32,000 nucleotides of DNA from Natranaerofaba carboxydovora (lineage in GTDB: Bacteria > Bacillota > Natranaerobiia > Natranaerobiales > Natranaerofabaceae): positions 3,127,833 through 3,159,832 of the forward strand of contig NZ_CP054394.1 in assembly GCF_022539405.1 (NCBI RefSeq). The letters are read 5' to 3'. The position numbers were made by a program, and so were the translations under genes. Position 1 is the first letter of the stretch. Every line of letters begins with the position of its first letter. The notes under the pieces were generated by a model. The model did no database searches. It was not told the origin of the DNA and saw only the letters and a program-made list of their open reading frames with translations. Positions 1 through 32,000 of this stretch are shown one piece after another.

Positions 1-2
1 GT

Positions 3-1019
3 AGCGGGCCTGATAGCAAATATGTAATTTCAACCAGGGTAAGACTTGCAAGAAACTTGAAAGATATACCCCATCCTTTTTTGGCCGGGGACAATGATAC
101 AGAAAAAGTTGTAAAAGATGTTAATGAAGCAATAAAAAGAGGAAGTGCTGGACTTGGAGAACATAAACTTCTCTGGACACGTGACTTAGAACCAATTGAT
201 AGAAAAGTCCTTGTGGAAAAACATCTTATTAGTCCCTTGCTTGCTAAGGAAGATCGAAACAGTGCAATTATTGTTAGAGAAGATCAGGCAATCAGTGTAA
301 TGTTAAATGAAGAAGACCATATAAGAATACAGTGTTTGTTTCCCGGTTTACAATTAGATAAAGCTTTTGAATATGCAGATCAAATAGATGATTTAATAGA
401 AGAATCTGTTGATTATGCCTTTGATGAAGAATGGGGTTATTTGACAACATGTCCAACTAATGTTGGAACAGGAATGAGAGCATCAGTTATGCTGCACTTG
501 CCTGGTCTTGTGATGACAGGCCAGATTAATAGGGTTCTATCTGCAGTAGGTCAGGTTGGTTTGGCAGTAAGAGGATTATATGGTGAAGGAACAGAGATGG
601 TTGGAAACATAGTACAACTATCAAATCAAATTACCCTTGGACAATCTGAAAAAGACATACTTGAAAAGTTAGAAGGAGTTACAAGACAACTTATTGACCA
701 GGAAGAAAAAGCAAGAGAAGATCTTTTACAAAAAGGAGAGGAGAAATTAGCTGATAAAGTAGGTAGAGCTTATGGACAATTGAGCTATGCAAGGATAATA
801 AGTACTAATGAAGCCATGGGTCTTTTAAGTAGTGTTAGGTTAGGTTGTGATATGGGATTTTTAAAAGAGGTAGATAGTAAAATCTTAAATGATCTATTGG
901 TATTAATAAGGCCGGCTAACTTACAAAAGATGGCTGAAAAGGAACTAACCTCTGAGGAAAGAGATATAAAAAGAGCTAACCTAATCAGAGAGAGAATAAA
1001 TATTAAAAAAGATGCTTAA
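3..1019 (+). CDS. mcsB: Protein arginine kinase McsB (5' end cut by window edge)
   Basis: The reading frame is open from the window start; frame 3 reads SGPDSKYVISTRVRLARNLKDIPHPF before the Met listed in the track. It carries the guanidino (phosphagen) kinase signature CPTNVGTGMRASV. It sits directly upstream of clpC, as in the Firmicute ctsR-mcsA-mcsB-clpC operon. Confidence 0.9.
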   Translation, partial: SGPDSKYVISTRVRLARNLKDIPHPFLAGDNDTEKVVKDVNEAIKRGSAGLGEHKLLWTRDLEPIDRKVLVEKHLISPLLAKEDRNSAIIVREDQAISVMLNEEDHIRIQCLFPGLQLDKAFEYADQIDDLIEESVDYAFDEEWGYLTTCPTNVGTGMRASVMLHLPGLVMTGQINRVLSAVGQVGLAVRGLYGEGTEMVGNIVQLSNQITLGQSEKDILEKLEGVTRQLIDQEEKAREDLLQKGEEKLADKVGRAYGQLSYARIISTNEAMGLLSSVRLGCDMGFLKEVDSKILNDLLVLIRPANLQKMAEKELTSEERDIKRANLIRERINIKKDA

Positions 1020-1072
1020 AAGAAAATGACTAAGATGGTTAATAGGAAGAATAATTAAGAGAGGTGATAGAT

Positions 1073-3532
1073 ATGTTTGCAAGATTTACCCAAAGAGCAC
1101 AGAAGGTGATGGCCCTATCACAGGAAGAAGCAAAAAGATTAAAACATAATTATGTTGGAACCGAACATTTGCTGTTAGGGTTAATTAGAGAAGGGGAAGG
1201 AGTAGCTGCCAGGGCTCTTAAGAATCTAAATGCAGATTTAGAAGCAGTTAGAGGTGAAGTAGAGAAGCTTGTGAGTCCAGGAGATGAAGCTCCTCTTGGT
1301 AATGTGGGATACACTCCTAGGGTTAAAACAGTAATAGAACTAGCTATGGATGAAGCTAGACAGATGGGACACAGTTATATCGGGACAGAACATTTGCTTT
1401 TAGGTCTAGTTAGAGAAGGAGAAGGAGTGGCCGCCAAAATATTAACTCAAATTGGAGTTAGCCTTGAGAATACAAGAGCTGAAGTGATGAAAATACTTGG
1501 AAGTAGTGAAAACCAGCCTAAAGATTTAAAAGGAAAACCAAATAAGTCTCAAACTTCAAGCAGTAAAACACCTGCTTTAGATTCCTTTGGTAGGGATTTG
1601 ACACAGATGGCTAAAGAAGAAAAGCTTGACCCTATAATTGGTAGGAGTAAAGAGATACAGAGGGTTATACAGGTACTAAGTAGAAGAACCAAAAATAACC
1701 CCTGCTTGATTGGTGAACCAGGGGTTGGGAAAACTGCCATAGCTGAAGGACTTGCACAAAAAGTAGTCGAAGGAAATGTACCCAAAATTCTTGAAGACAA
1801 GCGCGTAGTAACCCTTGAGTTATCTGCTGTTGTTGCCGGAACAAAATATAGAGGAGAGTTTGAAGAAAGGCTCAGGAGGTTAATTGACGAGTTGACCCAG
1901 GCAGGAGATGTTATCTTGTTTATTGATGAACTTCATACTGTAATTGGGGCCGGTGCGGCAGAAGGTGCAATAGATGCATCAAACATCCTAAAACCTGCCC
2001 TTGCTAGAGGTGAGCTTCAGTGTGTTGGAGCAACTACTCTAGATGAATATAGAAAGCATATAGAAAAAGACTCAGCTCTAGAGCGTCGTTTTCAGCCAAT
2101 TACGGTTGAGGAGCCAACTCAAGATGAGAGTGTAGAAATATTAAAAGGGCTTAGGGATAGATATGAAGCACATCACAGGGTGCAGATAAGCGATGAAGCA
2201 CTAGATGTTGCTGTCAAATTATCTGTTAGGTATATTACAGACAGATACTTGCCAGATAAAGCAATTGATTTGATTGATGAGGCAGCTGCAAGTGTAAGAC
2301 TAAAAACTAACACTACTCCTCCCGATCTAAAAAAGATGGAAGATAGGCTTGAGGAAATTCAAACGGAAAAAGAAGCTGCTATAAAAAGCCAGGATTTTGA
2401 ACAGGCGGCTGAGTTAAGAGATAAAGAGCAAAAAGCCAAAGAAAAGCTTGAAGAGTTAAAAACTGAATGGGAGCAAAAACAAATTTCTGATGAAACTAAA
2501 GTAACTGGTGAAGATATAGCAAAAATTGTATCCGATTGGACAGGAATTCCTGTTAAGAAGCTAGCACAAGAAGAGAGCGAGAGACTTTTGGGAATGGAAA
2601 AAATCTTGCACCAGCGGGTAGTAGGTCAGGAAGATGCTGTCAAAGCAGTATCAAATGCCATTAGAAGAGGAAGAGCTGGCCTAAAAGACCCCAAAAGACC
2701 AATAGGTTCTTTTATATTCCTTGGACCTACTGGAGTTGGAAAAACAGAACTAGCAAGAGCGCTTGCTGAAGCGTTGTTTGCAGATGAAGATGCAATAATT
2801 AGACTTGACATGTCAGAATATATGGAACGCCACACTACTTCTAGATTAGTTGGCTCGCCTCCAGGATATGTAGGACATGAAGAAGGTGGTCAGCTAACAG
2901 AGCAGGTTCGTCGTAGACCTTACTCAGTTATACTTTTTGATGAGATTGAAAAGGCGCATCCCGAAGTGTTTAACACTTTATTACAGGTTTTAGAGGATGG
3001 TCGTTTGACTGACTCCAAGGGAAGAACTGTTGATTTTAGAAACACCGTTATAATAATGACTTCAAATGTGGGTGCAAATACAATAAAGAGTAAGACAAAA
3101 GTAGGGTTTCAACCTGAAAGTCAAGAAGACTCTTATGAGGCGATGAAAGAAAGTATTATGGATGAATTGAAAAACACATTTAGGCCGGAATTTTTAAACC
3201 GTGTTGACGAAAATATTGTATTCCATGCTCTAGAAAAAGAGCATTTAAGAGAAATTGTAGAGTTAATGCTAAAAGAGATCGATGACAGAATGGAAGAATT
3301 TGACATAGAATTTGAAATTACAGAAGAAGCCAAAAAGTATCTAGCTGAGGAGGGCTATGACCCAACTTATGGAGCAAGACCTTTAAGAAGGGCAATACAA
3401 AAGAAAGTTGAAGATGTTTTAAGTGAGAAGATTCTAAAAGGTGACTTTAGTTATGGTGATCAAGTAATTGTTGATGTAGACGAAGATGGTAAAAAACTTA
3501 CATTTCAAAAGAAAGAAGAGGCTAAAAAATAA
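1073..3532 (+). CDS. clpC: ATP-dependent Clp protease ATP-binding subunit ClpC (class III stress AAA+ chaperone)
   Basis: Duplicated Clp N-repeat ([20 protein letters not shown] / [20 protein letters not shown]). Two Walker A motifs ([16 protein letters not shown]) with a UVR-like coiled coil between the AAA modules. RBS GAGAGGTG lies ~9 nt before ATG 1073, so the track's GTG 1064 is less likely. Confidence 0.95.
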
Positions 3533-3533
3533 A

Positions 3534-3580
3534 AAAAACAAATTTTAAGCGGGGTTTTTCCCCGCTTAAAATTTGTTTTT
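3534..3580 (+). terminator. Rho-independent terminator after clpC
   Basis: ~21-bp perfect stem (AAAACAAATTTTAAGCGGGG / CCCCGCTTAAAATTTGTTTT) around a TTTTT loop, ending in a T run, 2 nt after the clpC stop. Confidence 0.85.
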
Positions 3581-3643
3581 AAAATCTTTAGAAGGATTTT
3601 TAACATATTTTTAGAATAATATGAATAATGGTCTAATATTGAG

Positions 3644-4663
3644 GTGGAAACATTGACAAGGCTCGCACTAACTTTTCCTACCACTCATGATATGCTTCGA
3701 GCTGAAACAATTCTAAGTAGTTTCATGAACTGTGAGAACATCCCTGCCCCAAAAGACTCAAAAAGTAAATGTACTACAGCAATTATGATAGAAGAAAATG
3801 ATTTGGAAAAGGCTAAACGATTAATGGAAGTAGAAAAAATAAACTGGGATGAAGTGATAGAGTACTCGATGTCTAAATCTACTAATAGCCAGGAGACACC
3901 AAGTCTTTATGAGAAATTTCTAAAACCATCTCCTGACAATATTTCTGAGAATCAAATCGATCAGAATTATTTATTGAATTTGTTTTATAAAGCGGGAATG
4001 TTGGATAAAAAGGATCTTGATACTTTGTTCTCGCTAGAAAAAAAACAGCTAATTTTTTTTGAAGAACTATTTCTAGACAATCTTAATAACTCGGTATTGG
4101 GCCACAGCTGGATCGTTCCTGTGGGCTATTGCAAGAACCATTGTGAAGGATGTTTTTTGCCTGGACTTAGTGAAGTTAATTTTGAAACACTAAAATGGGT
4201 TGTTAGCCAAATTAAAGAAGGTTTTTCTTACCCTGTTGCTTTTGTTTATGGGGAGCAATTTGATGAAGGTATTTTAAATTATCTGTTGAGTGAATTGAAA
4301 GAATTTAACGACAAACCTTCTTTACTATATTTGGGAAGTGATCCTTTGGGTTTGCCTTTAGACTTACTTTCTCAAGGGACTTCTTTGTCTTGTCATGACA
4401 ATTTATTAAAAATGAAAGTAGATGAAATTATAAAAGAAGTACTCTTTTTGAAAGAGAACACTGACCATACTTTGGCTAGTCAAACCTTTGTGCCAATACA
4501 TGTGAATTATAATCAATTAAATGAACAAGATAAAATAAAACTTAAAAAAACTATAATCGCCCTGAGGCTTGCTCTTGGGGATGGCCCTTTGATAGGTAGC
4601 CCCGAAATAGATGAAATTGATATAGGAGCCATGGGTGAAAACATTAGGTTTAAATGGATTTAA
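3644..4663 (+). CDS. Uncharacterised fusion protein: DUF3343-like N-terminal domain plus a CX3CX2C (radical-SAM-like, BioB/HydE-reminiscent) domain
   Basis: 339-codon ORF. The likelier start is TTG 3653, 5 nt after RBS GAGGTGG. The N-terminal ~65 aa (LALTFPTTHDMLRAETIL...IPAPKD...KCTTAIMIEENDLEKAKRLME) fit the small DUF3343 (putative Se/S-carrier-like) pattern. Cys163-x3-Cys167-x2-Cys170 (GYCKNHCEGCF, nt 4130-4153) is followed by VAFVYGEQF. Same strand as, and 17 nt upstream of, the next ORF, at the head of the acs cluster. Function not established. Confidence 0.5.
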   Translation: METLTRLALTFPTTHDMLRAETILSSFMNCENIPAPKDSKSKCTTAIMIEENDLEKAKRLMEVEKINWDEVIEYSMSKSTNSQETPSLYEKFLKPSPDNISENQIDQNYLLNLFYKAGMLDKKDLDTLFSLEKKQLIFFEELFLDNLNNSVLGHSWIVPVGYCKNHCEGCFLPGLSEVNFETLKWVVSQIKEGFSYPVAFVYGEQFDEGILNYLLSELKEFNDKPSLLYLGSDPLGLPLDLLSQGTSLSCHDNLLKMKVDEIIKEVLFLKENTDHTLASQTFVPIHVNYNQLNEQDKIKLKKTIIALRLALGDGPLIGSPEIDEIDIGAMGENIRFKWI

Positions 4664-4679
4664 AATCGGAGGGTTCTAA

Positions 4680-5207
4680 TTGTTCTTAGACAAAATTGAA
4701 ATAACACAAATTATGCCGTGTATAGCCGATGACGAGAGAATTAGATTTTTTGCAAGGCCTTCAAATGATTTGACAGATCTGCTTCCCTATCTAAATGCCG
4801 TAATGAAAACTGCAACCTATAATAAAAGAGCCCCAAACCTTACCTATACTAAAGAAGAACGACTAATTACTGTATATCCAAATAAAATTGCGGCTGCAAA
4901 AATTTATAATAAAGAAGATGCTATAGATGTAACCCAGGAACTAAAAAAGTTAATAAATGAAGTTTATGAAAAAAAAGATGAAATTGAGCCTCTTTATGAG
5001 CAAAGAGTTAGAATACAGGCTATTGATTTATACAAATGGCTTCCTGGTACTAATTGCAAAGAATGCGGACATCCCACATGCTTAGCTTTTGCAGTTGCTA
5101 TATTACAAAACAAAGCTCGTCTTTCTAGCTGTGCTCCCTTAAAAGAAACAGAAGAGGGGTATAAGGAAGTTGAAGAAATACTAACTAATATTGGTTATGA
5201 GACATAA
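4680..5207 (+). CDS. Uncharacterised protein with a C-terminal AcsC-type Cys4 Fe-S domain (PF04060-like 'putative Fe-S cluster' domain)
   Basis: TTG start 6 nt after RBS GGAGGG. Residues 112-153 (IQAIDLYKWLPGTNCKECGHPTCLAFAVAILQNKARLSSCAPL) align by hand to the AcsC N-terminus in this window (21/43 identical). Cys spacing C-x2-C-x4-C-x16-C is identical in both. The N-terminal ~110 aa match nothing I recognise. Confidence 0.6.
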   Translation: MFLDKIEITQIMPCIADDERIRFFARPSNDLTDLLPYLNAVMKTATYNKRAPNLTYTKEERLITVYPNKIAAAKIYNKEDAIDVTQELKKLINEVYEKKDEIEPLYEQRVRIQAIDLYKWLPGTNCKECGHPTCLAFAVAILQNKARLSSCAPLKETEEGYKEVEEILTNIGYET

Positions 5208-5306
5208 CATTTGGGTCAAATTACCGAATTGTGAAAAAAAGAATTTAAAAAAAACGAAAGGATTTATTTAAAAAATGTCGAACATGAGGAAGGGGTCAAT
5301 TACAGT

Positions 5307-5335
5307 TTGACAGTAATTTAAGAATAATTTATAGA
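5307..5335 (+). promoter_or_regulatory. Candidate sigma-A promoter for cooC-acs genes
   Basis: TTGACA (5307-5312), 17-nt spacer, TATAGA (5330-5335), ~65 nt upstream of cooC. The -35 is embedded in an imperfect 10-bp inverted repeat (TCAATTACAG 5296-5305 / CAGTAATTTA 5311-5320). Confidence 0.35.
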
Positions 5336-5402
5336 AGCCGTTATTATTTTAGACAGAAGTTACTAAACAATGTAAAAATTTCGAATATTTGAGGTGAAAT
5401 GA

Positions 5403-6155
5403 ATGAAGATATCTGTCAGTGGTAAAGGGGGAGTTGGAAAGACCACTATATCCGCTGGACTTAGCAAATTGTTTAGCTCTAAGGGGAGCAGGGTATATGC
5501 AATAGATTGTGACCCGGACGCTAGCTTGGGTCTTGCCTTAGGATTTGATGAAGATAGCTTAGACAGTGTTCACCCACTGGTAGAATTAAAAGAAGAGATA
5601 GACGAGAAGATGGGAGGAGGGGATTTCTATCCTTTAAATCCAAAGGTAGATGATGTGTTAGATAGGTATTCTTTGCAAAAAGGGAATATTAATTTTCTTA
5701 GAATGGGCTCAGTAAAGCAAGGAGGATCTGCCTGTTATTGTAGAGAGAATAGCTTCATGAATGCGCTATTGAATGCTCTGCTACTAGACAAAGATGACAT
5801 TGTAATACTTGACATGGCGGCCGGAATTGAGCATTTGACCAGGGGTACGGCTTCTGGTGTTGACCTTTTATTAATTGTTACAGAGCCTACCAGAACTAGC
5901 ATCAAAACAAGTCAGGTTGTAAAAAACCTTGGTAAAGAGCTGGGCATAAGAAATATTAAGACCATAATTAACAAGCTGCGAACTTCAAAGGAGAGAGAAC
6001 TAATCGAGAAAGCTTTAGATCCCAGAGATATAGCAGGTATTATTGAATATGATGAAGAAATACTTGAGGAGACTTTGTCTGAAGATCAACAAGAAGCAGT
6101 GATTGTTCCCGGATTAGAAGAAATATTCAAGACTATTGAAAAAGAGGTGAACTGA
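5403..6155 (+). CDS. cooC: CODH/ACS nickel-insertion accessory ATPase CooC (AcsF-type)
   Basis: MinD/ParA-type deviant Walker A at the N-terminus (SGKGGVGKTT). CxC motif (ACYCREN) typical of CooC. RBS GAGGTG 6 nt upstream. Immediately precedes acsA. Confidence 0.88.
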   Translation: MKISVSGKGGVGKTTISAGLSKLFSSKGSRVYAIDCDPDASLGLALGFDEDSLDSVHPLVELKEEIDEKMGGGDFYPLNPKVDDVLDRYSLQKGNINFLRMGSVKQGGSACYCRENSFMNALLNALLLDKDDIVILDMAAGIEHLTRGTASGVDLLLIVTEPTRTSIKTSQVVKNLGKELGIRNIKTIINKLRTSKERELIEKALDPRDIAGIIEYDEEILEETLSEDQQEAVIVPGLEEIFKTIEKEVN

Positions 6156-6211
6156 TCCCTCTCCTTTGTGTTGATATTTAAAAGAAACAATTTTTTAAAG
6201 GAGGTAAAATA

Positions 6212-8230
6212 ATGCCGAGATTTAGGGACACAAGTATTAACGCACAACCTAGTAATGCTCCAAAAGAAAGGTTTTTGGATCCTAAGAATAGGGTAAGAAC
6301 TGATGCCGATGGCGAAAAGCAATTGCTTGAAAAAGCAGAGAAAGACAACGTAATAACAGCTTTTGACAGAGCTGTTGCTCAGCATCCTCAGTGCCAGTTT
6401 GGTTATCAGGGGATTTGCTGTAGATTTTGTATCCAGGGACCATGCCGTATCAAAGCCATGGAGGGACCTGGAAGCAGGGGTATTTGTGGAGCTACTGCTT
6501 ACAATATAGTAGCTAGATTCGTTGGTGTAGCTGTTGCTATTGGTGCTTCTTCTCGCTCAGAGCACGGTAAGCATATAGCCCACACATTGCTAGAAGTATC
6601 AGAAGGAAATTATGAAGACTACCAGATTACTGATCCTGACAAGCTAAAGAGAGTAGCCAAAAGATTAGGCGTTGAAACAGAAGGGAAAGACGATCTAAAG
6701 ATCGCTTATGAACTTGCTAATGTAGCCATGGAAGACTTTGGTAACGTAGGAACTAAAGAATCGAACTGGTTAAACTCAATGCTTCCTGAGCCAAGAAAAC
6801 AAAAGTTCAAAGAAACGACAATTATGCCTAAAGGTATTGGCAATACAATTACTGACCAGCTAGCCGCGATTCACATGGGTATGGATGCTGACCCTGTAAA
6901 CAATATTTTTAGTGCGCTTAGAACATCGCTAAGTGACCTTAATGGAATGACAATTGCAAGTGAGTTCTCTGATATTTTATTTGGAACACCAACTCCTTCA
7001 GTTACAGATGCAAACTTTGGTGTTATTGATGAGAAGCAGGTAAACATTGCTCTACACGGTCACAATCCACTATTAAGTGAAATGGTTGTTAAGGCAGCAA
7101 GAGAAATGGAAGATGAAGCAAAGAGCGCTGGTGCAGAAGGTATTAACTTGTTTGGTATTTGCTGTACAGGTAATGAAGTTCTTATGAGACAGCAGATCCC
7201 ACTTGCTACAAACTTTGGTACTCAAGAGCTAGTTATAACTACAGGTGCAGTAGATGCTATGGCAGTAGACGTTCAGTGTATTAACCCAGGTGTTTCAGAA
7301 GCAGCCCAGTGCTACAGCACTAAGCTTATAACTACTGATAAGTTAGCAAAAATCCCTGGTTCATATCATGTAGACTTCAAACAAGATAAAGCTATGGAGT
7401 GTGCTAAGGAAATAATCAAGGTTGCTATTGATGCTTATAAAGACAGAAAAGGAAATGTTGAGATTCCTGAGTATAAGAATAAGCTAGTTGCTGGATTTTC
7501 CGTTGAAAGTATAGAACAAATATTGAGCTCAGTAAACTCAGATAGCCCATGGAAAGTAATAGTTGATGCAATCGAAGCAGGTGAAATAAGCGGAATTGGA
7601 TTCTTAATCGGTTGTAACAACGCTAAGGGCTGGCAGGACCAAAACCATATTGAAATAGCTAAAGAAATGGCTAAAAATAACGTATTAATGGTTTCGACCG
7701 GTTGTGCTGCTGGATCATATGGTAAATATGGATTCTTAAATTCAGATGCAATTGAAAAATATGCAGGAGATGGTCTGAAGAAGTTCTTAGGTCGTCTAAA
7801 CGATAGCGCTGACCTAAATGAAGATTTACCACTGATCTTCCACATGGGATCCTGTGTAGATAACTCAAGAATCGTGGATTTAATCATAAGAGTAGCCAAC
7901 GAAATGGACGTAGACATTCCAAAGGTACCGGTAGTAGGTTCTGCTCCAGAAGCTATGAGTCCAAAAGCTGTTGCTATCGGTAGTTACTTCCTATCCTTAG
8001 GTGTGCCAGTTCATGTTGGAGCTATGCCACCACTTGAAGGAAGTACTATGGTATACAGTATTGCGACTCAAATTGCACACGATGTTTTTGGTGGATACTT
8101 CATTCTTGAAACAGATGCCGATATGGGTGCTAAGAAAATCATGCAGGCTCTAGACTATAGAACCTGGAAGCTAGATGTTCACAAGAAAACTGCCGAGAAG
8201 TATGGAACAAGTCTAGCAAGAGAGTATTAA
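6212..8230 (+). CDS. acsA: Carbon monoxide dehydrogenase, CODH subunit of CODH/ACS (AcsA, CooS family)
   Basis: The N-terminus (MPRFRD...VITAFDRAVAQHPQCQFGYQGICCRFCIQGPCRI) closely matches my recollection of Moorella AcsA, including the B/D-cluster Cys motifs. 672 aa. Strong RBS AAGGAGG. Confidence 0.95.
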   Translation: MPRFRDTSINAQPSNAPKERFLDPKNRVRTDADGEKQLLEKAEKDNVITAFDRAVAQHPQCQFGYQGICCRFCIQGPCRIKAMEGPGSRGICGATAYNIVARFVGVAVAIGASSRSEHGKHIAHTLLEVSEGNYEDYQITDPDKLKRVAKRLGVETEGKDDLKIAYELANVAMEDFGNVGTKESNWLNSMLPEPRKQKFKETTIMPKGIGNTITDQLAAIHMGMDADPVNNIFSALRTSLSDLNGMTIASEFSDILFGTPTPSVTDANFGVIDEKQVNIALHGHNPLLSEMVVKAAREMEDEAKSAGAEGINLFGICCTGNEVLMRQQIPLATNFGTQELVITTGAVDAMAVDVQCINPGVSEAAQCYSTKLITTDKLAKIPGSYHVDFKQDKAMECAKEIIKVAIDAYKDRKGNVEIPEYKNKLVAGFSVESIEQILSSVNSDSPWKVIVDAIEAGEISGIGFLIGCNNAKGWQDQNHIEIAKEMAKNNVLMVSTGCAAGSYGKYGFLNSDAIEKYAGDGLKKFLGRLNDSADLNEDLPLIFHMGSCVDNSRIVDLIIRVANEMDVDIPKVPVVGSAPEAMSPKAVAIGSYFLSLGVPVHVGAMPPLEGSTMVYSIATQIAHDVFGGYFILETDADMGAKKIMQALDYRTWKLDVHKKTAEKYGTSLAREY

Positions 8231-8296
8231 TAAATAAAGGTATCTATTAAAACCTAAGTATAATAATGACCCGACTTTTTGAAAGGAGGATATTAG

Positions 8297-10480
8297 ATGT
8301 CAATTGAAGAGATTTATGAAGGTGCTTTGGAGGAGTTAGAACAGCCACCTAAACCGCTTTTTAAGAAAGCTATAGATGGTGCGATTGTTGCTGTCAGTTA
8401 TGCAGAGATTCTCTTAAACCAAGCGATTAGAGAGTATGGTGAAGACCAAGAGGTAAAGTATCCAGATACTGCTTATTATTTACCTGTAATGACAGCACTT
8501 AGTGGAGAAAAAGTAGAAACTCTTGGGGAGCTACCACCTATATTAAATAGATTACGCCAACAGGTGAGAGAAGAATACACTTTTGAAAATGCAAGATTAG
8601 CCGGGGAAGCTACTCTGTATGCGGCAGAAATTATTGAGGCTCTTAGATATGTAAGAGAAGAGGAACCCCATGTTGAACCATGGTCAGGATTCTTAAGAGA
8701 CCCGATCTTAAGAAAGTATGGAATACAGCTAGTTGACTGGTCTATACCAGGACAGACTGTTATTCTTGGAAGAGCTAGATCTTCTGAAGAAGCTGCAGAG
8801 CTTGTTAGAGATCTACAGAGTAAAGGCATGATGCTCTTTATCGCAGATGAAGTTATTGAGCAGCTGCTAGAGCAGGATATGAAGCTAGGGGTAGACTATA
8901 TTGCCTTCCCTGTAGGTAACTTTACTCAGGTGATTCATGCTGTAAACTTTGCTCTTAGAGCAGGATTAGCTTTTGGTGGTATGCCACCAGGAGAAAGAGA
9001 TCAAGCAAGAGATTATCAGTATAGAAGAGTTCGCTGTTTTGTACTTCATCTTGGTGAGATTGATGACGTAAAAGCTGCAGCTCACTTTGGAGCTATTTTC
9101 CTAGGATTTGCAGTAATAACCGACCAAGAATTACAAGAAGGAATGAGAATCCCAGACTGGTATGAATCAGAACAGGATTACAAGGAAATGGTCAAACTAG
9201 GTATGGAGCTTAGAGGAATAAAAATCGAGACTTCAGAGATTGACGCGCCAATCACAGTTGGACCTGCTTTTGAGGGTGAGACAATCAGAAGAGGAGATAT
9301 GCACGCTGAATTTGGCGGCAAGTCATCTACTGCTTTTGAAGTTGTCCGCATGGTTGAAGATAGAGACGAAATCGAAGACGGCAAGGTGATCCACGAAGGT
9401 CCAGACTTAGACGAAATTGAAGAAGGCGGAACACTTCCTCTAGGAATTATTGTAGACGTTTATGGAAGAAAGATGCAGCGTGACTTTGAAGGTGTTCTAG
9501 AGCGTAGAGTACACGGATTTACTAACTATGGTGAAGGATTGTGGCACGTTGCACAGCGTGACTTCGTTTGGATCAGAGTTAGTAAAGACGCTTACGAAAA
9601 AGGCTTTAGAATGAAGCATCTTGGTGAAATATTAAAAACTAAATTAAAAGAAGACTTCTCACAGGTTATTGACAGAATTCAGGTAACTATTATAACTGAT
9701 GAGAACAAAGTTAACGAAGAAATAGAAGGCGCAAGAGAAAGATATAGAGAAAGAGACGAAAAGATTGCCCAGCTAAATGATGAATCAGTAGATACTTTCT
9801 ATTCATGTCTGCTGTGTCAGTCCTTTGCTCCAAATCACGTATGTGTTATTACTCCTGATAGGGTTGGACTTTGTGGAGCGATCAGTTGGCTAGACGCTAA
9901 AGCGTCTAATGAAATGGATCCTCATGGCCCAAATCAGCCTATACCAAAAGATGGAACTATAGATGAAGAAAAAGGAATGTGGGAAGCTGTAAACGAAGCC
10001 GTATACAAAGACTCAAACCGTAACCTTGAAGAAGTTAACCTTTACACTTTAATGGAAAAACCAATGACTTCCTGCGGTTGCTTTGAGGCCATTATAGCAA
10101 TGGTGCCAGAAGCAAATGGAGTTATGATTACCACAAGAGACCACGGTGGAATGACTCCGTGCGGTATGAACTTCTCAACTCTAGCAGGATCAGTTGGTGG
10201 AGGAGTTCAGACACCTGGATTTATGGGTGTAGGTAGAACCTATATGTTAAGTCCAAAGTTTATTAAAGCTGACGGTGGACTTGCAAGGGTTATCTGGATG
10301 CCAAAGAGCTTAAAAGAATTCCTAGGGGATGACTTAAGGAAACGTGCCGAAGAAGACGGTCTAGGAGAAGACTTTGTTGACAAAATTGCCGATGAAGAAG
10401 TAGGAGAAACTGCTGAAGAGATCTTGTCATTCTTACAAGAAAAAGATCATCCAGCGCTTTCAATGGATCCAATGATGTAA
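8297..10480 (+). CDS. acsB: Acetyl-CoA synthase (AcsB, A-cluster subunit)
   Basis: Near-colinear resemblance to Moorella AcsB, e.g. YAEILLNQAIR, NFENARLAGEAT, GPAFEGE. A-cluster ligand motifs CLLCQSFAPNHVCVITPDRVGLCGA and SCGCFE are present. 727 aa. Confidence 0.96.
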   Translation: MSIEEIYEGALEELEQPPKPLFKKAIDGAIVAVSYAEILLNQAIREYGEDQEVKYPDTAYYLPVMTALSGEKVETLGELPPILNRLRQQVREEYTFENARLAGEATLYAAEIIEALRYVREEEPHVEPWSGFLRDPILRKYGIQLVDWSIPGQTVILGRARSSEEAAELVRDLQSKGMMLFIADEVIEQLLEQDMKLGVDYIAFPVGNFTQVIHAVNFALRAGLAFGGMPPGERDQARDYQYRRVRCFVLHLGEIDDVKAAAHFGAIFLGFAVITDQELQEGMRIPDWYESEQDYKEMVKLGMELRGIKIETSEIDAPITVGPAFEGETIRRGDMHAEFGGKSSTAFEVVRMVEDRDEIEDGKVIHEGPDLDEIEEGGTLPLGIIVDVYGRKMQRDFEGVLERRVHGFTNYGEGLWHVAQRDFVWIRVSKDAYEKGFRMKHLGEILKTKLKEDFSQVIDRIQVTIITDENKVNEEIEGARERYRERDEKIAQLNDESVDTFYSCLLCQSFAPNHVCVITPDRVGLCGAISWLDAKASNEMDPHGPNQPIPKDGTIDEEKGMWEAVNEAVYKDSNRNLEEVNLYTLMEKPMTSCGCFEAIIAMVPEANGVMITTRDHGGMTPCGMNFSTLAGSVGGGVQTPGFMGVGRTYMLSPKFIKADGGLARVIWMPKSLKEFLGDDLRKRAEEDGLGEDFVDKIADEEVGETAEEILSFLQEKDHPALSMDPMM

Positions 10481-10522
10481 TTAATAAGCTCAAAAAAATG
10501 TAAAAAAAATAAACAAGTATAA

Positions 10523-10560
10523 ATCTCTACGGCTCGTGATACTTTGCGAGCCGTAGAGAT
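10523..10560 (+). other. Perfect 14-bp stem-loop between acsB and acsC (no downstream U tract)
   Basis: ATCTCTACGGCTCG (10523-10536), 10-nt loop, CGAGCCGTAGAGAT (10547-10560). Followed by TAAAAATTAT, not a T run. Possibly an mRNA stability/processing element or a weak attenuator. Confidence 0.5.
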
Positions 10561-10595
10561 TAAAAATTATACAAAAAAAGAAAGGGGATGAAACT

Positions 10596-11930
10596 GTGGC
10601 ACTTACAGGATTAGAAATTTATAAGCATTTACCAAAAAAGAATTGTGGAGAATGTGGGCCACCGACATGTCTTGCATTTGCTATGAACCTTGCTGCTGGA
10701 AAAGCGCAGCTAGATTCTTGTCCATACGTTAGTGATGAGGCAAAAGAGGCATTAGATTCAGCTGCAGCACCGCCAATCAAACTAGTAGAAATCGGTAAAG
10801 ACGATAAGAAAGTTGAAATTGGTGATGAAACAGAACTGTTTAGACACGAAAAGAAATTCTTTCACCCGACTTTAGTTGCATTTAAGATAAGTGACAATGA
10901 TAATGTTTCTGATGAAATAAAGAAAATTAATGAGAATTCAACCTATGAGAGGGTTGGACTTGAATACAAGGTTGAACTTGTTGCAATAGAATCAGAGTCA
11001 GGAGATCCTGATAAGTTTAAGCAAGCTGTAGAGACCGTTAAGAACGAAGGAAACCATGCAATGATTCTTATGAGCGAAGACCCTGAGGTGATCAAAGCAG
11101 GGCTTGAAGTAGCAAAAGACGAAAATCCAATGGTATATCCAGCAACCGAAGAAAATTGCGAAAAAATGGTCGAGCTAGTAAAAGATGGTGATTTGCCGCT
11201 AGGTGTTAAAGGAAATAACTTGGAGCAAACTAAAGATCTTGTAGAAAAGATTCACGAGGCTGGTCATAAGAACTTGGTTCTAGACAGCGGTGCAAGGGAG
11301 ACATCTCAAGTAGTTGCAGACATGACCCAGATTAGACGTCAGGCTGTTAAGAAAAAATTCAGGCCATTTGGATATCCGGCTATAGCATTCACTACAAAAG
11401 AAGATCCAATGAAGGAGATAGTCCAGGCTACTTCTTACGTATCCAAGTACGCAGGTATAGTGGTACTACAGTCAGCTCGTGAAAAGGCGGAAGTACTTCC
11501 ACTATTATCTTGGAGACAGAATCTATACACTGATCCACAGAAGCCAATACAGGTTGAGCAGAAGGTTGGCAAGGTTGGCGAGCCAGACGAAAATTCACCT
11601 GTATACATTACAGTTAACTTCTCGCTAGCTTATTATCTAGTTGAAGGTGAGGTTGAAGAGAGTAGAATACCATCGTATATTTTGCCAGTAGATACTGATG
11701 GAACATCCGTCCTGACTGCTTGGGCTGCAGGTAAGTTCTCACCGGAAGCAATCGCCCAAGCCATTAAAGATAGTGGCTTAGAAGATATGGTCTCGCATAG
11801 ACAATTGGTTATACCAGGACACGTTGCGGTATTAAGTGGTAAGCTAGGAGAAGAGTCTGGATGGGAAGTTGTAGTAGGTCCAAGAGAAGCATCAGAAATA
11901 CCTGCATTTGCTAAAGAGAAATTCAAATAA
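10596..11930 (+). CDS. acsC: Corrinoid iron-sulfur protein large subunit (AcsC, CFeSP gamma)
   Basis: GTG start after RBS AAAGGGGA. N-terminal [4Fe-4S] domain LPKKNCGECGPPTCLAFAMNLAAGKAQLDSC. 444 aa. Position between acsB and acsD. Confidence 0.92.
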   Translation: MALTGLEIYKHLPKKNCGECGPPTCLAFAMNLAAGKAQLDSCPYVSDEAKEALDSAAAPPIKLVEIGKDDKKVEIGDETELFRHEKKFFHPTLVAFKISDNDNVSDEIKKINENSTYERVGLEYKVELVAIESESGDPDKFKQAVETVKNEGNHAMILMSEDPEVIKAGLEVAKDENPMVYPATEENCEKMVELVKDGDLPLGVKGNNLEQTKDLVEKIHEAGHKNLVLDSGARETSQVVADMTQIRRQAVKKKFRPFGYPAIAFTTKEDPMKEIVQATSYVSKYAGIVVLQSAREKAEVLPLLSWRQNLYTDPQKPIQVEQKVGKVGEPDENSPVYITVNFSLAYYLVEGEVEESRIPSYILPVDTDGTSVLTAWAAGKFSPEAIAQAIKDSGLEDMVSHRQLVIPGHVAVLSGKLGEESGWEVVVGPREASEIPAFAKEKFK

Positions 11931-11989
11931 AAATAAAGCGATTTCGCCGTATAAATTAAAACCCTAAATGAAAGGAGAGAAGATAAAAT

Positions 11990-12964
11990 ATGTCTTTTTC
12001 ACTAGAGAAAGAACGTTATAGAAGTAAAGTTAGAGAAGTGGTCCTTGGTGCAACTAAAGAGGACGGAGGCACTAGAGGTCACACAATAACAGTAGGAGGG
12101 GAGTCAACCCTTCCCTATCAACACTATGAAGGTGACATGCCTAATACTCCTGTAGTAGGTATGGAAGTTTGGGATATTGTTCCAGAAGGCTGGGAAGATG
12201 AGCTAAAAGAACAATTTAGTGACGTCCTTGATAACCCTGCCGAATGGGCCAAAAAGAATGTAAATGAATATAATGCTGAATTTATATGTTTAAGATTACA
12301 GGGAGCACATCCTGATGAAGGGGATAAATCACCTGAAGAGTGTGTAAAAGTAGTAAAAGAGGTGCTAGAAGCAGTAGATGTACCAATTATGGTATATGGT
12401 TGTAGAAAAGAAGAAAAGGATAATGAAGTAATACCGAAGGTGGCTGAAGAGGCTTCAGGAGAAAACCTGCTTTTAGGTGTTACTGAGGAAGAAAACTATA
12501 AGTCAATTACAGCTGCTTGTATGGTTCACGGTCATACAGTTATTGCTAAATCACCGATCGACATAAATATTTGTAAGCAGTTAAATATTCTAATAAATGA
12601 AATGGGCTTAGATACTGGCAAGATAATTATTGACCCAACTATTGCAGCGCTTGGATACGGTATTGAGTACGGATATTCAATTATGGAAAGAGCAAGAATG
12701 GGAGCCCTTCAAGGGGACAATATGCTTGCTATGCCAATGATCGGTATGATCGGCGAAGAAGCATGGAGAGCTAAAGAGACGAAAGCACCTGAATCAGACT
12801 TCCCTGGCTGGGGAGAGCAAAAGACCAGAAGTATCCTTTGGGAGGCTGTAACTGCATCATCCTTACTACAAGGCGGCCTTGATATTCTAGTTATGCGTCA
12901 TCCAAAGGCAGTTGAAATGGTAAAGGAGAATATCGAAGAGTTAATGCAAGATAACAGTTATTAA
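11990..12964 (+). CDS. acsD: Corrinoid iron-sulfur protein small subunit (AcsD, CFeSP delta)
   Basis: 324-aa TIM-barrel-type protein directly after acsC. RBS AAAGGAGAG. Size and position are canonical for AcsD. Confidence 0.88.
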
Positions 12965-12975
12965 TTTAAATATAA

Positions 12976-13785
<810 letters not shown>

Positions 13786-13866
13786 ATTGCAGTAAAAGTA
13801 GAGTTGCAGGGCTAGTTTGTGCAGAAAATTATTCAAAGAAAAGATTCCGTCTATTATAGTAGAAAA

Positions 13867-13914
13867 AGAGGAGACGCTCGGTGGACAGCTCGCTCGGGAG
13901 GGTCTCCTCTTTCT
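13867..13914 (+). terminator. Rho-independent terminator after acsE
   Basis: GC-rich stem AGAGGAGAC (13867-13875) / GTCTCCTCT (13902-13910), with additional inner pairs, followed by TTCT. Confidence 0.7.
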
Positions 13915-14146
13915 ACCATTTAGACCACATGACTTATAAGTGAAAAGAATACTAAAGTGAAAAAAATTACAGGACTTGTTGGTGACTACAATGTAGAATT
14001 AGTGTCGTAGTGTTTTTTCTACTATGATGACATGGAAGTAATAAGAACACCTAGAAAATATATATCATGAATGTAGTGAACTGGGTGTTATTTTTATTCG
14101 TCATGATAAGATACACTTTTATAAAGACCCTCTAAATACCTCAATA

Positions 14147-14175
14147 TTGAAAGCTTATCCTTAGAGTGCGATATT
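14147..14175 (+). promoter_or_regulatory. Candidate sigma-A promoter for metV-metF (would give a ~240-nt leader)
   Basis: TTGAAA (14147-14152), 17-nt spacer, GATATT (14170-14175). No experimental support; other AT-rich hexamer pairs exist in this region. Confidence 0.25.
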
Positions 14176-14420
14176 TTGATTTAAGTGATAAGGTTGTTCC
14201 ATTTTAAGAAGTTAAAAAAGTTGCATATACTACCATCTATTACCGGTTGGCACAAATAAGCCTGGGGTGTATGCTAATGGTGCATGCAAAAAACTAGATT
14301 TTTTATGGACTAACTCACGTATAGAATTGGATTCGTAAAATTCATCGCCTTGCATGTGAATGCTGTGTTATGTGTGTAGCACCAGAGGAATTTAGGTCCA
14401 ATAGAAGGGAAGGTGTCGAA

Positions 14421-15095
14421 ATGATAATAGCAGAAAGAAAACCATTGGATAGAATTTTAGAAAACATCAAGCCATTCAAGAAGGTTTTGGTTCTAGGCTG
14501 TCGAACATGTGTAGCGGTTTGTTTGGCAGGCGGTGAAAAAGAAGCCGAAGCTTTGGCTAGAACAATAGACCTAAAAAATAAAAAAGAAGGTAATGATGTA
14601 CAAGTGGATTTCGCCAGCCTAGAGAGACAGTGTGAGTTTGAGTTTGTAGAGGACTTTGAACAGGAACTGAAAGATTACGATGTAATACTTTCCATGGCTT
14701 GTGGTGCAGGTCCACAAACGATAGTTGCGAAATACCCAGAAGTTAAGGTTTTACCAGCAGTAAACACAACTTTTATCGGAATGCCAAAAGAGCAGGGAGT
14801 TTGGGTAGAACAATGCGTTGCTTGCGGAGATTGTGAGCTTGACAAGACTATGGGTATTTGCCCTATAGCCAAATGTTCTAAGAGTATGATGAACGGTCCA
14901 TGTGGTGGTTCTCAAGATGGAAAATGCGAGATTGATAAAGAACTTGATTGCGGCTGGCACCTTATCTATGAAAGACTAAAAGAACTTGGAATGTCTGACA
15001 GAATGAACACAATCGAACCACCTAAAGATTGGTCCACTTCGCACTCTGGCGGTCCAAGAAAACAGGTGAGGGAGGATGTTGAACTTGAAAGCTAA
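14421..15095 (+). CDS. metV: Methylene-THF reductase small Fe-S/zinc-ribbon subunit MetV
   Basis: Cys-rich ~220-aa protein (CRTCVAVC, CVACGDCELDKTMGICP, CGGSQDGKCE) directly preceding and overlapping metF. Start chosen at ATG 14421 (MIIAERKPL) after RBS GAAGGGAAGGTG, rather than the track's 14370. Confidence 0.85.
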   Translation: MIIAERKPLDRILENIKPFKKVLVLGCRTCVAVCLAGGEKEAEALARTIDLKNKKEGNDVQVDFASLERQCEFEFVEDFEQELKDYDVILSMACGAGPQTIVAKYPEVKVLPAVNTTFIGMPKEQGVWVEQCVACGDCELDKTMGICPIAKCSKSMMNGPCGGSQDGKCEIDKELDCGWHLIYERLKELGMSDRMNTIEPPKDWSTSHSGGPRKQVREDVELES

Positions 15096-16005
15096 AACTA
15101 ATTTACAAAAAGTACTAGAAAGTGGAGAGTTTGCGGTGACAGCCGAAGTAGGTCCTCCCAAGGGGCCTAATATTGATGAATTGTTAGAACATGCAGAAGA
15201 ATATAAGGATATGGTAGATGCGTTTAATGTAACAGATAATCAAACAGCAATAGTGAGAGTCTCCAGTTTAGCCACTTGTATTAAATTACAAGAAGTTGGC
15301 GTTGAACCTATTTTGCAGATGACTGTAAGAGATAGAAATCGAATTGGCCTACAGAGTGATTTGCTTGGAGCTAATACTCATGGTATCACAAATGTATTGT
15401 GTCTATCAGGTGATCACCAGTCTTTTGGAGATGAACCAGGAGCAAAAGGAGTATTTGATTTAGACTCAACCCAGCTAATCTGGACTCTTAAAAGAATGAG
15501 AGATGACAATAAGTTTATTGGAGGAGAAGACTTAGAATCAGAGTGCGATTTTTATATTGGCGCTGTTGCTAATCCATTTGCAGATCCTTTTGAATATAGA
15601 GTAGATAGGCTTGAGAAGAAAATCGCTGCTGGAGTTCAGTACGTTCAAACTCAGGCAATTTTTGATATGGATAGATTTAAGAAATGGATGAAGGAAGTAC
15701 GTGATAGAGGTCTTCATAAAGAAGTAAAAATTATGGCAGGCGTAATTCCGATTAAAGCTGTTGGTGCAGCAAGATACATGCAAAAGCATGTTTCTGGTAT
15801 AACTGTTCCTGAAGAAGTGATCGAAAGGTTTAAATCAGCTGAAGATAAAAAGAAAGAGGGAATAAAGTTCTGTGTTGAACAGATAAAAGAAATCCAGGAA
15901 ATTGAAGGTGTTGCTGGTGTTCATATGATGCCCGTGGCATGGGAAGAAGCTATCCCAGAAATAGTTGAACAGGCAGATTTGTTGCCACGTCCTAAATTTG
16001 ACTAA
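15076..16005 (+). CDS. metF: 5,10-methylenetetrahydrofolate reductase MetF
   Basis: MTHFR barrel motifs (FAVTAEVGPPKG, NVTDNQ, LCLSGDH). Overlaps the metV 3' end. ATG 15076 abuts the RBS GGAGG, so in-frame TTG 15085 (9-nt spacing) is an alternative start. Confidence 0.9.
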   Translation: MLNLKAKTNLQKVLESGEFAVTAEVGPPKGPNIDELLEHAEEYKDMVDAFNVTDNQTAIVRVSSLATCIKLQEVGVEPILQMTVRDRNRIGLQSDLLGANTHGITNVLCLSGDHQSFGDEPGAKGVFDLDSTQLIWTLKRMRDDNKFIGGEDLESECDFYIGAVANPFADPFEYRVDRLEKKIAAGVQYVQTQAIFDMDRFKKWMKEVRDRGLHKEVKIMAGVIPIKAVGAARYMQKHVSGITVPEEVIERFKSAEDKKKEGIKFCVEQIKEIQEIEGVAGVHMMPVAWEEAIPEIVEQADLLPRPKFD

Positions 16006-16087
16006 ACGACGAAGGCTAGTCCTGCAGGAACTTAATTAGCAATATCCGGTATCGGACTCAATATTACTAAAAAATATAATCAGAAAT

Positions 16088-16126
16088 AAAAAAACCAGGC
16101 TTTTTAAACAAAAGCTTGGTTTTTTA
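16088..16126. terminator. Terminator after metF (A-run/stem/T-run, potentially bidirectional)
   Basis: AAAAAAACCAGGC ... GCTTGGTTTTTT: 6-bp core (one G-U) extended by A:T pairs, 13-nt loop, T run. Confidence 0.6.
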
Positions 16127-16162
16127 TTGAGTATGACTCTAAGTTATAATAAAATTGTAATA

Positions 16163-16200
16163 CGAAAGTAAAACTTCCCTTATTAACAATAAAGGGAAGT
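16163..16200 (-). terminator. Terminator of the ylbF-like gene
   Basis: 9-bp stem ACTTCCCTT (16173-16181) / AAGGGAAGT (16192-16200). On the minus strand it is followed by TTTACTTTCG. Lies ~20 nt downstream of the stop. Confidence 0.6.
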
Positions 16201-16221
16201 CTTACTAAAAGCATAAGTATT

Positions 16222-16560
16222 TTATTCACTTTCTTCGCTGCTTAAAGCTTGTGTTACAGTTTCATTAACCTGCTTCATTACCTGATCAAATTGCTGTTGT
16301 GCTTCCATCAAATTCTTAATTGTTTCATTTTCTTGCATTTGACCTTGTAGACTTTGTAAAGATTGTACAACATTTTGATCTACTGCCTCGCCAGACTGTT
16401 GGGCAGTTTGAAGCTGTTCTTGCTTTTGCTGAAAATCGTTAATCAGATCTTGTGCTGCAGGGTCGAGCTTTAGTTTTGCCTCAGCACTTTTTAAGTCTTC
16501 ATATTCCTGTGTTTGCTTGATCTCTTCAGCCAATTCCATGGCTTTTTCTGAAATGCTCAT
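16222..16560 (-). CDS. YlbF/YmcA/YheA-family helical protein (UPF0342-like cell-fate regulator family)
   Basis: Small acidic, Gln-rich, all-helical protein (MSISEKAMELAEEIKQTQEYEDLKSAEAKLKLDPAAQDLINDFQQKQ...), the typical family pattern. The first ATG (16572) abuts the RBS GAGGAGG, so the Met at 16560 is the likelier start. Confidence 0.6.
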   Translation of the reverse strand: MSISEKAMELAEEIKQTQEYEDLKSAEAKLKLDPAAQDLINDFQQKQEQLQTAQQSGEAVDQNVVQSLQSLQGQMQENETIKNLMEAQQQFDQVMKQVNETVTQALSSEESE

Positions 16561-16697
16561 TTTAAAAAACATACCTCCTCAATATTTAAAAAACTTATTC
16601 TAAGTCTATAATTTATTAAAAAATAAGACCAATGTAAAGCCCTAAAATCAAATTATTTAAAAATATTGCAAAGCCATCAAAAAAAGGAGGAATATTT

Positions 16698-18947
16698 ATG
16701 GAACTAACAAAGAATGCCAAGACCGTTTTAGAAAAAAGATACCTGAGAAAATCTGGAGATAGACTTACTGAAACTCCAGAAGACTTACTTTGGAGGGTTG
16801 CAAATAACATTGCCCAAGTTGACAGAAATTATTATCCCCACACAGAAGATAAAATAAACGAGGTAGCAGAAGATTTTTATGATTTAATGGATAAGAATTA
16901 TTTTTTACCAAACTCACCGACTTTAATGAATGCAGGCAGTGAACTACAGCAGCTATCTGCTTGTTTTGTTTTACCTGTAGAGGATTCTATGGAAAGTATA
17001 TTTGAAAGTATAAAAAACTCAGCCTTGATTCATAAAAGTGGAGGGGGCACAGGTTTCTCATTTACAAGAATAAGGCCCAAAAATGATGTGGTTTTATCCA
17101 CAGGAGGAATAGCCAGTGGTCCTATATCTTTTTTAAAGGTATTTAATTCTGCTACGGAGGCTGTAAAGCAGGGAGGTACAAGAAGAGGAGCAAACATGGG
17201 TGTTTTAAGGGTAGATCATCCTGATATATTAGAATTTATTTCCTGCAAAGAAGAACAAACAGAAATAACTAATTTTAATATTTCAGTTGCCCTAACAGAA
17301 AACTTTATGAAAGCTCTTGAAAATGGGGAGAATTTCAAATTAGTTAATCCAAAAGACAAAAAGACTGTTAAAGAAATAGACCCTAAAGAAATTTTTAATA
17401 AGATAGTAGAGATGGCCTGGAAAAATGGTGAACCCGGAATAATATTTTTAGATAAAATTAATGAGGAAAACCCTACTCCAGAATTAGGAGAAATAGAATC
17501 AACTAATCCATGTGGAGAACAACCGCTGCTACCTTATGAGTCATGTAACTTGGGCTCGGTTAATCTTTCTGTAATGGTAGATGAAAAGAAAAATAAAATT
17601 GATTATAAAACGCTTAAAGAATGTGTCCATAAAGCTGTACACTTTTTAGACAATGTAATTGATGCTAATGAATACCCTTTAGATAAAATCAGAGAAGTGA
17701 CATTAAGCAATAGAAAGATTGGTCTTGGAATAATGGGTTGGGCGGATATGTTATACAAGCTTAACATACCCTATAATTCAGATAAAGCCCTTGAAACAGC
17801 AAAGGAAATAATGAAATTTATTGATGATGAATCTAAGGAAAAATCTCGGGGACTAGCAGAAGAAAGAGGAGCATTTCCTAATTTTGAATACAGCATTTAT
17901 AAGGAAAGTGGTGAACCTCCTATCAGAAATGCTACTACAACAACTATTGCTCCCACAGGAAGTATTTCAATTATAGCAGGAACTTCAGGGGGGATTGAAC
18001 CGAACTTTGCCCTTGCCTTTTCTAGGAATATATTGGACAAGGAAACGTTAATTGAAGTAAATCCAATTTTTGAAGGTGTAGCAAAAAAAGAAGGCTTTTA
18101 TTCAAAGGAATTAATGGAAAAGATATCAAAAGAAGGAAGTCTGAAGGGTAATGACGAAATACCCGATAACATAAAAGACGTATTTGTAGTATCACACGAT
18201 ATTGAGTCCTCTTGGCATATTAAAATGCAAGCTGCTTTTCAAGAATACACAGATAATGCTGTTAGTAAAACAGTTAATCTTCCATCTGATGCCACTAAAA
18301 ATGATATAGCAGATATCTATAAGCTTGCCTACGAATTAAACTGTAAAGGGGTAACTGTATACAGAGATAAAAGTAGAGATGAACAAGTTTTACAAAAAGG
18401 TGATAGTGAAGACAAAAAGAAACAAAAACAAAAAGAAAAAGCTGCTGAACAATCATCCAAACCCTATATTATTCCAAGAAAAAGACCTGATGTGACTATT
18501 GGCAAAACAGAAAAAATAAGTACTGGCTGTGGAAACCTTTATGTAACTGTTAATGAGGATGACAAAGGTTTATGTGAAGTTTTTGCATCTATGGGTAAGT
18601 CAGGAGGTTGTGCGGCAAGCCAATCAGAAGCAACAGCCAGGCTTATTAGTATGGCCCTTAGGTCAGGCCTGGATGTGAAAACGATAATCAAAGAGCTAAG
18701 AGCAATTAGATGTCCTAATCCCACATGGGATAGTTCAGGAGGCATGGTACTTAGCTGTCCAGATGCTATTGGAATAGTATTGGATAAGTGTATAAGAGAA
18801 AAGGAATCAGGTGAAAAAGTTGATAAATCAGACAATGGAATACAAAAGTTAGACAGGTTAATGGGAGCATGCCCAGAATGTGGGGGTCATGTTAGAAATG
18901 AAAGTGGTTGTATCACATGCTTTTATTGTGGATATTCTAAATGTTAA
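16698..18947 (+). CDS. nrdJ: Class II (adenosylcobalamin-dependent) ribonucleotide reductase NrdJ
   Basis: 749 aa with RNR barrel motifs (LSACFV, NPCGEQPL, SCNLGS, TIAPTGS) and the class II C-terminal module ending in a Zn-ribbon (CPECGG...CITCFYCGYSKC). No nrdB/nrdF partner. RBS AAGGAGG. Confidence 0.9.
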   Translation: MELTKNAKTVLEKRYLRKSGDRLTETPEDLLWRVANNIAQVDRNYYPHTEDKINEVAEDFYDLMDKNYFLPNSPTLMNAGSELQQLSACFVLPVEDSMESIFESIKNSALIHKSGGGTGFSFTRIRPKNDVVLSTGGIASGPISFLKVFNSATEAVKQGGTRRGANMGVLRVDHPDILEFISCKEEQTEITNFNISVALTENFMKALENGENFKLVNPKDKKTVKEIDPKEIFNKIVEMAWKNGEPGIIFLDKINEENPTPELGEIESTNPCGEQPLLPYESCNLGSVNLSVMVDEKKNKIDYKTLKECVHKAVHFLDNVIDANEYPLDKIREVTLSNRKIGLGIMGWADMLYKLNIPYNSDKALETAKEIMKFIDDESKEKSRGLAEERGAFPNFEYSIYKESGEPPIRNATTTTIAPTGSISIIAGTSGGIEPNFALAFSRNILDKETLIEVNPIFEGVAKKEGFYSKELMEKISKEGSLKGNDEIPDNIKDVFVVSHDIESSWHIKMQAAFQEYTDNAVSKTVNLPSDATKNDIADIYKLAYELNCKGVTVYRDKSRDEQVLQKGDSEDKKKQKQKEKAAEQSSKPYIIPRKRPDVTIGKTEKISTGCGNLYVTVNEDDKGLCEVFASMGKSGGCAASQSEATARLISMALRSGLDVKTIIKELRAIRCPNPTWDSSGGMVLSCPDAIGIVLDKCIREKESGEKVDKSDNGIQKLDRLMGACPECGGHVRNESGCITCFYCGYSKC

Positions 18948-18958
18948 TTTGTTAGGCT

Positions 18959-19180
18959 GATTCTACTGCAAAAGGTCTATTCACATAAGTATAATGTTTT
19001 TAATTGATACATCTAAGAATCGAACAGCAGTCCAAATAAGGCTTCCAAATCTAAAAACTCGTCCTGAGTTCGATTAGCTAATGACATCCTGTCATTATGC
19101 CTTATCCGCCCTGTTTTCTCATCAAGATGTATTGCAATTAAAAACAAAACTTAGTTCATATGACTTTTTGCAGTTGAATC
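18959..19180. repeat. Long imperfect inverted repeat (~57-nt arms, ~43 bp paired) enclosing a ~110-nt structured core; candidate ncRNA, nrdJ 3'-UTR element or MITE
   Basis: Hand-paired helices are as follows. 18959-18977 with 19162-19180: 19 positions, with one T/T mismatch and one G/T. 18986-18990 with 19149-19153: 5 bp. 18996-19006 with 19135-19145: 11 bp perfect. 19007-19014 with 19125-19132: 8 bp. The core contains AATCGAAC/GTTCGATT (19018-19025 / 19068-19075) and the hairpin TAATGACA-TCC-TGTCATTA (19079-19097). No ORF. The element starts 12 nt after the nrdJ stop. Confidence 0.6.
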
Positions 19181-19237
19181 AATTTTGCCCTTGCCAAACT
19201 ATTGTAGGCGGTCTGGATGAAGCAGTACATTTGATCT

Positions 19238-20002
19238 CTAGAGTTCTATGGTAAGACCATCATAGGCAGGATCTATATAGTCAGGAAGATATTCATTTAA
19301 GCTATTGTATTCGATTTCATGAGTCATATGGGTGAGATAAGCTTTTTTTGGTCCGATCTTTTCGATAACGGGTAATACTTCATCTACACTTAAGTGATTT
19401 GGATGATAAGTATACCTTAAAGCACCGATCACCAAAACTTTTAGGTTGTTTAGAAGAGAATATGAATCTTGTGGAATCTTAGAACAATCAGTCAAATATG
19501 CGAAATCATCAATACGATAGCCTAGAATTTTTTCCTTTCCATGGTAAATTGGTACGGGCTGGACCTTTGTTCCCTCAATTTCGAATGGTTTTTTTCCGAT
19601 GACATTCATAGTAACTTTTGGCTTACTTGTGTAATCATTGACCCTATCCTTAAATACGTATGGATACATGTTTATAATGCTCTGGGCAGTTATTTCGTTA
19701 GCATAACAGGGTATTGATTTTCCCATTATTTCATTAAACCTTCTAAGGTCATCAAATCCATGGACATGATCTGCATGTCTATGAGTAAACAACACAGTAT
19801 CAATTTTGTTAATATTATAGGTTAATGCCTGAAACCGAAACTCTGGCGATGTGTCTACCAAAAGAAAACGGCTTTTTTTTTCGATCAGAATACTTGAGCG
19901 CCATCTATTATTCTTTTGGTCATTGGAAGTGCAAATATCGCATTTACAGCCGATGACTGGAACACCGTGAGAAGGACCAGTTCCTAGAAATATAATTTTC
20001 AT
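19238..20002 (-). CDS. MBL-fold metallo-hydrolase (PhnP-like subgroup)
   Basis: HxHxDH motif (HRHADHVHG). N-terminal Cys cluster GCKCDICTS, as in PhnP-like phosphodiesterases. 254 aa. Confidence 0.8.
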   Translation of the reverse strand: MKIIFLGTGPSHGVPVIGCKCDICTSNDQKNNRWRSSILIEKKSRFLLVDTSPEFRFQALTYNINKIDTVLFTHRHADHVHGFDDLRRFNEIMGKSIPCYANEITAQSIINMYPYVFKDRVNDYTSKPKVTMNVIGKKPFEIEGTKVQPVPIYHGKEKILGYRIDDFAYLTDCSKIPQDSYSLLNNLKVLVIGALRYTYHPNHLSVDEVLPVIEKIGPKKAYLTHMTHEIEYNSLNEYLPDYIDPAYDGLTIEL

Positions 20003-20080
20003 TGTTTTCGACCTCTTTACAAAGTTGTTGATCCATTATAACATTAAAAAGAATAATTTGGCAATTAAGGAGGGAGATAA

Positions 20081-20815
20081 GTGAGTGATACTGAAGTAAA
20101 GAAGTTAGTCGAAGCATTAAAAAATTCTAACAACACTTATGTTTTAACTGGAGCAGGGATGAGTACTGAAAGCGGCATTCCAGATTTTAGAAGCCAAGGG
20201 ACAGGGTTATGGAATGATATAGATCCAATAAAATATGCGACAAGAGATGTATTGCTTAGCGAACCTGAAAAGTTTTTCCAGGTAACTTTTAAAAGGTTTG
20301 TTTCTCTAGTTGATAAAAAGCCAAATGAAGGTCATTATGTGCTCTCGGAATTAGAAAAAGAAGGGATAATAAAAGGTATTATCACACAAAACATTGATGG
20401 ACTTCACCAGGAAGCAGGATCAAAAGAAGTGTGGGAAGTTCATGGAAACATTAAAAAAAGCCACTGTATGGAATGCAGTACGGCATTTCCTTTTGAAGAA
20501 CTTGTTAGTCAGGTAGAAACTAAAGATGTGCCAGAATGTAAAAATTGTGGAGGAGTACTTAGACCGGATGTTGTACTGTTTGGGGACCCTATGCCTGATG
20601 ACTTTTTTGAAATTGCAGCAGAATTGAAACAAAATTGTGATTTTTTACTGATTGTCGGAACCAGCTTACAAGTATATCCTGTTGCAGGCATTGCAGAATT
20701 AGGTATTCCAATGGGTATAATAAACCTAGATAGTACACCACATGATATTAAAGCAAAAGCAGTAATTAATACTAAATGCTCACAAGCTTTAAAACAAATA
20801 AAAGAATGTTTATAA
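20081..20815 (+). CDS. cobB: NAD-dependent protein deacylase, Sir2 family (CobB-like)
   Basis: GAGMSTESGIPDFRS, TQNIDGLH and HG motifs. Zn Cys4 (CMEC...CKNCGG). GTG start after RBS AAGGAGGGA. Confidence 0.88.
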   Translation: MSDTEVKKLVEALKNSNNTYVLTGAGMSTESGIPDFRSQGTGLWNDIDPIKYATRDVLLSEPEKFFQVTFKRFVSLVDKKPNEGHYVLSELEKEGIIKGIITQNIDGLHQEAGSKEVWEVHGNIKKSHCMECSTAFPFEELVSQVETKDVPECKNCGGVLRPDVVLFGDPMPDDFFEIAAELKQNCDFLLIVGTSLQVYPVAGIAELGIPMGIINLDSTPHDIKAKAVINTKCSQALKQIKECL

Positions 20816-20823
20816 CCAAAAAA

Positions 20824-20864
20824 ATTATCCGGGGAACTCTTTTAATTCCCCGGATAATTTTTTT
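20824..20864. terminator. Bidirectional terminator between convergent cobB and the MTH1187-family gene
   Basis: ATTATCCGGGG (20824-20834) / CCCCGGATAAT (20848-20858), flanked by an A run upstream and a T run downstream. Confidence 0.8.
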
Positions 20865-21168
20865 AGTCTGATAACTTTTCATTAACACTCTGTATTTTTT
20901 GATCAGTTGAAGTGGTTATATCACGTCTATCATCAATTCTGATTTGTGTTACTACTCGTTTGGCTCCAGCATCAAAGGGGCTATCGTGCATTTTTTTAAC
21001 AATTTCTAAGCAGTCTTCGAGTTCACCTTCTAAGATTGTTCCCATCGCTGTAAGTTCATAGTTAACTTTATCCTGGACTTTTAATATCTTTTGACACTCA
21101 GCTACATAATAGCTAATGCTAGGAGTATTAGTCCCTAAAGGAACAATACTAATCTCAACAATGACCAT
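20863..21168 (-). CDS. MTH1187/YkoF-family (UPF0045, DUF77) thiamine-binding-like protein
   Basis: 101 aa. The family-typical start MVIVEISIVPLGT...S.YVA and the internal TAMGTILEG motif are present. Confidence 0.72.
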   Translation of the reverse strand: MVIVEISIVPLGTNTPSISYYVAECQKILKVQDKVNYELTAMGTILEGELEDCLEIVKKMHDSPFDAGAKRVVTQIRIDDRRDITTSTDQKIQSVNEKLSD

Positions 21169-21264
21169 TTTGTGACTCCTCCAGTATTAATCGATTTACG
21201 AATTTTATTCTACCTATTTTTTTAAATACCTTCTTCTAAATTATTATAATAGGGGGATTTTATA

Positions 21265-21843
21265 TTGGACATATTTAAAAAGACTACTGAATTGGATAAA
21301 GAAGTAGTATTGGAGGTTATAAGTAAAGGAGACATAGCTGTTGATGCTACCTCTGGTAACGGACATGATACATTATTTTTAGCAAGACAAGTGGGCTCTA
21401 AAGGGCTCGTTTATGCTTTTGACATCCAGAAAAAAGCTATAGATAGAACGAAAACTTTATTAGAAAACAATGGCGTTGAAAATAGGGTGAATTTAATTAA
21501 AGAGGATCACTCAAATTTGGCAGAAATAGTGCCTTCCGGTGTAGCAGCAATAATGTTTAATCTTGGCTATCTGCCAGGAAGCGACAAGAGTGTGGTAACG
21601 TTACCAGAAACAACTTTGAGTGCTTTGCATAATGGGTTAAAGTTACTAAAAGTAGGTGGAATATTAACTTGTGTAATTTATCCAGGGCATGATATGGGAA
21701 AAGAAGAATCAAATGAAGTAGAGAATTTCGCGAAAGAATTGAATTATTCAATATATCAAGTTGTAAAAATTATATCTACTAACAGAAAACAAGCTCCACC
21801 TTATTTGCTGGCAATTAAAAAAAGAAAGGAAGTAAGTATATGA
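21265..21843 (+). CDS. mnmM: Class I SAM-dependent methyltransferase, YtqB/MnmM family (tRNA mnm5s2U methyltransferase)
   Basis: Close resemblance to my recollection of B. subtilis YtqB: DATSGNGHDTLFLARQVGSKGLVYAFDIQ and FNLGYLPGSDKSVVT. TTG start after RBS AGGGGGA. Confidence 0.8.
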   Translation: MDIFKKTTELDKEVVLEVISKGDIAVDATSGNGHDTLFLARQVGSKGLVYAFDIQKKAIDRTKTLLENNGVENRVNLIKEDHSNLAEIVPSGVAAIMFNLGYLPGSDKSVVTLPETTLSALHNGLKLLKVGGILTCVIYPGHDMGKEESNEVENFAKELNYSIYQVVKIISTNRKQAPPYLLAIKKRKEVSI

Positions 21844-22697
21844 AAAAAAGAATAGGATATCATATGTCACTAGCAGGTGGCTATAAAAAACAATTAAACA
21901 ATGCATCGAAAATTGGAGCCGAAACCATCCAAATTTTTTCAGGAAACCCAACTTCTTGGCAACCGCCTAAACTTGACAAAGATATAGCAAAAAAATTCAA
22001 AGAAGTACAAAGGAGCAATAGTATTTGGCCGTTAATTTTTCATACACCGTACTTGATTAATTTGGCTTCTCCAAAACCAGATATATTTGATAAATCTGTA
22101 TCTTTACTAAAAGCTTCTCTAAAAAGAGCTGAACTTTTTGATTCCCCTTACGTCATAACTCATATAGGAAGTCATCTAGGAGTAGGAAAAGAGAAGGGGA
22201 TAAATAATATATGTAAAGCATTATTAAATTTAAAAAAGGATTGGCCCGAAGATACTAAACTATTGCTAGAAAACACCGTAGGGAGCGGAAATAATATAGG
22301 GTCCACGTTTGTTGAAATAAGAGAAATATTTAACCGGGTTGATAACTTGGTATTAGACCATTTAGGGTTTTGTTTTGATACAGCCCATGCTTTTGGTGCA
22401 GGTTATGATCTTTCTACAACAGAAGGAGTAGATAGGACTATCGATGAACTGAAAGATAATATTGACCTAAACATGTTAAAAGTAATCCATGCCAATGATA
22501 CTCCAGAACACAAAGGTTCAAAAAAAGATAGACATGAAGATTTAACTAAAGGTAATATAGGAGAAGATGGATTTATTTATTTATTAAATAAAGATGAATT
22601 TAGTGAGGTTGATTCGATAATTTTGGAGACTCCTAAACGTAATGAGAACCCTGACAAAGAAAATTTAGATTGTTTAAAGAAGATATTAGGACGTTAA
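21840..22697 (+). CDS. nfo: Endonuclease IV (deoxyribonuclease IV, AP endonuclease)
   Basis: Metal-ligand motifs of the Nfo TIM barrel (HTPYLINLASP, ITHIGSH, LENT, CFDTAHAFGAGYD, HANDT, DRHE). ATGA overlap with the upstream gene. Confidence 0.9.
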   Translation: MKKRIGYHMSLAGGYKKQLNNASKIGAETIQIFSGNPTSWQPPKLDKDIAKKFKEVQRSNSIWPLIFHTPYLINLASPKPDIFDKSVSLLKASLKRAELFDSPYVITHIGSHLGVGKEKGINNICKALLNLKKDWPEDTKLLLENTVGSGNNIGSTFVEIREIFNRVDNLVLDHLGFCFDTAHAFGAGYDLSTTEGVDRTIDELKDNIDLNMLKVIHANDTPEHKGSKKDRHEDLTKGNIGEDGFIYLLNKDEFSEVDSIILETPKRNENPDKENLDCLKKILGR

Positions 22698-22771
22698 GTT
22701 AACCTTTAAGTTATCATGAAATTATATAGTAAAAGTTATATATATATCTGATTCTGGGGGAGGTAAAATAA

Positions 22772-24178
22772 TTGGAAATATCAAATTTAAAATATCAACA
22801 AGAAAACTTATATATAAAAAGTGATAAAAGCGGTAATCCCATTATGAAAATTTTTATTTCACCTAAATTATTTTCTAAGCTTGAATCAACTGCTATTAAA
22901 CAACTAGAGGATGCTTCAAAACTACCCGGGGTTAATCATCCTGTAATTGGCCTTCCTGATATTCACGAAGGCTTTGGTCTCCCAATTGGCGGTGTTATGG
23001 CAGTAAAAAAAGAAGGTGGCATTGTTTCTGCTGGTGCTGTGGGAATGGATATAAACTGTGGGGTAAGACTTTTAAAAACAGATATACCAGCTGATGATAT
23101 TTCTGCCGAATTTTTAAAAGAGCTTATGAATAAAATAACAGCTGAAATACCTCTAGGAACAGGAAAAGATGGTAAACATGATATCTTAAGATTATTAAAT
23201 ATAGAAAAAGTATTTTCCGATGGTGTGCCGTATTTAGTGGAGATGGGTGCTGGTAACAAAGAAGAACTAGAAAGAATAGAAGACAGAGGACAGATTAAAG
23301 GCGGATCAATTGATGTTTTAAGTAAAAAAGCCAAAAAAAGAACAGGACAGCTAGCTACCCTTGGAGGTGGAAATCATTTTATTGAATTTTGCCGGGTTAA
23401 GACATGCTACAACGTAAATATTACCGACAAATTAGATATTAAACAAGATAAACTTGCAGTATTAATACATACAGGTAGTAGAGGAATAGGTCATCAAGTG
23501 TGTACTGACTACAGCCAGGAGATGGTTTCTAAAAGAAGTAAAAAAGAGCTACCAAATAAAGGCCTTGCTTTTTCTTATTTAGATTCAAAAGAAGGAGAAA
23601 GATATCTAAGTGCCATGGCAGCTGCAAGTAATTATGCCTTTAGTAATAGGCAGTTGATTTCTTGGATAATCAAAAATATTATAGAAGAAAATATTGGAAA
23701 AGAATCAAATGCGTCGCTTGTTTATGATATCCCTCATAATATAGCAAAATTTGAAAAACATGACCAAAAAGAGCTACTAGTGCATAGAAAAGGTGCAACA
23801 AGAGCACTGCCTCCAGGACATCCAAGTATTAATGGAGAATTAAAAGAAACTGGCCAACCTGCGATTATTCCTGGAAGTATGGGAACTGCTTCTTATGTTG
23901 TTATTGGTACTGATAAGTTAGCTGAAAGTTATTATTCTGTAAATCATGGCGCCGGAAGAGCATTATCTAGAAAAAAAGCCAAAGAGTGGATTAATAAAAA
24001 AGATTTTAAAGAAACCATGAAAGGAATAGAACTTCCTGTAAAAGGGATCAAAAAATATTTAGATGAAGCACCGCAGGCATACAAGGATATTAATGAAGTG
24101 GTGGATACTCTTTCAAGTAGAAATATGATTATGAAGGCAGCCAAATTAGTGCCTCTAGCTGTATTAAAGGGAGACTGA
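22772..24178 (+). CDS. rtcB: RNA 3'-phosphate/2',3'-cyclic phosphate ligase RtcB
   Basis: RtcB motifs (PDIHEGFGLPIGGV, GMDINCGVR, GGGNHFIE, HTGSRGIGHQ, SVNHGAGR). TTG start after RBS GGGGGAGG. Confidence 0.9.
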   Translation: MEISNLKYQQENLYIKSDKSGNPIMKIFISPKLFSKLESTAIKQLEDASKLPGVNHPVIGLPDIHEGFGLPIGGVMAVKKEGGIVSAGAVGMDINCGVRLLKTDIPADDISAEFLKELMNKITAEIPLGTGKDGKHDILRLLNIEKVFSDGVPYLVEMGAGNKEELERIEDRGQIKGGSIDVLSKKAKKRTGQLATLGGGNHFIEFCRVKTCYNVNITDKLDIKQDKLAVLIHTGSRGIGHQVCTDYSQEMVSKRSKKELPNKGLAFSYLDSKEGERYLSAMAAASNYAFSNRQLISWIIKNIIEENIGKESNASLVYDIPHNIAKFEKHDQKELLVHRKGATRALPPGHPSINGELKETGQPAIIPGSMGTASYVVIGTDKLAESYYSVNHGAGRALSRKKAKEWINKKDFKETMKGIELPVKGIKKYLDEAPQAYKDINEVVDTLSSRNMIMKAAKLVPLAVLKGD

Positions 24179-24284
24179 TAATAACTGATTTGGCACAGCA
24201 TTACTATTTAAAAAATATATAAAAGGAAATAATAAGAGTGAAAGCTTCCCTAAAAACCTTATCCTTACAGGAGGAGTGGATTTT

Positions 24285-24467
24285 ATGCCACGCAATAAAA
24301 GTAGGCTAATGAGCGAAAACATGAAATATGAGCTAGCTAAGGAATTGGGAGTTTTAGAAACTGTGCAAAACGAAGGCTGGGGAAGTGTACCATCTAGAGA
24401 TTGTGGTAACATGGTAAAACTCGCAATTCAAAAAGCTGAAACAATGATGAAAGAAGGGAAGCTTTAG
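24285..24467 (+). CDS. Small acid-soluble spore protein, alpha/beta type
   Basis: The core MKYELAKELGV....EGWGSVPSRDCGNMVK is the conserved alpha/beta SASP signature. ATG 24285 lies 10 nt after GGAGGAG; the track's upstream GTG start (24276) lies inside the GGAGGAG RBS, so it is unlikely. Confidence 0.88.
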   Translation: MPRNKSRLMSENMKYELAKELGVLETVQNEGWGSVPSRDCGNMVKLAIQKAETMMKEGKL

Positions 24468-24557
24468 GTGTATAAAATCAAATAAATTGGGTATATTAAT
24501 AGATGAAGGCAAGGCTCCTCTCCCTTAAATCTAAAACCTAACACTTGTCTTCCATTT

Positions 24558-24608
24558 ATAAGCGGTGACTTTATTCAATTAAAGTCGCCGCTTATTTTAT
24601 TATTTTTT
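24558..24608 (+). terminator. Rho-independent terminator after the SASP gene
   Basis: 15-bp stem ATAAGCGGTGACTTT / AAAGTCGCCGCTTAT (one G-U), 8-nt loop, then TTTTATTATTTTTT. Confidence 0.8.
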
Positions 24609-24646
24609 AAATTGGTGTTATAATTATGTGGGGAGTGAGTATAAAA

Positions 24647-25984
24647 ATGACTATAGGGACAAATTATGTATGTAATTCATGCGGTTATATTACCTTAAAG
24701 TGGATGGGCAAATGCCCTGATTGTGACTCCTGGAATACATTAGAACAAATGTATAATAATAAGAATAGCCAGAATAAAAAAATGCCAATTACTACCCCCG
24801 TTCCTTTAACTGAATTAAACTATGAAGATAAACAAAAAGTAAGAACGGAAATAGTAGAAGTTGACAGAGTTCTCGGAGGTGGCATATTTCCTGGTGCTTC
24901 TGTATTATTAGGTGGCAATCCAGGGATAGGCAAAAGCACATTAATGCTTCAGATAGCTTACAGGCTTGCTGAGAAGCTTTCCCCTGTATACTATCTAAGT
25001 GGTGAAGAATCTCCACCCCAAATTCTTGATAGATGCAAACGGTTAAACACCCTTCACTCAAATATATACATATCTAGTGAAACCAATTGGGAAATAATTG
25101 AGAATGAGATAGATAACTTAAACCCTAAAGTTATAATTGTGGATTCTATCCAAACTATATATTATCCTGAGTTGGGTTCACTGCCGGGTAGCTTAAAGCA
25201 GGTCAAAGAATGTTCATCCCGGTTAGTAAGGCTTACAAAGGACCAGGAAATTTCCTGCTTTATTATTGGACATGTCACTAAAGATGGTGAGATAGCAGGT
25301 CCTAAGGTTTTAGAGCACATGGTTGATACAGTTCTTTCTTTTGAAGGAGAAAAACAGCATTCGTATAGAATATTAAGAAGTAACAAAAATCGTTTTGGGG
25401 CTATGGAAATAGGTGTGTTTGAGATGAGAAATACAGGGCTAATGGAAGTGAACAATCCTTCGAAGTTTTTCTTGAATGATCGTACAGGCAAAGAATCTGG
25501 TTCTTGTGTGACAGCTAGCATGGAGGGAACAAGACCGGTACTTATAGAAGTTCAATCCCTTATAGGGAAGACTAATTACACTACACCTAGGCGAATGACC
25601 ACAGGTGTTGATTACCATAGGGTCTTATTAATAATTGCAGTTTTAGAAAAAAGATTAAATTTGTCCCTTGGGTATCATGATGTATTTGTTAATGTTGTTG
25701 GTGGACTTAAAATTAAAGAACCTTCCGTTGACTTAGCTGTTGCCCTTAGTCTGGTATCAAGTTATCAAAATAGAACAATTGATAAGAATTTAATAGCCTT
25801 TGGAGAGATTGGTTTGACCGGTGAAGTAAGAAGTGTTACAAATATTGAATCAAGGCTTACTGAATCCAAAAAAATGGGTTATAAAGCAGCTGTAATTCCG
25901 CCTAGTGACACAAGAAAGCATGAAGGCATGGATATAATACACGCTAGTAATCTAAAAGAGGCTTTGTCTGTTTCATTAAATTAA
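24647..25984 (+). CDS. radA: DNA repair protein RadA (Sms)
   Basis: N-terminal zinc finger CNSCGY...CPDCDSW, Walker A GNPGIGKST, KNRFG motif and a C-terminal Lon-like domain. Start chosen at ATG 24647 (MTIGTNYVC). Confidence 0.93.
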   Translation: MTIGTNYVCNSCGYITLKWMGKCPDCDSWNTLEQMYNNKNSQNKKMPITTPVPLTELNYEDKQKVRTEIVEVDRVLGGGIFPGASVLLGGNPGIGKSTLMLQIAYRLAEKLSPVYYLSGEESPPQILDRCKRLNTLHSNIYISSETNWEIIENEIDNLNPKVIIVDSIQTIYYPELGSLPGSLKQVKECSSRLVRLTKDQEISCFIIGHVTKDGEIAGPKVLEHMVDTVLSFEGEKQHSYRILRSNKNRFGAMEIGVFEMRNTGLMEVNNPSKFFLNDRTGKESGSCVTASMEGTRPVLIEVQSLIGKTNYTTPRRMTTGVDYHRVLLIIAVLEKRLNLSLGYHDVFVNVVGGLKIKEPSVDLAVALSLVSSYQNRTIDKNLIAFGEIGLTGEVRSVTNIESRLTESKKMGYKAAVIPPSDTRKHEGMDIIHASNLKEALSVSLN

Positions 25985-26010
25985 ACAAGATTATAAGGGA
26001 AGGTGAAAAA

Positions 26011-27096
26011 ATGCTTGAAAGCAAAAGACAGGGTAAAAAAGAGAATGAATTCTTAGAAACCTTGGCTATGGTCGCACCAGGGACGCCACTTAGAGAAGGG
26101 ATCGAGGCCATTGTCAATGGAACAACAGGTGGATTATTAGTACTTGGCTATAGTGATCCTATAAAAAAACTTATTACTGGTGGTTTTAAGATTGATATTG
26201 AATTTTCTTCTTCTAGTCTTTATGAATTATCAAAGATGGACGGAGCTATAATTTTGAGTCATGATTCAAAAAGGATAATTTATGCTAACGCTCATTTAAA
26301 CCCATCCCAATCGATTATATCAAGAGAGACAGGGATGCGACACATTACAGCAGAACGGGTGGCAAAACAAACGGGCGAGAGAGTGCTCGCTATTTCTCAA
26401 AGACGAAATGTAATCACAATTTATCATAAAAATTTACGGTATCCATTAAATAACATCAGTATGATATTAACAAAGGCCAACCAGGCTGTTGAAACTCTTG
26501 AGAAGTATAAGGCTGTACTTGAGCAAAATTTGATCAACTTGACAGCCCTTGAATTTGAAGAAGCTGTTTCATTTCATGATGTTGTGAAGGCACTACAGCG
26601 CAGTGAAATGGTTATGAGAATAGTAAGCGAAATAGAAAGATATATAACAGAACTTGGTACGGAAGGTAGACTTGTAAAAATGCAGCTTGACGAGCTAATT
26701 GTAAATGTGGCTGATGAAGAGTATTTGCTAATAAAAGATTTTTACTATGATGAAAAGCAAGATTTAGAAAAGGTGAAAGAAAAAATATCAGCATTAAGTG
26801 CAGATGATTTAATGGATCCAGAAAAAATAAGTGAGATATTAGGATATCCAAGAAATATAAATGCTCTTGATAGAAGATTGTCTTCAAGAGGTTATAGAAT
26901 ACTTAATAAAATACCTAGACTGCCAATGTCTGTAATAGAAAATGTTGTAGGAACATATAAAGATCTAAAAGGGATAAGGGAAGCAACAGTTGAACAACTT
27001 GACAGAGTTGAAGGGATAGGAAAAGTAAGGGCTAATGCGATCAAAGATGGTATGAAGCGTATAAGAGAACAGGCATTAATAGATAGGTATATATAA
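26011..27096 (+). CDS. disA: DNA integrity scanning protein DisA (diadenylate cyclase)
   Basis: DAC domain motifs (DGAIIL, RHITAERV). C-terminal HhH domain (VEGIGKVRANAI). Directly after radA, as in Bacillus and Clostridia. Confidence 0.92.
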   Translation: MLESKRQGKKENEFLETLAMVAPGTPLREGIEAIVNGTTGGLLVLGYSDPIKKLITGGFKIDIEFSSSSLYELSKMDGAIILSHDSKRIIYANAHLNPSQSIISRETGMRHITAERVAKQTGERVLAISQRRNVITIYHKNLRYPLNNISMILTKANQAVETLEKYKAVLEQNLINLTALEFEEAVSFHDVVKALQRSEMVMRIVSEIERYITELGTEGRLVKMQLDELIVNVADEEYLLIKDFYYDEKQDLEKVKEKISALSADDLMDPEKISEILGYPRNINALDRRLSSRGYRILNKIPRLPMSVIENVVGTYKDLKGIREATVEQLDRVEGIGKVRANAIKDGMKRIREQALIDRYI

Positions 27097-27122
27097 ATAA
27101 CTAAAATAATTAAAATAACTAA

Positions 27123-27161
27123 AAAAGCTAAAACCCCAGTGAGAAAGGGATTTTAGCTTTT
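27123..27161. terminator. Bidirectional terminator between convergent disA and ORF138
   Basis: AAAGCTAAAACCC / GGG(A)TTTTAGCTTT stem with one bulge, A run before and T run after. Confidence 0.7.
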
Positions 27162-27174
27162 AACATGTGTATAA

Positions 27175-27591
27175 TTAAGTAAGATTGTAATATCCAAGCA
27201 AAGATAACTTGTTCATTTCTTCTTCTATAACCTCATTTAAGTCCAAATCTAATGTATTAGCTAGAGCAGCAAGATAAAAAAGGTGCGTTCCTATTTCGTT
27301 CACAACAACTTCCTTGCAATTTTCACAAATTTTTCCTGCCAAATGAGTATCCATAAAGTCTTGCAAGTCTTTGATGGATACCTCCCCGGGAAGGTCTTGT
27401 TTTTTGGCCTTTACCTCTAAACAGCCACAGGTTGTAATAGACTTTACTATTGCGCGGTTTACTTTGGAATTAGATTCCTGAAACTTTGTAAGATTATCTA
27501 AAATACTTTTATGCCTTATAAGTAATTCAGACACTTTTTGTTGAAAGTCATGGCAATTAGCATTTTCGCCCATGTCAAAACGCCTTTCCAT
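27175..27591 (-). CDS. Hypothetical Cys-containing protein with a MazG-like C-terminal helix pattern
   Basis: 138-codon ORF; an alternative start is the Met at 27573. CGC and CENC motifs. The C-terminal HLFYLAALANTLDLDLNEVIEEEMNKL resembles the last helix pair of MazG-type NTP pyrophosphohydrolases. The assignment is tentative. Confidence 0.4.
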   Translation of the reverse strand: MERRFDMGENANCHDFQQKVSELLIRHKSILDNLTKFQESNSKVNRAIVKSITTCGCLEVKAKKQDLPGEVSIKDLQDFMDTHLAGKICENCKEVVVNEIGTHLFYLAALANTLDLDLNEVIEEEMNKLSLLGYYNLT

Positions 27592-27677
27592 ATACCAGCA
27601 CCACTCTTTCCTATGTTATTTATCTTACTATAATTTACTACTATATAAAATTTTCAAAAAACTTCTTTTAATTAAGT

Positions 27678-27707
27678 ATTATAATGACAAAAACCCTGCT
27701 TTGTCAA
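27678..27707 (-). promoter_or_regulatory. Near-consensus sigma-A promoter for ORF138, nested in the upstream terminator
   Basis: Minus strand reads TTGACA (27707-27702), 18-nt spacer, TATAAT (27683-27678). The -35 lies in the loop of the terminator hairpin. Confidence 0.55.
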
Positions 27708-27719
27708 CGAAGAGCAGGG
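27688..27719 (-). terminator. Terminator of the Rossmann::MCP gene
   Basis: Minus strand reads CCCTGCT-12-nt loop-AGCAGGG followed by TTTTT. Confidence 0.65.
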
Positions 27720-27794
27720 AATTACAAAGATTGGTATTTAAATTTACTTAGAATATCTTTAATATTATTTTATTTATTAAAGATATTGACCTTT

Positions 27795-28652
27795 TTAACC
27801 AGAAGCTTTATCAGTCAAATCATTTGCAAGTTCAGTTAAAGTATCTGAAACGTTGACAATTTCCTGAACTGATGCAAGAACCTGCTCAGTTGCAGCAGCC
27901 TGGCTTTCAGATACATCTCCGGTTTCTTGAATGCCGTTATTCATAGTTTCTATGTAAGAAACAATTTGTGTTATTATGTCATTAATCTCCTGTATAGAAG
28001 TACTGCTGTTGTCAGCTAGCTTTTTTACTTCAGTAGCTACAACGCCAAATCCACGGCCAGCTTCCCCAACTCTTGCAGCTTCTATTGCAGCATTTAGACC
28101 GATAATTCTAGTTTGATTTGCAATTTTTTGTATTAATTCCAATATTTCATTACTTTTGCTTGCAGCTTCCTGGGCGTTTGTAGCAGTTTTACTTAAGTCC
28201 TGTCCCAGATTTGCAAGATTCTCTGCACCTGAAGCAACTTCTTGCATGGTAGAATTAATTTGCTGGATAGTGGCACTTAAAGTCTCAGCATTTTCTGCTA
28301 AAGTTTTAGCCTGTTTGTTAAGGTCTTCTATTAGTTTTTCCCTTTCTTCGACGACCATTACCAAAAGCTTTGCACCAGTTGCGTCCATAATGGCTACATT
28401 CTCGGGGCAATTATCATTTAAAAGCTGCTTTACTTTATCTACTCCTGTTACTTCAATTATTAGATCCATATTATCGGTTAGCATGGCTGTAAAGTCAGTA
28501 TTTGTGGGTACATCTAATTCCTTAGCGCGCTTTATCCCTTCGGCTTCCTCATCAATATCACATATCCATTTTATTGTAACATCCTCCATTGAATTAAACA
28601 GATCTAAGAGGGCTCTACCCCCGCGTCCTCCTCCAATTATGCCAATACGCAT
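27795..28652 (-). CDS. Soluble chimeric protein: N-terminal Rossmann-like (GxGxxG) domain fused to a short methyl-accepting chemotaxis protein (MCP) signalling domain
   Basis: N-terminus MRIGIIGGGRGGRALL, beta-alpha-beta with acidic DID at ~residue 32. Residues ~105-285 form a coiled-coil hairpin carrying the highly conserved MCP tip IANQTRIIGLNAAIEAARVGEAGRGFGVVATEVKKLA. No hydrophobic transmembrane segment or HAMP region seen. Strong RBS AAGGAGGA. Confidence 0.8.
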   Translation of the reverse strand: MRIGIIGGGRGGRALLDLFNSMEDVTIKWICDIDEEAEGIKRAKELDVPTNTDFTAMLTDNMDLIIEVTGVDKVKQLLNDNCPENVAIMDATGAKLLVMVVEEREKLIEDLNKQAKTLAENAETLSATIQQINSTMQEVASGAENLANLGQDLSKTATNAQEAASKSNEILELIQKIANQTRIIGLNAAIEAARVGEAGRGFGVVATEVKKLADNSSTSIQEINDIITQIVSYIETMNNGIQETGDVSESQAAATEQVLASVQEIVNVSDTLTELANDLTDKASG

Positions 28653-28954
28653 GAAAATCCTCCTTTAATATAAATACAGATTGTATGTACAAAGAGCTAA
28701 TACTATATATTATAAAATATTTTGTTTATGCTTTAGTTCTATAAGTTCTGGTTTTACTTTTACCTGCTTTTTTAATTTTATGGAAGTTATTCTGCAAAAA
28801 ATATAATAATCCTGCATTTAAATGCAAAATTATCTTATATTACTGATTTGAAAAAGATGTACTAAAAACTAATCAAATATTAAAATTTTTATGTAATGGC
28901 AAAACATATTAAAGTAATATAAAGTGAGCTGGTTTAAAAAATGTTTGAAAAAGA

Positions 28955-28983
28955 TTGACAATTAAAAAATAACATGATAATAT
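28955..28983 (+). promoter_or_regulatory. Candidate carD promoter P1
   Basis: TTGACA (28955-28960), 17-nt spacer, TAATAT (28978-28983). Confidence 0.45.
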
Positions 28984-28991
28984 AAAAAACT

Positions 28992-29020
28992 TTGACATAA
29001 ATATAGCGGTGTGTTAGTAT
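28992..29020 (+). promoter_or_regulatory. Candidate carD promoter P2 (extended -10)
   Basis: TTGACA (28992-28997), 17-nt spacer ending in TGT, TAGTAT (29015-29020). ~38 nt upstream of the carD ATG. Confidence 0.45.
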
Positions 29021-29058
29021 TATATTATATAATCGTATGAATTTTAGGGGGTTTTTCT

Positions 29059-29544
29059 ATGTTTGACATAGGAGACAAAGTGGTTTACCCGGTACATGGG
29101 GCAGGAACTATTGAAGCTATAGAAGAGCGAGAAGTCCTTGGTGAAAAGCATAAATATTATGTGATGCGGCTACCTTTAGGTGACTTGACTGTTCTGATAC
29201 CAACAGAAAATATAAAAGAAGTGGGCTTAAGAGAAGTAATAGATGAAAATGGAGTAAACAAAGTTTATAAGATCTTAGGAGATCACCAGATAGATAGTGA
29301 AATAAATTGGAACCAAAGATACAAGGTTAACATGGAGAAGATTAAAAGTGGTGACATATATGAAGTGGCTGCAGTTGTTAAGAACTTGATGTTTAGAGAA
29401 AAAGACAAAGGTTTATCCACTGGAGAGAAAAAAATGCTAGACACAGCAAAACAGATATTAATAAGCGAGTTAGTGTTGGCTGGAGAAGCAGATGAAACAG
29501 AGATATTATCTTTCATTGATAAATCCTTAGAAAAAACGTCATGA
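29059..29544 (+). CDS. carD: CarD/CdnL-family RNA polymerase-binding transcription factor
   Basis: N-terminal Tudor-like RID (FDIGDKVVYPVHGAGTIEAIEEREVLGEKHKYYVM) and a helical C-terminal domain. 161 aa. Position upstream of ispD/ispF is conserved in many Gram-positives. Confidence 0.9.
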   Translation: MFDIGDKVVYPVHGAGTIEAIEEREVLGEKHKYYVMRLPLGDLTVLIPTENIKEVGLREVIDENGVNKVYKILGDHQIDSEINWNQRYKVNMEKIKSGDIYEVAAVVKNLMFREKDKGLSTGEKKMLDTAKQILISELVLAGEADETEILSFIDKSLEKTS

Positions 29545-29562
29545 ATAATTGACGTTTTTTTT
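29531..29562 (+). terminator. Terminator overlapping the carD stop codon
   Basis: AAAAAACGTCA / TGACGTTTTTT stem. The stop codon TGA (29542-29544) lies in the 8-nt loop. T run follows. Confidence 0.7.
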
Positions 29563-29625
29563 GTAAATTATAACATCAAGAAACCTAATTTTAACAAAAA
29601 TGCTTATTTTAAGGTTTTGAAAAGC

Positions 29626-29655
29626 ATTGAAAAAATCAAAACAAATGGGCTATAA
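29626..29655 (+). promoter_or_regulatory. Candidate sigma-A promoter for yacL-ispD-ispF
   Basis: TTGAAA (29626-29631), 18-nt spacer, TATAAT (29650-29655). Confidence 0.5.
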
Positions 29656-29689
29656 TTAGGTATAGGCGCCTGAAAGGGGGTGAAAAGGC

Positions 29690-30820
29690 TTGCTTAGAAA
29701 GGCTACAAAAATTATATCCGTATTAATAGCTGTTGTTCTTGGTTTCCAAATATTTAGGATGATGGACAACTTGGATGTAATAAGAGAAATGCAGATAGGT
29801 CCAGCTGGTATGTTAGGTGTATCAATTGTTGGAGGGGCAGTTTGTGGACTAATATTTTATTTTTTATTTCCAGTGTTGATAAGGAACATAGTTCAACTAT
29901 CAAGCTGGCTTGAGAAAAAGATGAAAATAATACCTACCCAGGATATGATCATAGGATCTGGAGGATTTTTGGTTGGGTTAATTCTTGGAGTGCTTCTTAG
30001 TATCCCTATGTCAAGGATACCCTGGATAGGAGTTTATCTAGCTCTTGTAGTAACAATAGTTATGGGTTATTTAGGTGCTGTTGTATCTTATAACAGAAAG
30101 GATGATATTAATAACTTTCTTTCTGGAATGGGTAGTAGAGATAAATATGGGAGAAATGAAGATGACACATCACAATATTCACTGCCTGCAGTAAAAAGTA
30201 ATAGAAGCAGGGTGGTCAAGGTGCTTGACACTTCTGTGATAATAGACGGTAGAATTAGCGATGTGTGTAAAACAGGTTTTCTAGAAGGACCTTTGATTAT
30301 TCCAAGCTTTGTTTTAGAAGAGCTGCGGCATATAGCCGATTCATCTGACCTCCTAAAAAGGAACAGAGGCAGAAGAGGGCTTGATATCTTAAACAAAATA
30401 CAAAAGGAGCTAGATATAGAAGTAGAGATATATGAGGGAGATGTAGATGAAGCAGAAGTAGATAGCAAACTAGTTAAGCTAGCTAAAGAGCTAAAGGGGA
30501 AAGTTATTACAAATGACTACAACTTGAATAAGGTGGCGCAACTGCAAGGTGTGCCTGTATTAAACATCAACGAATTGGCAAATGCTGTAAAGCCAGTGGT
30601 TCTTCCAGGCGAAGAGATGGCAGTAAAAGTGATTAAAGATGGGAAAGAAGTAGACCAAGGAGTTGCTTATCTTGATGATGGAACAATGATAGTTGTTGAT
30701 GGCGGGAAAAGGCATATCGGTGAAAAATTAGAAGTTATGGTAACAAGTGTACTTCAAACAGCTGCAGGGAGAATGATTTTTGCCAAACCTAAGTATCAAC
30801 TTGATAAAAGTCATGCATAA
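29690..30820 (+). CDS. yacL: PIN/TRAM domain membrane protein (YacL family)
   Basis: Four predicted N-terminal transmembrane helices. PIN domain ([12 protein letters not shown]...LRHIADS...[10 protein letters not shown]). C-terminal TRAM-like beta domain. Conserved position before ispD. TTG start after RBS AAAGGGGGTG. Confidence 0.85.
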
Positions 30821-30870
30821 AAGCTGTTAACTAAATATCAAAGCTATAATTTTTAGGGAGAGGTTTTATT

Positions 30871-31614
30871 ATGGACAAATTAAACTATAATGTATCATGT
30901 ATAATACCTGCAGCAGGTCAAGGAAAAAGAATGGGAACCAAAGTTAACAAACAGTATTTGAATCTTCTTGGAAAACCAGTACTAACGCATACTTGGCGGG
31001 CATTTACCCGCCTTTCTTTTATTAAAGAGATTATATTAGTGGTTAACAAAGACGAGAAGCCAGTCTGTTATGATGAAGTTATAAAACCGTATAATGACGA
31101 AATTAATAATAATAAAGATATTATTATTAAAGCTATTGAAGGAGGAAAAAGCAGACAACAATCCGTTTATAATGGGATCAAGGAAGCTTCCTCAGAATGT
31201 TCATATATTATGATTCATGATGGGGCAAGGCCTCTTGTGACTGCAGACTTAATCGAAAAAGTTATAGCTGAGGCATATATTCATTTTGCTGCTTTAGCGG
31301 CTGTACCGGTCAAAGATACGGTTAAAGTTAGCTATGAAAATGATACTGGAGTTTTTGTCAAAGAAACCCCTCCAAGGGAAACTTTGTGGTCAGCGCAAAC
31401 ACCGCAAGCTTTTGAAAAATCATTGATTGAAAAGGCACATGAAAAGGCCGTTAAAAAGGACTATACGGGGTTTGATGATTGTTCGCTGGTGGAAAGAATT
31501 GGGGTATCACCAAGAGTTGTTAAATCATCTTATGAAAATATAAAATTAACCACTATTGAGGATGTTGAATTGGCTGAAAAAATCTTAGAAAGGAGAGGGA
31601 GGTTTTGCGAATAG
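30871..31614 (+). CDS. ispD: 2-C-methyl-D-erythritol 4-phosphate cytidylyltransferase IspD
   Basis: N-terminal IIPAAGQGKRMG motif, HDGARP and QTPQAF motifs. Followed by an overlapping ispF. Confidence 0.92.
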   Translation: MDKLNYNVSCIIPAAGQGKRMGTKVNKQYLNLLGKPVLTHTWRAFTRLSFIKEIILVVNKDEKPVCYDEVIKPYNDEINNNKDIIIKAIEGGKSRQQSVYNGIKEASSECSYIMIHDGARPLVTADLIEKVIAEAYIHFAALAAVPVKDTVKVSYENDTGVFVKETPPRETLWSAQTPQAFEKSLIEKAHEKAVKKDYTGFDDCSLVERIGVSPRVVKSSYENIKLTTIEDVELAEKILERRGRFCE

Positions 31615-32000
31615 GAAGTGGTATAGATGTTCACGGCTTCTCCGAAGAGCCTCCATTAATACTTGGAGGCGTAAGGGTTGATGAAAGTAGAGGGTTAAAA
31701 GGACACTCAGATGCGGATGTATTAACACATGCTATGATGGACGCTATTTTGGGGGCTCTGTCACTTGGAGACATTGGAAAACATTTTCCTCCGGAAGATA
31801 TGAAATTTAAAGATGCCTATAGCTTGGATCTTTTAATACATTGCTATAACTTGGCTAAAAAGAAAGGATATGGTATTACAAATATTGACTGTACAATAAT
31901 GGCAGAAAAACCAAAACTAGCTCCCTATATTGATGATATACGGGGGTCTATATCAAAAGCTATTGATGAAGACATATCAAAAATTAGTGTAAAAGCAACT
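31605..32000 (+). CDS. ispF: 2-C-methyl-D-erythritol 2,4-cyclodiphosphate synthase IspF (3' end cut by window edge)
   Basis: Not in the ORF track. TTG 31605 follows RBS GAGGGAGG and overlaps the ispD stop by 10 nt. The translation LRIGSGIDVHGF...GHSDADVLTHAMMDAILGA...GDIGKHFP carries the IspF Zn/Mg-ligand motifs. The frame stays open to position 32000. Confidence 0.88.
   Translation, partial: MRIGSGIDVHGFSEEPPLILGGVRVDESRGLKGHSDADVLTHAMMDAILGALSLGDIGKHFPPEDMKFKDAYSLDLLIHCYNLAKKKGYGITNIDCTIMAEKPKLAPYIDDIRGSISKAIDEDISKISVKAT

Follow-up and report, generated by a model that had tools for sequence, protein, structure and literature searches.

To our knowledge, the maturation of the C-cluster of CODH and of the A-cluster of ACS is only partly understood, with Ni-inserting ATPases and metallochaperones as the only factors known. 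In radical-SAM enzymes, a CX3CX2C loop that follows strand beta1 binds a site-differentiated [4Fe-4S] cluster, and the adenine of SAM is contacted by an aromatic side chain directly preceding Cys3 (CX3CX-phi-C). Proteins of the DUF3343 family have been described as putative Se/S carriers with a highly conserved Cys, and their genes have been reported to adjoin Sec-lyase/YedF genes (Lin et al. 2015, PMC5322559). The window analyzed here, a stretch of 32,000 nucleotides from Natranaerofaba carboxydovora, contains at 3653..4663 (+) a gene, referred to as X, whose 336-aa product consists of a DUF3343 domain, a variable linker, and a degenerate HydE-like domain that is probably radical-SAM derived. 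We tentatively read X as a lineage-restricted two-domain Fe-S/thiol protein in which a HydE-derived, SAM-impaired [4Fe-4S] module would be combined with a Cys-carrier domain, paired with the product of the next gene, and with CODH/ACS as its client. This is the reading that we prefer, as possible rather than probable.

The open reading frame at 3644-4663 (+), which comprises 339 codons when counted from GTG 3644, is real, as the preliminary description had stated, and the strand opposite is riddled with stops. The start codon assigned there has to be reconsidered. On sequence grounds, TTG 3653 is more likely to be the start, because GTG 3644 falls within the Shine-Dalgarno sequence GAGGTGG (3641..3647, +), which is invariant in all four lineages that carry X, because relatives show ATG or TTG at the matching position, and because the NCBI annotation likewise gives 336 aa. 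Just upstream, a strong bidirectional hairpin terminator (3534..3580; a 20-bp stem followed by a T-run) ends the ctsR-mcsAB-clpC operon, and an equivalent hairpin is located 3' of clpC in lineage L003. The promoter-like site TTAACA-18-AATAAT (3600..3629, +), a consensus match only, at 10 of 12 positions, might serve X and the gene that follows it, and a block of the promoter region, GGAGGATTTTTAGCATAATTTTAGAATAAT, is kept upstream of X in L001 and L002. An Rfam scan of 3400-5500 returned nothing but chance miRNA-type matches on the clpC terminator.

When 1.84 billion representatives were scanned exhaustively with HMMER, homologues of X turned up in only four lineages, each time linked to acs, while all other acs clusters in this collection were devoid of X. 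A word-indexed search retrieved a single relative, and a scan of JGI metagenomes added nothing new except a partial copy of P0004. The four host lineages are haloalkaliphilic, that of the window being a soda-lake acetogen. One locus order is shared by all four: clpC, X, a gene for a 175-aa Fe-S protein, and cooC-acsABCDE. As to co-occurrence of the homologues with acs, suggested at the outset as a check, X is linked to acs in four of four lineages, but these share one ancestral arrangement, so that the synteny counts as a single observation. Six Cys of X are invariant across lineages despite saturated synonymous sites, and since the motifs of X are conserved in relatives diverged to this extent, they are not a product of chance. 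Values of pN (0.33-0.42) remain below those of pS (0.65-0.78), which indicates purifying selection. A pseudogene can be dismissed, given an intact reading frame in four lineages, saturated dS, and pN below pS. The pair L003 and L006 was discarded for an estimate of recent dN/dS, as both represent the same organism with identical sequences. At the same time, X is the fastest-evolving gene in the cluster, with a dN 3-7 times that of its neighbors, a speed that is unusual for a core maturase. Being confined to four haloalkaliphilic lineages and evolving fast, X is therefore no general requirement of the pathway.

The gene directly downstream (4680..5207, +) encodes the 175-aa protein, referred to here as the partner, which has an unassigned N-terminal domain carrying an invariant C14 and, at aa 121-153 (nt 5040-5138), a four-Cys [4Fe-4S] domain of the AcsC type (PF04060, E 1e-13). 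The partner matches the N terminus of the CFeSP large subunit (2h9a) with an E of 3e-12, and its cluster domain is closest to the N terminus of AcsC. The two genes are separated by 16 nt (4664-4679), one fewer than previously counted, and by 25-41 nt in the relatives. A Shine-Dalgarno sequence for the partner, GGAGGG (4668..4673, +), lies within this gap, and together with the short distance implies translational or operonic coupling of the pair. The cluster cooC-acsA-acsB-acsC-acsD-acsE follows at 5403..13785 (+; Pfam assignments), with cooC as a separate gene (5403-6155). In the spacer between the partner and cooC, no terminator was detected. Alignment of the spacer does reveal a conserved non-coding block (5228..5297, +) that matches no Rfam family and is probably a promoter-proximal regulatory site or leader of acs. 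Promoter-like sites are also present upstream of cooC and, combined with the conserved block, hint at a separate promoter for acs.

The tie of X to CODH/ACS that these data suggest is positional. In Pfam and NCBIfam, X matches no characterized CODH/ACS maturation or activation factor. The literature likewise offered no characterized acs accessory protein with this architecture, as the preliminary description had supposed, and nothing on DUF3343 in acs clusters. The accessory role proposed there agrees with the linkage to acs in four of four lineages, position being its sole support.

The same neighborhood could also mean that X and the partner have no role in CODH/ACS, constitute a module for thiols, metalloids, or redox stress, and only happen to lie between the stress operon of clpC and an acs operon with a promoter of its own. 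Partner homologues that are 41-53% identical occur in ArsR-ArsP_1 permease-Thioredoxin_3-thioredoxin-DsbD_TM-SBF/ACR3 clusters or adjoin ACR3 and xanthine-dehydrogenase-like genes, and the label given to them by JGI is "ArsR family metal-binding transcriptional regulator." The conserved block and promoter-like sites before cooC fit this explanation as well, as does a synteny that reflects one ancestral event. It is less easily reconciled with the finding that X occurs only where acs follows and that no terminator separates the partner from cooC. Moreover, the acs-linked partners are 78-80% identical across lineages and form a tight group set apart from the other homologues (<=53%), and the cluster domain of the partner most resembles the N terminus of AcsC. 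All in all, we regard such a module as somewhat unlikely.

With respect to the protein itself, the preliminary description had recognized a DUF3343-like pattern in the first ~65 aa, and this is borne out by a match to PF11823 (Se_S_carrier) at aa 9-72 (3668..3859, +) with an E of 2.1e-12. The match scores 46.8 bits in the Pfam scan, where the cutoff is 25, and spans profile positions 4-68 of 69; relative P0002 also passes the gathering threshold of this family. Instead of the single Cys reported before, the domain contains two that are invariant in the four lineages, C30 and C43. The latter, in the motif SKCTTA, is the canonical DUF3343 Cys and corresponds to the "SC" in the DUF3343 domain of P0164, a metagenomic protein. 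AlphaFold2 (AF2) models the domain as beta-alpha-beta-beta-alpha-beta with a pLDDT of 68-80, and a sequence search of the PDB found no relative of it. The linker that follows (3860..3985, +) is poorly conserved and variable in length in the four-lineage alignment and is modeled with a pLDDT of 31-43.

The C-terminal ~235 aa of X match no Pfam or NCBIfam family at threshold. Nevertheless, when a profile of the four-member X family was compared with 30 HydE sequences using hhalign, the segment of aa 115-286 (3986..4501, +) appeared collinear with HydE residues about 12-234 at a probability of 82.9% across 169 columns (E 9e-6), whereas reversed and 30 shuffled controls did not exceed 1.5%. The alignment pairs the Cys motif of X, its YGE with the GGE motif of HydE, and LFLKEN..FVPIH with LFLKEH..FIPHP, all in register, and MAFFT independently reproduced the identical register. 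The motif C163-x3-C167-x2-C170 (GYCKNHCEGCF; 4130..4153, +) is present as described earlier and aligns with HydE C63/C67/C70. Y202-G203-E204 (4247..4255, +; YGD in one lineage), in which V-Y-G-E is placed opposite Q-S-G-E-D of HydE by both programs, is the counterpart of the GGE motif (S-G-E in HydE). LFLKEN...FVPIH (4442..4501, +) represents the alpha5/beta6 region. The VAFVYGEQF and FVPIHV...IIALRLALG stretches singled out earlier are thus both real, and the likeness to BioB/HydE-type enzymes noted on that occasion is consistent with the hhalign result and with PylB as the sole PDB sequence match of X (phmmer; E 0.82, aligned on the Cys motif). Matches of the X profile to RecA and to a mannosyltransferase in the PDB were rejected as spurious. 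Matches of the family to PF04055 (E 0.066) and Fer4_12 (E 0.2), both below threshold, lean toward the radical-SAM enzymes as well. Judging from these alignments, remote homology of the C-terminal domain to HydE-type radical-SAM enzymes is probable.

Comparison with HydE also indicates how far the domain would have degenerated. No aromatic residue precedes Cys3, as had been observed, and its place is taken by Gly in three lineages (CEGC, CRGC, and CRGC), while the fourth has CHYRC with an inserted Arg. The radical-SAM spacing claimed for the motif therefore applies to three of the four lineages. The CX3CX3C variant of the remaining one is backed by five independent contigs. In the MAFFT alignment, ~40 HydE residues (GVAVTLSLGE...DRYLLRHET; the beta3/beta4 unit) find no counterpart in X, the GxIxGxxE motif is gone with TSLSCHDNLL at the position of beta5, and nothing corresponds to the last ~100 aa of HydE. 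The region behind the motif is indeed short, as had been pointed out, amounting to 169 aa after Cys170 rather than ~175. The beta5 replacement introduces an invariant Cys, C250 (4391..4393, +), which may be a fourth cluster ligand. Loss of the aromatic residue, loss of barrel units and of the beta5 motif, and the CX3CX3C spacing in one lineage together make the domain appear degenerate and a working radical-SAM enzyme doubtful.

Against this background, X could still be a catalytically active minimal radical-SAM enzyme, the option toward which the preliminary description leaned. Its [4Fe-4S] cluster would then cleave SAM, the radical would attack a Cys- or sulfur-bound species offered by the DUF3343 domain of the same protein, and the product would build or repair a Ni-Fe-S cluster of CODH/ACS. 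HydE, which attacks the Cys sulfur of an Fe(Cys)(CO)2(CN) synthon, would provide an analogue. A CX3CX2C motif at the HydE position in three of four lineages, the GGE-like YGE, HydE and PylB as nearest relatives, purifying selection, and a location beside cooC/acsA are what one would expect of such an enzyme. However, the absent aromatic residue, the deletion of the region with the beta4 ribose motif, and the replaced beta5 motif all affect SAM-related elements, CX3CX3C alters the geometry of the cluster loop in one lineage, and the fourth invariant Cys could fill the unique Fe site. PF04055 was never reached either (the best value, E 0.066, comes from a single member of the four, and the window protein has no match), and dN is very high in comparison with the neighboring genes. 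An active enzyme is unlikely for these reasons. Its most specific form, a working minimal HydE-like enzyme that takes a Cys or persulfide tethered to its own DUF3343 domain as substrate and provides the Ni-Fe-S clusters of CODH/ACS with sulfur or a Cys-bound metal fragment, strikes us as highly improbable. If true, it would make X a new class of radical-based CODH/ACS maturase that parallels H-cluster biosynthesis mechanistically.

Structure prediction was of limited resolving power. An unbiased AF2 model built from the four-sequence alignment reached a mean pLDDT of 52, with most of the C-terminal domain at 23-50, though its order of secondary-structure elements agrees with the HydE register. 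A Foldseek search with this model gave only generic ferredoxin-like matches for the N-terminal domain (E >=0.05). A HydE-seeded model attained a pLDDT of 70 and a pTM of 0.70, and its best PDB matches were HydE, HydG, ThiH, BioB, and PylB (TMq 0.45-0.55); since HydE sequences were supplied as the seed, both results are circular. That the C-terminal domain is no radical-SAM homologue at all, and instead a novel alpha/beta fold in which the CX3CX2(3)C plus C site has acquired metal or cluster binding by convergence, would fit the absence of any radical-SAM protein among the HMMER matches of the four-sequence HMM in the PDB and the 1.84e9-representative library, the poor scores of separate pieces in hhalign (19.3 before the motif and 23.7 after it, with a shuffled maximum of 19.0 for the latter), the low confidence of the unbiased model, and the variable spacing of the third Cys, but is rendered quite unlikely by four collinear landmarks (N-terminal helices, a Cys loop after a beta-strand, GGE after the next strand, and LFLKE..F(I/V)P(I/H)H at alpha5/beta6) that jointly reach 83% as opposed to <=1.5% in the controls, and by the fit of the predicted secondary structure.

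Returning to the SAM-impaired Fe-S/thiol protein that we favor, its C-terminal domain would have descended from a HydE/PylB/BioB-type radical-SAM enzyme and may along the way have shed roughly one beta-alpha unit, the final third of the barrel, and several motifs that contact SAM. With the three-Cys loop and the fourth invariant Cys, it might still bind a [4Fe-4S] cluster, while canonical SAM cleavage has probably disappeared. Conceivably, the cysteines of the DUF3343 domain deliver sulfur (as a persulfide) or a thiol-bound ligand to this cluster, or accept it there, and X may operate jointly with the AcsC-type partner, to which it is translationally coupled. From position alone, the client of this pair could be the metallocluster system of CODH/ACS/CFeSP, which X might support in assembly, repair, or redox activation. 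This client appears the most likely because the pair has its own putative promoter behind the terminator of clpC, whereas cooC is not preceded by one. If X does serve CODH/ACS, it would add a candidate to the accessory factors, with a HydE-derived Fe-S domain fused to a sulfur-carrier domain at the head of an acs operon, and it would exemplify the natural whittling of a radical-SAM barrel to a cluster-binding module.

The nearest known kin of X is HydE, the radical-SAM maturase of the [FeFe]-hydrogenase H-cluster (PDB 3cix/3iiz), along with PylB, BioB, ThiH, and HydG. Shared with HydE are the N-terminal helical region, a beta-strand leading into a three-Cys loop that is placed alike, a further strand with a GGE-type motif behind it, and LFLKE(H/N)...F(I/V)P(H/I) at alpha5/beta6, followed by an ALxRLxL helix. 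In contrast to HydE, X has no aromatic residue before Cys3, lacks the ~40 aa that form a beta3/beta4 unit and hold the RxET ribose motif, shows S-L-S-C-H-D-N in place of the beta5 GxIxGxxE, and is devoid of the last ~100 aa, to which the auxiliary-cluster Cys belong. It does possess an additional invariant Cys and the fused N-terminal DUF3343 domain, its context is acs rather than hyd, and PF04055 does not match it.

Likewise, X resembles DUF3343/PF11823 proteins (Lin et al. 2015, PMC5322559) in its above-threshold match and the conserved Cys (C43). Typical members, however, are stand-alone proteins of 80-100 aa encoded beside Sec-lyase, YedF, or YedE genes, whereas in X, at 336 aa, the domain is N-terminal, fused to an Fe-S-type domain of ~235 aa, and endowed with an extra invariant Cys (C30). 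In P0164, a natural fusion of DUF3343 with an "(Fe-S)-binding protein" (PF04060) of the partner family, one chain joins what is encoded here by adjacent genes. Unlike X, this single example has no HydE-like domain, and its surroundings are not those of an acs cluster, as CBS and PKD genes are found there, with hypC/hypD ~3 kb off. A class-V aminotransferase gene adjoins one partner homologue, which favors a link between the two families in view of the Sec-lyase/YedF neighbors reported for DUF3343. The 253-aa gene after P0164 was considered as a split-off HydE-like domain and discarded, being an unrelated lipoprotein-like sequence. The association of DUF3343 and PF04060 proteins, adjacent in the window and fused in P0164, offers a broader lead to the function of two large uncharacterized families. 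Finally, X shares a location in or beside the acs/coo cluster and a proposed role in metallocluster handling with the P-loop ATPases CooC/AcsF and with CooT, CooJ, and RACo, but is unrelated to them in sequence and contains neither a P-loop nor a His-rich tail nor an ASKHA domain.

The preliminary description had claimed a 339-codon ORF at positions 3644 to 4663 on the forward strand, and this is confirmed with small corrections: the 339 codons are open, and stops are abundant on the opposite strand. The product of this gene (X) is 100% identical to an N. carboxydovora protein annotated by NCBI as "DUF3343 domain-containing protein." GTG 3644 is the start of the longest ORF but lies within an invariant Shine-Dalgarno sequence, GAGGTGG, while relatives carry ATG (in two) or TTG at the position of TTG 3653, and the NCBI call is 336 aa. 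On these grounds the start appears better placed at TTG 3653, which gives a gene of 336 codons (residues are numbered here from GTG 3644). All of the sequence motifs listed earlier were found, and the proposed N-terminal DUF3343 domain is borne out by a match to PF11823 (DUF3343/Se_S_carrier; aa 9 to 72; E, 2.1e-12). Six cysteines are invariant in the four lineages carrying X: two in the DUF3343 domain (C30 and C43) and four in the C-terminal domain (C163, C167, C170, and C250).

Profile searching with full HMMER over 1.84 billion representative sequences yielded only four homologues of the C-terminal domain, all with the same two domains and the same placement (ctsR-mcsA-mcsB-clpC, X, the 175-aa Fe-S protein, cooC, acsA and onward). 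Further scanning, of GTDB genomes and of JGI metagenomes, gave no new X lineage, only extra copies of a known one, and no paper describing the architecture was found in the literature. As far as these sequence collections reach, the X family is confined to four haloalkaliphilic lineages. Synonymous sites between the lineages are saturated (pS, 0.65 to 0.88). Identity is 40 to 48% for X, 74 to 93% for the 175-aa protein, CooC, and AcsA-E, and 88 to 92% for ClpC; dN is 0.43 to 0.61 for X, 0.11 to 0.18 for the 175-aa protein and CooC, and 0.06 to 0.08 for ClpC. Since pN of X (0.33 to 0.42) is lower than pS, these values indicate a real gene under purifying selection, yet by far the least constrained of the cluster. 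The GC content of X is 0.33, lower than that of the acs genes (0.39 to 0.42).

Upstream of X lie mcsB and clpC (ending at 3532), a strong hairpin terminator (3534 to 3580), and a promoter-like site (3600 to 3629). A 39-aa gene annotated publicly between clpC and X in related loci (L003, 9853 to 9972; also L004 and L005) overlaps the clpC terminator hairpin (9863 to 9897) and is probably spurious. The usual order in Firmicutes, as in Bacillus subtilis, is ctsR-mcsA-mcsB-clpC-radA-disA. Here, about 21 kb, including X, its downstream partner, cooC-acsABCDE, metVF, a class II RNR, sir2, and rtcB among others, is lodged between clpC and radA (start, 24626) and breaks this order. The partner (4680 to 5207, forward strand; 175 aa) begins 16 nt past X behind a GGAGGG Shine-Dalgarno sequence and is followed, after a spacer of 195 nt, by cooC, acsA, acsB, acsC, acsD, acsE, a metV-like gene, and metF. 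Within this spacer, a block of about 65 nt (5228 to 5297; TTGTGAAA...AAAACGAAAGGATTTATTTAAAAAATGTCGAAC...GGGGT) is kept in the four lineages despite the saturation of synonymous sites; it has no Rfam match and is probably a promoter-proximal operator or leader of the acs genes. Between acsE and the metV-like gene, a gap of 585 nt (13786 to 14369) contains what is left of a gene for an HdrA-like FAD/Fe-S oxidoreductase (about 13814 to 13925; tblastn, 21/28 identities; E, 1e-9). This remnant is frameshifted and continues in a different frame, and the corresponding gene is intact directly after acsE in L003.

The partner ends in a four-Cys [4Fe-4S] domain like that at the N terminus of the corrinoid Fe-S protein large subunit (PF04060, E of 1e-13; PDB 2h9a and 4djd, E of about 1e-12 to 1e-11 with the family profile), whereas its N-terminal domain of about 110 aa, with an invariant Cys14, has no Pfam model. 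It is 78 to 80% identical among the four lineages and belongs to a wider family (>1000 matches, 41 to 53% identity) annotated as "(Fe-S)-binding protein" or "ArsR family metal-binding transcriptional regulator." In the contexts found (among them loci L010, L012, L013, and L014), these relatives lie outside acs clusters, typically with ArsR, ArsP_1 permease, Thioredoxin_3, thioredoxin, DsbD_TM, and SBF/ACR3 genes; L013 has two paralogues within one cluster. The Geosporobacter homologue directly follows a class-V aminotransferase, and a 45%-identical homologue in a high-GC PVC-group MAG (L007, 6001 to 10350) is flanked by an ACR3-type transporter gene on one side and a Mo-hydroxylase pair on the other, which is xanthine-dehydrogenase/aerobic-CODH-like (FAD/2Fe-2S subunit plus large subunit). 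In a metagenome protein, P0164 (L009, 505 to 1332; 275 aa), a DUF3343 domain (E, 1e-16) is naturally fused to the partner family, a Rosetta-stone case that ties the N-terminal domain of X to its downstream neighbor; the [NiFe]-hydrogenase maturation genes hypC and hypD follow some 3 kb downstream in the same orientation.

DUF3343 is uncharacterized but has been proposed to be a Se/S carrier, given its clustering with Sec-lyase and YedF genes and its one highly conserved Cys (PMC5322559). Together with the fusion and the partner contexts, this proposal lends support to a putative relay, by thiol/persulfide and Fe-S, that would connect X with its partner. These observations alone do not tie the pair to CODH/ACS. 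Such a link is favored by the invariant placement ahead of cooC, the lack of terminators between partner and cooC, the resemblance of the partner's cluster domain to AcsC, and the finding that X occurs nowhere without adjacent acs genes among the 1.84 billion representatives. It is weakened by the synteny being ancestral and single and by the conservation, upstream of cooC, of a block that is probably regulatory. A role of X in CODH/ACS maturation is a positional hypothesis.

Pfam and NCBIfam scans of the C-terminal domain gave nothing at threshold, the best matches below it being Radical_SAM (E, 0.066; one member) and Fer4_12 (E, 0.2; window protein). The sole PDB sequence match was the radical-SAM enzyme PylB (E, 0.82), with YCKNHCEGCF aligned exactly on YCKNQCSFCY. 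The HydE/BioB-like flavor noted in the preliminary description proved right. The domain resembles Thermotoga maritima HydE (PDB 3cix_A), and hhalign of the four-member alignment against 30 aligned HydE homologues gave 82.9% probability (E, 9e-6) over 169 collinear columns. The N-terminal helices match, a beta-strand and the Cys loop fall on HydE C63/C67/C70, VYGE on QSGED (the GGE motif), and LFLKEN..FVPIH on LFLKEH..FIPHP, whereas reversed alignments and 30 column shuffles scored at most 22.5, with probabilities of at most 1.5%. MAFFT, which uses no profile information, found the same register, reaching further to IIALRLALG/MVALTRILLP. Piecewise, the hhalign signal is weak (pre-motif, 19.3; post-motif, 23.7 versus a shuffled maximum of 19.0), so that the case depends on several landmarks, each of them weak, being collinear; on this basis we consider homology to HydE quite likely. 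An unbiased AF2 model from the four sequences (mean pLDDT, 52) is good for the DUF3343 domain only, but despite poor confidence its helix/strand order in the C-terminal domain agrees with the HydE register. A model seeded with HydE sequences (pLDDT, 70; pTM, 0.70), best matched in the PDB by HydE, HydG, ThiH, BioB, and PylB (TMq, 0.45 to 0.55), is consistent with this homology but circular.

Radical-SAM enzymes are defined by CX3CX-phi-C, GGE, a beta4 ribose motif, beta5 GxIxGxxE, and a beta6 motif. In contrast to the superfamily, X has Gly for the aromatic residue in three lineages, and in the fourth the aromatic is displaced by an inserted Arg (CHYRC, or CX3CX3C), a variant present in five independent assemblies. 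That sister lineages have disrupted one SAM-contacting position in two different ways suggests a loss of constraint on SAM binding, with retention of the Cys ligands; the invariant fourth Cys of the domain could complete an all-Cys cluster ligation. Compared with HydE, X lacks about 40 residues covering beta3/alpha3/beta4 with RxET, has SLSCHDN, including C250, at the beta5 motif position, and lacks the last 100 or so residues, among them the auxiliary-cluster cysteines. These losses, along with its rapid divergence, lead us to doubt canonical radical-SAM chemistry. The earlier interpretation is supported in part: the architecture stands, and the radical-SAM reading is better taken as one of descent, the domain being probably a degenerate derivative of that superfamily. 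X is a variant that combines known kinds, DUF3343 and the HydE clade.

Follow-up and report, generated by a model that had tools for sequence, protein, structure and literature searches.

The large subunit of CFeSP (AcsC/CfsA; PDB 2YCL, 4C1N, 4DJD and 9FZY) carries, on a linker, a [4Fe-4S] domain of the PF04060 family with cysteines spaced C-x2-C-x4-C-x16-C. The same small [4Fe-4S] module forms the N-terminal Fe-S domain of RnfB/RsxB (PDB 8AHX, 9ERI and 7ZC6), where it is the entry point of low-potential electrons. We analysed a window of 32,000 nucleotides from Natranaerofaba carboxydovora (the whole stretch of DNA examined; positions are counted from its first letter), in which a 175-amino-acid protein, ORF175, is encoded upstream of cooC and the acs genes. 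ORF175 shares with CFeSP the PF04060 family, the cysteine spacing and the attachment of the Fe-S domain by a linker, and the two domains agree at 30–44% identity with an rmsd of 1.3–1.9 Å over about 55 residues; unlike CFeSP, ORF175 has no corrinoid-binding TIM-barrel, has another N-terminal domain with a conserved cysteine and belongs to a family that is not acs-linked. RnfB is membrane-anchored and holds further ferredoxin-type clusters, whereas ORF175 is soluble, with a single predicted cluster and an unrelated partner domain.

RACo (orf7), the reductive reactivator of corrinoid CoFeSP, whose role a first-pass annotation of this DNA had suggested for ORF175, is a [2Fe-2S] protein far larger than ORF175 and has an ASKHA ATPase domain. 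Pfam and NCBIfam searches found no RACo-like features in ORF175, and the RACo–CFeSP complex 4C1N appears among its fold matches through the CFeSP chain, not RACo. Ferredoxin:thioredoxin reductase and other [4Fe-4S] disulfide reductases may offer an analogy of function only, that of a cluster combined with a reactive cysteine: genes of the ORF175 family lie near those of small thioredoxin-fold proteins (Trx3 at 60 of 87 loci), yet there is no relationship in sequence or fold, and ORF175 has one conserved non-ligand cysteine. The network of DUF3343, Sec lyase and YedF, in which DUF3343, with its conserved cysteine, has been proposed to act as a chaperone for S/Se trafficking, involves the same partners as the ORF175 module, namely DUF3343 and NifS-type desulfurases (PMC5322559). 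That cysteine is present in ORF339, encoded just upstream, ORF175 itself having no DUF3343 domain; the network differs in that no selenium genes lie near ORF175 and most of the fused DUF3343-like domains lack that cysteine.

ORF175 and the upstream gene ORF339

The features of ORF175, and the AcsC domain with which it was compared, are as follows (all on the + strand).

4668–4673, +: Shine–Dalgarno site GGAGGG of ORF175, read from the sequence, 6 nt 5′ of the TTG and 4 nt past the ORF339 stop
4680–5207, +: ORF175, 175 amino acids, TTG start
4680–5003, +: N-terminal domain of ORF175, residues 1–108, alpha/beta (beta2-alpha-beta4-alpha)
5013–5138, +: C-terminal PF04060 [4Fe-4S] domain of ORF175, residues 112–153, ligands C126, C129, C134 and C151
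10602–10727, +: N-terminal [4Fe-4S] domain of AcsC (Pfam, NCBIfam, BLASTP), the comparison partner of ORF175

The assignment of an AcsC-type [4Fe-4S] domain to ORF175, made in the first-pass annotation, is borne out by profile, alignment and structure. Pfam places PF04060 on residues 121–153 of ORF175 (E = 1.1e-13; 51.1 bits, cut-off 23) and on residues 12–44 of AcsC (E = 1.1e-12), and BLASTP aligns residues 112–151 of ORF175 with residues 3–42 of AcsC (21/40 identities, E = 2e-13). The cysteine spacing C126-x2-C129-x4-C134-x16-C151, which is that of C17/C20/C25/C42 in AcsC, and the common PTCLAFA motif can be read from the two sequences, as the annotation had reported; its 21 identities were also counted correctly, but over residues 112–153 and 3–44 the span is 42 positions and not 43. 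The four predicted ligand cysteines are invariant across 51 homologues. In the AlphaFold model (pLDDT 92.3), the C-terminal domain superposes on the CFeSP [4Fe-4S] domain with an rmsd of 1.3 Å (2ycl_A and 9fzy_F) or 1.9 Å (4c1n_G) over 53–56 columns at 30–44% identity, and a C-terminal helix follows the PF04060 domain, reaching position 5207. ORF175 is under purifying selection comparable to that on CooC (dN 0.14–0.18; dN/dS about 0.05–0.06, from the two lineage pairs with computable dS). Judged from its sequence, ORF175 is a real, strongly constrained protein of two domains, in which an N-terminal domain is joined by a linker to a CFeSP/RnfB-type [4Fe-4S] domain (PF04060).

This likeness, from which the first reading called ORF175 a paralogue, does not make it a recent paralogue of the AcsC encoded in the same window, because other family members are equally similar to this AcsC. 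Against the 21 of 42 identities of ORF175, they score 16–21 (mean 18.1), and members of the family reach 22 of 42 with an unrelated AcsC; a recent duplication from AcsC was rejected.

The N-terminal domain of about 108 amino acids is an undescribed alpha/beta domain. Searches of Pfam, NCBIfam and PDB sequences found nothing that matches it, in keeping with the earlier remark that the first 110 residues resemble nothing nameable, and the DUF3786-type partner domain that the first reading had suggested looking for is absent from ORF175 at E ≤ 0.1 in the Pfam scan. The domain is modelled with a pLDDT of about 95, and Foldseek returned weak TBP-like matches that are not significant (E > 0.1). Across 51 sequences Pro13-Cys14 is near-invariant (Cys14 codon at 4719–4721) and Pro36-Tyr37-Leu38 invariant; Cys14 is also invariant across 19 fused forms of the module.

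The upstream gene, ORF339, has the following features.

3644–4663, +: ORF339, N-terminal DUF3343 followed by a lineage-specific region of about 260 amino acids
3668–3859, +: DUF3343/Se_S_carrier (PF11823) domain of ORF339, residues 9–72, E = 2e-12, Cys43 invariant
4130–4153, +: cysteine triad C163-x3-C167-x2-C170, inside the region of about 260 amino acids

The PF11823 match of ORF339 scores 46.8 bits (cut-off 25). Homologues of the full protein are found in the same lineage only, at 38–47% identity and with dN/dS of 0.24–0.35; jackhmmer and phmmer found no homologue of its C-terminal domain at other family loci, nor does that domain match any Pfam or NCBIfam model even at E = 10 or E = 1, Radical_SAM models included. 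The ORF339 stop codon (4661–4663) lies 16 nt before the start of ORF175, and the two genes are co-operonic. The link that the first-pass annotation drew between ORF175 and this preceding CX3CX2C protein stands in that respect, and further in that a sister clade carries DUF3343 as a fusion; its wording 'translationally coupled' was an overstatement, because of the 16-nt gap and the Shine–Dalgarno site that ORF175 has of its own. Because the sister clade fuses a DUF3343 domain to the same module, ORF339 is likely, on comparative sequence grounds, to be the partner protein of ORF175.

Distribution of the family and its links to sulfur carriers

The N-domain profile of ORF175 alone matches at least 754 protein clusters at 50% identity, and full-length homologues number 277 among proteins and 325 among genome loci. 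P0001, which is identical to ORF175, matches this profile at E = 4e-42; the best N-domain matches, P0123 and P0125, lie on contigs shorter than 1.5 kb, whose context is uninformative. More than 100 proteins are collinear with ORF175 (98–100% coverage, 37–53% identity), and the Pro-Cys and PYL(N) motifs are conserved; the N-domain and the FeS domain are one conserved unit. Family genes occur in anaerobes (Thermodesulfobacteriota, Omnitrophota, Planctomycetota, Dehalococcoidia, Bipolaricaulota and others). NCBI calls the family '(Fe-S)-binding protein' and it is otherwise unnamed, the JGI name 'ArsR family metal-binding transcriptional regulator' being widespread on its members. We found no paper on the family, and the published description of N. 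carboxydovora does not discuss ORF339 or ORF175.

We took a census of gene neighbourhoods at 87 non-redundant loci (80 best genome matches and a few metagenome contigs). At least one ars-type neighbour was present at 73 of them, with Trx3 at 60, the ArsP_1 permease at 49, Acr3 at 46, ArsR (HTH_5) at 44, Trx at 29, DsbD at 28, DGC at 19 and ArsC at 18. Genes of the acs type were found at two of the 87, both from close relatives in the same lineage as the window (about 80% identity). Homologues are thus distributed independently of acsC and acsD, which argues against the earlier proposal of a free-standing AcsC Fe-S domain that serves CFeSP. ORF175 belongs, as far as sequence and gene context indicate, to a large family of anaerobes that is encoded mostly in ArsR-type metal(loid)/thiol-redox operons.

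The family is also tied to sulfur carriers. A DUF3343 domain is fused to the ORF175-type module in P0159 (E = 6e-15), an HMM of the DUF3343-like N-terminal extension matched 14 of 105 family genes, this extension aligns with the DUF3343 domain of ORF339 with an hhalign probability of 94% (E = 1.2e-7), and in a neighbour-joining tree the ORF175 clade is the sister of the DUF3343-fused clade. A NifS-type desulfurase is fused to the module in P0257 and is encoded by an overlapping, adjacent gene at L072, with NifS-type matches at six loci of the census; SufBD adjoins a family gene at L012 and a MoaD/ThiS-like gene does so at L024, L017 and L033. Radical-SAM/SPASM maturase-like neighbours occur at about nine of the 87 loci. 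The fusion partners of the module are enzymes and carriers, not DNA-binding domains.

Because the family is found mostly in arsenic and metal-resistance operons and is tied to sulfur-carrier proteins, ORF175 probably does not act as a helper specific to the acetyl-CoA pathway. We give about an even chance to the reading that ORF175, together with ORF339, is a [4Fe-4S]/Cys14 thiol–persulfide redox module and not an AcsC derivative. Its [4Fe-4S] domain would accept low-potential electrons, for example from ferredoxin, and would pass them to thiol/persulfide (or thiol–metalloid) chemistry at Cys14 of ORF175 and the carrier Cys43 of ORF339, where thiols may be regenerated or sulfide released. A strict persulfide relay is weakened as a model because the carrier cysteine is missing from most DUF3343-like fusions.

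The arrangement upstream of cooC

The elements between clpC and the end of the CODH/ACS block are listed here.

3534–3580, no strand assigned: palindromic terminator hairpin 3′ of clpC, 20-bp stem with 6–7 G-C pairs (terminator scan)
3593–3617, +: SigH-type promoter-like motif AGGATTTTTAACATATTTTTAGAAT, 27 nt 5′ of ORF339
5256–5296, +: conserved non-coding block 5′ of cooC, invariant over four lineages
5259–5283, +: SigH-type motif AGGATTTATTTAAAAAATGTCGAAC, within the conserved block upstream of cooC
5403–6155, +: cooC, first gene of the CODH/ACS block (Pfam, NCBIfam)
6212–8230, +: acsA, CODH/ACS block (Pfam, NCBIfam)
8297–10480, +: acsB, CODH/ACS block (Pfam, NCBIfam)
10596–11930, +: acsC, CODH/ACS block (Pfam, NCBIfam)
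11990–12964, +: acsD, CODH/ACS block (Pfam, NCBIfam)
12988–13785, +: acsE, CODH/ACS block (Pfam, NCBIfam)

Four lineages, represented by the window, L004/L009, L095 and L097, share the gene order clpC–ORF339–ORF175–cooC–acsA, and synonymous sites are saturated among them. The terminator hairpin, which L004, L095 and L097 have in the same place, parts the clpC operon from ORF339, and the terminator scan found none between ORF175 and cooC. The ORF339 unit and the cooC unit are each preceded by a SigH-type motif of the form AGGA-N17-GAAY; AGGATTT-N14-GAAY has two matches in the whole window, AGGATTTTTAACATATTTTTAGAAT and AGGATTTATTTAAAAAATGTCGAAC, and AGGATTT and TTAGAAT of AGGATTTTTAACATATTTTTAGAAT are invariant over the four lineages. 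The SigH motif consists of a −35 AGGA and a −10 GAAT with a spacer of 17–18 nt, and promoters of this type have been reported upstream of the Wood–Ljungdahl clusters of related acetogens (PMC12456013). Structure prediction gave no RNA fold for the conserved block 5′ of cooC, and Rfam gave nothing above the gathering score in the window and nothing meaningful at 3400–6300. A conserved small ORF in the ORF175–cooC spacer was considered and rejected, a stop codon interrupting it in L004.

These observations bear on an alternative that we regard as unlikely, in which ORF339 and ORF175 were recruited to the CooC-assisted assembly or repair of the CODH/ACS Ni-Fe-S clusters, with DUF3343 delivering sulfur and the [4Fe-4S] domain supplying reductant for Ni insertion. 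The pair lies directly 5′ of cooC in the same orientation and no terminator intervenes, its synteny has outlasted the saturation of synonymous sites, and both units share a conserved SigH-type motif, as at the Wood–Ljungdahl clusters of related acetogens; elsewhere, moreover, the neighbours of the family include SufBD, NifS, metalloenzyme-maturase-like radical-SAM proteins and a Ni/Co importer. However, the arrangement is confined to one lineage, cooC begins about 200 nt past ORF175 and behind a separate promoter, and the GC content of ORF339 and ORF175 (0.335–0.34) is unlike that of the CODH/ACS block (0.40–0.41). The rapid evolution of ORF339 is also unlike that of a core maturation factor, and SigH-type motifs are common; in Sporomusa they accompany 16% of transcription start sites (PMC12456013).

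The position of ORF175 5′ of cooC–acs is a lineage-specific arrangement, and the function of the family does not follow from it. It may reflect co-regulation; that the gene was recruited to the acs operon in this lineage, with a local acs-related role, is possible because of the synteny in four diverged lineages and the matching SigH-type motifs.

Other readings and the meaning of the family

It appears improbable that ORF175 serves CFeSP as an electron-transfer adaptor or activase component that docks beside the AcsC Fe-S domain or in its place and aids the reduction of Co(II) to Co(I). Its domain is of the AcsC type, it lies upstream of cooC–acs in four lineages, and the acs block of the window, as listed, contains no RACo/orf7-like gene. 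Genes related to cobalt or corrinoids adjoin the family at a few loci: cbiMNQO, a cobalt/nickel importer, lies 3′ of a family gene that is first in the operon at three loci (L039, L044 and L048), and hgcA, which encodes a corrinoid protein with no Fe-S domain of its own, lies near a family gene at two (L024 and L017). Both hgcA loci, however, are also inside ars-type clusters, acs genes accompany only two of the 87 homologue loci, and the similarity of ORF175 to its own AcsC is not raised. AcsC, moreover, already has an Fe-S domain, and the conserved partner of ORF175 is ORF339/DUF3343, not AcsC or AcsD.

We give little credence to a role of ORF175 as the dedicated low-potential electron donor to a radical-SAM or radical-SAM-like C-terminal domain of ORF339. 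The cysteine triad of ORF339 is kept in its three aligned homologues (CX3CX2C in two, CX3CX3C in one), the sole PDB hint is a weak match over the motif region to the radical-SAM enzyme PylB (E = 0.82), and radical-SAM/SPASM genes adjoin some family genes. Most family loci, however, have no radical-SAM neighbour, no Radical_SAM model matches ORF339, BLASTP of ORF339 against the radical-SAM proteins that neighbour family genes was not significant, and the AlphaFold model of ORF339, built from two sequences, is too poor to use (pLDDT 42).

A redox- or metal-sensing regulator, the function implied by the JGI name that homologues widely bear, is very improbable: the family gene heads cbiMNQO operons at three loci and the N-domain has TBP-like fold matches, but these matches are not significant, Pfam and NCBIfam (including HTH_5 and HTH_20) found no HTH or other DNA-binding domain in ORF175, a separate ArsR gene is present at 44 of the 87 loci, and the module is fused to enzymes and carriers rather than to DNA-binding domains.

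The thiol–persulfide redox module that we favour can be set within a broader reading, which we hold tentatively and at low probability: the family that combines the N-domain with the [4Fe-4S] domain would be an undescribed ferredoxin-linked thiol/persulfide redox component of anaerobic ars/metal operons, and the split ORF339 and ORF175 would have been co-opted for CODH/ACS. The family would then act alongside Trx3, DUF3343 and NifS and might, for instance, provide electrons for thioredoxin-coupled arsenate reduction or sulfide for metal(loid) handling; co-option in the Natranaerofaba lineage, under a SigH-type promoter, would have been for maturation or repair of Ni-Fe-S/corrinoid enzymes.

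The AcsC-like domain alone is no ground for annotating ORF175 as an accessory protein of CFeSP or acs, which would spread a wrong function. The family, of at least 754 clusters, has an N-domain with no Pfam or NCBIfam model and is central in ars-type operons of anaerobes. The ORF339–ORF175 pair provides a concrete candidate partner for DUF3343, and a so far unrecognised Fe-S/sulfur-relay step may exist in the anaerobic handling of arsenic or soft metals.

The [4Fe-4S] domain and its relation to AcsC

ORF175 begins 16 nt after the end of ORF339, the gene upstream of it.

3644–4663, + strand: ORF339, DUF3343 domain with conserved Cys43
4668–4673, + strand: GGAGGG, Shine–Dalgarno sequence of ORF175
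4680–5207, + strand: ORF175, 175 aa, TTG start

The product is 100% identical to the '(Fe-S)-binding protein' of Natranaerofaba carboxydovora. Pfam places PF04060 at residues 121–153 (E = 1.1e-13) and also at AcsC residues 12–44; BLASTP aligned the two proteins with 21/40 identities (E = 2e-13), and they share the C-x2-C-x4-C-x16-C spacing and the PTCLAFA core. The four cysteines are present without exception in 51/51 aligned homologues. The AlphaFold model computed from this 51-homologue alignment was confident (pLDDT 92.3), and its predicted C-terminal domain superposed on the solved [4Fe-4S] domain of CFeSP at 1.3–1.9 Å. A profile search of PDB sequences with ORF175 matched only CFeSP large subunits and RnfB, all through the PF04060 domain. 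The AcsC-like domain with the same cysteine spacing, recognized in the first-pass annotation, is thus supported far beyond chance by Pfam, BLASTP and the AlphaFold superposition.

The accompanying proposal that ORF175 is a free-standing copy of the AcsC Fe-S domain did not hold in the sense of a recent in-genome duplication. Of 42 aligned positions, 21 are identical between ORF175 and the AcsC of its own genome, within the range found between the same AcsC and 48 other family members (proteins with the ORF175-type N-terminal domain plus PF04060) from unrelated organisms (16–21 identities, mean 18.1, same 42 positions); family members reach up to 22 identities with an unrelated AcsC. A recent duplication from AcsC is ruled out by these counts. 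Because other members are equally similar, the likeness is a general property of PF04060 rather than evidence of duplication.

The N-terminal 108 aa matched nothing in Pfam, NCBIfam or PDB sequences, and Foldseek returned only non-significant TBP-like and helix-grip resemblances. ORF175 therefore joins a known Fe-S module to an undescribed domain, in a family that is uncharacterized but widespread: an N-domain-only profile recovered at least 754 representatives at 50% clustering, and our literature search turned up no account of this family. Full-length homologues (170–200 aa) cover 98–100% of ORF175 at 37–53% identity. Strand 1 of the N-domain ends in a conserved Pro-Cys (Cys14), and a Pro-Tyr-Leu(-Asn) motif is invariant; all 19 members of another group, of longer proteins, also have the Cys14 equivalent.

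Genomic neighbourhoods across the family

The best 80 of 325 genome loci and several metagenome contigs gave 87 non-redundant loci, whose neighbours were scored by tblastn with reference proteins.

Neighbours of family genes in the 87 loci
At least one ars-type neighbour: 73/87
Small thioredoxin, PF13192 (Trx3): 60/87
ArsP_1 permease: 49/87
Acr3: 46/87
ArsR: 44/87
Thioredoxin: 29/87
DsbD/CcdA: 28/87
DGC protein: 19/87
LMW-phosphatase ArsC: 18/87
Any acs gene: 2/87

The context is dominated by ars genes, and acs linkage is lineage-restricted: both acs-bearing loci (L004, L009) are relatives at ~80% identity and have the gene order of the window. With these counts, homologues are therefore distributed independently of acs, which the first-pass annotation had named as counting against a role in serving CFeSP; the acs-specific reading is largely not supported. 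Two to three tandem or nearby family paralogues, of 'PC[IL]AD' and 'PEC' types, occur in 18/87 loci.

That ORF175 is a CFeSP adaptor is improbable given the two acs loci, both from close relatives, but a thin thread of cobalt, corrinoid or nickel contexts (7/87 loci, acs lineage included) keeps the idea alive at low probability. Three loci, in candidate division LCP-89 and another MAG, have the family gene immediately 5' of cbiM–cbiN-like–cbiQ, followed where checked by an ABC ATPase; together these encode a Co/Ni (ECF) importer. In two others, from Thermodesulfobacteriota/Syntrophobacterales MAGs, a bona fide hgcA (mercury methylation; 435 bits, cut-off 275) lies within a few kb; at least the L017 locus also carries ars-type genes, and a preprint proposes that hgcAB is linked to arsenic resistance (bioRxiv 10.1101/2022.10.17.512643).

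L039 9974–12971; L048 9977–12961; L044 2087–5177: family gene first in a cbiM–PDGLE (cbiN-like)–cbiQ–ABC ATPase operon
L024 2419–4724; L017 2531–8443: family gene beside a MoaD/ThiS-like gene, near hgcA

Sulfur-relay partners and radical-SAM neighbours

Approximately 19 of the top 150 N-domain matches are longer (250–285 aa) and carry an extra N-terminal domain. PF11823 (DUF3343/Se_S_carrier) scores in 3/19 (best P0159, E = 6e-15), and the set of 19 matched the DUF3343 domain of ORF339 in profile–profile comparison (94% probability, E = 1.2e-7). An HMM of the extension matched 14/105 family genes in the loci, and in an NJ tree the clade of DUF3343-fused genes is sister to that of ORF175. Because DUF3343 is fused to the module in this sister clade, ORF339 and ORF175 are predicted to act together (Rosetta-stone argument). 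A published proposal casts DUF3343, which has a conserved Cys, as a chaperone for S/Se trafficking and connects it with Sec lyase and YedF (PMC5322559).

Beyond this domain, ORF339 has a lineage-specific region of ~260 aa that gave no Pfam or NCBIfam match and contains a loosely conserved Cys triad (CX3CX2C/CX3CX3C). ORF339 evolves much faster than its neighbours, with 38–47% identity between lineages against ~80–90% for them; in the comparison that gave its dN/dS of 0.24–0.35, ORF339 identity was 38–43%. The triad and a 'YGEQ' stretch loosely mimic radical-SAM motifs.

A NifS-type cysteine desulfurase is fused to the module in P0257, within an Acr3–ArsP–Trx3–DGC operon, and overlaps and adjoins the family gene in L072. 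L090 (8001–10458; also L091, L092) encodes a 582-aa fusion of NifS-type desulfurase, N-domain and FeS domain, with a second, unfused paralogue 3' of it, both within an Acr3–ArsP–Trx3–DGC operon. Other partners are SufBD-like (L012) or MoaD/ThiS-like (L024, L017, L033). Radical-SAM/SPASM proteins with an AbrB-like N terminus adjoin family genes in ~9 loci and resemble metalloenzyme maturases, the closest models, below cut-off, being 'tungsten cofactor oxidoreductase radical SAM maturase' and 'putative metalloenzyme maturase'; the P0280 database entry reads through into such a gene.

L055 10634–11908; L017 3720–4988; L018 13674–14984; L056 1040–2302 and from ~3648: radical-SAM/SPASM neighbours

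Local arrangement and proposed role

The order mcsB–clpC–ORF339–ORF175–cooC–acsA is kept in four lineages (the window; L004/L009; L095; L097), between which synonymous sites are saturated. ORF175 is under purifying selection, as constrained as CooC (74–80% amino acid identity, dN 0.14–0.18), with dN/dS of ~0.05–0.06 in the two pairs with computable dS. Its orthologues have non-ATG starts in 4/4 lineages (window 4680 TTG, L004 8001 TTG, L095 5918 GTG, L097 5885 TTG), which may reflect deliberately low or coupled translation. The GC content of ORF339 and ORF175 (0.335–0.34) is lower than that of the acs block (0.40–0.41).

3534–3580: conserved terminator hairpin at the clpC end
3590–3617: conserved non-coding block 27 nt upstream of ORF339, AGGATTT-N14-GAAY
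5256–5296: invariant non-coding block upstream of cooC, AGGATTT-N14-GAAY

No terminator was found between ORF175 and cooC, but a ~200-nt spacer that includes the 5256–5296 block is maintained. The shared motif (= AGGA-N17-GAAY) occurs nowhere else in the 32-kb window: two matches versus 0.04 expected, a statistic that is partly circular because the pattern was defined post hoc from both sites. Its architecture equals that of SigH (−35 AGGA, −10 GAAT, 17–18-nt spacer), a motif reported to precede the Wood–Ljungdahl clusters of Sporomusa, Moorella, Carboxydothermus and Acetohalobium (PMC12456013). With this motif upstream, cooC–acs has its own putative SigH-type promoter. ORF339–ORF175 may be co-regulated with cooC–acs, a lead only, as SigH-type promoters are numerous. 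A third, looser match (AGGAWWW-N14-GAAT; 28789–28813, − strand) lies upstream of a gene with chemoreceptor-like sequence (27795–28652, − strand). The 584-nt gap between acsE and a metV-like gene (13786–14369) contains no ORF of ≥60 aa and no Rfam match.

Rival readings would make ORF175 a CooC-linked maturation helper or the electron donor of a radical-SAM-like ORF339. A further rival, a sensor or regulator, is suggested by the JGI label of homologues, 'ArsR family metal-binding transcriptional regulator'; the lack of any detectable DNA-binding domain in ORF175 argues against it. For the favoured, thiol-based reading, we infer that the [4Fe-4S] domain, on its linker, would deliver low-potential electrons to thiol/persulfide or thiol–metalloid chemistry at Cys14 and a carrier cysteine, which would be Cys43 of ORF339 here and belong to Trx3 or NifS elsewhere in the family.

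Follow-up and report, generated by a model that had tools for sequence, protein, structure and literature searches.

Results

A structured palindrome between nrdJ and an MBL-fold hydrolase gene

The window, that is, the whole 32-kb stretch of DNA analysed here, belongs to Natranaerofaba carboxydovora, from a lineage of extreme haloalkaliphilic acetogens. Its genes run from a Wood-Ljungdahl cluster through ylbF, nrdJ, an MBL-fold hydrolase gene (MBL) and a SIR2 gene onwards. The nrdJ and MBL genes are convergent and flank a spacer of 290 nt (Table 1). NrdJ carries the Pfam domains Ribonuc_red_lgN, Ribonuc_red_lgC and TSCPD, and its C-terminus (...CFYCGYSKC, followed by the stop) has the same length as in the related loci L014, L015 and L001.

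Table 1. Features at the nrdJ/MBL spacer, in window coordinates.
Feature	Position	Strand	Remarks
nrdJ	16698..18947	+	convergent with MBL
nrdJ stop codon TAA	18945..18947	+	left edge of ancestral short spacer
nrdJ/MBL spacer	about 18952..19241		290 nt
TTAG, invariant family start or left flank	18952..18955	+	window reads TTTG-TTAG-GCTGATTC; candidate target-site copy
Left arm	18958..19014	+	57 nt; homologous to family left arm, homology running to 19022
Branched, copy-specific core	19015..19124	+	110 nt; begins directly after GAATCG, the family core-switch point
Core helix AATCGAAC/GTTCGATT	19018-25/19068-75		exact
Core helix TAATGACA/TGTCATTA	19079-86/19090-97		exact
Core pairing ATAAGGC/GCCTTAT	19036-42/19099-105		used in the MFE fold
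Right arm	19125..19181	+	57 nt; 82% reverse-complementary to left arm
Tail	19182..19237	+	56 nt; surplus when compared with relatives; a tail also follows in family copies, similarity not significant
CTAG, YTAR-type tetranucleotide, right edge	19238..19241	+	CTA at 19238-19240 is the MBL stop (TAG on the - strand)
MBL	19238..20002	-	MBL-fold hydrolase

A structured inverted repeat of ~220 bp had been placed between these two genes by the first-pass annotation, and it was recovered there by a repeat search, by blastn and in the MFE fold. The repeat search resolved the arms into three blocks (18958-18999/19140-19181, 18995-19006/19135-19146 and 19007-19014/19125-19132), and comparison of the spacer with the window by blastn returned a self reverse-complement match of 60 columns at 81.7% identity (E = 1e-7). 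The MFE fold paired the arms over 49 bp in blocks of 6+13, 3, 2, 5, 12 and 8, with two extra G-C pairs outside the arms at 18956-57/19187-88. The pairing originally described, 19, 5, 11 and 8 over about 43 bp, is therefore close to this fold and somewhat short of it in length, and all the core helices described with it are exact, including the ATAAGGC/GCCTTAT pairing that had been offered as an alternative.

Folding energies were compared with those of dinucleotide shuffles (n = 200). The + strand folded at -75.5 kcal/mol against -38.8 +/- 4.0 kcal/mol for the shuffles (z = -9.1) and the - strand at -84.4 against about -45 kcal/mol (z = -9.7). Since none of the 200 shuffles was as good on either strand, the structure is far beyond chance. 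No ORF of at least 60 aa was present within 18948-19237, in agreement with the lack of coding potential already proposed. Two features had been read as hints of a + strand RNA, namely a G-T arm pair (18974/19165) that occurs once on the + strand and has no counterpart on the - strand, and 'ATTTTG' 3' of the right arm on the + strand only. Both are real and neither carries weight, because the - strand folds more stably and no terminator-like site was detected.

Only one copy of the palindrome was found in the window by blastn, nhmmer and profile HMM. Compact hairpins with G+C stems and flanking A and T runs occur at 3525-3589, 10515-10568, 20815-20867 and about 27120-27160; these are the ordinary, often bidirectional terminators here, in contrast to the 224-nt palindrome.

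The syntenic spacer lacks the element in relatives

The convergent nrdJ/MBL pair is retained in all the relatives compared (L014, L015 and L001/L038), and the element was absent from the syntenic spacer in each of these three closest lineages. The stop-to-stop spacer measures 7 nt in L014 (TAA-tccgcta-TTA; 81% MBL amino acid identity), 11 nt in L015 (76%) and 124 nt in L001/L038 (75%), the last being unrelated to the window spacer and unalignable with it. NrdJ and MBL end at the same last residue in the window and in every compared lineage. The window site reads TAA-TTTG-TTAG-[18956...19237]-CTAG-AGTTC, and removal of the bracketed DNA together with one tetranucleotide yields TAA-TTTG-TTA-GAGTTC, with a 4-nt spacer and a TAA stop for MBL, as in the relatives. 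Because the relatives' spacers are short or unrelated and lack the element, the whole 290-nt spacer looks like an insertion between the stop codons. The extent first assigned, 18959-19180, thus fits the palindrome, whereas the inserted unit appears to be larger, reaching beyond the 224-nt palindrome. A reciprocal case was found beside an rRNA methylase gene: the space up to its neighbour is filled in L001/L038, and the two corresponding genes of the window overlap.

Other differences between the window and the sister-species MAG (L038) were observed in the same region. The nrdJ gene of the MAG (L038 10887-14111) encodes 1074 aa including an intein (Intein_splicing and LAGLIDADG_3 domains); the gene is intein-free in the window (749 aa) and in L015 (746 aa). 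Between metF and ylbF, the MAG carries a gene for a 362-aa FAD-dependent oxidoreductase (L038 14693-15781), which is absent from the counterpart region of the window (16006-16221), with no remnant by tblastn. Between acsE (12988-13785) and metV (14370-15095), the window has a 585-nt ORF-free gap (13786-14369) with decayed fragments of an HdrA-like gene that is intact at the same place in the MAG (L038 17793-19085), together with flpD/mvhD. The remnants detected by tblastn correspond to aa 41-64 (87.5% identity) and aa 214-328 (35%), which suggests that a gene of the N. carboxydovora Wood-Ljungdahl cluster has decayed or been deleted here.

Homologous arms are dispersed in a sister species

Homologues of the palindrome were found in a sister species, known from a Clostridia MAG (GCA_964498995.1; L038) and one JGI metagenome (Ga0207421). 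The first, detected by blastn, was L001:2091-2150, at the non-orthologous site between the rRNA methylase gene and the next gene; the local alignment score of the window left arm against it was 45, compared with 26.5 +/- 2.5 for shuffles. A 22-base motif common to both sequences, GTTTTT-N3-6-ATACATCTANGAATCG, was present in ten contigs, all of one metagenome (Ga0207421). No more than about 50 nt separated eight of the ten matches from a contig end, as is typical of repeats that break assemblies. These loci (L026-L035) shared 79-81% identity with the window left arm by blastn, and second copies were found in L032, L033 and L026. Furthermore, repeat modules occupy four spacers of an 11-kb arg-operon contig from the same population (L036), and the 20.8-kb stretch of the MAG orthologous to the window contains two copies. 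The family is thus dense in this uncultured sister species (two copies per 21 kb) and sparse in the isolate's window (one per 32 kb). In total, more than 14 loci of the sister species carry the repeat, at different housekeeping intergenic sites and with 92-99% mutual identity. The flanking genes include carB, argF, grpE, yicC, disA, a BCCT transporter gene, a sigma factor gene and a nuoE-like gene, so the repeat is tied to no one gene. At seven copies, the window one among them, element and left-flanking gene share a strand, and at five they are opposed; these five are all sites where contigs end before the downstream gene, and there is no demonstrable orientation bias.

The relationship also emerged in the reverse direction. 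A profile HMM derived from 12 left arms of the sister species had its sole window match at 18960-19022 (E = 5.7e-4; search space 64 kb, the window on both strands), and 12 of the 14 single-copy nhmmer queries matched only the nrdJ/MBL spacer, colinearly and on the + strand. An exact 16-mer, ATACATCTAAGAATCG, is common to the window left arm (19007-19022) and the sister-species copies, and an exact 15-mer, CTCATCAAGATGTAT, lying at the mirror-image position of the right arm (19118-19132), is common to the window and the inner module of the carB/argF copy (L036 9771-9785). Two nhmmer queries (L033c2 and L036c1) matched window positions 19107-19174 and 19110-19149, on the same strand and colinearly. 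A profile HMM of the right arm and tail had no match at the element, its only window match (E = 0.07) lying inside the SIR2 gene and being ascribed to chance; the case for homology of the window right arm is its complementarity to the left arm and the exact 15-mer. The window core had no similarity to any compared locus by blastn or nhmmer.

Searches beyond the sister species covered metagenomes, viral contigs, plasmids and phages. The two-block arm pattern had no match in metagenomes, the 22-base motif none in viral contigs, and sensitive blastn of the spacer against plasmids and phages returned only chance matches of 30-46 nt (E 0.3-1). The outer-arm pattern TGATTCNACTGCAAAANGTC had eight matches in viral contigs, all of them a bare 20-21-mer in phage contigs, and these were judged to be chance. 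The identical 21-mer in these IMG/VR contigs (L018-L025) probably belongs to a conserved stretch of a phage gene that has no relation to the element.

Modular anatomy of the family

In a full copy (for example L038 2243-2600 or L032c1), the order is TTAGTAAGAAAATA..., a left arm of about 80 nt ending in ATACATCTAAGAATCG, a core, a right arm (...CCTAGATGTAAT...GCAGTRAAATAAATCAGTTATTTTCATTACT) and a tail (GGTTGTGGTGTGAAAA...), with the family tail sequence TTACTGGTTGTGGTGTGAAAA.... Sister-copy arms span about 85 nt, and at its outer edges the window copy is roughly 13-20 nt shorter than the sister copies. Every full copy folds into a rod, of 250-390 nt, with z from -6.7 to -15.

The core switches in the family exactly after GAATCG, and four kinds were distinguished: a second palindromic repeat (GGTACACGAAGTTTAAT...ATTAAACTTCGTGTACC) in a long or short form; a 'type B' sequence, TCGCCAGGAAAGG, with the junction GAATCG|TCGCCAGGAAAGGTAA, which runs off the contig ends of L027, L031 and L034; a small G+C hairpin; and the unique branched core of the window. 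Variants were found without the left arm (L036 9684-9955), without the right arm (L001) and with the nesting order reversed, and there are symmetric deletion variants and an arms-only hairpin of 38 nt (L036 1776-1812).

All 14 sister-species copies start with TTAGTA[AC]G. The flank pairs are TTAG...CTAG in the window, TTAG...TTAG in L001, L032c1 and the L036 mini copy, TTAG...TTAT in L036c1 and TTAG...CTAA in L038c. The TTAG at copy ends may be a copy of the target site or the element's own terminus. Among the examined loci, no transposase-bearing element with the same ends, as expected of an autonomous parent, was found; the type B core is a candidate for part of such an element.

The second palindromic repeat is a family of its own, bounded by GGTACACGAAGTTTAAT/ATTAAACTTCGTGTACC and containing a 21-bp stem (TAAATTGCTTGCTAAATACCA/TGGTATTTAGCAAGCAATCTA). 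It was located at L001 1923-2091, L036 9700-9840 and L038 2325-2520, and as a lone fragment at L036 2898-2950. Copies sit nested within the first family, at the apex directly behind GAATCG, with the order reversed in one copy. On the arg-operon contig, a T-box leader (RF00230, 107 bits; L036 1446-1739) upstream of argC is bracketed by repeat modules, a solo tail (1243-1325) on one side and the 38-nt hairpin on the other, the latter separating the T-box terminator from the argC ribosome-binding site. A 68-aa 'gene' on the same contig (L036 9666-9872) lies wholly within the repeat copy between carB and argF and is almost certainly a spurious ORF.

Searches for RNA families, terminators and other element classes

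No match to Rfam 15 was found in the whole window at gathering thresholds. With permissive filters and E<=10, the region 18900-19260 gave only three chance matches, at 12.6-17.3 bits against gathering scores of 40-80, and the covariance model of 6S RNA (RF00013) had no match at the gathering threshold or at E<=10. The Rfam comparison that had been proposed for the spacer, with 6S RNA among the families, thus ended without a credible match. A conserved single-copy 6S RNA gene was rejected also on distribution, as the spacers of L001, L014 and L015 lack it and the related sequences are multi-copy repeats.

A tRNA-like element, suggested by the GTTCGATT motifs in the core, was dismissed after ARAGORN found no tRNA or tmRNA in the window. 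A consensus scan of 18600-19600 detected no terminator-like site, and promoter-like matches were limited to two weak ones, fewer than in shuffles. An intrinsic terminator was rejected because the basal stem is A/U-rich and AUUUUG follows on the + strand only, in contrast to the true terminators at 20815-20867. An integron attC site was also considered: GTTAGGC (18951-18957) fits GTTRRRY, but no RYYYAAC partner occurs at the other end, and this lack of an inverse core, together with the housekeeping flanks (carB, argF, grpE, disA and nrdJ), led to rejection of the idea.

Discussion

The nrdJ/MBL spacer as a probable MITE-like repeat

The nrdJ/MBL spacer is probably a diverged copy of a modular, palindromic, non-autonomous, MITE-like interspersed repeat. 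This reading draws on the conserved arms, the variable nested cores, the symmetric deletions, the near-identical dispersed copies, the reciprocal filled and empty sites and the absence of an RNA-family match. The element has several of the properties by which MITEs are recognised: it is short (282-290 nt, with MITEs under about 500 bp) and non-coding, its 57-nt arms form terminal inverted repeats with 49 bp paired, and the site is cleanly empty in L014 and L015. Dispersal of copies within one genome was observed in the sister species (over 14 loci), against the single copy in the window's own 32 kb. The non-autonomous mobile element that the first-pass annotation had listed among its interpretations has accordingly gained ground, through homologous arms at many unrelated intergenic sites of the sister species and through a comparison of the nrdJ-MBL spacer, which that annotation had suggested, in which three lineages with the same gene pair lack the element.

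As a mechanism, a transposase supplied in trans could recognise the terminal arms of roughly 60-85 nt, and insertion would have targeted a TTAG/YTAR tetranucleotide lying between the stop codons, leaving MBL with a TAG stop. The differing cores would stem from other palindromes inserting, nested, at the apex of the hairpin and from symmetric deletions. With convergent genes on either side, each transcript would reach the palindrome and could form the rod with its 49-bp arms. Such a rod may act as a barrier to 3' exonucleases, serve as an RNase III substrate or hinder transcription from continuing into the gene opposite, and the insertion may separate two genes that overlap transcriptionally in relatives. 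Hairpins of this kind in UTRs can, according to published work, stop exonucleases or recruit RNase III or RNase E (PMC3049150, PMC10969869); Correia elements are substrates of RNase III, and ERIC sequences are cut by RNase E (PMC10969869). In our interpretation, these 3'-end effects would be a by-product of insertion and not the reason for the sequence's existence. The nrdJ 3'-UTR stabiliser among the readings of the first-pass annotation would likewise be a possible side effect.

Alternative explanations

An exapted 3'-end role appears rather unlikely. In it, the hairpin, however it arose, would now be maintained for terminating or stabilising the mRNAs of the convergent nrdJ and MBL genes, as a bidirectional roadblock, an exonuclease barrier or an RNase III site. 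The position exactly between two convergent stop codons and the very stable RNA fold on both strands would suit such a role, MITE hairpins are known to alter mRNA fate (PMC10969869, PMC3049150), and other convergent pairs in the window have compact bidirectional terminators (20815-20867 and about 27120-27160). At the convergent pair of disA and a 138-aa gene, the sister MAG carries a family copy in the place of a window terminator. However, relatives with spacers of 7-11 nt need no hairpin here, only four U's follow the stem, on one strand, with no terminator-like site, and copies of the family also lie upstream of genes, so that both contexts occur. A further-reaching proposal, quite improbable in our estimate, would make of the family an undescribed nested-palindrome system in Natranaerobiia, with insertion into one another's hairpin apices, always after GAATCG, and at TTAG beside stop codons, with a structure-directed enzyme other than a classical DDE transposase, and with a genome-wide co-opted role as bidirectional insulators of tightly packed genes, the nrdJ/MBL copy among them.

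An independent structured ncRNA gene with its own promoter, whether a 6S-like rod or another RNA, is very improbable. The extreme folding z-scores, the architecture of a rod with a core, and a few arm pairs changed on both sides among four copies are what would be expected of it. Nevertheless, no credible Rfam family was found in the spacer or in nine family-bearing loci (at gathering thresholds or E<=0.1), no convincing promoter or terminator was present, and the syntenic site lacks the element in all three relatives. Copies without one arm, with swapped cores or shrunk to 38 nt are incompatible with a conserved RNA fold, and together with the empty sites and the negative RF00013 search they leave the 6S-like regulatory RNA first suggested without support. 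The RNAalifold covariation term was unfavourable (+2.38) and, from just four full copies with the window right arm misaligned, uninformative; in any case, covariation could not tell RNA selection from co-evolution of terminal inverted repeats. A palindrome that arose by chance or locally, as a one-off inverted duplication with no relatives, would agree with the single copy in the window and with its unique core, but homologous arms at more than 14 loci of another species and the exact 16-mer common to the window and the sister-species copies, with the 15-mer shared with one of them, make it scarcely credible, and it can be taken as already refuted unless the arm matches are compositional artefacts.

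Significance

Within the MITE-like interpretation, the sequence family appears to be undescribed, as it has no Rfam match and nothing on repeats was found in the literature on Natranaerofaba or Natranaerobius; the kind of element is well known. The present work describes for the first time a family of interspersed palindromic repeats from the lineage of Natranaerofaba, and it removes a false lead, in that the nrdJ/MBL palindrome represents no new gene for a 6S-like or other regulatory RNA. Because this is a well-known kind of biology, its general significance is modest. In practice, such repeats fragment metagenome assemblies, create spurious small ORF calls, as exemplified by the 68-aa call on the arg-operon contig, and can change the 3'-end processing of adjacent genes.

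Comparison with known elements

Like 6S RNA (RF00013), the element forms a long, mostly double-stranded rod with an interrupted centre. This centre is, however, a multi-helix core of 110 nt and not a promoter-like bubble, and the element is a member of a repeated, variable DNA family. Insertion sequences of the IS5 group and the MITEs derived from them duplicate 4-bp YTAR targets. The TTAG/CTAG flanks of the window element, like the TTAG...TTAG flanks of three sister copies, presumably fit the YTAR target of the IS5 type and are regarded as a lead only, since no IS5-type transposase or matching terminal inverted repeat was found and some copies have non-identical flanks.

Size variants of the enterobacterial ERIC/IRU elements (127 bp) arise by internal deletion or insertion. 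These elements resemble the family in being imperfect palindromes in transcribed intergenic DNA whose copy number differs greatly between related species, and ERIC sequences at the 3' ends of genes change transcript stability (PMC10969869). In contrast, they belong to another phylum and have another sequence, and the element described here is about twice as long, with a branched core. The Correia elements are 100-155 bp long, with 26-bp terminal inverted repeats and a TA duplication. The arms in the present family are 57-85 nt long and any flanking repeat would be TTAG/YTAR, whereas terminal inverted repeats round a variable core and intergenic dispersal are common to both these Neisseria MITEs and the family (PMC10969869, PMC3049150).

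BOX, RUP and SPRITE repeats are modular, over-represented between convergent genes and able to insert into one another, and BOX-type elements are co-transcribed as hairpin-forming extensions of 3' or 5' UTRs (PMC3049150). Compared with the BOX element of S. pneumoniae (boxA-boxB(n)-boxC), the arms are longer here and the middle consists of other palindromes instead of tandem boxB units; a relationship in sequence is not expected. Both are non-coding elements of a few hundred nucleotides from Firmicutes, in which the end modules pair into a stem around a middle that varies in number and content, and copies are nested.
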